Under the pieces are notes generated by a model. The model saw nothing but the letters and a program-made list of their open reading frames with translations, was not told the DNA's origin and did not search any database. Position numbers and translations under genes: made by a program. A stretch of DNA of 64,000 nt from Spirochaetia bacterium. GTDB lineage: Bacteria; Spirochaetota; Spirochaetia; CAKZLE01. The stretch's first letter is position 1. Each line of letters opens with the position of its first letter. Shown here piece by piece: positions 1-64,000 of this stretch. The stretch is taken from the NCBI GenBank assembly GCA_963677595.1, contig OY782041.1, positions 448,001-512,000 of the forward strand, in the 5' to 3' direction.

Positions 1-77
1 CAGACTGAAAGGTATCTCTTGTCAGTCTTGATGTAATCGAAACCGAGCTTGTCCCAATCGGGTAATGTGCTTGCCAT
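1..77 (-). CDS. ilvE: 5' end of branched-chain amino acid aminotransferase (runs off window)
   Basis: Manual translation MASTLPDWDKLGFDYIKTDKRYLSV resembles the DWxxLGFxYxxTDxRY N-terminus of IlvE; GGAGAG RBS upstream. Confidence 0.7.
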   Translation of the reverse strand, partial: MASTLPDWDKLGFDYIKTDKRYLSV

Positions 78-240
78 AGATATACTCTCCTTTTTATCAT
101 GTATGAACTGCTGCGATGCGGTATCGCAGTACAAGAATCATACAACAATATGAAAAGCGGTACAATTATCTCAAGAGAATTTCAGTAAAAATATACAGGT
201 TTTATTCTGACTGAACACCGGTGATCTGTCGAGAAAAAGG

Positions 241-945
241 TCAATCCTTCTTAGCGTCACGCTGTTCCTCGAGCCGCTTCTCCATCTCCGGGTTCTTTGC
301 CATGAAGCCGCTGATCGCGTTCGAGAAGGCATTCTGCCTCCTGTCCCGCAGCGTGAAGTACCCGGTTACCGACACGATGATCCCCCCGATGGTATCGATG
401 ATCAGGTCGCCCATGGTGTCATGCAGCCCCGATTTCTGCATATTGGTCCCGAAGAAGAGGTCCATCAGGTATTCGAACACCTCCCAGACCACCCCGCAGG
501 TCACCGCGAAGCAGAGAGCGAAGAATGCGATAAAGAAGGGGGACATGACCACATCAAGACGGGAAGCCTCGTTGAGGATGTAGACCAGGAGGAACCCGAC
601 CATGCCGAGCAGTACCCCGGACCAGCCATGGAGGGCCAGGTCCCACCACCAGAACCGCTCATAGTAGTTGTTGATCTCCCCGAGGAACTGGGCCCCGAAG
701 ATGAAGATGAGCAGTACGATCTGGAATGAGGGAGGGAGACTCACATGGATGCTCCGCTCGAGGATCGAGGGTATGAATGTCAGCAGGAACGATGCTGCAG
801 TCACCGGTACCATCGACCAGTTCCCGGTGACCAGGCTGATCACGAATGCTGCGATGAAGAGGAACCGCAGGAAGTATGCCAGGATGAGATCCCCCCTCTT
901 CAGGAGCCTGCTGCCCCATAACTTTCTTGTCTTACTACCGTTCAT
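241..945 (-). CDS. Integral membrane protein (DUF2238-like)
   Basis: Several TM segments; YYERFWWWDLALH, WEVFEY and DTMGDLIID motifs. Confidence 0.6.
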   Translation of the reverse strand: MNGSKTRKLWGSRLLKRGDLILAYFLRFLFIAAFVISLVTGNWSMVPVTAASFLLTFIPSILERSIHVSLPPSFQIVLLIFIFGAQFLGEINNYYERFWWWDLALHGWSGVLLGMVGFLLVYILNEASRLDVVMSPFFIAFFALCFAVTCGVVWEVFEYLMDLFFGTNMQKSGLHDTMGDLIIDTIGGIIVSVTGYFTLRDRRQNAFSNAISGFMAKNPEMEKRLEEQRDAKKD

Positions 946-976
946 CCTGCTACTTAATCATATTTCCCGGTTAACA

Positions 977-2299
977 TCAATCTCTCCCTGCCCTGCTGCT
1001 CCCGGACACGACATACCCTGCCTTCCGGACAGCTTCTTCCGCCTCAGCGATATCCACATCCCCGTCAATGAAGGCACATCCACCTTCCAGGCTCACATCG
1101 ACGGTCTTCATTCCCGTCACAGTTCGCAAAGCCCTTTCCACACTTGCAGAACAGTGACTGCAGTCCATCCCCTCGATGCCGATCCTCGTCAAGCTGTCAA
1201 CCTTTATCTGGAACTCCTCATCTTCCCCTATCGAGCGTGCTGAGGTACGGAGACGTACCTTTCGAATCAGCACGATGATGAGCATGAGCAGGAAGAAGAT
1301 GGAGACACCGATCTCGAAGATCGTAAACGGATTCTCTCCCGGCAGAAGAGCCTCCGTACTGGAAAAGGGCTGGAGACCAAGTCCTGTATAGATGAAATCC
1401 ATCAAAAAGCCGAAGATCATACTGCCGGTTATGATGGTAACCAGGTACCTGACTGTAGTCTTCTTCCCCAGCATCCGGGTAATGATCGCAAGGGATGCCG
1501 CATTGGTCGCAGGGCCTGCGACGAGGAAGACATAGGCCGCTCCCGGGGAGAGGCCCTTGGCGATCATGGCTACCGCGATCGGGATGCTCGAGGTCGAGCA
1601 GATATACATCGGGATCCCGATCAGTACCATGAGTACCATGCTGATGAGGGGATTCCCTATGACCGACCCGGCAAAGAAATCCTCGGGAATGAGCAGGGTG
1701 ATGGCTGCAGCGATCGCAAGCCCGATGAGGAACTGCACCGCGATGTCATCCAGCAGTTCGAAGAATGCATAATCGAAGATCTTCCTCAGCTTACCAATGA
1801 TCCCGTTCTCTGTCAGAGTTTCCACAGTTACTGCAGGCTTTCCCGTATCCATCTCATCCTTCCGACGGGCAGGGCGGCCTGTCTTCTCGAAAAGGAAATC
1901 CGCGATCCCGCCCAGGGTCCCCATGACGAGGGCTGCCGCTGCCTTGAAGATGGCGAACAATGGTCCGAGCATCCCCCAGGTGGCAGCGATGCTGTCTACC
2001 CCGGTCTGGGGGGTCGATACCAGGAACGAGAGCACAGACGACTTGGACGCCCCTGAGTTCTTCAGGTACACGGCAGTCGGCACCACGCCGCAGGAACAGA
2101 GCGGGAGCGGGACCCCGAAGAGGGCTGCCTTGAATACTGAGGAGACAGTATTCCCCCCGATATGGCGGGAGACGAAGTCCTCCCTGAGGAAGACATGGAG
2201 TACCCCAGCGATGAGGACCCCCAATGTGATGTAAGGAACCATCTCGATGAACAGGAGGACCATCTCACTGAAAAACCGAACGATACTATCTACTACCAT
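977..2299 (-). CDS. Heavy-metal permease (SO_0444/DUF318 type) with C-terminal HMA domain
   Basis: PLPLCSCGVVP, STPQTGVDS and PMYICSTSSIP motifs; C-terminal GMDCSHC metal-binding motif. Confidence 0.85.
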   Translation of the reverse strand: MVVDSIVRFFSEMVLLFIEMVPYITLGVLIAGVLHVFLREDFVSRHIGGNTVSSVFKAALFGVPLPLCSCGVVPTAVYLKNSGASKSSVLSFLVSTPQTGVDSIAATWGMLGPLFAIFKAAAALVMGTLGGIADFLFEKTGRPARRKDEMDTGKPAVTVETLTENGIIGKLRKIFDYAFFELLDDIAVQFLIGLAIAAAITLLIPEDFFAGSVIGNPLISMVLMVLIGIPMYICSTSSIPIAVAMIAKGLSPGAAYVFLVAGPATNAASLAIITRMLGKKTTVRYLVTIITGSMIFGFLMDFIYTGLGLQPFSSTEALLPGENPFTIFEIGVSIFFLLMLIIVLIRKVRLRTSARSIGEDEEFQIKVDSLTRIGIEGMDCSHCSASVERALRTVTGMKTVDVSLEGGCAFIDGDVDIAEAEEAVRKAGYVVSGSSRAGRD

Positions 2300-2314
2300 T
2301 GCTGCGCACCTTCC

Positions 2315-2668
2315 TTATTCATCTGTATGTTCCAGCCCGATGGCAAGGATCGCAGTTATATGATCATCGCTGAGTGAGTAGAAGACATGCTTCCCCTCTT
2401 TGCGGTAGCGAACCAGGCGGACCTGCCTCAGCAGCTTCAGCTGGTGGCTCACGGCAGTCTGCTGTAGTTCAAGCATCCCTGCGATATCATGGACACAGAA
2501 CTCACCCTGCTTCAGCAGGAACAGGATACGAAGTCGTGTCGGATCCCCGAAGATCTTGAAGAACTCCGAGAGGTCCTGCAGCTCCTCATCCACCGGGAGC
2601 TGCTCCCTGAACTGTTCTGCCTCTCCCTCTTCAACACAGCCCCATCTATTCTCTTCCTCTCGTCCCAT
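2315..2668 (-). CDS. ArsR/SmtB family metal-responsive repressor
   Basis: FKIFGDPTRLRIL, EFCVHDIA and AVSHQLKLLR motifs; start moved to ATG 2668 behind a GGAGG RBS. Confidence 0.9.
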   Translation of the reverse strand: MGREEENRWGCVEEGEAEQFREQLPVDEELQDLSEFFKIFGDPTRLRILFLLKQGEFCVHDIAGMLELQQTAVSHQLKLLRQVRLVRYRKEGKHVFYSLSDDHITAILAIGLEHTDE

Positions 2669-2694
2669 GCTTCCTCCATGAATCACTTCATAAT

Positions 2695-2720
2695 TACATA
2701 TGAATATGTGTTCATATGTA
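2695..2720. promoter_or_regulatory. ArsR/SmtB-type operator
   Basis: Inverted repeat TACATATGAA-tatgtg-TTCATATGTA just upstream of the repressor; TGAA-N6-TTCA core typical of SmtB/CadC boxes. Confidence 0.75.
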
Positions 2721-2856
2721 TAATACATAAGCATGATTCCGTTGTCAATACGAACCGGTAAAAACCATGCAAGAATCTTTCCCTCTTCCCTTCCACAGAA
2801 GACCATATCAGGCTATAGTCTTCTTTGGATAACAACACTGGAGGAGTTAACAGCAG

Positions 2857-3918
2857 ATGAGTACAGAAACGATCAGACTGTTATGCGAATTGTCGGACCT
2901 GCATGGATGCCCGAGCGGGGAGCATGCGGTACGTGCCTATATGAAGCAGAGACTGGAACCAGTCTCTGACGAGATCGTCTATGATAACCTCGGTGGCATC
3001 TTCGCCGTCAAGCACTCGGAGAGGACTGATGCACCGCGTCTCATGATGGCAGGCCATATGGACGAAGTCGGGTTCATGGTCATCTCGGTCACTGCAAACG
3101 GGATGCTGCGGGTACGGAACCTCGGGGGTATCTGGGGCAATGCGCTGCTGCAGCAGCGGGTAGTCATACCGGTACAAGGGACCCTGATCCCCGGTCTGAT
3201 CGTACCCTGGACCTCGAGGCCGGACAGTACTGCACCAGTCACGATCGATGATGTCGTCATCGACATCGGTGCCGCCTCTGACCAGGAGGTCGCCGAATGG
3301 GGTATCTACCCAGGCCAGCTGGTCTCCTTCGACACGAAAGCGGTCTTCATGAACAACCAGAAGTACATCATGGGCAAGGCCTGGGACGACCGTGTCGGCT
3401 GCGCGATGGCCATCCAGGTCATGGAAGGGCTCAAAGACGAATCACTCGGATGCGAACTCATCGCCGGCGGGACCGTACAGGAGGAAGCCGGCAGGAGGGG
3501 TGCTGCGGCAGCGGCCGGCCTCATCAAGCCTGACCTCTTCTTCGCCCTGGAAGGGCCTCCTGCCGCTGATATAAGCGGGGACCCGAAAGCCTTCGGCCGC
3601 CTCGGGGAAGGGGTGCAGTTCCGGGTGATCGACAGGGAGTTGCTGTTAAGCCCTGAACTGAGGGACCTCTTCCTCGATATCGCGCATACCCACCACATCC
3701 CCTACCAGTTCTTCATCTCCCCGGGTGGGACGGATGCCGGGATCATCCAGACGACCGGCAGGGGCGTACTCTCATCAGTGATCGGCATCCCTGTCCGCAC
3801 TCCGCACACACCGCAGTCGATCATCCATATCGATGACTACGAGGCGGCAGTGGAGTTCGTCCTGCAGTTCACCAGGGCCTTTGACCGGTCGGTATTCGAG
3901 AGCCTGCTGCCCAGATAG
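2857..3918 (+). CDS. M42 family metallo-aminopeptidase
   Basis: AGHMDEVG, KAWDDRVG, TVQEE and GGTDAG motifs. Confidence 0.9.
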   Translation: MSTETIRLLCELSDLHGCPSGEHAVRAYMKQRLEPVSDEIVYDNLGGIFAVKHSERTDAPRLMMAGHMDEVGFMVISVTANGMLRVRNLGGIWGNALLQQRVVIPVQGTLIPGLIVPWTSRPDSTAPVTIDDVVIDIGAASDQEVAEWGIYPGQLVSFDTKAVFMNNQKYIMGKAWDDRVGCAMAIQVMEGLKDESLGCELIAGGTVQEEAGRRGAAAAAGLIKPDLFFALEGPPAADISGDPKAFGRLGEGVQFRVIDRELLLSPELRDLFLDIAHTHHIPYQFFISPGGTDAGIIQTTGRGVLSSVIGIPVRTPHTPQSIIHIDDYEAAVEFVLQFTRAFDRSVFESLLPR

Positions 3919-3992
3919 GGTCTCCCGCCCATTCGCAACCAGCGGATGGGCCTGCAGTGCCCCTCAGGCACGTGAGAATGCGCAGGAGTCCA

Positions 3993-4967
3993 TCATTCAC
4001 CGGATTTCGATAATCTATCCCAGATCCAGCCGATTCCCAGCAGGACCAATACTCCGCCGTATAGGGCCACCGGAATGAAGGTGATCTCATAGAGGTGCGA
4101 GAACCCCCGTACGAACCCGTAGACCAGCAGGATCATGGCGACATAGGTACTGATAAGGAGTCCAGAATAGAACCTGCCCGGCTTCCAGACATATACTTGT
4201 GTGAAGACGAACATCGCAAGGAACCCGAAGAGGAACATCGGCCAGATCTCATTATGCTTGTATATCGTGATCAGGGTCCCGTGGATGGTCACGAGTGACT
4301 CGAGCAGGACGATCCAGTACCGGTTCAGGTGTGTCTTCGTACCGACGAGCTGGATCTGGGTAAAGAGCAGGAACATGTAGATAAACCCTGAAAGCAGACC
4401 CCAGTTCCCCTCCATGGGATGGAACCAGAAGGTGTAGACGACAGCCCATGAGATGAAGATACCGTGCCGCTTCCTGATGAAGGAGAGCATCTTTGCAGGA
4501 GGTGCGAACCGTTTCCCGAAGAAGAGACCCCTGACGGGGATCATCATATAGAGGATAAGCACCAGCATGACGATGACCGATCCCTGTGACGTCCAGATCG
4601 GGACATCCCGTGCCAACCCGTCATACCAGACATGGGTCTGCAGCAGGTGCAGGAGCACGAAGAAGATGTTGGCAGCCAAGAGCACATACTGTACCCTGCT
4701 GATCTCGTTCTTACCTGATACTCTCACCTTCCTGGCACGCACCACCAGGTACCAGATGACTATCTGATGCAGCAGGTACCCGATGATGTACGAGGCTCTT
4801 ATAGCCCATCCCGTCCGGGCAGTCTGCCAGTAGTACCAGGAGGGTCCCTGGTCAGGTGGTAATGGGTGGAATACCCGCACCAGCCGGGGGCCGAGCAGAA
4901 CCATGACCAGGGTTACCAGCCCATAGGCTCCCAGGGATAGGAGCAGGTATCTCCTGCTGCTGCTCAT
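3993..4967 (-). CDS. Uncharacterised polytopic membrane protein
   Basis: About 9 hydrophobic segments; HLLQTHVWYDGLA and YTFWFHPME motifs; function not recognised. Confidence 0.6.
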   Translation of the reverse strand: MSSSRRYLLLSLGAYGLVTLVMVLLGPRLVRVFHPLPPDQGPSWYYWQTARTGWAIRASYIIGYLLHQIVIWYLVVRARKVRVSGKNEISRVQYVLLAANIFFVLLHLLQTHVWYDGLARDVPIWTSQGSVIVMLVLILYMMIPVRGLFFGKRFAPPAKMLSFIRKRHGIFISWAVVYTFWFHPMEGNWGLLSGFIYMFLLFTQIQLVGTKTHLNRYWIVLLESLVTIHGTLITIYKHNEIWPMFLFGFLAMFVFTQVYVWKPGRFYSGLLISTYVAMILLVYGFVRGFSHLYEITFIPVALYGGVLVLLGIGWIWDRLSKSGE

Positions 4968-4968
4968 A

Positions 4969-5970
4969 TCAGACAAGCTCCCAGAAACCGCTCTTTATCG
5001 AGCGGTAGATCGCATCGATCACCCGCTGGTTCTTCCGTGCATGCTCAAGGGCCCCTGCGAAGGGCACCCCTTCCAGGATGCTTTGCCTGAACGCCTCTGC
5101 CTGCAGGGTGTACTGGTCACAGGTACCGAACGTCTCAAACACACCCATATCCTCAGGCAGGATGCCTGTCAGCTTACTGATCGTGAGCTCCCGGTCATTC
5201 GGGGCATTGAAGGGGGTGTCGAGGGTCAGCACCCCTCTATCCCCGTAGATCCTCATCTGCTGGTAGCCTGATATCTGCATCGAACAGGTGAAGGAAGCCG
5301 TACAGGAGGGGAACTCCATGATGACTGAGGTGACCGAATCGATACCGAGTTCTGGATCGATGACACCCTTGGCCACGAGACGTACCGGCTCCTCCCCGAG
5401 GACCATCCTCATGGTGACCACAGGATAGACCCCGATATCATAGGAGGAACCACCGCCGTAGTCCGGTTTGTTCCGTATATTACCCGGATCGGGATTGTAG
5501 AAACTGAAGAACCCGTCGACGTGACGGACTGTCCCCACTTCACCGGAATTGACCAGCTCCTTCACACGTTTCCATCTCGGGTGGTGGAGGACCATGAAGG
5601 CCTCGCCTGCAAGTAGTCCAGTAGCATCCCGGAGGGAGATCAGCTCATTGATCTCATCGGCATGCAGGGCCATCGGCTTCTCGCACAGGACATGCTTCCC
5701 CGCCTCAAGGCACTTCTTCATCCAGTGGACATGCATATGGTTCGGGAGCGGGATATAGACCGCATCTATACCGGGATCAGCAAGCAACTCCTCGTAGGAG
5801 GAGAAACTCCTCGGAATGCCGAGTTCCGAGGCGACTGCCGCAGCCCGCGCGCCATCGCGTGAAGCGATCGCATCTACCATACAGCCTTCTGCCTTCTGTA
5901 TCGCCGGAATGACCTTCGTCCTGCCGATCTTTGCCGTGCTGAGCACACCCCATCGAATGATCCTGTCCAT
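4969..5970 (-). CDS. Gfo/Idh/MocA family oxidoreductase
   Basis: WGVLSTAKIG, AGKHVLCEKP and DIGVY motifs; RBS before ATG 5970. Confidence 0.9.
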   Translation of the reverse strand: MDRIIRWGVLSTAKIGRTKVIPAIQKAEGCMVDAIASRDGARAAAVASELGIPRSFSSYEELLADPGIDAVYIPLPNHMHVHWMKKCLEAGKHVLCEKPMALHADEINELISLRDATGLLAGEAFMVLHHPRWKRVKELVNSGEVGTVRHVDGFFSFYNPDPGNIRNKPDYGGGSSYDIGVYPVVTMRMVLGEEPVRLVAKGVIDPELGIDSVTSVIMEFPSCTASFTCSMQISGYQQMRIYGDRGVLTLDTPFNAPNDRELTISKLTGILPEDMGVFETFGTCDQYTLQAEAFRQSILEGVPFAGALEHARKNQRVIDAIYRSIKSGFWELV

Positions 5971-6047
5971 TGTCTTCCTCCGAATACTCTTTTTCATTTT
6001 TAGTATACCACAGGAGCGGACAGAAACGGTATACATAACGGGAAGTG

Positions 6048-6078
6048 AAAAAAATGGCTGCCCACGAATGAGCAGCCT
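6048..6078 (-). terminator. Intrinsic terminator
   Basis: GGCTGC/GCAGCC stem followed by a T7 run on the minus strand. Confidence 0.7.
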
Positions 6079-6100
6079 ATAGATTCAATTAAGTGAATTA

Positions 6101-7999
6101 CTATTTCAGAAGCTTGAGGTCGTTCTCCATACCCTTCTGTGCGAAGAATCGTGGTGAAGCGAACCAGTTGTCATCTGCAGCAGCTTCAACAGTACCGAGG
6201 AACTTGTCACCCATCATGAAGCCCTTGATCAGGTCAACTGAGTAGGATGACTTCACTCGTGAAGCGATCTCGCTCTTTGAGAGTCCAACACCTCGTGAGA
6301 GGAATCCGCCGACATCATAAGCTCGGTAAGCGTTGAGGACTACCGTATAGGTCTGGTCTTTCTGGAACTTCTCAGTCGATCCGTCAGCCTTGATGAAGGT
6401 CTTGATGTTGACCTTGTCGCCGGCAGGTTTCTTGACGTCTACGACGTAGTTGATTCCAGCAGCGCTGTCGAAGTTGTAGTAGTCGAGTCCGCCGAGGAGG
6501 TTGTCGTTGATGGTCTTCATCACGTTGAACCAGTTAGCGTATGAGTACTCGAGGTATGCATCGATCTCAGCACCAGTCATCTCTCCGGTATAGAGCCATG
6601 TCTGGTTGCTTTCCAGCCCGAATGCTTCCATCACGTAGAGGGCGTCACGAACAGTGATCGGTCCCTTCTTCAGGGTGATGTTGGCTACTGGAGGAGCAGC
6701 GAATGAGATCTGTGCACCAGTCATCTGCATCTGCAGTGTGTGCATGATATCGACCATAGCGGAGTCGCCGAAGAGTGCATCGTTCGCATCAACGTCATTT
6801 GCAAGGTATCCGATCGGTGTTGACAGGACCTTGTCGAGTTCGTCAAGAGCGAAGCCGAATGCTGCCTTGGCAACGGGGCTTACAGGATAAGCAGCCATGC
6901 TCTGTGATCGGGCTGTTACCTTTGCGACATCGAACTTCTTTGAAGCCTTGTCCCATGAGAGGACCAGGTCAGCAGTAGCTACTGACTTAGCATCTTCCAT
7001 GGCACCGACAACGTAGATAGTCTCGCCGTCAGGGTTGACAGCCTTTACAGTCTTGGTACCGGCGATCACGAGGTCGAGGCCTCGAACCTGCTCAGCAACC
7101 TTGATACCGTCATCTGAACCTTCTGTCTGGCAGAGGGCGATGATCACATCAGGATTGACCTTAGCCTGGATGACAGGAACCATCTTCTTGGCTGCGGTGA
7201 CCATGTCTGCGATCTCGATGCCTGCGCCGGCAGGAACAGCGATTGACGGAGAAGTCAGGCCCATGACTGCGATAGTCGCACCGTTTTTCTCGATCACTGC
7301 ATATCGGAATCCTTCGAAGTTCCTTCCTGACTGTGAGCTTACGACGTTAGCTCCGATCCAGGGGAAGGCTGAGTCTGAACCGATCTGGAAGAGTACTTCA
7401 GCACCCATGGCTGCATCGAGTGCGCCGGGGACTGCAGCATCATAAGCCATAGCGTTCATGACAGCAGGTACGATATTGTGTGAAGCGGGATACAGGAGGT
7501 TGTTGGCATCTACCAACAGGCTTCCCTGCATGACGTTACCACCATCCAGGAGAACGACGCCCTGTGATTTATCGCCTCGTTCCTCTTCGATGAAGGAATA
7601 GATCTGAGCAAGTGAAGTATCAGCTGCCCGACCTGTTACCAGGTTATCAGGGAATAGCTTGCCCTGAATGTCCATCGTTGCGATAACCTTGATATTGATA
7701 TCTTCAATAACTGGTTCTGGTGCCGGAGCTGGTTCCGGAGCTGGTGCCGGAGCTGGTGCTGGCTCAGGTTCTGGTGCTGGTTCCGGAGCAGGAGCAGGTT
7801 CTGGCGCTGGTGCTGGTTCCGGAGCAGGTGCCGGTTCTGGTTTCGGAGCTGGCGCAGGAGCTGGTGCTGGTTCAGCTGCCTTGACCTCTTCGGTCGCAAC
7901 CTGTACTGGCTCTTCCTCAGGAGCAGTAGTATTACATCCGGCTAGGGATATGATCAAAACTAAGCCGACCATCAAACGCAAGAGTGTTTGCTTCTTCAT
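6101..7999 (-). CDS. Lipoprotein with 2',3'-cyclic phosphodiesterase/5'-nucleotidase fold and a degenerate active site
   Basis: Lipobox LAGC, Pro/Ala/Glu linker, metallophosphoesterase-like domain, 5'-nucleotidase C-domain (YNFDSAAGINY, NAYRA); canonical metal ligands substituted. Confidence 0.75.
   Translation of the reverse strand: MKKQTLLRLMVGLVLIISLAGCNTTAPEEEPVQVATEEVKAAEPAPAPAPAPKPEPAPAPEPAPAPEPAPAPEPAPEPEPAPAPAPAPEPAPAPEPVIEDINIKVIATMDIQGKLFPDNLVTGRAADTSLAQIYSFIEEERGDKSQGVVLLDGGNVMQGSLLVDANNLLYPASHNIVPAVMNAMAYDAAVPGALDAAMGAEVLFQIGSDSAFPWIGANVVSSQSGRNFEGFRYAVIEKNGATIAVMGLTSPSIAVPAGAGIEIADMVTAAKKMVPVIQAKVNPDVIIALCQTEGSDDGIKVAEQVRGLDLVIAGTKTVKAVNPDGETIYVVGAMEDAKSVATADLVLSWDKASKKFDVAKVTARSQSMAAYPVSPVAKAAFGFALDELDKVLSTPIGYLANDVDANDALFGDSAMVDIMHTLQMQMTGAQISFAAPPVANITLKKGPITVRDALYVMEAFGLESNQTWLYTGEMTGAEIDAYLEYSYANWFNVMKTINDNLLGGLDYYNFDSAAGINYVVDVKKPAGDKVNIKTFIKADGSTEKFQKDQTYTVVLNAYRAYDVGGFLSRGVGLSKSEIASRVKSSYSVDLIKGFMMGDKFLGTVEAAADDNWFASPRFFAQKGMENDLKLLK
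7711..7876 (-). repeat. Coding low-complexity repeat (EPAPAP)n
   Basis: Imperfect tandem repeats encoding PEPAPA units. Confidence 0.9.
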
Positions 8000-8457
8000 G
8001 TATTCCCCCTAAATTCATTGTTGTTTCTGTAGTATAACATGATTATGATATAAGGCTTGAAAAAGATAATCAAGCTTTTTCCTTGTTTTTTACGATTCTA
8101 CAGAACATTCACTTTGTATTATCTATCTTAAAAGATATTTTGTAAACCACAATACGAAAAAATCACATTCCGTACCGCGGCTTACAATATTAAAGCTCTC
8201 TGGGAAAATCTGGTTACACTGAAGTATGAAAAACATTGTTTAACTAGTCCAGAACGCAGAAAAGACCTATATCCGATAACGAGTTACCTCGAAGAATTTT
8301 TTTTAGGTTTTTTGGCGGGAAACTTCAAATCATGCTGCAATCAATATATTTCTGGACAATCACACAGCAAAAGTAAGGTCCAAGATAAAAACGACCTGAT
8401 GATGCTTCATTCTTTTTCTGAGCTGGTACTCTTTGTTGTGATGCAGATGATTCCTGC

Positions 8458-9693
8458 CTATCCAACCTCCGGGAGCTCTGACCAGCAGGTCGTGTAGCGG
8501 GACGAGAGCAGGGCGCGCCTCATCCGCCACTCCTCGCTGCGGCCGGGGCTGCGGCAGGTGATCACATCCCGGCCGTAGAGTTCCTGCAGGCGGTAGACCG
8601 CCTCAGCCGCCCTCCTCCGCTTCTCCCTCCCCTCATCGAAGAAGTCGGGCTGGTAATGGTCCGTCCCGTCGATCTCATGGAGGTAGATCCCGACCTTCGT
8701 GTAGGGAAGACCCTCGAGGAAGATGGCATGGAGTCCCCTCACCGCAGGCCCCACGATATCAGGGAGGTAGCAGGTTGACCTCGGCAGCCTCATGCTGATG
8801 CTGTTCCCGTAGTAGGAGGGTTTGTGCCGGTGGGTCTGGAGAAATACAGTGATCATCATCGCTTCCGACCCCTGGTCCTGGAGCTTCCGCACGGCCGTCG
8901 CCGCATAGGAGACGAGCGCCGTCTCGATGGCGTAGAGGTCAGTGAGCTCCTCGCTGAACCCGAGGGAGGAGAGGATACCCTTCCGGTCCGGCCTCTCGAC
9001 CTCCCGCTCGATCGCATGGGTGCCCCTGAGCTCCCAGACCGTCCGGAGCGTGGTGAACGTCAGGTGTCTGCGGACCCAGTCATCCTGGCACTGGCGCAGG
9101 TCCCAGGCAGTGATGACCCCCTTCGTGAAGAGGAACCTCGCCTTCCGCGTCCCGATCCCCCAGACATCAATGAGGTTAAGCCCTTTCAGGACCCCCTCCT
9201 CCTCATCGTCCCGCAGCAGGAAGACACCGCTGCCCCGCTTCGCATACCGGTTGGCGATCTTCGCCAGCGTCTTCGTCCTGCCGAAGCCGACGGAGACGGG
9301 GATACCCGTCTGCATCCGGACCGCGGCCCTGATCTCGCCGCCCAGCCTCACCAGGGCGGGGCAGTCCGCGCTGCTGAAGAGGAAGGCCTCATCGATGGAA
9401 TATACCTCGACAGGGTCCCCGAAGGACCTGATCACCTCCATCACCCGGTTGGAGAGGTCCTGGTAGAGCGTGTAGTTCGAGGAGAATACCGCCGCCCCGC
9501 AGGATGCGAGCTGGTCCCGTACCTGGAAGTAGGGGGCGCCCCTCCGTACCCCAAGCTGCTTGAGCTCGCTGCTCATGGCCACGATGCACCCGTCGTTGTT
9601 GGAGAGGACCGCTACCGGGACCCCTGCGAGGTCGGGGCGGAAGACACGTTCACAGGAGGCATAGAAGCTGTTGCAGTCGATGAGCCCGACCAT
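8458..9693 (-). CDS. umuC: Y-family DNA polymerase V catalytic subunit
   Basis: LIDCNSFYASCE, VLSNNDGC, SSNYTLY and YSIDEAF motifs; C-terminal WRMRRALLSSRYTT. Confidence 0.95.
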   Translation of the reverse strand: MVGLIDCNSFYASCERVFRPDLAGVPVAVLSNNDGCIVAMSSELKQLGVRRGAPYFQVRDQLASCGAAVFSSNYTLYQDLSNRVMEVIRSFGDPVEVYSIDEAFLFSSADCPALVRLGGEIRAAVRMQTGIPVSVGFGRTKTLAKIANRYAKRGSGVFLLRDDEEEGVLKGLNLIDVWGIGTRKARFLFTKGVITAWDLRQCQDDWVRRHLTFTTLRTVWELRGTHAIEREVERPDRKGILSSLGFSEELTDLYAIETALVSYAATAVRKLQDQGSEAMMITVFLQTHRHKPSYYGNSISMRLPRSTCYLPDIVGPAVRGLHAIFLEGLPYTKVGIYLHEIDGTDHYQPDFFDEGREKRRRAAEAVYRLQELYGRDVITCRSPGRSEEWRMRRALLSSRYTTCWSELPEVG

Positions 9694-9697
9694 CACC

Positions 9698-10126
9698 CTA
9701 CCCCTGGCGGAACTGCCGCACCACGGAGGTCACGACCCCGAAGAGGAGGAAATCCTCCTCCGGCCCGATGACGATCGGGTCGAACCGGTCGTTCTCCGGC
9801 TGGAGAATGACCTGCCCGCTCCGCCTGAAGAACCGCTTCACGGTGAACTCCCCGCCCACGGAGGCCACCACGATATCGCGGTTGGAGGGTTGGAGGGACC
9901 TGTCCACCACGATGATGTCCCCCGGGTATATCCCGGCCCCGAGCATGGACTCACCTGAGACCCTGAGGCAGTAGGTGGAAGCCTTCCGACGGATGAGCAG
10001 TTCATTGAAGTCCAGGCCGTCCTCGGCATAATCTGCCGCAGGGGACGGGAATCCTGCATGGATCGGGGAGATATAGAGAGGGACCGTGATCCGGCTCAGT
10101 TCGCTTCTCAACAATATACTTAACAT
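9698..10126 (-). CDS. umuD: DNA polymerase V accessory subunit (S24 peptidase)
   Basis: AGFPSPA cleavage site, SGESM catalytic Ser, TVKR catalytic Lys. Confidence 0.95.
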   Translation of the reverse strand: MLSILLRSELSRITVPLYISPIHAGFPSPAADYAEDGLDFNELLIRRKASTYCLRVSGESMLGAGIYPGDIIVVDRSLQPSNRDIVVASVGGEFTVKRFFRRSGQVILQPENDRFDPIVIGPEEDFLLFGVVTSVVRQFRQG

Positions 10127-10161
10127 AAGTTAAGTATATTACAGGATAGAGAGATTATCAA
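10113..10161 (-). promoter_or_regulatory. umuD promoter with overlapping perfect palindrome
   Basis: TTGATA-17-TATACT-6nt-ATG on the minus strand; AATATACTTAAC-ataa-GTTAAGTATATT at 10113-10140. Confidence 0.75.
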
Positions 10162-10891
10162 CCTCAGGTATACCGGTATACTGAATATCACTGATCCCCG
10201 GCGCAGTAGAGGAACCATCCCGGGCATAGAGCGCTCGTGAGACGGGATGGGCGAACAGCTCATACTCCCTTCCGCCCATCAGCCGGTCCACCTCCTCCGC
10301 CGGCAGGGCGGCATCGAGCCATGCACCATAGTTCCCCGGTTCGATGAGCAGCGGCATACGGTGCTTCTTGTTGTGGATCGTGTCCACGATCCCGGCAGCA
10401 GGGACGGTGAGGACCGAGAAACCCCGGTAGGCCCTCCCGGTCTCCGGGCCGAACCAGTCCTCATAGATGCCGCCGAGGGCGAAGAGCTCTCCCTTCCGGT
10501 GAAGGTAGAAGGGGTAGCTCTTCCCCCCGTAGGCGTGCGGCTCGAAGAACCCGCTCACCGGGATGAGACAGCGCTTCTGCTGCTTCATCGAGTCCCGGAA
10601 CGAGGGAAGCTGCCGGACGGTCTCGCTCCTCGCATTCAGGGTCTTCTCCCTGATCGCTAGGGCTGCCTCCCGGTCCTTCGCCCAGCGGGGGACCAGTCCC
10701 CATACCCCGGAAGAGGCCATGCGCCTGTCACCCGCCGGGATGATCGGCCAGGCGGGGTGGGAGAACCCGGACCGCTGGTGATAGAGGATCCTGCCGCCAT
10801 CGGAGGCGAACGAGGGGTGACCCTCGAATACTGCGCCGAAGTCCTCCTCGAGCTGCAGCAGATCCGTGACGATCGACATATTGAAACACAT
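10139..10891 (-). CDS. SOS response-associated peptidase (SRAP/YedK/HMCES family)
   Basis: Start MCF gives catalytic Cys2; WGLVPRW, NARSET, GFFE and HNKKHRMP motifs. Confidence 0.9.
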   Translation of the reverse strand: MCFNMSIVTDLLQLEEDFGAVFEGHPSFASDGGRILYHQRSGFSHPAWPIIPAGDRRMASSGVWGLVPRWAKDREAALAIREKTLNARSETVRQLPSFRDSMKQQKRCLIPVSGFFEPHAYGGKSYPFYLHRKGELFALGGIYEDWFGPETGRAYRGFSVLTVPAAGIVDTIHNKKHRMPLLIEPGNYGAWLDAALPAEEVDRLMGGREYELFAHPVSRALYARDGSSTAPGISDIQYTGIPEVDNLSIL

Positions 10892-10984
10892 GGGACGTTC
10901 CCCCTTCCCCCCAATCCTATCACAGATGCAGATACCATACACTGATACCTACCGCTTTTTTCCGGTTTGTGGTATACTCCAGTC

Positions 10985-12400
10985 ATGCAACCGGCACACA
11001 CATTACTATGGTATGACCTGGAGACGTTCGGCACTCATACACAATACGACAGAATAGCTCAGTTCGCTGCCATCAGGACGAACATGGACCTCGAGATCGT
11101 CCAGGAACCCATGGTCCTCTACTGCAGGATCACCCCGGACTACCTCCCGGACCCCCTCGCCTGCCTGCTCACCGGAATCACGCCCCAGGACACCCTGGAG
11201 AAGGGGCTCCCTGAGAAGGAGTTCATCGACCGGGTCTTCACCGAGTTCTCCCGCCCCAATACCTGTGTCGTGGGCTATAACAACATCAGCTTCGATGATG
11301 AACTGGTACGGAATGCCCTCTACCGGAACTTCTACGATCCCTATGTGAGGGAGTACGCCAACGGGAACAGCAGGTGGGATGTCATGGACATGCTCAGGGC
11401 CGCACATGACCTGCGGCCTGATGGGATCACCTGGCCGAGGAATGAGAAGGACAGGCCCTCCTTCAAGCTCGAGCACCTGACGAAGGCCAACAACATCAGC
11501 CATGAGGATGCGCATGACGCCCTTGCCGATGTCTATGCGACCATCAGTGTCGCACGGCTCGTGAAGCAGCACCAGCCGAACCTCTACAACTATGCCTTCT
11601 CCCACCGGCTCAAGCGGACCCTCAAGGGTGAGATCGACATGCACAAGCAGACACCCTTCCTCCACACGGCGGGTTCCCATACGACCGAACACGGCTGTTC
11701 AGCACTGCTGATGCCGCTCGCGGCAGACCCGCACAACAGCAACGCGGTCTACTGCTTCGATCTCTCACACGACCCGGAGGAGCTGATTCACGCAAAGACG
11801 GAGGACCTGAGCTCTCACTTCATGCTTACTAAGGTCAGCCTCAACAAGTGTCCATTCATCTCACCCCTGTCGATCTTCACCGACGAGGTAGCAGACCGGC
11901 TCCATATCGACAAGGAGCTGTGCAGGAAGAACTACAAGCGCTTGAGGGAACGTCCTGACGTCATCGGGAAGATCCATGCCTTCTACGGTGCCCCCTACCA
12001 GGAAGCGAGTAATGACCCCGACTTCCAGATCTACTCCGGGGGCTTCTTCAATGACGATGATAAGGAACGCTTCTCCATCATCCACCGCGCTGATCCCGGG
12101 GACCTGCTGCAGCTGAACCTCAGGTTCGAGGACAAGAGGATCGCGGAGATGCTCTGGAGATACACCTGCAGGAACTATCCAGAGGCGCTCTCACCCGAAG
12201 AGAAGCGGAAGTGGGACAACTTCTGCGCGAGCAGGCTCCTCTTCCCTCCCGGGGATATCATGATCAGCTACCAGTTCTATACCCGGAAGATCAGGGAGAA
12301 GGCGGAGAGCAAGGAGACCACAGGTGAGCAGAAGCTCATCCTGAAAGCCCTCGAGGAGTACGGGAAGCAGGTCCACGACGCCGTGATCATAACGAGGTGA
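10985..12400 (+). CDS. sbcB: Exodeoxyribonuclease I
   Basis: [29 protein letters not shown] and [11 protein letters not shown] DEDDh motifs. Confidence 0.92.
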
Positions 12401-13583
12401 TCACCCCGGTCCTCAGGCCGACCCGCTTGAAGGCATCAATAGCACGATCCAGGTCCTCATCCGTGTGGGCAGCGGAGATCTGGACCCTGATCCTTGCCTT
12501 CCCCTTCGGCACGACGGGATAGACGAACCCGATCACGTAGATCCCCTCTTTCAGCAGCTCATCTGCGAACGAGACGGCAGTGACCTCATCATAGAGCATG
12601 ACCGGTACGATCGGCGTATCACCTCTCACGATATCGAATCCGGCTTTGACCATCTCAGACTTGAAATATCTCGCTGATTCGGTCACGCGCCTCCGTGCAG
12701 CTGAGTCGCCCTCGAGTTTGTCCAGCACGGCCAGGGTCCCCCCGACGACTGCCGGGGCAAGGGTGTTCGAGAAGAGATAGGGGCGTGAACGCTGCCTGAG
12801 CAGCTCGATGAGCTCCTTCCGACCGGAGGTACAGCCCCCGTTCGCACCGCCTAACGCCTTGCCGAAGGTGGTGGTGACCAGGTCGACACGACCAAGCACA
12901 CCGCAGTACTCGCTCGTCCCCCGGCCGTTCTCCCCGATGAATCCCGTGGCATGGGAGTCATCGACCATGACGAGGGCATCATACTTCTCGGCAAGGTCGC
13001 ATATCCCCTTCAGGTCTGCGATATCCCCATCCATGGAGAAGACCCCGTCGGTAGCGATCAGCCGGTACCGTGCATCCTTCGCCTCTACCAGGCACCGTTC
13101 CAGGTCCGCCATATCCGAATGGGCATAGCGGAACCTCCGGGCTTTGCACAGCCGGACCCCGTCGATGATGGAGGCATGGTTGAGCTCATCGGAGATGAGT
13201 GCATCCTCCGCTCCGAGCAATGGTTCGAAGAGCCCGCCGTTCGCATCGAAGCAGGCGGCATAGAGGATGGTATCCTCGGTGCCGAGGAACCTGCTCACCC
13301 TGCTCTCCAGCTCCTTGTGGATCGCCTGGGTCCCGCAGATGAACCTGACCGAGGAGAGGCCGTAGCCCCACTCCCGCATCGTCCGGGAAGCCGCCTCGAC
13401 CACATCGGGGTCATTGGCGAGGCCGAGGTAGTTGTTCGCGCAGAAGTTCAGCACCTCCTCTCCCGTCGACACCTGTATATGGGAATCCTGCGGGGTCGTG
13501 ATGATGCGTTCCCGCTTGTAGAGCCCCTGTGTATCCAGCTCCTTGAACAGACTCCTAAGGTCATCCTTCATCCTGTCAAACAT
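12387..13583 (-). CDS. kbl: Glycine C-acetyltransferase (2-amino-3-ketobutyrate CoA ligase)
   Basis: [31 protein letters not shown] and [11 protein letters not shown] motifs. Confidence 0.95.
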
Positions 13584-14544
13584 CCTCTTTGCCTCCTCTT
13601 CTTCTGTCCTGCAGGGTCCTGATCATATCTGCAGTCATGGCATGCAGGTCATACTTCGGCTTCCAGCCCCACTCGACCCTGGCAGCATAATCCTCAAGGG
13701 AGTTGGGCCAGGAATCGGCGATAGCCTGCTTCACCGGGTCGATCTTGTAGCTGATCTGGAAATCCGGTATATGGTTCCTGATATAGGCTGCCTGCTCTTC
13801 CGGGCAGAAGCTCATCGCGGTCACGTTGAAGGCATTGCGATGCCTCAGCCGGCCCCCGTCAGCCTCCATGATGGAGACAGCAGCCTCCACAGCATCAGGC
13901 ATATACATCATGTCAAGGTAGGTGCTGCCTGAGAGCGGACATTCGTACCTTCCCTGCTCGACTGCCGCATAGTAGATCTCGACGGCATAGTCGGTCGTCC
14001 CGCCCCCGGGAGGGGTCATGTTCGAGATGATCCCGGGGTACCGGACCCCTCTCGTATCGACATCGTACTTATGGTAGTAGTAGTCGCACAAGAGCTCTCC
14101 CGCCACCTTCGTGATGCCGTACATGGAAGTAGGCCGCTGTACCGTATCCTGCGGCGTGAAGTCCTTCGGTGTGGTCGGCCCGAAGGAACCGATGGATGAG
14201 GGGGTGAAGATCGAGCACCCCTCGCCCCTGGCCACCTCTAAGGCTACCATGAGCCCGTTCATGTTGATATCCCAGGCTACCTGGGGCTTCATCTCCGCTG
14301 TCGCGGAGAGCAGCGCAGCCAGGTGGTAGATCGTATCGACCCGGTATTCCCTCACCAGCTCGGCCAGCCGCTCCCCATCCCGGCAGTCCACCTTGTAGAA
14401 CGGCCCTGAATTGACCAGTTCCACGTTGGCATCATCCCTGATGTCGGTGAGGATGACGTTATCGCACCCGTACCGCTCCCTCAGTGCTACGGCGATCTCA
14501 GATCCGAGCTGTCCGAGTGACCCGTTTATCATAATCCGTTTCAT
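13576..14544 (-). CDS. tdh: L-threonine 3-dehydrogenase (SDR/epimerase type)
   Basis: [22 protein letters not shown] and IADSWP motifs; operonic with kbl. Confidence 0.88.
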
Positions 14545-14582
14545 GAACTCTTACCTGCCTCTCTTTCTTGACGAATATCCTG

Positions 14583-14662
14583 ATTCACAATACAATATAG
14601 TGAACTGTTTTCATTATAGTAAACTTGTTTCACTATGTCAAACCTGTTCCACTATATCAAAC
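14583..14662. promoter_or_regulatory. Array of putative XRE-cupin operator boxes
   Basis: Repeated GTT(T/C)CACTAT...AAC units about 19-20 bp apart between divergent tdh and regulator genes. Confidence 0.55.
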
Positions 14663-14685
14663 AGAGACCGGTAAGGAGATAATCA

Positions 14686-15264
14686 ATGGAAAGACCACCG
14701 AAGATCGGCAAGAACATCCAGCAGCTGAGGAATTCACAGGGATTCACCCTGAACGTGCTCTCCGAGCGCAGCGGGGTATCCAAGGCGATGCTGAGCCAGA
14801 TAGAATCTGATAAAGTCAACCCGACGGTCGCGACCGTATGGAAGATAGCCCAAGGCCTCGGGGTCGAGATACATTCGCTCCTCGCGGGTGACACTGAACC
14901 CCAGCGGAAGTTCAGGATCAACCGGTACGAGAACATCACCACCCTCGACACCGATGATGAGGGAGTCCACATCCACGTACTCTCCCCCCTGAGCATGGTG
15001 GAGGATCTTGAGATGTATATCCTGACCATCGCCCCGGGTGCCAGTCTCTCCTCGGATGCCCACTTCCCGAAGACCGAGGAGTTCCTCTCGGTCATCAAGG
15101 GGGAGGTCAGGGTGCGGGCCGGTTCCAATACCGGTGACCTGAAGAAGGGGGATTTCATCTCATACCACTGTGATATCGAGCACTCCATAGAGAATATCGG
15201 GAAGAGCGAGGCGAAGGTCCACCTCGTCGTGCGGTACAACCAGCAGATCAGCTCCGGACAATAG
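14686..15264 (+). CDS. XRE-family HTH regulator with cupin domain
   Basis: LSERSGVSKAMLSQIE and NPTVATVWKIA HTH; C-terminal cupin. Confidence 0.9.
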   Translation: MERPPKIGKNIQQLRNSQGFTLNVLSERSGVSKAMLSQIESDKVNPTVATVWKIAQGLGVEIHSLLAGDTEPQRKFRINRYENITTLDTDDEGVHIHVLSPLSMVEDLEMYILTIAPGASLSSDAHFPKTEEFLSVIKGEVRVRAGSNTGDLKKGDFISYHCDIEHSIENIGKSEAKVHLVVRYNQQISSGQ

Positions 15265-16615
15265 GGACGATGCGTCCCTCCTTCCGGGCCCGTTCGGCAG
15301 CGAAGCCGATCCGGTAGCTCACAAGGAGCTCCTCGAGTGTTGGGGTACTGTCCTCCTCATGGTTGAGGAAGATCGATTCCATCAGCCCGATGTCCCCTCC
15401 GCCGTGACCGGAGGGGGTATTCTTCTCCTCCCAGAGCAGCCACTTCTTCCCATCTCGGTGATCGAAGTACCAGAGCCGTTCCCCGGCCATGGTGAACCAC
15501 CCCTCGAGGGTCCCTGCCGAACCGTCGATACGGATCCACCGTCCCTCGAGGTAGGAGTGGCCCTCCATGGTAAGGACCGCACTCTTCCCGCCTGCTGTCT
15601 GCATCATGACCACCTGGTGGTCGGGCACGTCATTGTCACAGCGGTATACACACCTCCCGTAGGGTCCGTCCTTCAGGGCAGCGAGCTTCCCTTCGGCAGT
15701 GAGGTCGGTAGTGACAGCCGTGGCAGGCCAGAGGTCCCATTCCGAGAGGAACCTCAGCGGCCTGAACCTGCTGCAGAGTTTTCTCACGAACTCAGGGCAT
15801 GCGGTGATGAACGTACCTGCTGCCCTGAGCAGCCGGCTCTCAGCATGCCGGAACCCGCTGACTAACGGCAGAGCCTGCCGGTAGACCCGCGGGGCATACC
15901 AGGGGCATGTCCTCTCTTCCGGACATCCGTCCAGGCAGTAAGGGGGAGCCCCCGCAGGTGCATGTGCCCCGGTGTACCACGTAAGGGCCCCGGTCGAGGC
16001 GACGGAGATGACAGGATCGTCGAGCAGCCAGGAGATGATGTCTATGTCATGGCAGCATTTGGCGATGACCACCGGGGAGGAGTCTGCCTCCCTCCGCCAG
16101 TTCCCCCTCACATAGGAGTGGGAGAAGTGCCAGTAGGTGACGTGCTCAGCCTGCTCGATATGGATGATCTCCCCGATGAGTCCTGAGGCGATGCTTCGTT
16201 TCACGGTTGAGAAGAACCCGGTATACCTGAGGACGTGGCAGAGGTAGAGCTTCCGCCCCAGCTGCTTCGCTGTACGGTAGACCCTCTCGCACTCCTCTTC
16301 GGTCACCCCGAGCGGCTTCTCGAGGATCACGTCGTACCCGATCTCCATCGCGGCGACTGCAGGCCCCGCATGGAGCCGGTCCTGGGTGCAGATCAACGCT
16401 ATATCGGCCGGTATGCGCTCCTGCAGCAGTTCTTCGTACGTAGGGAAGAGCGCTTTCTCCCCTAAAGAGAAGAGCTTCGCGGCAGCGGACCTCCGGAGGG
16501 GGTCAGGTTCTGCGACCGCGGTTACCCGCGCAGCCTCCGGATGGGAGGCGAGCCAGGTCCCGTAGATATCAAGGCCCCTGAGCCCTGCCCCGATGAGTAC
16601 TACCCGCTTGACCAT
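15248..16615 (-). CDS. Gfo/Idh/MocA family oxidoreductase
   Basis: IGAGLRG, ILEKP, HSYVRGNWR, KCCHDID and HGGGD motifs. Confidence 0.88.
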   Translation of the reverse strand: MVKRVVLIGAGLRGLDIYGTWLASHPEAARVTAVAEPDPLRRSAAAKLFSLGEKALFPTYEELLQERIPADIALICTQDRLHAGPAVAAMEIGYDVILEKPLGVTEEECERVYRTAKQLGRKLYLCHVLRYTGFFSTVKRSIASGLIGEIIHIEQAEHVTYWHFSHSYVRGNWRREADSSPVVIAKCCHDIDIISWLLDDPVISVASTGALTWYTGAHAPAGAPPYCLDGCPEERTCPWYAPRVYRQALPLVSGFRHAESRLLRAAGTFITACPEFVRKLCSRFRPLRFLSEWDLWPATAVTTDLTAEGKLAALKDGPYGRCVYRCDNDVPDHQVVMMQTAGGKSAVLTMEGHSYLEGRWIRIDGSAGTLEGWFTMAGERLWYFDHRDGKKWLLWEEKNTPSGHGGGDIGLMESIFLNHEEDSTPTLEELLVSYRIGFAAERARKEGRIVPIVRS

Positions 16616-16617
16616 GG

Positions 16618-17115
16618 TCAGGTTCCCGTATGGTTGTGGAGATACTCCTCTACCTGGTCAGGGTCAAGATCATCAAGGGGATGCTCATCGCAGTAGGAGG
16701 AGAAACGCCGGAGCCACTGGTCCTTCCCTCCCTCCTGCTCATACTGGTACCGCATGAACTGAATGAGGTGCCTGAGGGTATGGCGATTGAGCCCATGCTC
16801 CATCATGCAGGCCTGTTCCTCGGCTTCCCCGGGTTCGATCCCGATGATCCGCTCGAAGAACTCACAGATGATCCGGTGCTTCTGGAAGACGAACTTCGCC
16901 TGGTTCTCGCCGGCCTCAGTCAGGGTTACCAGGCCGTAGGGCTCGTAATTGACCAAGCCTTCCCGTGCAAGGGTCTGCAGGGCGGAGGTGACGCTCGGCT
17001 TGCTGACATCCAGCTCCTCGGCGATCTCCTTCGGTCGTACCACCGGTTTCTCCTGCAGGATCTTATGGATCGCCTCGAGGTAATCCTCCTGGTTGCTCGT
17101 CATCTTTCTTTTCAC
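16618..17115 (-). CDS. DtxR/MntR family metal-dependent regulator
   Basis: EDYLEAI, VSKPSVT HTH and ACMMEH metal-site motifs. Confidence 0.9.
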   Translation of the reverse strand: MKRKMTSNQEDYLEAIHKILQEKPVVRPKEIAEELDVSKPSVTSALQTLAREGLVNYEPYGLVTLTEAGENQAKFVFQKHRIICEFFERIIGIEPGEAEEQACMMEHGLNRHTLRHLIQFMRYQYEQEGGKDQWLRRFSSYCDEHPLDDLDPDQVEEYLHNHTGT

Positions 17116-17223
17116 CTGCTCACTTCCTTATCTTCCGTATCATCAGTCAGTGTACCCGCTATCTGCTTCATCCGTCAACAATGGTATTGCATCACCCAAA
17201 CCATTTGGCTATACTCGCACATT

Positions 17224-18108
17224 ATGTGGAAATACTACTCGAAAGCCATACTTGCCTGCCTGCTCTGGTCAACTGCCTTCGCAGGTGTCAAGCTGGGACT
17301 CACCTACGCTGATCCCCTCTTCTTCGCAGGCATCAGGTTCATGCTCGCGGGGCTGCTCGTACTGCTGCTGACCAAAGAGCGTAAGAACCTCCTGGGCTTC
17401 CTGAAAGCCAGCTGGAGGACAGCCCTCCTCGTCGGCCTGCTACAGACAGGGATCATGTACGGTCTCTACTTCAACGGGGTCAACCTGCTCCCGGCAGCCA
17501 TTGCCGCGATCATAAACGGTGCAGGACCTCTCGTTACCGCGATCACCACCCATTTCTGCATCTCCAACGACCGGCTGAACCGCCAGAAGGTCATCAGCCT
17601 CTCCATTGCCCTCACAGGGGTCATCCTGATCAGTATCGGCAGGAACAGCGGTACCCCGACAGGGAACGCCGAGCTGCTGGGGATCGGGCTGCTCATCCTA
17701 TCGAGCGTCACGAACGCATTCAGCCAGGTGATCGTCAAGACCCGGCCGAACAGCCCGCTCCTGCTCAATGCTACCCAGCTCTTCATCGGGGGCTTCATGC
17801 TGCTCGCTGCCTCACTGATCTTCGAGGGCAGGCCGACCTTCGACCTCCCGCTCGAGTTCTATGGGGCTCTCCTCTGGCTGAGCATCGTCTCCGCCGCGGC
17901 ATTCTCGATCTGGTACACCATGCTGCAGGTACCGGAGATCAAGGTGAGTGAGATCAACATCTTCAAGTTCATCATCCCGGTAGCCGGTGCGATCCTGAGC
18001 TGGATCATCTTCCCCGCCGACAAGGCGGACCTCATCAGCGTCACCGGCATGGTGATCATCGCCTTCTCGGTCCTGCTCTACTACCGCAACCGCCCGGAAC
18101 GCATCTAG
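17224..18108 (+). CDS. DMT/EamA family transporter
   Basis: LLWSTAF, FAGIRF and about 10 TM segments; start reassigned to ATG 17224. Confidence 0.85.
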   Translation: MWKYYSKAILACLLWSTAFAGVKLGLTYADPLFFAGIRFMLAGLLVLLLTKERKNLLGFLKASWRTALLVGLLQTGIMYGLYFNGVNLLPAAIAAIINGAGPLVTAITTHFCISNDRLNRQKVISLSIALTGVILISIGRNSGTPTGNAELLGIGLLILSSVTNAFSQVIVKTRPNSPLLLNATQLFIGGFMLLAASLIFEGRPTFDLPLEFYGALLWLSIVSAAAFSIWYTMLQVPEIKVSEINIFKFIIPVAGAILSWIIFPADKADLISVTGMVIIAFSVLLYYRNRPERI

Positions 18109-18626
18109 AACTCGATCCCCTTCTGCGCGGGGATCCCCCGGGTGAAGTGATGCTTCACATCCCGGATCTCCGAGACCATATCGGCGAGTTCTATGACTGG
18201 TTCCGGCATCTTCCTCCCGGTCAGCAGCAGCGTCGGGAGTTCCTCCCGATGCCCTGAGAGCCAGGAGACCACTTCTCCCGCATCGAGCCACCCATAGGTG
18301 AGCACATAGGAGATCTCATCGAGGAGGATGAGGTCATAGCGCCCTGAGAGCATCCAGCGTTTCGCCTGCTCCCAGCCGTTGCGGACCTCCTCGATGGACC
18401 TGCTGTGATCCTTCTCCTTCCAGGTGAACCCGTTCCCGTAATTCTCCCAGTCGATCCCGAGTCTCTTTGCCGTCTTGTATTCGCCCCAGTCTTCCGGCCC
18501 GCTCTTGATGAACTGGAGCACCCCGCACTGCCCCCCATGGCCGCAGGCCCTGAAGATCATCCCGAGTGCCGCTGTCGTCTTTCCCTTTCCGTTGCCGGTA
18601 TAGACCCCTATTATGTTCTGTTTCAT
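18105..18626 (-). CDS. cobO: Cob(I)alamin adenosyltransferase (CobO/BtuR)
   Basis: YTGNGKGKTTAALG, QFIK, LDE, LTGR, GIEF motifs. Confidence 0.92.
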   Translation of the reverse strand: MKQNIIGVYTGNGKGKTTAALGMIFRACGHGGQCGVLQFIKSGPEDWGEYKTAKRLGIDWENYGNGFTWKEKDHSRSIEEVRNGWEQAKRWMLSGRYDLILLDEISYVLTYGWLDAGEVVSWLSGHREELPTLLLTGRKMPEPVIELADMVSEIRDVKHHFTRGIPAQKGIEF

Positions 18627-18684
18627 CTCATGATCATACCACCTCTTCTTGATGTTGTCATGCACTCGAACTATACTGTCACGC

Positions 18685-23696
<5,012 letters not shown>

Positions 23697-23717
23697 CCAA
23701 TACTGAACAATTCATTC

Positions 23718-23754
23718 AAGAAGAACCCGCTCATTGTAAGCGGGTTCTTCTCTT
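23718..23754. terminator. Terminator hairpin between convergent genes
   Basis: GAAGAACCCGCT-cattgta-AGCGGGTTCTTC 12-bp stem. Confidence 0.75.
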
Positions 23755-23773
23755 CTGGGGCAATGAAAGATTC

Positions 23774-25189
23774 TTATAGCGACTTCAGGTATGCATCGAT
23801 GCCTTCAGCGGCATTCCGTCCCTGCGCAATGGCATGGACCACCAGGGAGGCTCCCATGACGGCATCACCGGTAGCGAACACACCGTCTACCGAGCTCATG
23901 TAGTCCTCTTCCACGGCGATGTTTCCGCGTTCATCGGTAGCGAGGCCGAAGCCTTCAACCAGGGGAGAGTCCTTGTAGGGAACGAACCCCATACTCAGCA
24001 GCACGATGTCAGCATCGATGAGGAAGTCCGATCCGGTGATCTCCTTGAAGGATCGCCCTTCCCAGTCCAGCCGGGCACAGCCGACCTTGGTGACCTTCCC
24101 GTTCTTGCCGTAGATCTCCTTGGTGGCGATGCTCCAGAGACGCTCGCAGCCCTCCTTGTGGGAGGTCGAGGTCCTCAGGATCCTCGGCCACTCCGGCCAG
24201 GGGTTCCCTACCTCACGGCCCTCCGACGGCTGGGGGAGCAGCTCGATCTGGGTCACGGACTTGCAGCCGCGCCTGATCACGGAACCGACACAGTCAGAAC
24301 CGGTGTCCCCGCCCCCGATGACCACGATCTTCTTCCCCTTGGGATCGATCAGCTCATCCTTGGGGATGGTGTCTCCAAGCACCTGTTTCGTCTGCTGGGC
24401 AAGGAAATCGAGGGCAAAGTAGACCCCCTTGAGGTCCCTGCCGGGAACAGCGAGGTCCCTCGGCTTCGGGGTACCCGCAGCGATCAGCACCACATCGTAG
24501 TTCTTCTTGAGGTAACGGGTCGAAATATCACGCCCGACCTCGACCTCGGTCTCGAATTTCACACCCTCAGCCCGCATCTGGTCGAGCCGTCTCTCGACGA
24601 CCCCCTTCTCCAGCTTGAAGTTCGGGATGCCGTACATGAGCAGCCCGCCGATCCGGTCGGACTTCTCGAACACGGTGACATCATGTCCCTGGCGGGCGAG
24701 CTGCTGGGCTGCAGCAAGGCCTGATGGCCCTGACCCGATCACGGCAATGCTCTTTCCGGTCTTAACCGGTGCGACCTGGGGGGTGATCCACCCCTGCTCC
24801 CAGCCGTGCTCGGCGATCTTCATCTCGATATGCTGACAGGTCGTCGGCTCATCATTGATCGAGAGGGTACAGGCCGCCTCACAGAGGGCGGGACAGATCC
24901 TCCCGGTGAAATCAGGGAAGTTGTTCGTCGAATGGAGGAGCTCTAAGGCCTCCTCCCAGTTGTCATGGTAGAGGGCATCGGAGTAGTCCGGGACCCTGTT
25001 CCCCACCGGGCAGCCGTACATATGGCAGAACGGCACACCGCAGTCCATGCACCGGTTAGCCTGCTTCTTGATCTGCTCATCGGAGAGATCTACCTGGACC
25101 GGATCGAAATCCTTCTTACGCTCATCCACGGGCCGGTACGATGGTGCTTGCCGGTCGATCGTCATGAATCCATTATGTTTAGCCATCAT
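23774..25189 (-). CDS. gltD: Glutamate synthase small subunit
   Basis: RCMDCGVPFC, GRICPALCE, IGSGPSG and IGGGDTGSDC motifs. Confidence 0.95.
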   Translation of the reverse strand: MMAKHNGFMTIDRQAPSYRPVDERKKDFDPVQVDLSDEQIKKQANRCMDCGVPFCHMYGCPVGNRVPDYSDALYHDNWEEALELLHSTNNFPDFTGRICPALCEAACTLSINDEPTTCQHIEMKIAEHGWEQGWITPQVAPVKTGKSIAVIGSGPSGLAAAQQLARQGHDVTVFEKSDRIGGLLMYGIPNFKLEKGVVERRLDQMRAEGVKFETEVEVGRDISTRYLKKNYDVVLIAAGTPKPRDLAVPGRDLKGVYFALDFLAQQTKQVLGDTIPKDELIDPKGKKIVVIGGGDTGSDCVGSVIRRGCKSVTQIELLPQPSEGREVGNPWPEWPRILRTSTSHKEGCERLWSIATKEIYGKNGKVTKVGCARLDWEGRSFKEITGSDFLIDADIVLLSMGFVPYKDSPLVEGFGLATDERGNIAVEEDYMSSVDGVFATGDAVMGASLVVHAIAQGRNAAEGIDAYLKSL

Positions 25190-28100
25190 AGACCTCCTCG
25201 GTTACTGACAGAGTCTCATTGTCCCTGTCCTCGTTCATCTTCATTCGTTCCAGTACCTTTCGGTAGTCAACGGGGATGACCTTCACGAAGAGCGGGAGCT
25301 GGGCTTCCCAGTTCTCGAGGATCATCTGTGCTACCCGGCTTCCCGTCAGGTCGTAGTGCTCCTGGATGAGTCCCTTGAGCACATACTTGTCATCCTTGCT
25401 CCAGACACCTTCGAGCTCTACCATATCGAGGTTGCACCTGGTATCGAAGAGCTCGGAAGGATCATAGACATAGGCGATCCCGCCGCTCATACCTGCGGCG
25501 AAGTTCTTGCCGGTATCACCGATGACGACCACCGTTCCCCCGGTCATGTACTCACATCCGTGGTCACCCACACCTTCGACTACCGCGGTAGCCCCGCTGT
25601 TCCGGACAGCGAACCGTTCGCCGGCCATCCCGTTGATGTAGATCTCACCACTGGTGGCACCGTAGAGCACGACGTTCCCGCTGATGATGTTCCGCTCTGG
25701 CTTGAATCTGGATCCTTCGGTCGGGGTGAGCACGATCTTTCCGCCGCTCAGGCCCTTCCCCATGTAGTCGTTCACATCACCCTTGAGATCGAGCGTGATG
25801 CCGGGTGCGAGGAACGCACCGAAACTCTGGCCTGCGGACCCCTTCAGCTTTATCGTGAGGGTGTCATCCGGGAGGCCGTCAGGCCCGAACTGCTGCACGA
25901 GCCTGCCGCTGATCGCGGCCCCCACCGTACGGTGGATGTTCCGTATCGGGAACTCGATCGTCGTCGGGGTGGGGTCCTTCCAGAACTTCTTGAGCTCTTT
26001 CTCGATCGCGAGGTCGAGGTCCGTCGGGTGGTTCTCGATGATCTTCTTCGTGAAGTGGAGCACGGGCTTGTCCTCGAGGTGTTCCGCATTGAGGATCTTC
26101 TCAAGGTTCACATGGTTGGCCTTCCACTTGTCGATAGCCGGCTGGAAGTCGAGCAGGTCGACACGTCCGACCATCTCCTCGACACTCCTGAATCCCAGCT
26201 GGGCCATGTACTCCCTGAACTCCCTGGCGACGAACCGCAGGAATGCCTCGGCGTAATCGGCCTTCCCCTTGAACCGTTTCCTCAGTTCAGGGTCCTGGGT
26301 GGCCACACCTACGGGGCAGGTATTGAGGTGGCACTTCCGCATCATGACGCATCCGAGCGTGATGAGCAGGGAGGTACCGAACCCGTACTCCTCAGCACCG
26401 AGGAGGGTCGCGATCGCCAGGTCACGGCCGGTCTTGAGGTGACCGTCCACCTGGACGATGATCTGGCTCCTGAGGTTGTTGAGGATCAGCGACTGCTGGG
26501 TCTCGGCAAGCCCGAGTTCCCACGGCAGTCCTGCATGCTTGATAGCGGTCAGCGGGGAGGCCCCGGTACCGCCGTTCTGTCCTGAGATGAGGACCCTGTC
26601 GGCCTTCGCCTTCGCGACGCCGGAGGCGATGGTCCCGACACCCGCTTCTGATACCAGCTTGACTGAGACCTCGGCACCGCTGTTGACGGTCTTGAGGTCC
26701 TTGATCAGCTGGGCGAGATCCTCGATCGAGTAGATATCATGGTGGGGCGGAGGTGAGATGAGCGTCACACCGGGTGTGGTATGACGGATCTTCGCGATAT
26801 ACTCGGAGACCTTCGCTCCCGGGAGCTGTCCGCCCTCCCCGGGCTTGGCTCCCTGGGCCATCTTGATCTGCAGCTCGTCTGCACTCATGAGGTATTCGGT
26901 GGTCACGCCGAACCGTCCGGAGGCGATCTGCTTGATCCTCGACCGCTTAGAGTCGCCGTTTGGCAGGGGCTTGGACCGTACCGGGTCCTCACCGCCCTCA
27001 CCGCTGTTGCTCTTCGCCCCGATCCTGTTCATGGCGATCGCCACAGTCTCGTGGGCTTCCCTGCTGATCGAACCGATGGACATCGCTGCTGAGACGAACC
27101 GCTTCGTGATTGATTCCAGCGGCTCCACCTCATCGAGAGGTATTGGCTTCGTATCCTTGAAGTGGATCAGGCCCCTGATCTCACCGTTCTCCCGGTAGGA
27201 CTCATCCATGAGGGAGGAGAACTGCTTGAAGACCGAGTAGTCGTTCGTCTTGGTCGCATGCTGGAGCTTGTAGATGGCTTCAGGGGACCAGTAGTGCTTG
27301 ATGCTGTTCCTCCGGTACCGATAGGCACCGCCGGGCTCACGCAGCCTCGGGGCTATCCCGTTCGACGGGTAGCTCTGTTCCATCCTGGCGGCGGCTTCCT
27401 TGTTGAGCTCCTCGAGCCCGACACCGCCGATCCGCGATACGGTACCGGTGAAGTAGGTTTCGATGATATCGTGGTTGAGGCCGACTGCCTCGAAGATCTG
27501 CGTATTGAAGAAACTGTGCAGGGTCGAGATACCCATCCTGCTGAAGGTCTTCAACAGACCCTTCTTGATGGCATTGACATAGTTGTCGGATGCGATCTCT
27601 GGGGTGAGGTGGCCGAGCTTGCCGGTCTCTGCCAGGTCCCTTACGGTAGAGAATGCGATATACGGGCAGAATGCATCACAGCCGAAGGCGATGAGCAGGG
27701 CGAAGTGGAAGACTTCCCTGGCTTCACCGGTCTCGATGATGATACCGATCTTTCCGCGGAGTCCTTTCCTGATCATATGCTGGTGCAGGCCGGAGACCGC
27801 CAGCAGTGAAGGGATCGGGGCCCTTCCCGGGCCTGCGTTCTTGTCAGTGAGGATCAGCAGGGAGGTCCCTGAGTTCGCAAGCTCCTCAGCCTGTTCGAAG
27901 ATCCCGGCAAGGGCAGCTTCGAGGTTCTTCCCCGTCTCGTCCGGCTCGAAGGTAATATCGAGGTCGACGGTCTTCAGGTCCTCATGACTGTTGTTCCTCA
28001 GACGCATCATGTCGCGTGTGCTCAAGATCGGGTGACCGAGCTTCAGTGCCCGGTACTGCGTCTCCTCGATGTCGAGGGGGTTGCTCTCGTTCTCGATATA

Positions 28101-29765
28101 ACTCTCGAGGGACATGACGAGCTGTTCCCGCAGGGGGTCGATCGGCGGGTTCGTCACCTGGGCGAACATCTGCTTGAAGTAGCTGAAAAGGAGGTCAGAA
28201 CGGTTGGAGAGGACAGCGAGCCCGGTGTCGTTCCCCATCGACCCGATCGCCTCCTGGCCCTGTTTTGCCATCGGGGTCATGAGCGTCTTGAGGTCCTCGT
28301 CGGTGTAGCCGAAGAGGATCTGCTTGTGGAGCAGCTCATCCTTGTCCATCTTGGGCACGCCTGACGGCATGAAGAGCCCTCGGAGTTCGATCTTCCGGTC
28401 CTTCACCCATCGCCTGTAGGGATACTGCCTCGAGAGTTTCGCCTTGATGACGTTGTCCGGGACGATGGCATGCTGCTCCAGGTCGACGAGGAACATCTTC
28501 CCCGGCTGGAGCCGGCCCTTACTCCGGACCTGCTCCGCGGGAAGGTCGACGACCCCGGTCTCCGAGGCCAGGATGATCAGGCCGTCCTGGGTCACGGTAT
28601 ACCGTGCCGGCCGCAGGCCGTTTCGGTCGAGTGTTGCCCCGATGTACCTGCCGTCGGTGAAGACGACAGCTGCAGGGCCGTCCCACGGTTCCATGATCGT
28701 GGTATGGTATTCATAGAACGCCCGTTTGTCAGCGCTCATCTGGATCTCTGGGGAATAGGCCTCGGGGATCATCATCATCATGACATGGGGGATAGACCTC
28801 CCTGCCATGGTGAAGAGCTCGAGGACGTTATCGAAGATCGCGGAGTCCGAACCGGACTCATCGATGATCGGGATGATGTCCCGGATCTCGTCCCCGATGA
28901 CCTTGGAGGACATGAAGCCCTCCCTTGCCCGCTGCCTGTTTATGTTACCCTTCACGGTGTTGATCTCACCATTGTGGGCTAGATACCTGAAAGGCTGTGC
29001 AAGCCTCCACTCGGGGAGGGTATTGGTACTGAACCGTGAATGGACGATCGAGAAGGGGCTGGTGAAGTACTCATCAGAGAGGTCCGGGTAGTACTCCGGC
29101 ACCTGGTCCCCAGTGAGGAGTCCTTTATAGACGATGACGGTGTGCGAGAGACTGCAGATGTAGAACTGGCTCAGATCAAGGTCCTTGGGTTTCTCAAGCG
29201 CCTTCTCGATCCTCCGGCGCAGGACATAGAGCTTCCGCTGCAAACATTCACGCTCCTGACCGGGCATCGTGATGAAGAACTGCTTCACCTGCGGCTCGGT
29301 GGAGAGCGCGAGCTCTCCCAGGCAGGACCCGTCCACCGGTACATCCCGCCAGCCGAGCAGGTTGAAGCCGTTCGCGGCGATCACTTCCTCGGTTGTCTGG
29401 ACACAGACTGAGGCGGCATGGGGCTCGGAGGGGATGAAGGTCATCCCGACTGCATAGCATTCATCCTCAGGGAGGGTGAAATCCACGATCACCTTGCGGA
29501 AGAAGGCATCAGGGACCTGGCACATGATGCCTGCCCCGTCACCGGTGAGGGAGTCCCCTCCGACAGCACCACGGTGCTGCAGGTTCTTGAGGACCTGAAT
29601 CCCTTCCTGTATGATGGAATGGCGGGGTTCGCCATCCAGATGCGCGATAAAACCCACTCCACAACTGTCATGCTCGAAGGAGGGATCGTACAGCCCGTAG
29701 GATCCTTTCCTGCCGGAAGCATTGCGGTTTTCCGCAAATCGTTGCCCAGGATTGATTTGTTGCAT
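25179..29765 (-). CDS. gltB: Glutamate synthase large subunit
   Basis: EHDSCGVGF, HNGEINT, EPWDGPA, QGAKPGEGGQLPG, SPPPHHDIYSIEDL and CHLNTCPVG motifs. Confidence 0.97.
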   Translation of the reverse strand: MQQINPGQRFAENRNASGRKGSYGLYDPSFEHDSCGVGFIAHLDGEPRHSIIQEGIQVLKNLQHRGAVGGDSLTGDGAGIMCQVPDAFFRKVIVDFTLPEDECYAVGMTFIPSEPHAASVCVQTTEEVIAANGFNLLGWRDVPVDGSCLGELALSTEPQVKQFFITMPGQERECLQRKLYVLRRRIEKALEKPKDLDLSQFYICSLSHTVIVYKGLLTGDQVPEYYPDLSDEYFTSPFSIVHSRFSTNTLPEWRLAQPFRYLAHNGEINTVKGNINRQRAREGFMSSKVIGDEIRDIIPIIDESGSDSAIFDNVLELFTMAGRSIPHVMMMMIPEAYSPEIQMSADKRAFYEYHTTIMEPWDGPAAVVFTDGRYIGATLDRNGLRPARYTVTQDGLIILASETGVVDLPAEQVRSKGRLQPGKMFLVDLEQHAIVPDNVIKAKLSRQYPYRRWVKDRKIELRGLFMPSGVPKMDKDELLHKQILFGYTDEDLKTLMTPMAKQGQEAIGSMGNDTGLAVLSNRSDLLFSYFKQMFAQVTNPPIDPLREQLVMSLESYIENESNPLDIEETQYRALKLGHPILSTRDMMRLRNNSHEDLKTVDLDITFEPDETGKNLEAALAGIFEQAEELANSGTSLLILTDKNAGPGRAPIPSLLAVSGLHQHMIRKGLRGKIGIIIETGEAREVFHFALLIAFGCDAFCPYIAFSTVRDLAETGKLGHLTPEIASDNYVNAIKKGLLKTFSRMGISTLHSFFNTQIFEAVGLNHDIIETYFTGTVSRIGGVGLEELNKEAAARMEQSYPSNGIAPRLREPGGAYRYRRNSIKHYWSPEAIYKLQHATKTNDYSVFKQFSSLMDESYRENGEIRGLIHFKDTKPIPLDEVEPLESITKRFVSAAMSIGSISREAHETVAIAMNRIGAKSNSGEGGEDPVRSKPLPNGDSKRSRIKQIASGRFGVTTEYLMSADELQIKMAQGAKPGEGGQLPGAKVSEYIAKIRHTTPGVTLISPPPHHDIYSIEDLAQLIKDLKTVNSGAEVSVKLVSEAGVGTIASGVAKAKADRVLISGQNGGTGASPLTAIKHAGLPWELGLAETQQSLILNNLRSQIIVQVDGHLKTGRDLAIATLLGAEEYGFGTSLLITLGCVMMRKCHLNTCPVGVATQDPELRKRFKGKADYAEAFLRFVAREFREYMAQLGFRSVEEMVGRVDLLDFQPAIDKWKANHVNLEKILNAEHLEDKPVLHFTKKIIENHPTDLDLAIEKELKKFWKDPTPTTIEFPIRNIHRTVGAAISGRLVQQFGPDGLPDDTLTIKLKGSAGQSFGAFLAPGITLDLKGDVNDYMGKGLSGGKIVLTPTEGSRFKPERNIISGNVVLYGATSGEIYINGMAGERFAVRNSGATAVVEGVGDHGCEYMTGGTVVVIGDTGKNFAAGMSGGIAYVYDPSELFDTRCNLDMVELEGVWSKDDKYVLKGLIQEHYDLTGSRVAQMILENWEAQLPLFVKVIPVDYRKVLERMKMNEDRDNETLSVTEEVYDG

Positions 29766-29990
29766 ATAGTCTCCTATCGATAGAATTGTATATTTATACA
29801 AAAATTATGCATATTTACTAAGGTTAACGTATATTATTCAATAAAACAGGTTTTGGTCAATAGTCCAACACCCGGTGAACAACCCACTAGATTATTATAA
29901 TAAATAGAATTAAGATCACGTTTTTAGGTATACAGAAAAATAGCCCATGGGGTATTTATATATTCCACATGATGACTGAAAAAGATGCGT

Positions 29991-30038
29991 AAAAAAGAAA
30001 AACCCTTCCCGGGATATTTTCATATGCCGGAAAGGGTT
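29991..30038 (-). terminator. Intrinsic terminator
   Basis: AACCCTT..CCGG/CCGG..AAGGGTT stem with a minus-strand T-rich tail. Confidence 0.6.
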
Positions 30039-30057
30039 CAAGTATAGCAGGAAAACC

Positions 30058-31110
30058 CTAGTACTGGGAAGCCGCCTTGAGGTATTCTGCCTTCACATTC
30101 TTCAGTCTCAGGAGTTCTGTATAGGCATCCGGTGAATGCGTGGCATCATGGACCTCCTCCATGATGGCGATCGCCTGGTCGAACTGGCCGAGGACCTCAT
30201 AGACGATAGCAGCATTGAAGCCGGCAGCCATGTTGGTGCTGCTGTACCAGAGATCAAGGTAGATATCGAGGGCCTGCTGGTACTGGGAGTTCTTGATCAA
30301 CTCTTCAGCCATCTCGGATCTTGGGTTCTTGGTCTCATCCTTCTTCAGGGACCGGTACTCACGTACGTAGTAGGGAGCAAGCTGCCTGCTGATCGTCGAC
30401 TCGAAGCCCCTGATGATGTTCTGGTAGAGCGGCTCGAGCAGCGGTGCGGTGAAGGTGTTGGCATTCTCTATGAGGGTAGACCGGCTGTTCTCCCCTGAGA
30501 GGTACTTGGTAGCGAGGATCTGTCCCCGCTTCAGGTCGATGACCGTGTAGCTGACGCCGAGCTCGACTTCCTGCACGAAGTAGTTCTCGATGAAGATATC
30601 GAACTGCTGGGTCGTGTCGTTCCAGACGCTCTTCTCCCGTTCCTGGACCTGTTCGTAATAGTCAAGGTCCTCGATCGTACCCAGGATAGCGGCCTCGATC
30701 CCAAGATTCTCGTAGAGGATCCGGTTGGTGACGATCGCTGATGCCGCAGAATGCTGGTACGGCCTGATCTGGTCCTGGGAGACCACCGTGAAGTAGTTGG
30801 TCCGGTTGAGGGTGCTGATGGTCCTCTCCGTCATGTAGTCGGCCACATCATCATCAAGACCGATACGGTAGCCGGTGGTGGTGAAGTCATCCGAGTTGCC
30901 AAACAGGATATCGAGGATCAGCTTCCCGGCGAAGACCTCGTCCGAGATCTCGTAGGGATCGTAATCGAAGACTGCCAGGGTCCGGTAGTCAGCCATGTTC
31001 ACTTCAGCCGGCTTGAGGACATCGAATCCGATGGTCGTCGCACAGCCGGTGAACGCCAGGGTAAGCAGTATCAGGAGGATACCGGTACAGGTCACTTTTT
31101 TCATACTCAT
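30058..31110 (-). CDS. Lipoprotein with C-terminal TPR-like helices
   Basis: Lipobox FTGC; AAGFNAAIVYEVLGQFDQA TPR-like segment. Confidence 0.65.
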   Translation of the reverse strand: MSMKKVTCTGILLILLTLAFTGCATTIGFDVLKPAEVNMADYRTLAVFDYDPYEISDEVFAGKLILDILFGNSDDFTTTGYRIGLDDDVADYMTERTISTLNRTNYFTVVSQDQIRPYQHSAASAIVTNRILYENLGIEAAILGTIEDLDYYEQVQEREKSVWNDTTQQFDIFIENYFVQEVELGVSYTVIDLKRGQILATKYLSGENSRSTLIENANTFTAPLLEPLYQNIIRGFESTISRQLAPYYVREYRSLKKDETKNPRSEMAEELIKNSQYQQALDIYLDLWYSSTNMAAGFNAAIVYEVLGQFDQAIAIMEEVHDATHSPDAYTELLRLKNVKAEYLKAASQY

Positions 31111-31275
31111 ACTCCATTTGGTAAGCTTGAGCCCATTATACCACAGGAGGGCACTCCGGCAGGAGGCCTTTCTGTGAAGATTCTGGATCTCATTGTTCTC
31201 AACCGATCCGGAGAATCCCGGATCACACTCTCTCCACTACTGCTAACCATCAATCATGCGCAAAGGTTACACCTC

Positions 31276-32016
31276 TCAAGATACTGGCCAGACCCCGCGC
31301 TCCTGCAGCTGTTTCTCAGCGGCTTCTGCCCAGCCCCGGTTAGCGATGGGGCTTGCGGGACTCGGGTGCAGCACCCAGGTCACTCTCGGCTTGGCGCTGT
31401 CGGGGAACTCCATCCCTGCCAGGATGGAAGCGAACTGCTTCTCGGCATACTTCCCCACCCCGACGAGGATCTCTGGTTTCATCATCCTGATGACCTCCCT
31501 GACGTAGCGGTCGCAGACAGCCTCCAGCGGCTCCCTGTCCGATTTCAGGAGCTTGTCCGGGGTGAGGTTCTTCCCGCTCGGTTCCATGAACACCAGCGGG
31601 CAGTAGTTGAGGACGAAATGGGCAGCGAAGAAATCGTCCGGGTCGGGGTACTTCTGCGACATCAGGCCCCAGAGCCGCTGCCCGCTCACCTCGCTGCGTG
31701 TCGTGTAGAATCCGAGGATCGGCCGTTTCGGGTGTTCTCCCCGCGGTTTCCCGACCTTCTCCTCGATCCCCATCCAGTCCCGTACGGCATTGATCTCGCC
31801 GAAGGGGACCCCGGTCTGGGCCATACCCCAGGGGCCGGGATTCATCCCTAGGAAGATGATCTTCTTCTTTCCCCGCCCGAAGCGCCTCAGGTAGGCCGCA
31901 TGGGCTTCCCAGGCATAGGTCAGGGGGTTATATACGGTGAGGTCGTCACGGCTGAAGGAGAGCCGGTCGACCTCGTCCGAGAGTACGTTCGTTCGTGCAA
32001 GCAGTTCTTCGATCAT
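31276..32016 (-). CDS. SMUG1-type (family 3) uracil-DNA glycosylase
   Basis: GMNPGPWGMAQTGVPFG, SEVSGQRLW, NYCPL and HPSPASP signatures. Confidence 0.9.
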   Translation of the reverse strand: MIEELLARTNVLSDEVDRLSFSRDDLTVYNPLTYAWEAHAAYLRRFGRGKKKIIFLGMNPGPWGMAQTGVPFGEINAVRDWMGIEEKVGKPRGEHPKRPILGFYTTRSEVSGQRLWGLMSQKYPDPDDFFAAHFVLNYCPLVFMEPSGKNLTPDKLLKSDREPLEAVCDRYVREVIRMMKPEILVGVGKYAEKQFASILAGMEFPDSAKPRVTWVLHPSPASPIANRGWAEAAEKQLQERGVWPVS

Positions 32017-32027
32017 CAGGGTAGTCC

Positions 32028-33458
32028 CTACTCCTCACTCATGCCGTGGCGGTACCATCGCCTGCCGGGCTGAGCGATGCCTCGCTTCCTGGAGATGACG
32101 AAGAAGGAGATGACGACGAACAGCACATAGGCCAGGCAGATGAGGAGGGCAAGCCAGAACAGCCCCGGGTTGTCCCTGGACACGCTGTAGGCCGGGAGGT
32201 TGATGCTCAGGATCAGCGGGATCGCGAAGACGAAGGTCAGCCCGCTCGAGTACATGTAGTCTGAGGCGACCGGGGTCTCGAACTCGGGGTCGATGACCCG
32301 CAGGAGGGCCAGGCCCGTAGGCATGGTACCCGTCGATGCCCCGAAGATGATGAGCGAACGGTGGAACTGGTGGTCGACGAACATGCGTGAACAGATCCAG
32401 GGCAGCGTGAAGTAGGCAGAGATCCCCCCGAAGGTGGTGAGGATCAGGATCGGCAGCCAGTAGTGGGCGACGACGACGAGCGAGATAGCCGCGATCGAGG
32501 CTGTCACCATGATATCGACGGAGATCCCGGAGATCCTCGTCATGGTCCCGTTGTCTACGACATACTGGAGGTTCGTCTTCCCGAGCAGAGCCTTCACCAG
32601 GAGGGCCGTGAGGGCGGAGAAGATGAAGTTGATCCCCCAGAGGTTGGTAGCCAGTTCGTTCCCGAGGTTCCCGAAGACCGACAGCAGCAGGGTGAGCAGG
32701 TGCAGCAGCCCGTATGCCAGCAGGTAGACGGCGAATACGAACGCCATGTTGAAGGTCATGGAATCAATGGCCTCTGACTCCGTGGAAAGATGTCCGGCTG
32801 CAGGCCGTTTCTTGTCACGTCCGAAGATACCGCTCGAGGTGTCCTTGTTCCGGATCTTCTCGACCTCCTCCTCTGAGATCCAATGGCGCTTCAGCCCGAG
32901 GTTGATCAGGAAGATACCGCCGAAGCAGCCCCAGAGGAAGCCGATGGCAGCGAAGGTGAGGCCCGTGGACCCTGCACCATCGAATCCGAGGGCTTCCCAC
33001 CCCGTCCCGATGGTATAGGCCTGTCCCGGCCCGAGCACGAAGCCGAGCGGCAGGGCGAACCCTATGGCGGGGAAGAGGTCCGGCATGATCGTGTTGATCA
33101 GCAGTGCGACGATCAGCAGGCCGCCGACACACTGTATGGCGTACTGCGACAGTACCCCGATACTGGTCGGGAAGATCCGCTTCTTCATCGCCTGTGTCGC
33201 TTTCGGCGACTTCCGTAAGGTCATGGCGATGAAGGAGAGGTTGAGCAGGTGGTAGACCAGCTGCCCGAGCGAGTCGGTCCCGAGGGCGAACTTCGGGGCA
33301 ATGAAATTATAGAAGACCAGCAGGATGAACCCGGCGGTCAGGGCATTGGGGATCAGGAACTTCTGGAAGAATGAGACTTTCGACCTGATCGCCGATGCAA
33401 GGAGCAGGGCTGATGAGAGGATCCCGAGATGGATGAGCAGTGTCCAGTTATAATCCAT
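32028..33458 (-). CDS. Sodium:glutamate symporter (GltS/ESS family)
   Basis: FQKFLIP, GPGQA and TGLALLRVIDP motifs; many TM segments. Confidence 0.75.
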   Translation of the reverse strand: MDYNWTLLIHLGILSSALLLASAIRSKVSFFQKFLIPNALTAGFILLVFYNFIAPKFALGTDSLGQLVYHLLNLSFIAMTLRKSPKATQAMKKRIFPTSIGVLSQYAIQCVGGLLIVALLINTIMPDLFPAIGFALPLGFVLGPGQAYTIGTGWEALGFDGAGSTGLTFAAIGFLWGCFGGIFLINLGLKRHWISEEEVEKIRNKDTSSGIFGRDKKRPAAGHLSTESEAIDSMTFNMAFVFAVYLLAYGLLHLLTLLLSVFGNLGNELATNLWGINFIFSALTALLVKALLGKTNLQYVVDNGTMTRISGISVDIMVTASIAAISLVVVAHYWLPILILTTFGGISAYFTLPWICSRMFVDHQFHRSLIIFGASTGTMPTGLALLRVIDPEFETPVASDYMYSSGLTFVFAIPLILSINLPAYSVSRDNPGLFWLALLICLAYVLFVVISFFVISRKRGIAQPGRRWYRHGMSEE

Positions 33459-34698
33459 TATTACCTCCGATGGTTATTTCTTTCGTTTCGTTCTCCTGAA
33501 TTGCTTCATATACGGCAAGGTACTTGTAGGCGGATGCCCTCGGTGCCGGGAACTTGAACCGGTACATGGTGTTCTCATGGTAGAACTCCAGGTTCCGCTG
33601 CATGGCGACAGCAAAGGACTCGATCTCGGTGAAGGGGAAGAAGGATTCCTCACCCTTCATCTTCATGGACAGTCCCTTGACCGTCATGTTCACCTCAGCG
33701 GTCCCGAGGACCTTCATCCTCCGGTCCCGGTACCCCTCGAACACCCGGACGGTATCACCGGGGAAGATGAGGTCCTCCGGTTTCCAGTGATCGTCCCGCA
33801 GACGCTCGGCAAGGGTCTCCTGCTGCCAGATATTCCAGTCCGAGACGGTCTCGAACCCGCGGGTACTCCCTTCATGGGAGAAGAACCCGTAGGGGTCCAT
33901 CGTTGCGGTATACCCGCAAGAGGTGCAGGAGACATCATTGCCGAGGGAACGCATGCTGGCCATCTTCCCGCACTCCGGGCAGATATAGAGGACATGCTCC
34001 ACGTACTGGGCACGCTCATCACTCTTGAAGATGGTCCGCTCCCTGCGCTGCACCTTATAGGCGTCCTGGTAGATCCGTTCGGTAAGCATCTTATCGATCT
34101 CGCTCACCTTCATGCCTGCGAAATCCTCAGGCATGATCGGGTCCTGGTAGGAGATGGTCAGCTTCCCCTTCCGCCGTTTCGCAGCCCATCTCGGGAGGGT
34201 GAAATACCCCCCGTCCAGGGTCATGATGACGACCGGGACCTTGAGCATCCGCACCAGCTTCGCCGTCGCGTAGAAGAGCGGGAGCCCCCGCCCGTCCCAG
34301 GTCCGCTGTCCCTCGGGGAACATACCGACGACCCAGCCCTTCTTCACGCTCTCGGTGATCTGCTTGATGGTATAGTAGTCGGACCTCGATTTCGATTTGG
34401 AGATGGAGCCGATCAGCCTCCTGAGCAGGTACCGCAGGTACTTGTTCCTAAAGAGGGTGTCAGCCGCCACCCAGTGGATATGGCGGTTATGCATCAGGGA
34501 GATCAGGATCGGGTCATATGTGTTGACGTGGTTGGAGAGCACCAGGTAGGGGGGCTTGAGCGCGAAGCTCTTCCCTTCATTGTGCGTGCTCATATTATAC
34601 ATGGGTCTCATGGGGATCCTGTAGAGATTCTTCACGACCGTGACGAATCTCCTGGAGACCGTCACTTCCCGATCATCTTCTGGCTTGAGCTCATTCAT
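33448..34698 (-). CDS. PlsC-like acyltransferase with C-terminal Cys-rich extension
   Basis: NHVNTYD (HX4D) and FPEGQR motifs; CPECG..CTSCG. Confidence 0.85.
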   Translation of the reverse strand: MNELKPEDDREVTVSRRFVTVVKNLYRIPMRPMYNMSTHNEGKSFALKPPYLVLSNHVNTYDPILISLMHNRHIHWVAADTLFRNKYLRYLLRRLIGSISKSKSRSDYYTIKQITESVKKGWVVGMFPEGQRTWDGRGLPLFYATAKLVRMLKVPVVIMTLDGGYFTLPRWAAKRRKGKLTISYQDPIMPEDFAGMKVSEIDKMLTERIYQDAYKVQRRERTIFKSDERAQYVEHVLYICPECGKMASMRSLGNDVSCTSCGYTATMDPYGFFSHEGSTRGFETVSDWNIWQQETLAERLRDDHWKPEDLIFPGDTVRVFEGYRDRRMKVLGTAEVNMTVKGLSMKMKGEESFFPFTEIESFAVAMQRNLEFYHENTMYRFKFPAPRASAYKYLAVYEAIQENETKEITIGGNNGL

Positions 34699-34877
34699 TA
34701 TGGTTACATCCCTATACGCTGTGTTTTTAAAATAGTAACCTGTTACGGGAAATATAGCAATGATCGATTAAGAAAACCGGACACTGCAGGGACCGAGAGA
34801 GTTTTCTGATACTTTTACCAGTTGCCTCACATTTTCTCATGGCAGGATCCCCGCTTATATGCTACAGTACTCTGACC

Positions 34878-35618
34878 ATGGATTACAAAGCAGTGATATT
34901 CGACAAGGACGGCACCCTCTTTGACTATTATACCGTCTGGGCCCCCGTGTTCCGGGACCACATGGACATCCTCCTCCACAAGCTTGGCAGGAGCGGTGAC
35001 GAGCGGCTGAGGGGAGAGATCCTGAACATGCTCGGGATCGATACAGACGGCATCAACCCCGACGGCCTCATCTTCAGGCATAACGGCCCGCTGATGCTCG
35101 TCACCCTCTACATCTTCAGCAAGCGAAACAGGATCTCCTACCCCACCCTCATCCAGGGCTTCAGGGAAGGCTTCGAGGAGGCCAAGAACCTGATCAAGGA
35201 GTCCCTGGTGAAGCAGACCGACCCCGAATCCCTCATCCCCCTCTTCAGGAAGCTGAAGGAGGCAGGGTACCTCATCGGGATCGTCACGAGCGACAATTCT
35301 GAGAGCACGAAGATCTGCCTTGACCATTTCCAGATCACCCCCTACATCGACATGATCTCCACCTACGATGACCATTTCAAGAAGAAGCCCCACCCCCAGT
35401 CCTTCGAGGCATTCTGCAGGAAGTTCTCGCTGAAACCGGGGGAGGTCATCGTCATCGGGGACGCACCGGTCGACATGACCTATGCGAAGCGGGGCGGGGC
35501 CGGCTACAAGATCGGCGTACTCACTGGTTCAGGGGACCTCAAGCGGCTCCAGAAAGGTGCCGACGTGATCTATGAGGATATTTCCTCGGTCATGGATGAC
35601 CGAAAGATCTTCGCCTGA
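34878..35618 (+). CDS. HAD family phosphatase
   Basis: IFDKDGTL, VTSD, KKPHP and IGDAPVD motifs. Confidence 0.88.
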   Translation: MDYKAVIFDKDGTLFDYYTVWAPVFRDHMDILLHKLGRSGDERLRGEILNMLGIDTDGINPDGLIFRHNGPLMLVTLYIFSKRNRISYPTLIQGFREGFEEAKNLIKESLVKQTDPESLIPLFRKLKEAGYLIGIVTSDNSESTKICLDHFQITPYIDMISTYDDHFKKKPHPQSFEAFCRKFSLKPGEVIVIGDAPVDMTYAKRGGAGYKIGVLTGSGDLKRLQKGADVIYEDISSVMDDRKIFA

Positions 35619-35690
35619 CGCATCGCCAACTTGTACAAGTATAAGAATCTCTATAGATTATGAACTATCAAGCGTTCCAGGGGAAAGACC

Positions 35691-36641
35691 GTGTCGACAG
35701 TTCTCTTCATTTTCGTACACAACATCATACCGGTATTCATCGTCATGGCTATCGGGTTCATCATCGCTAAGAACTTCGATATCCAGATAACGAGCCTGAC
35801 GAAACTCAACTTCTATGCGATATCTCCCTGCTTCATCTTCGCAAGCCTCTACCCTGCCGAGATACCGGCGTCCATGGGGCTCGTCGTCCTCTTCGTGATC
35901 GCCTTCACCGCCCTGTCCTGGGCTGTGAGCTTCCTCGTGAGCAGGCTGCTGAAGTTCAGCAGGTCCGAGGGGAGTGTCCTGATCAATTCGATGATCTTCA
36001 TCAACTCGGGGAACATGGGCTTGCCTATCATGGCCCTCGTCTTCGCCGCCTCCCCATTCCTCGAACATGCGATGACCGTCCAGATTTCGGTCCTCTTCGT
36101 TCAGAGCGTCACCACCCAGACCCTCGGCTTCTATATCTCGCACAGCGGGAGCGAGACAAGCCACTGGAAGGAATCCCTGAGGAGTGTCCTCAAAATGCCC
36201 GCGATCTATGCCGGTCTCCTCGTCATCATCTTCAAGCTGATCCCGATAGACCTGACGACGATGTTCTTCTGGCCCTCCCTGGAATATGTCCGGGCCACGA
36301 TGATCGGGTTCGCCCTCATGACCTTCGGGGTCCAGCTGGCGAAGACCGAATGGCGGATAGACAGCTACAAGGTCTTCGTACCCGTCATCCTGAGGCTGGG
36401 TATCGGTCCCCTGATCGCCCTCGCGCTCATCCTGCTCTTCAGGTTCCCGGCGGAGACATCCCAGGTACTGCTGATCTCAGCGACCATGCCGACAGCGGTG
36501 AACACCGCACTGATTGCCGTGGAGACCGGCAACTCACCCAAGTTCGCCTCCCAGGTCGTCATGGTCTGCACGATCATGAGCCTCTTCGCCCTGACAGCTG
36601 TCATCGCTATCAGCGGCAGCCTGTTCCCGGTCAGCCTGTAG
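35691..36641 (+). CDS. AEC (auxin efflux carrier) family transporter
   Basis: NSGNMGLP and MPTAVN motifs; about 10 TM segments. Confidence 0.85.
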   Translation: MSTVLFIFVHNIIPVFIVMAIGFIIAKNFDIQITSLTKLNFYAISPCFIFASLYPAEIPASMGLVVLFVIAFTALSWAVSFLVSRLLKFSRSEGSVLINSMIFINSGNMGLPIMALVFAASPFLEHAMTVQISVLFVQSVTTQTLGFYISHSGSETSHWKESLRSVLKMPAIYAGLLVIIFKLIPIDLTTMFFWPSLEYVRATMIGFALMTFGVQLAKTEWRIDSYKVFVPVILRLGIGPLIALALILLFRFPAETSQVLLISATMPTAVNTALIAVETGNSPKFASQVVMVCTIMSLFALTAVIAISGSLFPVSL

Positions 36642-36772
36642 TATAATTCATTTCCCTATCCATCCCTTTATCCCTATATTTACCATAGAGAGGGGACGCT
36701 CACAAGATGAGAAGATTCTCATCAGATGTGATGCATCTCATCAGGTCCCCTTCGACTGAGGAGGCTTAAGCC

Positions 36773-37609
36773 ATGAGAACCATGAGACCGTTGGATGAGA
36801 AAGAAGCATATGTCATAGAGAAGAAGGGGACAGAACGACCCTATACCGGCGAATACTGGAACCTGTTCGACCAGGGAGTCTACCTCTGCAGGAGGTGCGG
36901 TACCCCGCTCTACCGGTCAGAGTCCAAGTTCCCCTCCGACTGCGGCTGGCCGAGTTTCGACGACGAGATCCCCGGCAGAGTCAGGAGGCAGGTCGATGCC
37001 GACGGGTACCGGACCGAGATCCTCTGTGAACACTGCAGGGGACATCTCGGCCATGTCTTCACCGGCGAGCACTATACCGACAAGAACACGCGCCACTGCG
37101 TGAACTCCCTCTCCATGCAGTTCGTCCAGACCCGGCAGGCGATCTTCGCCTCAGGCTGCTTCTGGGGGACCCAGTACCACTTCAACAAGGCCAAGGGAGT
37201 TATCCACACCACCGCAGGTTTCACCGGCGGCAGGGTGAGCGAACCCTCCTACCGGCAGGTCTGCACCGGGCAGACCGGGCACCTCGAGGCAGTCGAGGTC
37301 CTCTATGACCCGGAGCACACCAGCTTCGAGGAGCTTGCCAAGCTCTTCTTTGAGACCCATGACCCGACCCAGACTGACGGCCAGGGTCCCGACATCGGGG
37401 AGCAGTACCTCTCAGCGGTCTTCTACCACAACGAGCATGAGCGGCAGACGGCAGAGGAGCTCATAGCGATCCTTGAAGGGAACGGGCTCAGAGTCGCTAC
37501 CAGGCTGCTGCCTGCGGGGATCTTCTGGCCGGCCGAGGAGTACCACCAGGACTATTATGAGAAGAAGCACGGTACTCCCTACTGCCATATATATACAAAG
37601 CGTTTCTAA
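36773..37609 (+). CDS. msrAB: Fused methionine sulfoxide reductase MsrB-MsrA
   Basis: GTERPYTG, CGWPSF and RHCVNS (MsrB); SGCFWG and AEEYHQDY (MsrA). Confidence 0.95.
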   Translation: MRTMRPLDEKEAYVIEKKGTERPYTGEYWNLFDQGVYLCRRCGTPLYRSESKFPSDCGWPSFDDEIPGRVRRQVDADGYRTEILCEHCRGHLGHVFTGEHYTDKNTRHCVNSLSMQFVQTRQAIFASGCFWGTQYHFNKAKGVIHTTAGFTGGRVSEPSYRQVCTGQTGHLEAVEVLYDPEHTSFEELAKLFFETHDPTQTDGQGPDIGEQYLSAVFYHNEHERQTAEELIAILEGNGLRVATRLLPAGIFWPAEEYHQDYYEKKHGTPYCHIYTKRF

Positions 37610-37628
37610 AGAGGCTATACTCGATCCC

Positions 37629-38399
37629 ATGATACATCTCAGACACATAACCGTACGTAAACAGGGTAAGGACATCCTCGATGACCTCTCCCTTGACATA
37701 GCAGAGGGGGAGAACGTGGCGATCATCGGACCCAACGGGTCCGGGAAGTCCACGCTCGTCCATGTGCTCACCCACCAGATGCACCCCGTGCAGGTGGAGG
37801 GGATGGAGAAGTCCATCTTTGGGAAGAGCCGATGGAACGTCTACCAGCTGCGGAAACAGATCGGCATCGTCTCCGACAGTCTTGCCGAGCTCTGCAATAC
37901 CACCTACAAGGCCGAGGACATCGTGGTATCGGGGTTCTTCAGCAGCATCGGCATCGACTTCTACCACCAGGTGAACGATGAGATGCGGTCAAGAAGCATG
38001 GAGATGATGGAGTTCATGGGTGTGGGCCACCTCGGGGCCAAGCCGATGAACCGGCTCTCTTCCGGAGAGGCACGGCGGGTGCTCATCGCCCGCGCGCTGG
38101 TCCATGACCCGGGGACCCTCATCCTCGACGAGCCGGTTTCCAACCTGGACCTGAGGACCCAGAAGCAGTTCAAGGAACGGGTGCGGGACGTCGCACGGAA
38201 CGGGAAGCATATCATCCTGGTGACTCATGACCTCGCCGAGATCATCCCCGAGATCGAGCGGGTGATCATCATGAAGCAGGGGAAGCTCTTCACAGAAGGG
38301 AAGAAGGAGGAGATCCTCACCCCTGCTATCCTCTCCGAGGTCTTCGACACGAAGGTCTTCGTCGACCACCACGAAGGCTGGTACAAGGCCTGGTGCTAA
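37629..38399 (+). CDS. Orphan ABC ATPase (ModF/YlmA-like)
   Basis: GPNGSGKS, LSSGE, LILDEP and VTH motifs. Confidence 0.85.
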   Translation: MIHLRHITVRKQGKDILDDLSLDIAEGENVAIIGPNGSGKSTLVHVLTHQMHPVQVEGMEKSIFGKSRWNVYQLRKQIGIVSDSLAELCNTTYKAEDIVVSGFFSSIGIDFYHQVNDEMRSRSMEMMEFMGVGHLGAKPMNRLSSGEARRVLIARALVHDPGTLILDEPVSNLDLRTQKQFKERVRDVARNGKHIILVTHDLAEIIPEIERVIIMKQGKLFTEGKKEEILTPAILSEVFDTKVFVDHHEGWYKAWC

Positions 38400-39295
38400 T
38401 AGGCTGTATGCAGCCCGGGGAGGAGCTCCTCCCCGATTGAGAGGCCCGGGCTGAGACGGATTCCCGCTGACAGGACCAAAGACGGCTGGTCATCGTAGAT
38501 CGGGAATCCCCGGTTGCCTGAGAACGAGAAGATCTCATGGGCGACCCAGTCCTGGATCAGGTGACGGATCGGGTCATACTGCACCCCTGCAGACAGTTCC
38601 ATGTACTCATTCGCATAGCCAAGATATAACAGCGAGAGGCGGTACGGCCGCCCGACCTCATTGACGAACCCGTTCGGGTACCGATACCCGAATGAATCGA
38701 AGGCGACCTCCCCCGGGTAGACCTCCGGCCCCTGGACCCGGTTCCCGGTGAAGAGCCGCAGCCCGAGGGAGAACTCCTCATTCGTGCTCTCCCTCTCCCA
38801 GACAGTCCGGAAGGCCGCGGTACGGTACCGGTCCTCGGTGTCGCTCAGGAAGAGCCAGGTGAAGGGGACCCCGTCATTCTCATATATGAACCTGATGCGA
38901 TTGTCCCGGCTGAAGAGGAAATAGTTGAAAGCAATGGAGGCAACCCCGGTACGCTGCCGGAACTTCGAAAGCTCCCCCGTCCCGAACCACCAGTTCGTCC
39001 CCAGGGCATAGGAGACGAAGGGCCCTTCCACCCCGACCATGGGGGAGATGCGGAACTCCATACCCTTCTCCCCGAAGCCCTTGAAGTTCGTATGGTATGC
39101 AGAGAAGAGCTCCAGCGAGGGAACGACATCCCCGATATCGGTCGGGAACCCGACTGCGAGGTCGATGCCGGCAGACAGGGTGAAGGACCCCTGCCCAAAG
39201 GAACAGCGCAGCTCAGGCTGCAGCCTGAACGCTGTCTCCCCAGAGACGGTGAAAGCAGAGAACAGCAGTACTACAAGAACCAACCTGTTCCTCAT
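38396..39295 (-). CDS. Exported protein with Ntox23 (polymorphic toxin 23)-like domain
   Basis: Signal peptide; YENDG, DRYRTAA and RHLIQDWVAH motifs. Confidence 0.6.
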   Translation of the reverse strand: MRNRLVLVVLLFSAFTVSGETAFRLQPELRCSFGQGSFTLSAGIDLAVGFPTDIGDVVPSLELFSAYHTNFKGFGEKGMEFRISPMVGVEGPFVSYALGTNWWFGTGELSKFRQRTGVASIAFNYFLFSRDNRIRFIYENDGVPFTWLFLSDTEDRYRTAAFRTVWERESTNEEFSLGLRLFTGNRVQGPEVYPGEVAFDSFGYRYPNGFVNEVGRPYRLSLLYLGYANEYMELSAGVQYDPIRHLIQDWVAHEIFSFSGNRGFPIYDDQPSLVLSAGIRLSPGLSIGEELLPGLHTAY

Positions 39296-39341
39296 ATATA
39301 CATGGTATGGCCTTCACGGGAGGAAAGCAATACCTATCTTC

Positions 39342-39965
39342 TCAGGCTTTGGCTGAGGTGTCCAGCTCGGGAGCAAGGTGGTGGATAGTTATCTCATGGG
39401 CAGTCCCGACCGCGTCGAAATCCACCTCCCAGATATCGCCGTTAGAGGGGATCCATTCAGGATAGGAAGGCAGGGTGCAGGTCAGCACAGCATGCATGAG
39501 GCGCATGGTCACCGCATGGGCCACGATGAGCCAATCCCCCTCTTCGAGGGTTTCGAAGAAGCGCCCCACCCGTTCTGCCAGCATACGGTAGGACTCCCCT
39601 CCTCCTGAAGGGACCCAGTCCCACCGCTTCAGGCGGTCATGCATGTAATCAGGCTGGTGGTTGAGTTCCTCATAGCTCATCCCGGAGTACTTCCCAAGGT
39701 GCTGCTCGATAATGAGGTCATTCGTCTCTAGGGGAAGGTCGAAGAGTTCCATGAAGGGAGCGGCAGTCTGCCTGGCACGGGACAGGGGGGATGAGAGAAT
39801 ATGGTCGATCCCCCCGCCAGATGCTTCGAGCAGGGCTTTGAACCGTCCGGCGATCAATGATGCCTGCAGCTTCCCCTCCTCGGTGAGTGGGAAATCCTTC
39901 TGGGATGCCAGGATCCCTCTGCTGTTCGCCTCGCTCCGGGCATGTCTCATGATGTATAGTCTCAT
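39342..39965 (-). CDS. Histidine phosphatase family protein
   Basis: MRHARSEAN, SSPLSRARQTA, GGES and VAH motifs. Confidence 0.88.
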   Translation of the reverse strand: MRLYIMRHARSEANSRGILASQKDFPLTEEGKLQASLIAGRFKALLEASGGGIDHILSSPLSRARQTAAPFMELFDLPLETNDLIIEQHLGKYSGMSYEELNHQPDYMHDRLKRWDWVPSGGGESYRMLAERVGRFFETLEEGDWLIVAHAVTMRLMHAVLTCTLPSYPEWIPSNGDIWEVDFDAVGTAHEITIHHLAPELDTSAKA

Positions 39966-40011
39966 GGATGATAAGTATACGAGTTTCATCCATGCAGCTC
40001 AAGACACAACG

Positions 40012-40045
40012 AATAAGGGGGCTGCCTCACATGAGACAGCCCCCC
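40012..40045 (-). terminator. Intrinsic terminator
   Basis: GGGGGCTG.CTCA/TGAG.CAGCCCCC stem downstream of the beta-barrel gene. Confidence 0.7.
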
Positions 40046-40068
40046 GATTGTTCTTCTCTACCCAAGGA

Positions 40069-41298
40069 TCAGAGTTTGACCTTGGCTCCTACGATGAATG
40101 CCTGGTTCTGGTTCTGGCCGGCGTAGTTGCCCATCTCCCGGCTGTAGTAGGCAGCATTGACTTCCAGGACAAGCAGGTTGAGCCCGCCGCCGAAGGTGAT
40201 GTACCCCTGGTTGATTCCGCCACGGACTTTCAGCATACGCAGCAGGTTGATCTCAGCCCCGAGGTGGATGTTCTTCCAGAGGGAGTCGTTCTCGATATTC
40301 TCCGGGTCGCTCCAGAAGGTATGGGTGTACTCAGCAGTGAACTTGAAGTCCATCAGCTCCTTCGCAGGGGAGTCATAGCCGAACCCGCCGGTGATCGACA
40401 TCGGGATCACGTAGGTGTAGCCGGAGACCGGGTCACCCGTCAGGTACTCATAGAGTTCCATCGGGCCGCTCCCAGTGGTAACGGCGGTCTCGATCTCAGC
40501 CATGGTCTGGCTGGAGGTGATGAGCTCCGTCCCCCCGATGTTGTTCACGGCAGCACCGATGGTGAAGCCCTTACCCATCTCGAGGATGGCACCGGCATCG
40601 AAGCCGTAGCCGATACTCATGTCGAAGGGGAAGGATGCGGGATCGAAATCACCGCCTTCCGAACTCTCGCTGAGGAGGCTTGCCACTTCGGTGACCGAGA
40701 GCCGCTCGGACGGCCTCAGCCGCACGATACCGCGGGCATCAGCCCCGATATGGAGCTTGCTGTTCCCCATGCCGAAGCCGTGCGATATTCCTGCAACCAG
40801 GGATGAGGTCACGACCGGGTCGACATAGAGCGAGAGGGCCGTCCCCTCCTGGGTGATCAGCATATCAACATCGGTGAGGAACCCCAGTCCAAGCCCGAAG
40901 GCCGCGAGGCCGAGCCCGATGTTCACGTTGGTGCCTACCCCGCTCTCGAGGTCAAGATCCTCCAGGATGCTCAGGATGGCATCCTCAGGGGCAGGCATCT
41001 CCTCCGACCCCTGGATCGCCTGGACCCACAGATCGATGATCTGCTCGGTCGGTACGAAATAGGGACCGACGTTCACTGAGGCGAAGGTCAGCTGTCCGCC
41101 CTTGCGGGACAAGCCTGCAGGGTTGGTGAACAGCGACTCGAACCCGCTCGCGATCGGGACGTTCGATCCGCCCATAGATTCTACGATCGGCGAGAGCAGG
41201 TAGACCGGGCTATCATCGATGACCACGGTATCTTCAGCGAAGGCAGCGCCGCCGCACAGGAATATCAGAATCAGTAGAGATCCAAGTAACTTCTTCAT
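40069..41298 (-). CDS. TraF-like outer-membrane beta-barrel protein (paralog 1)
   Basis: Signal peptide, SMGG..LFTNPAGL N-motif, GFDAG, RGGINQGYITFGGG and YYSREMG C-motifs. Confidence 0.65.
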   Translation of the reverse strand: MKKLLGSLLILIFLCGGAAFAEDTVVIDDSPVYLLSPIVESMGGSNVPIASGFESLFTNPAGLSRKGGQLTFASVNVGPYFVPTEQIIDLWVQAIQGSEEMPAPEDAILSILEDLDLESGVGTNVNIGLGLAAFGLGLGFLTDVDMLITQEGTALSLYVDPVVTSSLVAGISHGFGMGNSKLHIGADARGIVRLRPSERLSVTEVASLLSESSEGGDFDPASFPFDMSIGYGFDAGAILEMGKGFTIGAAVNNIGGTELITSSQTMAEIETAVTTGSGPMELYEYLTGDPVSGYTYVIPMSITGGFGYDSPAKELMDFKFTAEYTHTFWSDPENIENDSLWKNIHLGAEINLLRMLKVRGGINQGYITFGGGLNLLVLEVNAAYYSREMGNYAGQNQNQAFIVGAKVKL

Positions 41299-43214
41299 CA
41301 CTCACCTCCTTCCTCGCCGCTTGTCGGCATCCAGTTGGCGGGGTTATAGGTCTCCGGGTCACCCAGGACTAACTCAAGCTCCGCGTAGATGTCTGAGGAG
41401 AGGTCCACCAGGTCGAACAGATAGGGGACCTTCTCCATGGCTGCATAATCGGCCATGAGCTTGTTCGTCGGGGTCGGCACTTCACCGAAAGCCCAAGGAA
41501 TCTTCACGAATCCTGCATAGTTCATGTAGCCTGCCATGGCATTCCACATGTCATATTCGTCATAGTAGCCGCCACGGGTGATCAGGTCATACTGCAGGCC
41601 GTCGGGGAACTCGTTCCCGGCCACCCCGTCGACATCCTCGTCCGCATAGCTGTAGGGAATGGCATCAGCGACGTACTTCAGGGTGATCCTCATGAACTCA
41701 TCAGCCGTTCCCTCATCGACTGCCTCGATGGTTATCGCATCGGTCGCATTGATGAAATCGGTGAACGGGTCGATGGTGATCATACCGATCGGGTCATCAG
41801 GATCCACCTTGGCCGCATAGTCTATCACGAAGCCGATCATGGACATGACGGTCATCTTCAGCCCATCAGCGTTCAGGGCGCCCTGCGGGGTGAGGTATTT
41901 GCTCCCGAGGCCTACGAGTTCCTGCTCCCCATCAGGATCGAGCGGGTCGACAGGCTCGATGCTCAAGGTCGAGAGGAATGCCCTCCCGGCATCTGCCATT
42001 GAATCAAAGGTGTCTACCGTCACATCGAAGGTCTCGAAGTTGAGCTTCTCAGCCATGGTGTCTATGATATCCTGGACCGGGTTGGATTCGCTGCCCCCTG
42101 CTGCCTCAACATCCTCGAAGGGGTTGGGGATGTAAGCCCCGAAGGTTGCGTAGACCTGGTCTACCAGCTCGCCTGCATTGGAGATCGAGTCGGTGCCGTA
42201 ACCGAGATACCGGTCAATGAATACCAGAAGTTCCTCAAGCGTGACGCCCGGGAGGGTGTCAGTAGCAGGGATCATGTACTGGTCAAGGTCATCGGTGAAT
42301 ACATTAGCAGGATTCTGCAGTTCCACCAAGTCGATGATCGAGGACCTGTTCTCATCATTACCAGTCCCGTCAAGCTCGATACCCGGCAATGATGCGGTGT
42401 CAGTATACGGATAGAACTTCACATTCTGTTCAGCCGTATCGGATGCGATATCGCGGGTGTACATGACATAGTACTGGTCAGCTCCTAAGGCAGTATGCCC
42501 CTGGAAGACCAGCTGGATCTTCGATGCCAGGTTCGAGAGCGTCACCGTATCTGTGCTGTCAGAGTCATTGAATATGATCGTCCTCTCGGCAAGCGACCGT
42601 GACCGGAACGTACCCATCTCTCCGAGCATGGAGAGCAGGATATCTGAGGTATCCTCGACGAGGACCCCTGCGTTGTCATCGGCAGCCATCCTGACAGCAA
42701 CTGATGCCGTAGCGGCATCCTGCAGGACCTCTCTCAGGGCCTGTACCTCTTCAGCCGGCACATCGGCCTCCATCGCATCATCAACGATCTCTTTGAAGGT
42801 CTTGGTCGCGAGGGCCGCTACCTGGTCTTCATCATCGAGGTCGATATCGAGGGCTTCGAGTACACCGTCGACGATCTTGTCCAGGTTCTCGGCGACCTGG
42901 TCCAGGTCCCCTCCGCCTGCCTCGAAATCATCGAGTGTGTCATTGTCGGCCATCTCATCGATCAGGTCAAGGTAATCGGTCAACCCTTCATCGACAACCA
43001 CTGGGCCGGCACCCCCATCTCCGCTCACTACCGTGAAGCCTGTCAGGTCGATATTCCCCTCTCCGTCATCGGGGACGTCCCCCAATGCATCCTCCAGGTC
43101 ATTCTCAGAGAAGACAGGAAGCTTCTCGAAGCTAGAGAATATGTTTATGTCGCAGCTGGAGAATGCGAAAAGCAGCCCTATGAGTAAAAGGGCCAGAAAC
43201 ATGCTTTTTCTCAT
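41298..43214 (-). CDS. Large acidic lipoprotein of unknown function
   Basis: Lipobox FSSC followed by DINIF; Asp/Glu-rich; stop overlaps the start of the downstream barrel gene (TGATG). Confidence 0.7.
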   Translation of the reverse strand: MRKSMFLALLLIGLLFAFSSCDINIFSSFEKLPVFSENDLEDALGDVPDDGEGNIDLTGFTVVSGDGGAGPVVVDEGLTDYLDLIDEMADNDTLDDFEAGGGDLDQVAENLDKIVDGVLEALDIDLDDEDQVAALATKTFKEIVDDAMEADVPAEEVQALREVLQDAATASVAVRMAADDNAGVLVEDTSDILLSMLGEMGTFRSRSLAERTIIFNDSDSTDTVTLSNLASKIQLVFQGHTALGADQYYVMYTRDIASDTAEQNVKFYPYTDTASLPGIELDGTGNDENRSSIIDLVELQNPANVFTDDLDQYMIPATDTLPGVTLEELLVFIDRYLGYGTDSISNAGELVDQVYATFGAYIPNPFEDVEAAGGSESNPVQDIIDTMAEKLNFETFDVTVDTFDSMADAGRAFLSTLSIEPVDPLDPDGEQELVGLGSKYLTPQGALNADGLKMTVMSMIGFVIDYAAKVDPDDPIGMITIDPFTDFINATDAITIEAVDEGTADEFMRITLKYVADAIPYSYADEDVDGVAGNEFPDGLQYDLITRGGYYDEYDMWNAMAGYMNYAGFVKIPWAFGEVPTPTNKLMADYAAMEKVPYLFDLVDLSSDIYAELELVLGDPETYNPANWMPTSGEEGGE

Positions 43215-43381
43215 AATTCCCTCCATTCAGGATTTGTTCGTGTTCATTTCCAAGCGAAAGCAGTCTGTATCTGTATGTATTATAACCAATGGGAATAGGG
43301 ATTGTTACTGTAAAACAGGAAGATAATTTAGATAATGGCAAAATTTAACCTATTACTAAGCAAATACTTAGCAACTGATCA

Positions 43382-43409
43382 TAAAAATAGCCGCCCGGTA
43401 GGGGCGGCT
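43382..43409 (-). terminator. Intrinsic terminator
   Basis: AGCCGCCC/GGGCGGCT stem followed by ATTTTT on the minus strand. Confidence 0.75.
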
Positions 43410-43435
43410 TGATCATCATTCTTGTGAATCTCTTA

Positions 43436-44677
43436 TCAGATCTTGACCTTGGCGCTGATCATGAGCTCTTCTGAGAGATCCTCATAGGTCATCCTGCTCT
43501 TTACGGCCTCGTCGACATAGTCGCCGAAGTAGGTAGCATTGACTTCGACAAGCAGCAGGTTGATCCCCGCACCTGCGGTGATCCTGCCCTTGTTGAGCCC
43601 GCCCCGGACCTTGGCGATGCCAAGCAGCGAGACCTCTGCACCGAGCTGCAGCTGTTCGATCAGGGTAGGCTCTTCGATGACAATGGACTTATCCGCGGCC
43701 AGGAGGGTGTCTAGGTCCAGCTCATAGTCTGCTGCGAGCCTGAGCCCCATCATGTGCCCCCTCGGGGTCTCATAGCCCAGCCCGACCTTCGCAGTCATCG
43801 GGAAGGTCAGGACGCTCCCGTTCGCAACCAGGTACTCGTAGAGTCCATCAGGCTCAAGAGTCTCCATCATATCCCCGATATTCTCAGCGGTATCTCCAAT
43901 CCAATACAGGTCCATATCGCCGATGTTCTCGACGGAGATGCCTGCAGAGAGCCCCCCAGGCAGGTCCAGGATCGCTCCTGCGTCGAACCCATAGCCCGCT
44001 GCGAGTTCAGCATCGGATTGCGAGAGGGTATCGTTAATCAATGCATACTTAAGATCAGTCTCCTGGAAGGTGCCCATGGCAAGGCCCTTCAGGTTAGCCC
44101 CGATACTCAGTGAGGCAGGTCCCATGTCGAACTTATGTGATAACCCGAGTACTGCCTCACTCTTCAGGATACCCTCGAATTTGATAGAATCCATATCATA
44201 AGCCTGAGAATAGATGTTGTACTCCGTGATGATCCCTGCACCGAGACCGAAGGCGCTCAGCCCGGCACCGACGTTACCGCCGATCGTGATCCCGTCCTGG
44301 ATCCCGAGTTTTGACAGGTCAGCGAAGAAGGCATCCTCATCCCCGTTGTACCAGACATCATAATGATCGATGATATCATCGAAGTCATAAACCGTATCAG
44401 GGTCCAGACTCTCCATCGGTGCGAATACCGTTGGATCCGGGATGAGGTCAGCATAGAAGTTGAGTGATGTGAACACCAGTTCCCCACCCCTCCTGCTGAA
44501 GCCTGCAGGATTGTTGAACAGGGCTTCGAACCCATTGGAGATTGCCGTCGAGGCGCCGCCCATGGCTTCTACCTCAGTGAACATGAACTTTTCCAGCGTA
44601 TCAAGAGTTGCTGAACCTGCGAAGACCGGTGTTACGATCAGCAGGCACACTATCATCATAATCATGAACTTTTTCAT
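43436..44677 (-). CDS. TraF-like outer-membrane beta-barrel protein (paralog 2)
   Basis: Signal peptide, AMGG..LFNNPAGF, GYGFDAG and RGGLNKGRITAGAG motifs; ends SAKVKI. Confidence 0.65.
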   Translation of the reverse strand: MKKFMIMMIVCLLIVTPVFAGSATLDTLEKFMFTEVEAMGGASTAISNGFEALFNNPAGFSRRGGELVFTSLNFYADLIPDPTVFAPMESLDPDTVYDFDDIIDHYDVWYNGDEDAFFADLSKLGIQDGITIGGNVGAGLSAFGLGAGIITEYNIYSQAYDMDSIKFEGILKSEAVLGLSHKFDMGPASLSIGANLKGLAMGTFQETDLKYALINDTLSQSDAELAAGYGFDAGAILDLPGGLSAGISVENIGDMDLYWIGDTAENIGDMMETLEPDGLYEYLVANGSVLTFPMTAKVGLGYETPRGHMMGLRLAADYELDLDTLLAADKSIVIEEPTLIEQLQLGAEVSLLGIAKVRGGLNKGRITAGAGINLLLVEVNATYFGDYVDEAVKSRMTYEDLSEELMISAKVKI

Positions 44678-44819
44678 CTCGTTTCCTCTCAATTGTGTGT
44701 TGTGTATAGAGTGTCAGTGCAAAGCAGTCTATCCTGTAGCAAGAATATCTGTTTGCTATACAAACCGCAAAGCAGTAAGATAGTTACAGGTTCTACTCGA
44801 AGATAGCACTACAATGTAC

Positions 44820-45396
44820 CTATAACACCATATTAGGAGAGTCAGGAATGCTTGTCAAATGGTTTTTCCGGAGGTTCTTCCCTTTAACAGAAATCACGCA
44901 ATTCAAAGATATCCTTGCCGTGCAGCCGCATGCGGACGATCTTGACATCGCGCTCGGCGGCACGATCGCCATGCTCGCAGAGAGGGGGGCGAGGATCACC
45001 TGCGTAACGGTCACCGATGATATCGGACAAGGTCCTGAGGGCACGCAGAGTATACGTCGCAAGGAGCAGGAGGAGGCAGGGAAGATATCGGGAGTGAGTG
45101 ACTTCATCTGGCTTGGGTACCCCGATGCGGGGTACTGGGACGAGGAGGCCTTGCGGAGGGATCTCATGAGGATCATGAACAGGGTGAAGCCGGACCTCAT
45201 CCTCTACCCTGACCCCACCCTCACCTTCGAGGCCCATCCAGACCACCTGAAGACCGGGAGGGCAGCCGCCGCAGCCGCCCTGCTCTTTCCCTATTTCTCG
45301 TCCGACGGAGCGGCTGCCGTCCCCCCGCCTGCCGGGGAGAGTACCATGGACTCAAGGGTGACCGTCGGCATGTACTTCTCCGACAAGCCGAACACC
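44820..45396 (+). repeat. Left copy of 577-bp direct repeat (target-site duplication)
   Basis: Matches 47555-48131 at offset 2735; ORF-track translations are identical in three frames. Confidence 0.93.
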
Positions 45397-45486
45397 CCGG
45401 TCTTTTTACCAGAATTAGCGAGTATGCCCATTTTCCCCATTTCAGCCCTGTCTAGGGCTATTTTTTTGGCCATTACGAATTTTTAA
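44848..45486 (+). pseudogene. Truncated PIG-L deacetylase copy fused to IS-derived codons
   Basis: First 183 aa identical to 47583-48344; tail PVFLPELASM... read from the IS left end. Confidence 0.88.
45444..45467 (+). terminator. Intrinsic terminator inside the IS left end
   Basis: AGCCCT-gtct-AGGGCT followed by ATTTTTTT. Confidence 0.7.
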
Positions 45487-45516
45487 AGAAATATTACTGT
45501 GCTACGTTGTACCACG

Positions 45517-45545
45517 TTGCGCCACGCTACCAAATGTGTTACACT
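45517..45545 (+). promoter_or_regulatory. Sigma70 promoter of the transposase
   Basis: TTGCGC-17-TACACT with TGn extension; AGGAGG RBS before ATG 45567. Confidence 0.7.
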
Positions 45546-45566
45546 ATATTACACAGGAGGTAGCCC

Positions 45567-47459
45567 ATGTATGTCTCCGTTATCCCAGAACACGCAACCG
45601 GCAAGCATCTGATGCAGTACGTCACAAGTACCCGCAAAGGGAAAAAGACTAAGAAAACCACGGAGGAAACCATCGGCTATGTCGAGGACTTCCTTGATCG
45701 CTATGATGACCCGGTCGCTCACTTCAAAGCAGAGGCCAAGCGGATCACAGCAGAGCGGAAAGCTCAGCAGAAGACTATAGGGGTTGAACTCCAACCCGAT
45801 GCACGGCTTCCCTTCGATCCGGATACCCACAGCTTCTCCCGTGAATTCAACATCGGCCATGCGGCGATCAGTCAGGTATTCCACACCCTTGACCTCCACA
45901 CCTTCTTTGATCGGCGCCGGATAAAGCTTGATGTGCAGTTCAATCTGACCGCTGTCATGAAACTCCTCATCTATGAGCGTATTCTGGCTCCTGCCTCCAA
46001 ACGCGCTACCTGGAAGTCTCGAAGGCGATACTTTGACAAGATGGACTTCAATCTCAATGCGGTATACCAGACCCTTTCTCACATCAACCCCTGGACTGAT
46101 GACCTGATCGCTCACCTGCATGCGAAGATGGTAGAACTCTATGACCGGGATACCACCCTCATGTACTATGATGTGACCAACTACTACTTTGAGATCGACG
46201 AAGCTGATGATTTTCGCATAAGGGGAATCTGCAAGGAGCACCGTCCGTTACCGATCGTGCAGATGGGGCTGTTCATGGATGAACAGGGCTTCCCGGTGTC
46301 CTTTGACTTGTTTCCCGGTAATGTCAATGACTGCCTGACCTTTGAAGCAATGAGCGAGCATGCCAGAACCCTGTTTGAGGCCAAGCATCTGATCTTCGTA
46401 GCTGACAAGGCCATGCTCACGGGGAACAACATCGCAGATGTGATCCTCCATCATAACGGGTATGTCTTCAGCAAGTCGGTACGGGGCGGGACGAAAAAAC
46501 TCAAGCAGGCGGTCAGGGATCCTCATGGCTATCTGCGGTTTGCGGAAGACGGGAAGCTCATTGCGCCTGGTGACAACGAGACGGCAGTCTGGTCCAAGTA
46601 CAAGATCCTTGATGAGCAGAAACCCACCTATGTGACGAACACGGACGGCAAGCGGGTAGCCTCCTCAGGTGTTGGCCACTACCAGATCATCTATTGGTCA
46701 CGTGCGTATGACAAACGAGCCAAAGCGCAGCGGCTGGAAGCGGTAGAGCATGCGCTTGATGCATCATCACGGCAGAGTAAGGAAGTCATCGACAGTAACT
46801 ACGGGAAGAACAAGTATCTGATGACCATGGTCTATGATCCCCAGACCAAGAAGTATACCGACAACTATAAGGCCAAGACGGAGTTTGATGCTGCCAAGCT
46901 TGAAGAAGATGAGTCGTTTGACGGATTCTATGTCATTGAGACCAATGTGACGGGGCTCAGACCGTTTGTCGATGCCAGGGGACATGAGACCGGTGAACTC
47001 GAGCCTGCGTTTGCCACACCTCACCGCTGGCTCAAAGAAGAGGGCATGCTGCAGCTCAACCGGCCGATTGGCCCTCTGGATATTATTACGATGTACCATG
47101 GGCTGTGGAAGATCGAACAGTCCTTCAGGGTCACCAAGAGTGAGTTGGATGCCCGTCCGGTCTTTCTGTCTTTAGAGGATCGAATTCATTCCCACTTCCT
47201 TACCTGCTTCATCGCTCTGCTCATCCTGCGTATCCTGGAGCATGAACTCGATCATGAATTCTCAACAGAGCAGATAGGGACTTCCCTGAATCAGGCGAAT
47301 GTCGCAGAGATCACTGGGGCAACGTACATGACTTTGCAGTACGATGAAGTCCAAAAGGCTTTGAAGGAAAAGATGGGAATCCCGTTCGGCATGAATGTAT
47401 ACTCGAGAGCTGCGATCAAGAAGATGATCGCTGAGACGAAAAAAAACCGGAAACGGTAG
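45567..47459 (+). CDS. IS1634-family DDE transposase
   Basis: YYDVTNYYFE, GICKEHR..IVQMGL, FVADKAM, LWKIEQSFRVTKS and ARPVF..EDRIHSHFLTCFIAL motifs. Confidence 0.92.
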   Translation: MYVSVIPEHATGKHLMQYVTSTRKGKKTKKTTEETIGYVEDFLDRYDDPVAHFKAEAKRITAERKAQQKTIGVELQPDARLPFDPDTHSFSREFNIGHAAISQVFHTLDLHTFFDRRRIKLDVQFNLTAVMKLLIYERILAPASKRATWKSRRRYFDKMDFNLNAVYQTLSHINPWTDDLIAHLHAKMVELYDRDTTLMYYDVTNYYFEIDEADDFRIRGICKEHRPLPIVQMGLFMDEQGFPVSFDLFPGNVNDCLTFEAMSEHARTLFEAKHLIFVADKAMLTGNNIADVILHHNGYVFSKSVRGGTKKLKQAVRDPHGYLRFAEDGKLIAPGDNETAVWSKYKILDEQKPTYVTNTDGKRVASSGVGHYQIIYWSRAYDKRAKAQRLEAVEHALDASSRQSKEVIDSNYGKNKYLMTMVYDPQTKKYTDNYKAKTEFDAAKLEEDESFDGFYVIETNVTGLRPFVDARGHETGELEPAFATPHRWLKEEGMLQLNRPIGPLDIITMYHGLWKIEQSFRVTKSELDARPVFLSLEDRIHSHFLTCFIALLILRILEHELDHEFSTEQIGTSLNQANVAEITGATYMTLQYDEVQKALKEKMGIPFGMNVYSRAAIKKMIAETKKNRKR

Positions 47460-47554
47460 GGACGTACTACAAGTTTTTTTAGCCAGGTGCTGACCTATTG
47501 TGTTGTATTGCAATAGGTTAGCGCCGTCATTTCCTAAATTGGTAAAAACACAGG

Positions 47555-48131
47555 CTATAACACCATATTAGGAGAGTCAGGAATGCTTGTCAAATGGTTT
47601 TTCCGGAGGTTCTTCCCTTTAACAGAAATCACGCAATTCAAAGATATCCTTGCCGTGCAGCCGCATGCGGACGATCTTGACATCGCGCTCGGCGGCACGA
47701 TCGCCATGCTCGCAGAGAGGGGGGCGAGGATCACCTGCGTAACGGTCACCGATGATATCGGACAAGGTCCTGAGGGCACGCAGAGTATACGTCGCAAGGA
47801 GCAGGAGGAGGCAGGGAAGATATCGGGAGTGAGTGACTTCATCTGGCTTGGGTACCCCGATGCGGGGTACTGGGACGAGGAGGCCTTGCGGAGGGATCTC
47901 ATGAGGATCATGAACAGGGTGAAGCCGGACCTCATCCTCTACCCTGACCCCACCCTCACCTTCGAGGCCCATCCAGACCACCTGAAGACCGGGAGGGCAG
48001 CCGCCGCAGCCGCCCTGCTCTTTCCCTATTTCTCGTCCGACGGAGCGGCTGCCGTCCCCCCGCCTGCCGGGGAGAGTACCATGGACTCAAGGGTGACCGT
48101 CGGCATGTACTTCTCCGACAAGCCGAACACC
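47555..48131 (+). repeat. Right copy of 577-bp direct repeat
   Basis: Starts immediately after the right IR; matches 44820-45396. Confidence 0.93.
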
Positions 48132-48344
48132 TTCATCCGCTGCGGGAAGTACCGGGGGCAGAAATACCGCGCGATCGCGAAGCATTCCTCACAATTTGAT
48201 GAAAAAGGATTCAAATCCCTCAGGTTGTATGATACCTTTCATGGTAGGTACACCGGTCTTTTTCGGGGTTCGCCATATGTGGAAGGGATAAAAGTCCTGC
48301 CGGCGACCCTGCTGCACTGTATACCTGAAGCGAGTAGGTATTAA
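47583..48344 (+). CDS. PIG-L/LmbE family deacetylase (intact copy)
   Basis: QPHADD, RRKEQEEA, HPDH and KHSSQF motifs. Confidence 0.88.
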   Translation: MLVKWFFRRFFPLTEITQFKDILAVQPHADDLDIALGGTIAMLAERGARITCVTVTDDIGQGPEGTQSIRRKEQEEAGKISGVSDFIWLGYPDAGYWDEEALRRDLMRIMNRVKPDLILYPDPTLTFEAHPDHLKTGRAAAAAALLFPYFSSDGAAAVPPPAGESTMDSRVTVGMYFSDKPNTFIRCGKYRGQKYRAIAKHSSQFDEKGFKSLRLYDTFHGRYTGLFRGSPYVEGIKVLPATLLHCIPEASRY

Positions 48345-48373
48345 TAAAGTCTGATCATAAAAACTGGAGTGTT

Positions 48374-49006
48374 ATGAGCCCGCAGGTTACTTGGCTTGGC
48401 CATGCATCATTCAAGATATCCGGATCGAAGACCATCTATATCGATCCATGGCGGATCGAAGGATCCCCGCAGGATGCCGACATAATCCTCATTAGCCATA
48501 ACCATTATGACCACTTCTCCGTCTTCGACATCGAGCGGGTCGAGCACAAGAGGACCATCCTCTTCGGGCCGCTCTCCGTCATCGAGGAACTTCACCGGGG
48601 GAATCCCTTCAAGCCGTGGGACCGTGCCGCCGGGGGGAATACCGAGATCCTCGGGACCCCTGCGTACAACCCCAGGAGCCCCTTTCACCCGAAGGCCAAG
48701 CAGTGGCTCGGATTCGTCATCTCCATGGACGGGAAGATCATCTACTTCTCAGGTGATACCGACCTGGTCCCGGAGATGGCTGACCTCCCCGGGGGGATCG
48801 ACATCATGCTGGTGCCGGTCAGCGGGATCCATGCCATGAACCCGAAGCTGGCGATCAAAGTCTGCGACCTCATCAAGCCGAAATACGTCATCCCCTACCA
48901 GTGGGGTGATACCATTGGCACCATCGAGGATGTTGACTACTTCTGCGAGTATGTGACATCGAGCAAGGCGATCAAACTGCTGCCCGGCAACTCGTTCAAC
49001 CCATGA
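48374..49006 (+). CDS. Metallo-beta-lactamase-fold hydrolase
   Basis: WLGHASF, SHNHYDH and YFSGDTD motifs. Confidence 0.85.
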   Translation: MSPQVTWLGHASFKISGSKTIYIDPWRIEGSPQDADIILISHNHYDHFSVFDIERVEHKRTILFGPLSVIEELHRGNPFKPWDRAAGGNTEILGTPAYNPRSPFHPKAKQWLGFVISMDGKIIYFSGDTDLVPEMADLPGGIDIMLVPVSGIHAMNPKLAIKVCDLIKPKYVIPYQWGDTIGTIEDVDYFCEYVTSSKAIKLLPGNSFNP

Positions 49007-49087
49007 GAGAAAGGAGGACACACCTGCGGTGTACGGTTCAGACCACGTCACTTTACAGGCTTCACGGCAGGTGGTAGCATACAGGTA

Positions 49088-50380
49088 ATGAAGACACTCA
49101 TACGCAATGCGACTATCATCCCGATGGCAGGGAGAGACGCTCACAGCCTTTCCGGCAGTATCGGGATCACTGACAGCCTCATCTCCTTCGTCGGGGATGC
49201 CCCTGATGATTTCAGACCCGACACCACCATCGACGGGACCGGCTATATCGTCATGCCGGGCCTCGTCAACGCCCATAACCACCTGAGCATGACGCTCCTG
49301 CGCAACTATGCCGATGACATGGATCTGTTCACCTGGCTCAACGAGAAGATCTGGCCGGTGGAAGCGAAGCTCACCAAAGACGACATCTACTGGGGCTCCA
49401 TGCTGGGAGCCGCTGAACAGATACGCAGCGGCATCACCTCCTTCGCCGACATGTACTTCCACCAGGAGGAGACCGTCAAGGCGATCGCTGCCGCGGGGAT
49501 CCGTGGAAGCATCAGTGCGACCTTCTTCGGCGACCGAGATGATACCGATTCCAGGATCTCTGAGACGATCTCCCTCCATGAACGGTACCACGACAGCAGT
49601 GACGGCAGGATCTCCATCGACATCGCCCCCCATGCCATATACACCTGTACAGACTATACCCTGCGCAAGAGCGCCGAGATCGCAACCCAACTCGGGTGCA
49701 GGATCCATACCCATATCTCCGAGAGCCGCAAGGAGCACGAGGAGTGTATCGCCAGCCACGGCATGACGCCCCTTGCCTACCTGGAAACGATGGGCCTCCT
49801 CGAGCTTCCTGTCTATGCCGCCCATGCAGTCTACCTGGACGATGATGACATCGCCCTGGCAAAGAAGCATAAAGTATCGCTGGTCCACAACCCCACGAGC
49901 AACCTGAAGCTCGGCAACGGGTTCGCACCGGTCGAGAAGTTCCTCGATGCCGGCCTCACCGTGGCACTGGGGACTGACGGAGCCTCGAGCAACAACAACC
50001 TCAACCTCTTCGAGGAGATGCATATCACCTCCTTGATCCATAAGGGATTCTCCGGGGACCCGACCATGCTCAGCGCCTATGAGGTCCTGAGGATGGCCAC
50101 GATCAACGGGGCCCGTGCCCTCGGCATCGACGGACGTACCGGTTCGATCGAACCGGGCAAGGAGGCGGATCTCATCCTGATCGACACACGGGTACCGCAC
50201 CTGCAGCCGGTAGGAGACCCGGTATCAGCTGTCGTATACAGTGCCCAGGCCTCTGACGTGGATACGGTCTTCTGCCAGGGAAGGATGCTGATGCAGGGGA
50301 GGAAGCTGATGACCCTTGATGAGGAGGAGATCATCACCAATGCCGCAGCTGCCGCTGCGAGACTGACACGGACACCATAG
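49088..50380 (+). CDS. mtaD: 5'-methylthioadenosine/S-adenosylhomocysteine deaminase
   Basis: NAHNH, LRNYADD, APHAIYT, HISES, SNLKL and GTDGASSNN motifs; adjacent to mtnA. Confidence 0.82.
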   Translation: MKTLIRNATIIPMAGRDAHSLSGSIGITDSLISFVGDAPDDFRPDTTIDGTGYIVMPGLVNAHNHLSMTLLRNYADDMDLFTWLNEKIWPVEAKLTKDDIYWGSMLGAAEQIRSGITSFADMYFHQEETVKAIAAAGIRGSISATFFGDRDDTDSRISETISLHERYHDSSDGRISIDIAPHAIYTCTDYTLRKSAEIATQLGCRIHTHISESRKEHEECIASHGMTPLAYLETMGLLELPVYAAHAVYLDDDDIALAKKHKVSLVHNPTSNLKLGNGFAPVEKFLDAGLTVALGTDGASSNNNLNLFEEMHITSLIHKGFSGDPTMLSAYEVLRMATINGARALGIDGRTGSIEPGKEADLILIDTRVPHLQPVGDPVSAVVYSAQASDVDTVFCQGRMLMQGRKLMTLDEEEIITNAAAAAARLTRTP

Positions 50381-50392
50381 GAGAAGGTACCG

Positions 50393-51466
50393 ATGAGAGA
50401 ACTGAGCGAGAACTTCGAGACACTGGCATTCACGGACGGGAAGCTGGTCATGCTTGACCAGAGGAAACTCCCGACGGAACTGACCTACTACACCTGTAAC
50501 GATTACCGGGATGTGGAGTTCGTCATACGAGACATGGTCGTCCGGGGGGCCCCGGCCATCGGGGCGACAGCCGCCTACGGCTTCTACCTTGCCGCAGTCG
50601 AACTCGCCGGGGTCGAGGATGACCAACAGTTCATGCAGAAGCTCCAGGAAGCCAGCGATTTCATGGAAGACGCACGCCCCACGGCAGTGAACCTCCGGTG
50701 GGCCCTGCGCAGGATGATGAAGAAGACCGGGGAGCTCCTTGGAAGTCCCCGGGAGGAACTACTCTCCCAGCTGAAGACATTGGCAGACTACATCAAGCAG
50801 GAAGACATCGACATCAACCGCCAGATGAGCCGCCACGGCAATGAGGTCATCGGGCAGAACGCCACGATCCTCACCCACTGCAATACCGGGGCCCTCGCCA
50901 CCGCCGGCTGGGGGACAGCCCTCGGGGTCATCAAGGAAGCCTATGTCTCCGGCAAGGACATCTTCGTCTATGCTGATGAGACGAGGCCGCGACTGCAGGG
51001 TGCACGCCTCACTGCCTGGGAGCTCAAGCAGGCAGGCATTCCCTCGAAGCTCATATCGGACAGCGTCGCCGCGACCCTGATCAGGGACGGGAAGATCGAC
51101 TGCGTGATCCTCGGCGGTGACCGGGTAGCGGCGAACGGCGATGTCTGCAACAAGATCGGGACCTTCATGCTCTCGGTCATCTGTAAGATGTACGGGGTCC
51201 CCTTCTACAGCGTGGTGCCTGTCTCCACGATCGACTTCGAGATCGAGACCGGGGAGGAGATCCCCATCGAGGAGCGTGATGCTTCCGAGGTCACCCACGT
51301 CAGGGGCATGCAGATCGCACCGGACGGTATGGAGGTCTATAACCCCGCGTTCGACGTGACTCCCCACCAGAACATCACCGGCATCATCACCGAGGTCGGG
51401 ATCATCCGACCGCCCTACCGGGAGAACATCGAGAAGATCAGGAAGGCATATGCGGAGAAGCAGTGA
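50393..51466 (+). CDS. mtnA: Methylthioribose-1-phosphate isomerase
   Basis: MVVRGAPAIG, RPTAVNL, THCNTGALAT, DETRPRLQGARLT, NKIGT and NPAFDVTP motifs. Confidence 0.95.
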   Translation: MRELSENFETLAFTDGKLVMLDQRKLPTELTYYTCNDYRDVEFVIRDMVVRGAPAIGATAAYGFYLAAVELAGVEDDQQFMQKLQEASDFMEDARPTAVNLRWALRRMMKKTGELLGSPREELLSQLKTLADYIKQEDIDINRQMSRHGNEVIGQNATILTHCNTGALATAGWGTALGVIKEAYVSGKDIFVYADETRPRLQGARLTAWELKQAGIPSKLISDSVAATLIRDGKIDCVILGGDRVAANGDVCNKIGTFMLSVICKMYGVPFYSVVPVSTIDFEIETGEEIPIEERDASEVTHVRGMQIAPDGMEVYNPAFDVTPHQNITGIITEVGIIRPPYRENIEKIRKAYAEKQ

Positions 51467-52659
51467 TGGATAAAGAAACAAGACGTATCGCGACCGACCT
51501 GGTCCATGGAGGCGGGGAGACAGCAGGGGATGCATCCAAGGCCCTCAACCCGCCGATCTACATGACCTCGACCTTCACCTTCGACTCGATTGGACATGCC
51601 GACGAGGTCATGTCCTTCGCAAGCGACGACTATGTCTATACCAGGGGGAACAACCCTACCCTGCGCCTCTTCGAGGACCGCATGAGCATTCTCGAGGGAG
51701 GGGCCGCATCGGTTGCCTTCGCATCTGGGATGGCCGCGATCTCTTCCACCCTCCTCGCCCTGGCCTCCCCGGGAGATACGGTACTCATCCACCGGACGCT
51801 CTACGGCTCTTCCTACACACTGGCGACCCACCTCCTGCCGAAATGGGGGATCTCCTATATCGCAGCGGACCTGCGGGATACCGAAGCAGTGCGGAAGATC
51901 TGTTCGGGGAACAGGATAGCCGCGGTCTACTTCGAGACCCCGGTGAACCCGGATCTCGCAATCATCGATATCAAGGCAGTTGCGGATGCAGCCCATGCAT
52001 ACGGTGCACAAGTCGTGGTCGACAACACCTTCGCCTCTCCCTGCCTGCAGAACCCGCTCTCCCTCGGTGCGGATGCGGTCCTGCACAGTACGACGAAATA
52101 CATCTGCGGTCACGGTGATGCCCTTGGGGGCGTCGTCACCACCACGAATGAGGAGCTTGCTGCTACGATCAAGTTCGGCTATATGTGTGAGCTCGGCGGG
52201 GTCATGAGCCCCTTCAACGGATGGCTGATGCTGCGGGGACTCAAGACCCTCCAGCTGAGGATGGAACGTCACTGTTCAAATGCCCTGTGGGCAGCTGAGC
52301 ATCTTGCATCACACCCGAAGGTACGCCAGGTCTTCTATCCCGGGCTGTCAGGCCACCCTGACCATGAGCTTGCCGCCAGGCAGATGTCAGGGTTCGGGGG
52401 GATCATCAGCTTCGAGGTCGATGGGTACCTGAAAGCAGCTGCCCGCTGCATCGATAGCTTCTCCATGGCGAAGATCGCCGTGAGCCTCGGTGACTGCGAG
52501 ACACTGGTCCAACTGCCTGCAGCGATGACCCACCGCGGCTATGACCGGGACCGGCTCGCGGAGGCAGGCCTCACTGAGAGCATGATCCGCCTCTCGATCG
52601 GTATCGAGGACATCGATGATATCATAGATGATATAGAGAGGGCCCTGGAGGCCGTCTGA
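51466..52659 (+). CDS. PLP-dependent trans-sulfuration enzyme (methionine gamma-lyase-like)
   Basis: YTRGNNPT, FASGMAAI, VDNTF, HSTTKYICGHGD and AVSLGD motifs. Confidence 0.85.
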   Translation: MDKETRRIATDLVHGGGETAGDASKALNPPIYMTSTFTFDSIGHADEVMSFASDDYVYTRGNNPTLRLFEDRMSILEGGAASVAFASGMAAISSTLLALASPGDTVLIHRTLYGSSYTLATHLLPKWGISYIAADLRDTEAVRKICSGNRIAAVYFETPVNPDLAIIDIKAVADAAHAYGAQVVVDNTFASPCLQNPLSLGADAVLHSTTKYICGHGDALGGVVTTTNEELAATIKFGYMCELGGVMSPFNGWLMLRGLKTLQLRMERHCSNALWAAEHLASHPKVRQVFYPGLSGHPDHELAARQMSGFGGIISFEVDGYLKAAARCIDSFSMAKIAVSLGDCETLVQLPAAMTHRGYDRDRLAEAGLTESMIRLSIGIEDIDDIIDDIERALEAV

Positions 52660-52678
52660 CCTCCAGGGAACAAGAGAA

Positions 52679-53584
52679 TCACTTTATCTCGGATACCTTC
52701 TTCAGGGATGCCACGATCCCTGCAATGTCCGAGAGGTTCGTGGGGATCACGATAGAGTTGGACTCCTTGGCGATCTTCCCGAATTCCTGCAGGTACTGTT
52801 CGGCGATCCGCAGGTTCACGGCATCGGAACCGCCATCCTTGGAGATCTCCCTGGCGATGAGGCTCAAGCCGAGGGCTGTAGCCTCAGCGATACGCTGGAT
52901 CTCCTGGGCACGCCCTTCCGCCTCATTGATCCTCTTGATCTTCTCACCCTCGCTCCTGAGCTCGATCTCGCGCTTGGCACCCTCTGCGACGTTCACCTTT
53001 GCCTGCTTCTGCCCCTCTGATTCCGCGATGACGGCACGTTTCTCACGTTCTGCACGCATCTGCTTCTCCATCGCTTCCTTCACGCTCTGCGGGGGCATGA
53101 TGTTCTTGATCTCGTATCGGGTTATCTTCACACCCCAGGGGTCAGAGGCCAGGTCCACGGCCTGGACGATCTCGGCATTGATGTTGTCCCGCTCCTCGAA
53201 GGTCTTATCGAGCTCGAGCTTACCGATGATACTCCTCATCGTCGTCTGCGCGATCTGGGAGGAGGCGAAGACATAGTTGTCGATCCCGTAGGAGGCCTTG
53301 TCCGGGTCCACTACCTTCAGGTAGAGGATGCCGTCCACTTCCACGGCGACGTTGTCCCGGGTGATGCAGGTCTGTGATTCCACATCGATGGCGACCTCCT
53401 TGAGGGTGTGCTTGTAGGCGACCCGGTCCACGAAGGGGACGAGGAAGTGGAGTCCTGCCGTCAGTGTCGCCTGGTACTTCCCCAGGCGTTCCACGATGAA
53501 TGCTGACCTCTGCGGTACGATCCGTATATTCACCATGATGAGGATCAGGACCAGGACGATCAGTGCGATCAATGCGTATGTCAT
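52679..53584 (-). CDS. SPFH/stomatin-like (paraslipin) protein
   Basis: VERLGKY, CITRDNV, AQTTMRS and QMRAEREKRA motifs. Confidence 0.93.
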   Translation of the reverse strand: MTYALIALIVLVLILIMVNIRIVPQRSAFIVERLGKYQATLTAGLHFLVPFVDRVAYKHTLKEVAIDVESQTCITRDNVAVEVDGILYLKVVDPDKASYGIDNYVFASSQIAQTTMRSIIGKLELDKTFEERDNINAEIVQAVDLASDPWGVKITRYEIKNIMPPQSVKEAMEKQMRAEREKRAVIAESEGQKQAKVNVAEGAKREIELRSEGEKIKRINEAEGRAQEIQRIAEATALGLSLIAREISKDGGSDAVNLRIAEQYLQEFGKIAKESNSIVIPTNLSDIAGIVASLKKVSEIK

Positions 53585-53623
53585 ACGTTTTTCTCCTACT
53601 TATAAAAATATGTTGTGTTGTGC

Positions 53624-54049
53624 TTATGCTTTTCTCACGGTAAGGACCAGCCCGTCCCTCCCGGTGACCTCGGCCTTCTCCCCGGCAGGGATCATCTCGG
53701 AGGATTCTGCCTTCCAGGTAGTCCCCCGGAGGAAGAGTGAACCGGCATGGCCGGGACGGATCTCAGCGGAGACCTCCCCGGTGAGACCGACTAAGGAATC
53801 GGCGGTAAGGTCCTTATCCCCAGAACCGCGTCTCCTGCTGACTAAGAATTTCCTGAGGAGGATCAGCGAGAGGACAGAAGAGACTAAGAAGATCCCCAGC
53901 TGGAACTCGATGGAGAACGGGATGATCAGAAGCAGCAGGGCTGCCACCCAGGCCCCCACACCGAAGAAGATCACGATGAGTCCGGGGATCACGAACTCCA
54001 GGATCATCAGGACGATACCTGCAATAAACCAGACCAGGGACGCACTCAT
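53624..54049 (-). CDS. NfeD family protein
   Basis: N-terminal TM segments plus OB domain (GTTWKA); upstream of the SPFH gene. Confidence 0.88.
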   Translation of the reverse strand: MSASLVWFIAGIVLMILEFVIPGLIVIFFGVGAWVAALLLLIIPFSIEFQLGIFLVSSVLSLILLRKFLVSRRRGSGDKDLTADSLVGLTGEVSAEIRPGHAGSLFLRGTTWKAESSEMIPAGEKAEVTGRDGLVLTVRKA

Positions 54050-54224
54050 TACTCAACTCCTCTCGATAATCGTCTGTAGAATCTATCAAAGTTCAGTATA
54101 ACAGAAAACAGGCATATTGCCAGTGAATACTCACTGAGAACTATTTGACCTGGAGAGGAGCTGCATACTATACTTTTTGCCGGAGAACCTTCTCCTGATT
54201 ATGAGCTATAAGGATAAAAAGTTG

Positions 54225-54803
54225 ATGAACATACGAACGATCGTACTGACAGCCCTCTTTGCTGCACTCATCGCGACAGGCTCCTATATCGCCATCCCGA
54301 TGGCACCTGTCCCGATCACACTCCAGACATTCTTCATCCTCTCAGCAGGCCTGATCTGCGGGAGGAAGGTCGGTACCGGGTCCGTCCTGGTCTTCCTGAT
54401 CGCGGGAGCGATCGGGCTCCCCGTCTTCTCCGGCGGCACCGGGGGGATCGCCCACCTGGCAGGGCCTACCGGAGGCTACCTCTTCGGCTACCTGCTCAGC
54501 GGACTTATTGCAGGTACCTTCTCCGACCTGGCCAGGAAGGTCCCCAGGAAGGACGATTCCAAGGAAGAAGCCGGGAGCGGCGTGCTGGTACTCCTCATCA
54601 TCGGCGGGATCGCCGCTGCCTGTTCAGTCTACCTCATCGGCCTGCCATGGCTGAAGGTCAACCTTGACTTCACCTGGACAAAGGCCTTTGCTGCAGGGAT
54701 GATCCCCTTCCTCATCGGTGATGCGATCAAGACAGCTGCGGCGATCATGCTGGCACGAGTCCTCTTCCGGCGGATCGATGCCTTCCTGAACCAGGGAGCA
54801 TGA
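54225..54803 (+). CDS. bioY: Biotin ECF transporter S component
   Basis: PVPITLQT, GLPVFSGG, GPTGGYL and PFLIGD motifs. Confidence 0.92.
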   Translation: MNIRTIVLTALFAALIATGSYIAIPMAPVPITLQTFFILSAGLICGRKVGTGSVLVFLIAGAIGLPVFSGGTGGIAHLAGPTGGYLFGYLLSGLIAGTFSDLARKVPRKDDSKEEAGSGVLVLLIIGGIAAACSVYLIGLPWLKVNLDFTWTKAFAAGMIPFLIGDAIKTAAAIMLARVLFRRIDAFLNQGA

Positions 54804-54804
54804 G

Positions 54805-55560
54805 ATGAGCCAGCTTGAGATCAGCGGGCTTACCTTCCGGTTCCCGGACGGGACCACGGCCCTCCGGGATATCAGCCTCAAGATCGATGAGGGGGAGTTC
54901 GTAGTCATAACAGGCAAGAACGGGTCGGGCAAGACCATGCTGCTCAGGGTACTCAACGGGCTGATGCGTCCGACCTCGGGCAGCGTCGTGATCAACGGGA
55001 TCTCCGTGACGGAGAACCCCTTCGAGGCACGGAAGCAGCTCGGCCTCGTCTTCCAGCAGTCAGACAACCAGATCGTCGGCCAGACGGTCATGGAGGATAT
55101 AGCCTTCGGGCTTGAGAACATCGGGATGAACCGCGATGAGGTCAAGATCAGGGTCAGGAAGGCTCTTGAGCTCACCAATCTCGAGGAGCATGCCTCCCAG
55201 CGCCCGAGGACCCTCTCCGGGGGCGAGAAGAAACGCCTCGCGATCGCGGGAGTCGCTGCGATGTCCCCTGCGATCATCGCGCTGGACGAGCCCTTCTCCA
55301 ACCTTGACTACCCGGGAGTACTGCAGGTACTCAGGCAGCTCGTGGACCTCCACGAACAGGGACATACCATCCTGCTCGTCACCCATGACCTCGACAAGGT
55401 GCTGGCCCACGCCTCCCGACTGGTCCTGATGGACCAGGGCTCCCTCATAGCCAATGGGAGACCATCCGAGACGATCGGTTCGGCATCCCTGTGCGGGGTA
55501 CGAACACCTGCTGGAACCGATGAGCAGGCGATCAGGACGATGACATGGCTGAACGACTGA
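54805..55560 (+). CDS. ECF transporter ATPase
   Basis: GKNGSGKT, EDIAFG, LSGGEKKR and LDEP motifs. Confidence 0.9.
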   Translation: MSQLEISGLTFRFPDGTTALRDISLKIDEGEFVVITGKNGSGKTMLLRVLNGLMRPTSGSVVINGISVTENPFEARKQLGLVFQQSDNQIVGQTVMEDIAFGLENIGMNRDEVKIRVRKALELTNLEEHASQRPRTLSGGEKKRLAIAGVAAMSPAIIALDEPFSNLDYPGVLQVLRQLVDLHEQGHTILLVTHDLDKVLAHASRLVLMDQGSLIANGRPSETIGSASLCGVRTPAGTDEQAIRTMTWLND

Positions 55561-56267
55561 TCTTCCATTACCATGCACGAAAGACCATAGTCCATGCCCT
55601 GGACCCCCGGGGGAAGATGTTCACGCTCCTTGCGATGACGATCATGCTCCTCAACCTGAAGACCTTCGGGTTCCTCCTGCTCCTCCCCTACCTCTTCCTC
55701 TCGATGGTCGCTGCACGGATGCCGGTACGGGAATACCGGAGGGAGATGCTCTTCTTCCTCATCTTCTCCTGCATGATCCTGCTCATGAGATGGTGGGGTA
55801 CGGGAGACCTGCTGACTGCGGTGACAGCCTCAGGGCGGTTCCTCGCAGTCGTCATCCTCGGGCTGATCCTCGCCGATACCACCAGCCCCAATGAGATGGC
55901 ATTGACCCTCTACTGGCTCATCCGTCCTTTCTCCAGGAAGACCGCTGCCAGCATGGCTGCGAAGCTGAACCTTACCGTCAGCTTCTTCCCCGTGATCTTC
56001 GATGCCTCGAAGGAGATCCAGGAAGCACGCAGGTCCCGGCACGAGGATGCCAGGAGGAAGCCGGTACGCAGGCTGGTCTCCGTGGGGCGACAGCTCTTCG
56101 AGGGCCTCCTCGACAGGGCCGAGGATATTTCCTATGCGCTGGAATCACGATGCTTCGATCCGGAGATCCTGCACGGGACTCTATCCTGGAGATTCCGGGA
56201 CACCGTCTATCTCATCCTCTCCGGCAGCTACCTCATCTTCGTGCTCTACCTGTCCATCATCCCATGA
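55545..56267 (+). CDS. ECF transporter transmembrane T component
   Basis: HALDPRGK, EARRSR and ALESRCF motifs. Confidence 0.85.
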   Translation: MAERLIFHYHARKTIVHALDPRGKMFTLLAMTIMLLNLKTFGFLLLLPYLFLSMVAARMPVREYRREMLFFLIFSCMILLMRWWGTGDLLTAVTASGRFLAVVILGLILADTTSPNEMALTLYWLIRPFSRKTAASMAAKLNLTVSFFPVIFDASKEIQEARRSRHEDARRKPVRRLVSVGRQLFEGLLDRAEDISYALESRCFDPEILHGTLSWRFRDTVYLILSGSYLIFVLYLSIIP

Positions 56268-57084
56268 TCTTCATCGATCCCCGGTAGAGCGACACTTCCG
56301 TCGTGATGATCATAGCCCCTTCCTGCTTGTCGAGATCTCCGGTGATCTTTTCGATACCTTCCACGATCTCATGCTCACGATCCTCAGGGACTAAGGCCAT
56401 GATGGTCTTGCTCTGGTTCTTCCGCTCATTGAAGAAGCCGATGAAGGTAGCGAACAGCGGTATGTTCGATATATAGGCTCCCATACCTGATGACTCGATG
56501 ATCGTAGCCCCGTCGATCCCTTCCTGGATGAAGTACTCGAGGATATGATAGAGGAACTCCTCCAGATAGAGGACCACGTACATCAGCTTCATCTTCCGTT
56601 TCGAGGAGTCCCCGACGGCACTCTGGTCGACCGAACGGAGGAAGGTCTCATAGAGCACACCGGCCGTCTTCGCGGCAAGCAGCTCTTTCTTGACCCTGCC
56701 GGTCATCAGCGTCCGCGAGATGCTCGCCAGGATCTGCACATGCTCGTTCACCTTCTCTGCAGGTCCGATGATGGTGAAGATCAGGTTGACCTTCTTCTTG
56801 TCAAGGGCATCGAATTCCACACCCTGCCGTGACATGGCGATGAACACCACGAACTCATCCAACCCTTCGAGCCGCATGTGGGGGAGCGCGACCCCGTCCC
56901 CGAACCCGGTAGACCCCTCGGCTTCCCGATCCTTGAGACCCTGGTAGATCGCATCGATCCCGAACGACCTGAGCTTCTCATGCCTCACCGCGAGGGCAGC
57001 CAGTTCATGAAGGACATCCTGTTTTGTCCTGGAGGTGAGCGATACGCTGCAGCAGTCCTTATCTATGATCGTAAACAGTTCCAT
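56257..57084 (-). CDS. PTS EIIA domain fused to a P-II-like domain
   Basis: REAEGSTGFGDGVALPH (EIIA phospho-His); C-terminal GATIIESSGMG..PLF..KTI GlnB-like region. Confidence 0.75.
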   Translation of the reverse strand: MELFTIIDKDCCSVSLTSRTKQDVLHELAALAVRHEKLRSFGIDAIYQGLKDREAEGSTGFGDGVALPHMRLEGLDEFVVFIAMSRQGVEFDALDKKKVNLIFTIIGPAEKVNEHVQILASISRTLMTGRVKKELLAAKTAGVLYETFLRSVDQSAVGDSSKRKMKLMYVVLYLEEFLYHILEYFIQEGIDGATIIESSGMGAYISNIPLFATFIGFFNERKNQSKTIMALVPEDREHEIVEGIEKITGDLDKQEGAMIITTEVSLYRGSMKIMG

Positions 57085-58328
57085 TAGTCTTCCTCCATTG
57101 CTTTTACTAACGCTGCCCTGGCAAGGGACGGGCCGATCAGTTCATTCACGAACACCGACAGCAGCACGATATTCACCATCTGCGAGATCATCTCCTCATA
57201 CAAGTGCGCCAGGCCTGAGATCATCGGGGAGGCCTGGATCAGGAGGACCAGCCCGATGGCGACCCCGGCCTGGGGGATCATGCAGAGACCGAGCTGCGTC
57301 TTCACGCAGCCGGTCAGGCCTGAGATCTTAGCCCCGAGCCTCACCCCGCTGTATTTTGCCGCCGCCCGCATGATGATGAAGGCGAAGCCCACGATCAGGA
57401 TCTCACGGTTGAGCAGGACATGCGGGTTGAGTTCCGTTCCCGCGATGACGAAGAAGAGTGCGTATATAGGCGGGGTCAGCGGCTCGATCGAACGGAAGAT
57501 CCTGTGGTTCCTCGGGGATGCATTGATCAGGAGTGTACCTGCCGCCATATTGGACATGAGCGGGGAGAGATTGAGGATGATCGCCAATGCTGTCTCGATG
57601 AAAATGATCCCCAGGGTGATCAGGAGGATCTCGTTGGTGCCGTTCTTCCTTCGGGTCATCATATGGATCACCCAACCGGCAAACGCCCCGATGAGGAGGG
57701 AGAACCCGATCTCCTCGAATGCGTGGAGGATCAGGTGCCCTGCGCCATGGGCCTCCGGGTTGAGCATCCCGATAGCCAGGGCGAACACGACCCCGAAGAT
57801 GGCAACACAGCCGGCGTCATCGAGGGCGACGAGTCCGTAGAGGTAGTCCACGAACCTCCCGTGAGCCCGGAGTTTCTGTACGATCGCAACGGTGGCGGCA
57901 GGGGCCGTTGCCGTGGAGATCGCCCCGAGCAGCAGGGCAAAAGGAAGGTCGATCCCAAAGAGGGCCATCGTGACAGATACGACGGCGAAAGCCAATCCCA
58001 CCTGGAAGATCGTCATGATCACGATCTCCCTACCCATGCGCTTGAGCTTTGCGGAGTAGAACTCACCCCCGATCGTCAGGGCGATCAGGCCGAGTGCCAC
58101 GTCCGTCACGAACTTGAGGGATTCTCCCATCTCATGATGGACGAGGCCGGTGACGGCGTCCCCCATGATCAGGCCGGCGAAGATATAGCCGGTAATCTCC
58201 GGCAGCCGTATCTTCGTCACCAGTTTTCCCATGACGTAGCCGAAGAACATCAGGAGACCGACCGTGAAGAGCCCGCTATGGTTCACGACATCACGGAATG
58301 CTATCAGTTCAGTTGTAATAAGGTTCAT
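57084..58328 (-). CDS. Cation:proton antiporter (CPA family)
   Basis: LPEITGY, ATAPAAT, VALDD, PQAGVAIGL and ELIGP motifs. Confidence 0.88.
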   Translation of the reverse strand: MNLITTELIAFRDVVNHSGLFTVGLLMFFGYVMGKLVTKIRLPEITGYIFAGLIMGDAVTGLVHHEMGESLKFVTDVALGLIALTIGGEFYSAKLKRMGREIVIMTIFQVGLAFAVVSVTMALFGIDLPFALLLGAISTATAPAATVAIVQKLRAHGRFVDYLYGLVALDDAGCVAIFGVVFALAIGMLNPEAHGAGHLILHAFEEIGFSLLIGAFAGWVIHMMTRRKNGTNEILLITLGIIFIETALAIILNLSPLMSNMAAGTLLINASPRNHRIFRSIEPLTPPIYALFFVIAGTELNPHVLLNREILIVGFAFIIMRAAAKYSGVRLGAKISGLTGCVKTQLGLCMIPQAGVAIGLVLLIQASPMISGLAHLYEEMISQMVNIVLLSVFVNELIGPSLARAALVKAMEED

Positions 58329-58409
58329 AGCTCATTGTACCGGCAAGATGAGGAGTTTTCAATCAGTAATGTAGAGACATTCACAGTTCATCAGTATATA
58401 CTCCATGCC

Positions 58410-59330
58410 ATGGATAATAAGCTACTGTTCCCGTTACTCGCAGTCATCACCGGAACCCTCATCACAATCATGGTGCAGTTCAACACCCTGCTGGCAGATG
58501 TGGTTGGGCTCGTCTTCTCTACCTTCGTCATACAGCTGGCAGGCCTGCTGCTCTCAGTCGTCGTCATATGGGTCTCGGCCCCCCCGAAGGGGCAGCCGGT
58601 CAACCCTCTCCTGCGTCTCGGCGGGATCCTCGGGGTCGGCATGATCCTCATCAACATCCTCTGCTTCCAGAACATCGGGGCCTCACTTACCCTGGCCGTT
58701 TCGCTGCTTGGCAGAACCCTCACCTCCCTTGCTTATGACCTGACGGGGTTCATGGGCATGACGAAGTACCCTCTTGAGAAGAAGAAGATCGCCGGGCTTG
58801 CCGCAAGCATCCTCGGCATCCTCCTGATGGCAGGGAGGGTGACGGATGCCAGCGGCTATATGCTTCTGGCATTCCTGGGGGGTTCCATCCTGGCCACACA
58901 GCTGATCATCAATGCGAGATTAGCCCTGAAGATCGGCCTGAAGCGCTCCACGCGGAACAACTTCATCGTGACTGCAGCCTGTTCCCTCATCCTGGTCATC
59001 TTCCTGAAGATAGATATGGCTGCAGGTTTCCGTGCACTGCTCTCGGTATCCATGTTCCATGCACTCGGTTCGGGGTGGCTTGGCGTCATCGTCGTCCTGC
59101 TCTCCAGCTGGATTATCCCCAAGATCCCGACGGTCTACAGTTCCCTGCTCCTCTTCTCGGGCCAGTTCCTCTCAGCACTGATCATTGATGCCGTCCGTTT
59201 CGGGTCGGTATCAGCAGGGCAGCTGGGCGGGGTTCTCCTCATCCTGGCAGGGATGCTGTGGAATATACGGGTGGATCTGATCGGGGTCAAGCAGAAGGAA
59301 GGACTCCAGCAGCAGCCTGCCCAAGAGTAA
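58410..59330 (+). CDS. DMT (YdcZ-type) transporter, paralog 1
   Basis: Two YdcZ-like repeats; start reassigned to ATG 58410. Confidence 0.8.
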   Translation: MDNKLLFPLLAVITGTLITIMVQFNTLLADVVGLVFSTFVIQLAGLLLSVVVIWVSAPPKGQPVNPLLRLGGILGVGMILINILCFQNIGASLTLAVSLLGRTLTSLAYDLTGFMGMTKYPLEKKKIAGLAASILGILLMAGRVTDASGYMLLAFLGGSILATQLIINARLALKIGLKRSTRNNFIVTAACSLILVIFLKIDMAAGFRALLSVSMFHALGSGWLGVIVVLLSSWIIPKIPTVYSSLLLFSGQFLSALIIDAVRFGSVSAGQLGGVLLILAGMLWNIRVDLIGVKQKEGLQQQPAQE

Positions 59331-59457
59331 CGACAGCCCTGTCACCAGGGCTGCCCGGCATATAGTGGAGGGTGTGATGATCATGTTCGCACAGCACCCG
59401 GGTATTACACTGGAAGCTGGTGACAGATACAGGTTAAAAGGGATATACTGATTCCCT

Positions 59458-60390
59458 ATGGATAGACGAATCGGGTTTCCGGTCATGGCAATACTTACCG
59501 GGACCCTCATCACGGTCATGATACAGTTCAATACCCTCCTCGGGGGAGCGGTAGGTCTCTTCTTCTCCATCCTGGTCATCCAGCTCTCAGGGCTGGTGCT
59601 CGCTGAGCTTGTCATCCTCATCCTGAGACCAGAGAGAGGTGAACCGGTCAGTCCATGGCTCAGGATGAGGGGACTCATCGGTGTTGCCATGGTCCTCTCT
59701 AACACCCTCTGCTTCCAGCAGCTCGGGGCATCGCTGACCCTTTCCGCGGTGATCCTCGGGCAGTCGACAACCTCACTGGCCTATGACCTGACAGGGTTTC
59801 TCGGGCTGACGAGGTATCGGTTCAACAGGGAGAAGATCATCGGTTTCGCCCTGAGCCTGGCGGGCATACTCCTGATGGCAGGGAGGATGACAGAGCACTG
59901 GACCTTCATCCTCCTCGCACTCTTCACCGGGACCCTCACGATCACCCAGATGGTCATCAACGCCAGACTCGCCGGCAGGATCGGGCTGATGCGGGCGACC
60001 CGCAACAACTTCATCTGGGCAACCGGGTTGTGCATCCTCTTATGCCTGGCACTGGGCATACCCCTGACGGACGGGTTCCGTTCCCTCAAGGATGTCCCCC
60101 TGCACTACAGCCTTGGCGGCGGCTGGCTCGGGGTCATAGCCGTAGCCTTGAGCAGCTGGATCGTCCCGAAGATACCGACAGTCTACAGCTCACTGCTCCT
60201 ATTCTCAGGGCAGATCACCATGGCACTGATCCTTGACGCGTTCAGGTTCGGCTCAGTATCGATCGGGCAGCTCGGGGGCGTTCTGCTCATACTGGCAGGG
60301 ATGCTGTGGAATATACGGGTGGATGTGAAGAAGGCTGCTAACGGATCCGGTAGCGGGGAGGAGTTTCAGCAGCAGTCTCCTCAAGAGTGA
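59458..60390 (+). CDS. DMT (YdcZ-type) transporter, paralog 2
   Basis: Homologous to 58410-59330 (TGTLIT, PKIPTVYSSLLLFSGQ, GMLWNIRVD shared). Confidence 0.8.
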   Translation: MDRRIGFPVMAILTGTLITVMIQFNTLLGGAVGLFFSILVIQLSGLVLAELVILILRPERGEPVSPWLRMRGLIGVAMVLSNTLCFQQLGASLTLSAVILGQSTTSLAYDLTGFLGLTRYRFNREKIIGFALSLAGILLMAGRMTEHWTFILLALFTGTLTITQMVINARLAGRIGLMRATRNNFIWATGLCILLCLALGIPLTDGFRSLKDVPLHYSLGGGWLGVIAVALSSWIVPKIPTVYSSLLLFSGQITMALILDAFRFGSVSIGQLGGVLLILAGMLWNIRVDVKKAANGSGSGEEFQQQSPQE

Positions 60391-61228
60391 TGAACCCCTC
60401 GTCCACCAGGGCTTGCAGGCACTGCTCGATACGCTCACAGGGAAATGAGAGGGTATCGAGGATGGTCTGCCGGGATACCGGGCCACGCTCGGTGAAGATA
60501 GTGAGGAGCTCTCCCCTGATCTGGCGGTTCGAGTTCTCGAATGCACCCTGCTTCGTGTAGTGTGCACTCCTCCTGTTGGGGTTCGGGACCATCCGCTTGA
60601 GGAATACCCCGTAATCCATGAAGGCGTAGTACCAGTTCTTCGGGTCCTCCCGGTCGAGTACCTTCTCGAGCAGTCCGTAGAGTTCACGGTCCCGTACATT
60701 CTCTACCCCGTCGAAGAAGAAGTAGAGCAGGACACGGCGGATGTTGGTCTCAAGATAGAGGGACGGCATCCCGTAGGCGAATGCCAGTATGGCTGCGGAG
60801 GTTGCCGGGCCGACCATGGGAAGCTCAAGGAGCAGCTTCCCGTCTGCCGGCAGCGTCCCGTTGTACCGCTCAGCCGATATTTCAGCGATCTTCTTGAGGG
60901 CTAAGGCGCGTCGGTTGTAGCCGAGGCCCTTCCACCGTGAGAGGATCTCAGTCAGGGAAGCCGCTGCAAGGTCAGTGAGTGTCGGCCAATGCGTGAGGAA
61001 CTCCTCGTACTTCGGCAGCACCCGTTCGGTCTGTGTCTGCTGGAGCATCATCTCCGAGAGGAGGATATGGTAGGGATCCGAGCTCTCCCGCCAGGGGAAA
61101 GCCCGTTCATGTTCATGGTAATAGTCATAGATGATCGTACGGAACAGCTGTAGGGCTTCAGGCGAACCGGCCGCACCGGCAGGGAACGGCGGGGGGAGCC
61201 GGTCGAAGAGATCGCTGCCGCACCCCAT
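60338..61228 (-). CDS. mutY: A/G-specific adenine glycosylase, short form without Fe-S cluster
   Basis: FPWR, SEMMLQQTQ, WKGLGYNRRA, HhH LPMVGPATS and MDYG motifs. Confidence 0.82.
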   Translation of the reverse strand: MGCGSDLFDRLPPPFPAGAAGSPEALQLFRTIIYDYYHEHERAFPWRESSDPYHILLSEMMLQQTQTERVLPKYEEFLTHWPTLTDLAAASLTEILSRWKGLGYNRRALALKKIAEISAERYNGTLPADGKLLLELPMVGPATSAAILAFAYGMPSLYLETNIRRVLLYFFFDGVENVRDRELYGLLEKVLDREDPKNWYYAFMDYGVFLKRMVPNPNRRSAHYTKQGAFENSNRQIRGELLTIFTERGPVSRQTILDTLSFPCERIEQCLQALVDEGFITLEETAAETPPRYRIR

Positions 61229-62277
61229 CATTGCCTGCTCTTCTTCACCTTCTCAGCCTTCCTGCTGATCGAGTTCCAGACACCTGAGAGGCCCATGGCC
61301 TTCTTCATCATCTTGACTGTCTCCCGTGCCTCTGCACGCATCTTCTGCGTCCCGTCGAAGATGACTTCGTCAACCAGCCCTGAGACATTCTCAAATTCCG
61401 CACGCTTCTCCCGGATGGGGTCGAGCATGGTATTGATAGCGTTCGCGAGCTTCGTCTTGACCTCGACATCACCGACACGACCCTCTCGGTAGCGGGTCTT
61501 GAGGTCCTCGACCTCAGCCTTGTCGGGATTGAACACATCATGGTAGATGAAGACAGGATTGCCCTCGACGGTCCCGGGGATATCGGCGCGGATACGGTTC
61601 GGGTCGGTATACATACCGTTCACCTTCTTGGTCACCGTCTTCGCGTCATCGGAGATGTAGATGCAGTTGTTCAGGGACTTGGACATCTTCGCGTTCCCAT
61701 CGGTACCCACGAGGGACCCGACCTCCCCGACGAGGACATCGGGGACGGGGAAGACATCCCCGTAGAGGTAGTTGAACTTCCTCGCGATCTCACGGGTGAG
61801 CTCGACATGGGATTCGTTATCCTTTCCGACAGGGACAAGGTGGGCTCTCGGCATAAGGATGTCGGCAGCCTGGAGCACCGGGTACCCGAGCAGCCCGAAG
61901 GGCATCTCGTTGAGGTGTGCCGACTTCGCCATGTCCTTGAGGCTTGGGATCCGCTGCAGCCTCGGCACCGATACCATCATCTCGAAGAGCAGGTTCATCT
62001 CATAGATCTCTGGGACAGCTGACTGGAGGTAGATGACCGACTTCTGCGGGTCGATCCCGCAGGAGAGGTAATCGAGCACCATCGCCCGGGCGTTGCCTGC
62101 CAGCTCCGCGATACTCTCCTTCTGGGGTTTCGTCGTCAGGGTGTGCAGGTCCGCTATGATGAAGAAGCACTCATACTCATGCTGAAGGCGGACCCGGTTC
62201 TGCAGTGAGCCGAGATAGTGTCCAAGATGCAGTTTCCCGGTAGGTCTGTCACCGGTCAATATTCGTTTACGTTCCAT
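61228..62277 (-). CDS. trpS: Tryptophan--tRNA ligase
   Basis: [22 protein letters not shown] and KMSKS motifs. Confidence 0.96.
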
Positions 62278-62379
62278 GATTAGTCCTCTTGTATCTGATG
62301 AGATGGTGATCTCGCAGGTGTATTGTTGTTTCAGATGAGTATAGTCCCAGAAGGGTTTTTTATCTACCCCCTCCTGGGT

Positions 62380-63528
62380 TCAATCATCGACGCCCGGGCT
62401 CGGGTGCCGCTTGTTCCGCCGGGCAAGCCGCTCGCGGGCATACCGCTCCTTACGCTTCTGTTCCGCGATCTCTATCTGCTTGCGGTACTGCTTGCCGCTG
62501 CTCAGGAGCACGGCGATCGGTTTGAGCTCCTTGACGTTGGCACAGAAGATCTGCATGGCGGCAGTCATGGGAACGGCGAGGAACATCCCGGCGATCCCCC
62601 AGATGTAGCCCCAGAGAGCCAGGGAGACGAGGATGATGAAGGGACTCAGGTTGAGCTGGTTGCCCTGCACCCTTGGGTCGAGGATGTTCCCGAGGACGAT
62701 CTGGATCGAGGCCATGAGTACAGCCACATAGAGGACTGAAGCATAGTCAGGGTAGTACTGCACGATCGCGAGGAGGATCGTGGTGAGGGTGACGATGATC
62801 GACCCGATGGTCGGGATGAAGTTCATGACGAAGGCAAGGACGCCGATGATGAAGGCGAAATCGAGCCTGGTCGCTACCGCCGCAAGGTAGAAGAGCACCC
62901 CGGTACTGATACTGATCAGGGACTTGATCGTGAGGTATTTCGAGATCTGCCGGTTGATGCGCTCGAACATGACGGCGAGCCGTACCCAGCCATGGTTCGG
63001 CATGGCGATCTTGAGCTTCGGGATCAGGGACTGGCGTTCAAGCAGCAGGAAGAGGACGAAGATGAAGACCAGGAACGCATAGGAGAATATGTTCACCGCC
63101 TGCCCGGACAGGTCGGAGAGGACGGTCAGGAAGACACCCTGCCAGTTCACCGAGAGCGACTCGATGAAGCTTATATCGGTGGAGAGGTTCAACAGGTTGG
63201 TCAGGGATGAGTCGACCCTCTGGATGAGCATCGAGATCCTTGCCGCGTAGACCGGCAGCTCGAGGATGAGGGTGTTCACGGCATAGGAGACGAAGAAGAT
63301 CATGGCGAGGAATACGAGGACGAGGAGGATCATCGCCAGGCAGATCGCGAGCCACCTGGGGAAGCGCATCTTCTCGAGCCTGTTCACGAAGGGGTTCAGG
63401 ATGAAGAAGCAGAAGACCGAGATTACGAGCGGCAGCGTCACCGAGACGGCAAGTTTCAGGACCAGTCCGATGGCTATGGCAGCTACGATGTATACTAACG
63501 ATTTGAGTGATCTTTCGTATAGTCCCAT
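62380..63528 (-). CDS. AI-2E family transporter
   Basis: NFIPTIGS, LNLSP and WGYIWGIAGMFLAVP motifs; start at ATG 63528 or 63558. Confidence 0.88.
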   Translation of the reverse strand: MGLYERSLKSLVYIVAAIAIGLVLKLAVSVTLPLVISVFCFFILNPFVNRLEKMRFPRWLAICLAMILLVLVFLAMIFFVSYAVNTLILELPVYAARISMLIQRVDSSLTNLLNLSTDISFIESLSVNWQGVFLTVLSDLSGQAVNIFSYAFLVFIFVLFLLLERQSLIPKLKIAMPNHGWVRLAVMFERINRQISKYLTIKSLISISTGVLFYLAAVATRLDFAFIIGVLAFVMNFIPTIGSIIVTLTTILLAIVQYYPDYASVLYVAVLMASIQIVLGNILDPRVQGNQLNLSPFIILVSLALWGYIWGIAGMFLAVPMTAAMQIFCANVKELKPIAVLLSSGKQYRKQIEIAEQKRKERYARERLARRNKRHPSPGVDD

Positions 63529-63583
63529 GAATTCACTATAATCCACCTTGGAAAACATGGCAATATCTGATAACTATACAGGT

Positions 63584-64000
63584 ATGAAAAGTTCTTCCAA
63601 ACGGCTTGACAGGATACAGATCGTCCTCGTGGAGACCCAGGATGCCGCGAATATCGGGGCTGTCTGCAGGGCTATGAAGACCATGGGCATATCGAGGCTC
63701 GCCATCGTCAGCGGGGAATCCTACGATATAGACCGGATCAAGACACTCAGCCTCCATGCCTATGACCTCTACGAGAACCACCGCAGGTTCGACACGCTCG
63801 AGGAGGCCCTGAAGGACAGCACCCTCTCAGCAGGTGCTACCCGCAGGAGGGGGAAGTTCCGGAAGTACTTCTCCCTCTACCCGGAACAGTTCGCGCAGAA
63901 GGTAGAGGAATCAGGTTCTGAAGGCCTGGTATCGATCGTCTTCGGGAGGGAGTCAAGCGGGCTGTCTGACGAGGAACTCGCTGCCTGCGACCTGGCGCTG
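63584..64000 (+). CDS. trmJ: TrmJ/TrmH-family (SPOUT) RNA methyltransferase, partial
   Basis: Manual translation IQIVLVETQDAANIGAVCRAMKTMG...VFGRESSGLSDEELAACD; runs off window. Confidence 0.85.
   Translation, partial: MKSSSKRLDRIQIVLVETQDAANIGAVCRAMKTMGISRLAIVSGESYDIDRIKTLSLHAYDLYENHRRFDTLEEALKDSTLSAGATRRRGKFRKYFSLYPEQFAQKVEESGSEGLVSIVFGRESSGLSDEELAACDLAL

Follow-up and report, generated by a model that had tools for sequence, protein, structure and literature searches.

The window, as we call the whole analysed stretch of 64,000 nucleotides from a Spirochaetia bacterium (contig OY782041.1, positions 448,001 to 512,000), contains an insertion sequence (IS) enclosed by two long direct repeats. 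The features at this locus are as follows (window coordinates):

43436..44692, minus strand, divergent gene with a weak TraF_2 match below cut-off; the same neighbour is found in the same-genus genome G002
44753..44781, plus strand, predicted native PIG-L promoter (TTGCTA-17-TAAGAT), not included in the duplication
44820..45396, plus strand, left copy of the 577-bp target duplication, identical to 47555-48131
44830..44858, minus strand, predicted promoter of sigma70 type (TTGACA-17-TAATAT), directed leftwards over the right-end join at a distance of 10 bp
44848..45486, plus strand, truncated PIG-L deacetylase frame (ORF reading), 212 aa, with 183 native and 29 IS-derived codons
45397..47554, plus strand, IS1634-family insertion sequence, 2158 bp; five genome copies with 99.95-100% identity
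45397..45411, plus strand, left terminal inverted repeat, pairing 13/15 with the right end
45444..45459, plus strand, terminator-like hairpin in the left end of the IS, weak (1 found, 0.6 expected in shuffles)
45517..45545, plus strand, transposase promoter predicted by promoter scoring, TTGCGC-17-TACACT with TG extension
45567..47459, plus strand, DDE transposase, 630 aa, NF033559 match; D202, D280, E517
47490..47519, plus strand, weak predicted outward promoter candidate in the right end of the IS, score 6.9
47540..47554, minus strand, right terminal inverted repeat, pairing 13/15 with the left end
47555..48131, plus strand, right copy of the 577-bp target duplication, identical to 44820-45396
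47565..47593, minus strand, duplicated copy of the leftward promoter (prediction), pointing into the IS, antisense to the transposase
47583..48344, plus strand, intact PIG-L-family deacetylase, 253 aa, PF02585 E 1e-24

An earlier sequence-only reading described the flanking copies as apparently identical and free of gaps. Pairwise comparison bears this out: the copies agree at 577 of 577 positions, adjoin the element without a gap, and their identity ends at the repeat limits. The 15-bp inverted repeats named there are present, but imperfect, since two of the 15 bases do not pair. The repeat holds 28 bp of upstream DNA and the first 183 codons of the PIG-L gene, and the truncated copy upstream and intact copy downstream are as that reading had them. 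Genomes G001 and G003 carry one intact PIG-L gene each, with no transposase within 1.5 kb.

The element belongs to the IS1634 family, as had been claimed, and works like IS1634 and IS1549. Its transposase scores 299 bits against the family profile NF033559 in a profile search (cut-off 100). It is encoded by a single large ORF, the DDE triad has a long spacer before the glutamate, and all three catalytic residues are invariant in 37 aligned relatives. The motif Y510-x2-L513-x3-E517-x6-K524 lacks the arginine of YREK, which is usual for the family according to a 2008 review (PMC2266710). Both element ends fit C-----YT, the length is slightly above the 1500-2000 bp typical of the family, and the duplications of the five copies (128-707 bp) are of the long variable type that sets IS1549 and IS1634 apart. 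The predicted transposase fold (mean pLDDT 86.5) has its best solved-structure match in the Tn5 transposase (E 7.5e-10), but with a low TM-score of 0.35/0.46 and 12% identity; for the IS50 group the same review gives duplications of 8-9 bp (PMC2266710). Because the five near-identical copies have distinct flanks, they imply that the element has probably moved recently. A phylum-wide search of 300 other genomes returned no match at E 1e-40.

That the duplication is genuine, made by the transposase and of the IS1634/IS1549 kind, is supported by the remaining copies. The genome is a single contig of 4.33 Mb, and the five copies of the element have repeats of 577, 707, 128 (one mismatch), 564 and 213 bp (three mismatches, one gap). 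A second element, whose protein is 31% identical, is present in two copies with repeats of 298 and 94 bp. The comparison with other copies, proposed earlier as a check for short duplications, thus found none: all 7 copies of the two related elements carry repeats of 94-707 bp, and these copies account for 7 of the 12 direct-repeat pairs (at least 35 bp, within 8 kb) in the genome. Long repeats at all seven copies speak against an assembly artefact, as well as against recombination between IS copies having short duplications; so do the diverged bases in three of the seven repeats, the agreeing structures in other hosts and in annotated plasmids, and the short-duplication elements that read normally in the same assemblies. 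In favor of an artefact, the whole 3.3 kb repeat-IS-repeat structure is spanned by no record in the sequencing runs searched. Short contigs of run X1 traverse both junctions without differences, by 30+28 and 22+30 bases, which falls short of a 31-base bridging rule. X1 may be the source sample of the assembly; it differs from the window at 44817 and at three positions in the IS. Altogether, we consider an artefact or such recombination extremely improbable.

Several neighboring observations concern repeats and insertions in the same material. Loose ends at 47555-47560 in runs X1 and X2 reveal additional insertion sites of the element, whose right flanks also start with N-T-A. A pair of element copies in the same orientation, separated by 14.9 kb (G000:C1:572036-591290), could act as a composite transposon. 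The genome also has close long repeats without the element: copies of 1495 bp enclose 6.2 kb (G000:C1:942414-951601), two exact copies of 1417 bp stand in tandem (1685545-1688378), and copies of 992 bp enclose 5.1 kb (3325533-3332644).

The sequence-only reading placed the duplication at or beyond the range known for IS1549 and IS1634. It does exceed the 8-514 bp given in the 2008 review, which states that no model exists for such duplications (PMC2266710), but in this clade 577 bp is not exceptional. Our survey started from 334 loci with 301 transposase frames (redundant) and gave 181 unique sites with both ends. Flanks of 1 kb were available to either side at 99 of these, 73 with a repeat of at least 12 bp and 26 with at most 3 bp and no automatic call; two of the 26 are due to miscalled ends. 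After curation, in which one miscalled 46-bp row (L316) was dropped and five hand-called rows were added, 81 sites from 43 elements remained. Their repeats range from 35 to 858 bp with a median of 129 bp, and 64 are exact; 19 measure between 80 and 99 bp and six exceed 514 bp; lengths reach 707 bp in the same genome, 704 bp in the same genus and 858 bp in a distant relative. The sites are not independent (43 elements from related hosts), and the insertions seen have passed selection. Repeats of 4-34 bp are absent among the 81 sites (p 8e-6 under an exponential). This floor is not absolute because L381, an annotated copy on a plasmid and not part of the set, has a repeat of only 13 bp, inside a polymerase footprint. 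On that plasmid, from Ligilactobacillus salivarius (L381:2251-4334), the repeat begins at a box resembling -10, next to the leader gene of erm(C).

Typical members of the family behave differently. They share with the present element the NF033559 match, the C-----YT ends and the Y-x2-(not R)-x3-E-x6-K motif, but other NF033559-positive elements in the same hosts make duplications of 5-7 bp at 17 sites, close to the 5-6 bp that the review gives for the family (PMC2266710). Of seven transposases from these short-duplication elements, six group on a long branch of their own; the seventh is unplaced.

At three loci, related elements stand in tandem with target repeats between the copies. At L116 two insertions share one right-join base and have repeats of 60 and 314 bp; at L316 the joins lie 23 bp apart, the repeats measure 69 and 145 bp, and the second ends inside the first element. 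For these two arrays, repeated insertion at a single promoter is the better reading; L152, the third, is ambiguous. The arrays thus do not demonstrate the recombinational excision or amplification for which the earlier reading saw a substrate in the repeats.

The two joins of the element differ. At the right end the signature is W-T-A-T-A (W being A or T), with T at +2 in 71, A at +3 in 60 and A at +11 in 50 of the 81 sites. The left end prefers G|A, with G at -1 in 47/81 and A at +1 in 51/81. A 5' A is thus favored at both joins (48/81 and 51/81), as expected if each is a strand-transfer event. Extended microhomology was not seen at the left join (0 bp at 34 sites, 1 bp at 36, 2 bp at 7 and 3 bp at 4), and G is not in excess at -2 (16/81).

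With genes called by a simple ORF rule, the right join lies outside ORFs at 62 of 77 sites, while 17% of random positions do so, and the left join lies inside an ORF at 44. Where only one join is in an ORF, the intergenic one is the right join in 36 cases against 7 (p 9e-6); both fall into one ORF at only four of the 77 sites. Of the genes closest to the right join on its left side, 48 point away from it and 19 do not, ten sites having none. We predicted promoters by scoring with sigma70 weights and a threshold of 6. A leftward promoter across the right join reaches this score at 42 of 80 sites and a rightward one at 13, while controls matched for trinucleotide and AT content give 11% and 9% of 1226. 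The lean is the same in 37 of 42 elements, and a strict consensus count gives 26/80 leftward against 7 (controls 5.8% of 2432). Near-join -10 hexamers are accompanied by TTG at -35 in 19 of 57 cases (controls 6%) and by a TG extension in 15 of 57 (7%). The promoter signal is strongest where the join falls between about 6 bp before and 12 bp after the point at which the -10 box ends. Scores of 7.3-12.2 were obtained for all five copies of the element itself (null 6.4%). One of these copies is inserted in the -10 box preceding a tRNA-Gly, and Rfam on six own sites identified only that tRNA. Among close relatives (at least 50% identity) the promoter is leftward in 11 of 14 and rightward in none, while the short-duplication elements reach a score of 6, in either direction, at 5 of 17 sites. 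The same plan is seen in an annotated copy on a Carnobacterium plasmid, with TTGACA-17-TATATT at its join and a truncated beside an intact DeoR gene. The -10 hexamer alone fails as a cue of direction (40 bottom against 36 top across the join); only full promoter scores provide it.

At about half of the sites, then, a predicted sigma70 promoter faces away from the element, with the right-end join falling within its -10 box or immediately downstream of it; the left join lies tens to hundreds of bases upstream. From this predicted geometry we infer that RNA polymerase takes part in target choice. An alternative dispenses with polymerase: the transposase would prefer bendable TATA steps in AT-rich DNA, and selection would remove other insertions. 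The right join is indeed AT-richer than the left (0.68 against 0.62), 38 of the 80 sites stay below the promoter threshold, and surviving insertions are selected. However, scores in the matched controls are far lower, the signal runs in one direction and extends to the -35 TTG, and selection alone would not decide which end of the element is intergenic. We find this alternative quite unlikely.

Replication might be involved instead, if the transposase were brought to the fork by the beta clamp and the lagging-strand gap set the length of the repeat. Another IS1634 transposase binds the clamp, as reported in PMC4549789 (on the route see also PMC5371812), all five own copies face the fork, and the flank skew is negative at 44 of 71 sites (p 0.057). 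Still, a pattern scan of 40 transposases found the C-terminal clamp motif, a weak motif and accessory trait, in none of them, and the second element has a copy in the opposite orientation. The skew bias follows from targeting the promoters of leading-strand genes, and the -10 signal is left unexplained. Insertion at the fork is consequently a very remote explanation.

We propose, with a probability of roughly 0.6, that the repeats arose when the DDE transposase attached the ends of the element to opposite target strands, each at its own site and far from the other. Firstly, at a sigma70 promoter engaged by RNA polymerase, the template strand would receive the right end at a position from about -10 to +6. 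Secondly, the left end would be attached to the opposite strand at a point farther upstream, where the DNA loops or wraps back. Host repair or replication would then unwind and copy the stretch between the joins. The targeted gene would retain both its promoter and the DNA upstream, any gene interrupted by the left join would be rebuilt on the far side, and the second promoter copy would fire antisense into the element.

In promoter coordinates the left joins lie at -46 to -714, 13 of 42 between -77 and -101, and looping or wrapping might produce lengths that peak at 80-100 bp with a long tail. According to a preprint (10.1101/2020.05.13.070375), polymerase makes contact with DNA from -76 to +18; it also cites upstream wrapping of 50-100 bp or more. 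This would fit the peak, though it is not evidence for the mechanism. A rigid loop is disfavored because it would give periodicity: lengths show no helical period of 10-11 bp (best period 9.3-11.2, jitter p 0.34-0.60), and neither do promoter coordinates (Rayleigh p 0.08-0.80). The 13-bp repeat at a -10 box counts against it too.

The main rival to the double join begins with a single join, of the right end at the promoter; the 3' end set free would prime strand-displacement synthesis in the upstream direction, and the left end would be attached wherever the branch had arrived. The direction fits, helical periodicity is absent, a 13-bp repeat exists, and a shifted exponential describes the lengths about as well as a lognormal (log-likelihoods -491.6 and -490.8). 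Yet a plain exponential is rejected (-507, in line with the missing short repeats), and an extra offset, for example a polymerase footprint, has to be added. We hold this sequence of events to be unlikely, though less so than the other alternatives. As a tentative extension of the double join, to which we give somewhat less than even chances, this clade may use the open complex of RNA polymerase as a target scaffold, one active site attacking the template strand in the bubble and the other attacking upstream DNA wrapped or looped round the polymerase. If true, this would explain the variable duplications of IS1634 and IS1549 and present a promoter-copying, nearly lossless and self-silencing route of insertion.

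At the present locus the likely target is the predicted promoter of the divergent gene (44830..44858) and not the deacetylase gene, because right-end joins are the promoter-anchored side and left joins are variable; the PIG-L gene was presumably caught by the variable left end. The promoter has the same spacing in G002, with TATGAT. Another leftward candidate at 44747 lies outside the repeat, and the divergent gene may be driven from either; the gene and its upstream DNA are left untouched by the insertion. The predicted PIG-L promoter is kept in G002 as TTGCTA-17-TATCAT. Since in the window it lies outside the repeat, the intact PIG-L copy appears to be cut off from it and probably relies on read-through or on the weak outward candidate of the IS, which could serve it. 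The insertion, described earlier as non-disruptive, is so for the coding sequence only.

The suggested comparison with an empty site did not materialize: no empty allele was found in the same species, and G002 offers no clean one, its PIG-L gene being split over two contigs. That gene breaks (end of L330, start of L331) within a few bases of codon 183/184, where the window repeat ends, and neither contig end has IS letters; the break may be chance or a second insertion.

The textbook expectation for DDE transposases is that the target strands are cut a few bases apart. Long duplications were already known from IS1634 of Mycoplasma mycoides and IS1549 of Mycobacterium smegmatis, which likewise have an IS1634-family DDE transposase and long variable direct repeats; compared with their description in the review, the repeats here reach further (707 bp, and 858 bp in relatives). 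What we add is the asymmetry of the joins and the oriented promoter anchor, which make the puzzle of the duplications directly testable. Our literature search, with the original IS1634 and IS1549 descriptions and most subscription journals outside its scope, found no paper on promoter anchoring in the family and none on the mechanism of long duplications. A proposal of "target wrapping" may exist, which the search did not recover. PMC3053259 and PMC11448079 add nothing on mechanism.

Oriented insertion beside sigmaA promoters, with polymerase contact proposed, is described in PMC3942029 for TnGBS, ISLre2 and ISKra4 (p-MULT). The present element resembles p-MULT in its oriented promoter targeting but is no member of that group. 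Transposases of p-MULT elements are Mutator-like, whereas here the IS1634 model and a Tn5-like fold rank first; those elements insert 15-17 bp upstream of the -35 box, whereas here one join falls in the -10/start region and the duplication takes in the entire promoter.

The reading of genomes is affected as well: such insertions break short-read assemblies, and what they leave behind is a truncated gene, an intact one severed from its promoter, and a promoter in duplicate. Elsewhere in the window, three minus-strand genes of a little-known family adjoin the insertion (40069-44692), two of them with similar ends and one with the weak TraF_2 match. A predicted lipoprotein of 632 aa (6101-7999, minus strand) has a Pro-Ala-Glu linker encoded by 12-bp tandem repeats (7701-7899), and two tandem paralogous membrane-protein genes (58427-60390), 1048 bp apart, are 72-81% alike in parts.
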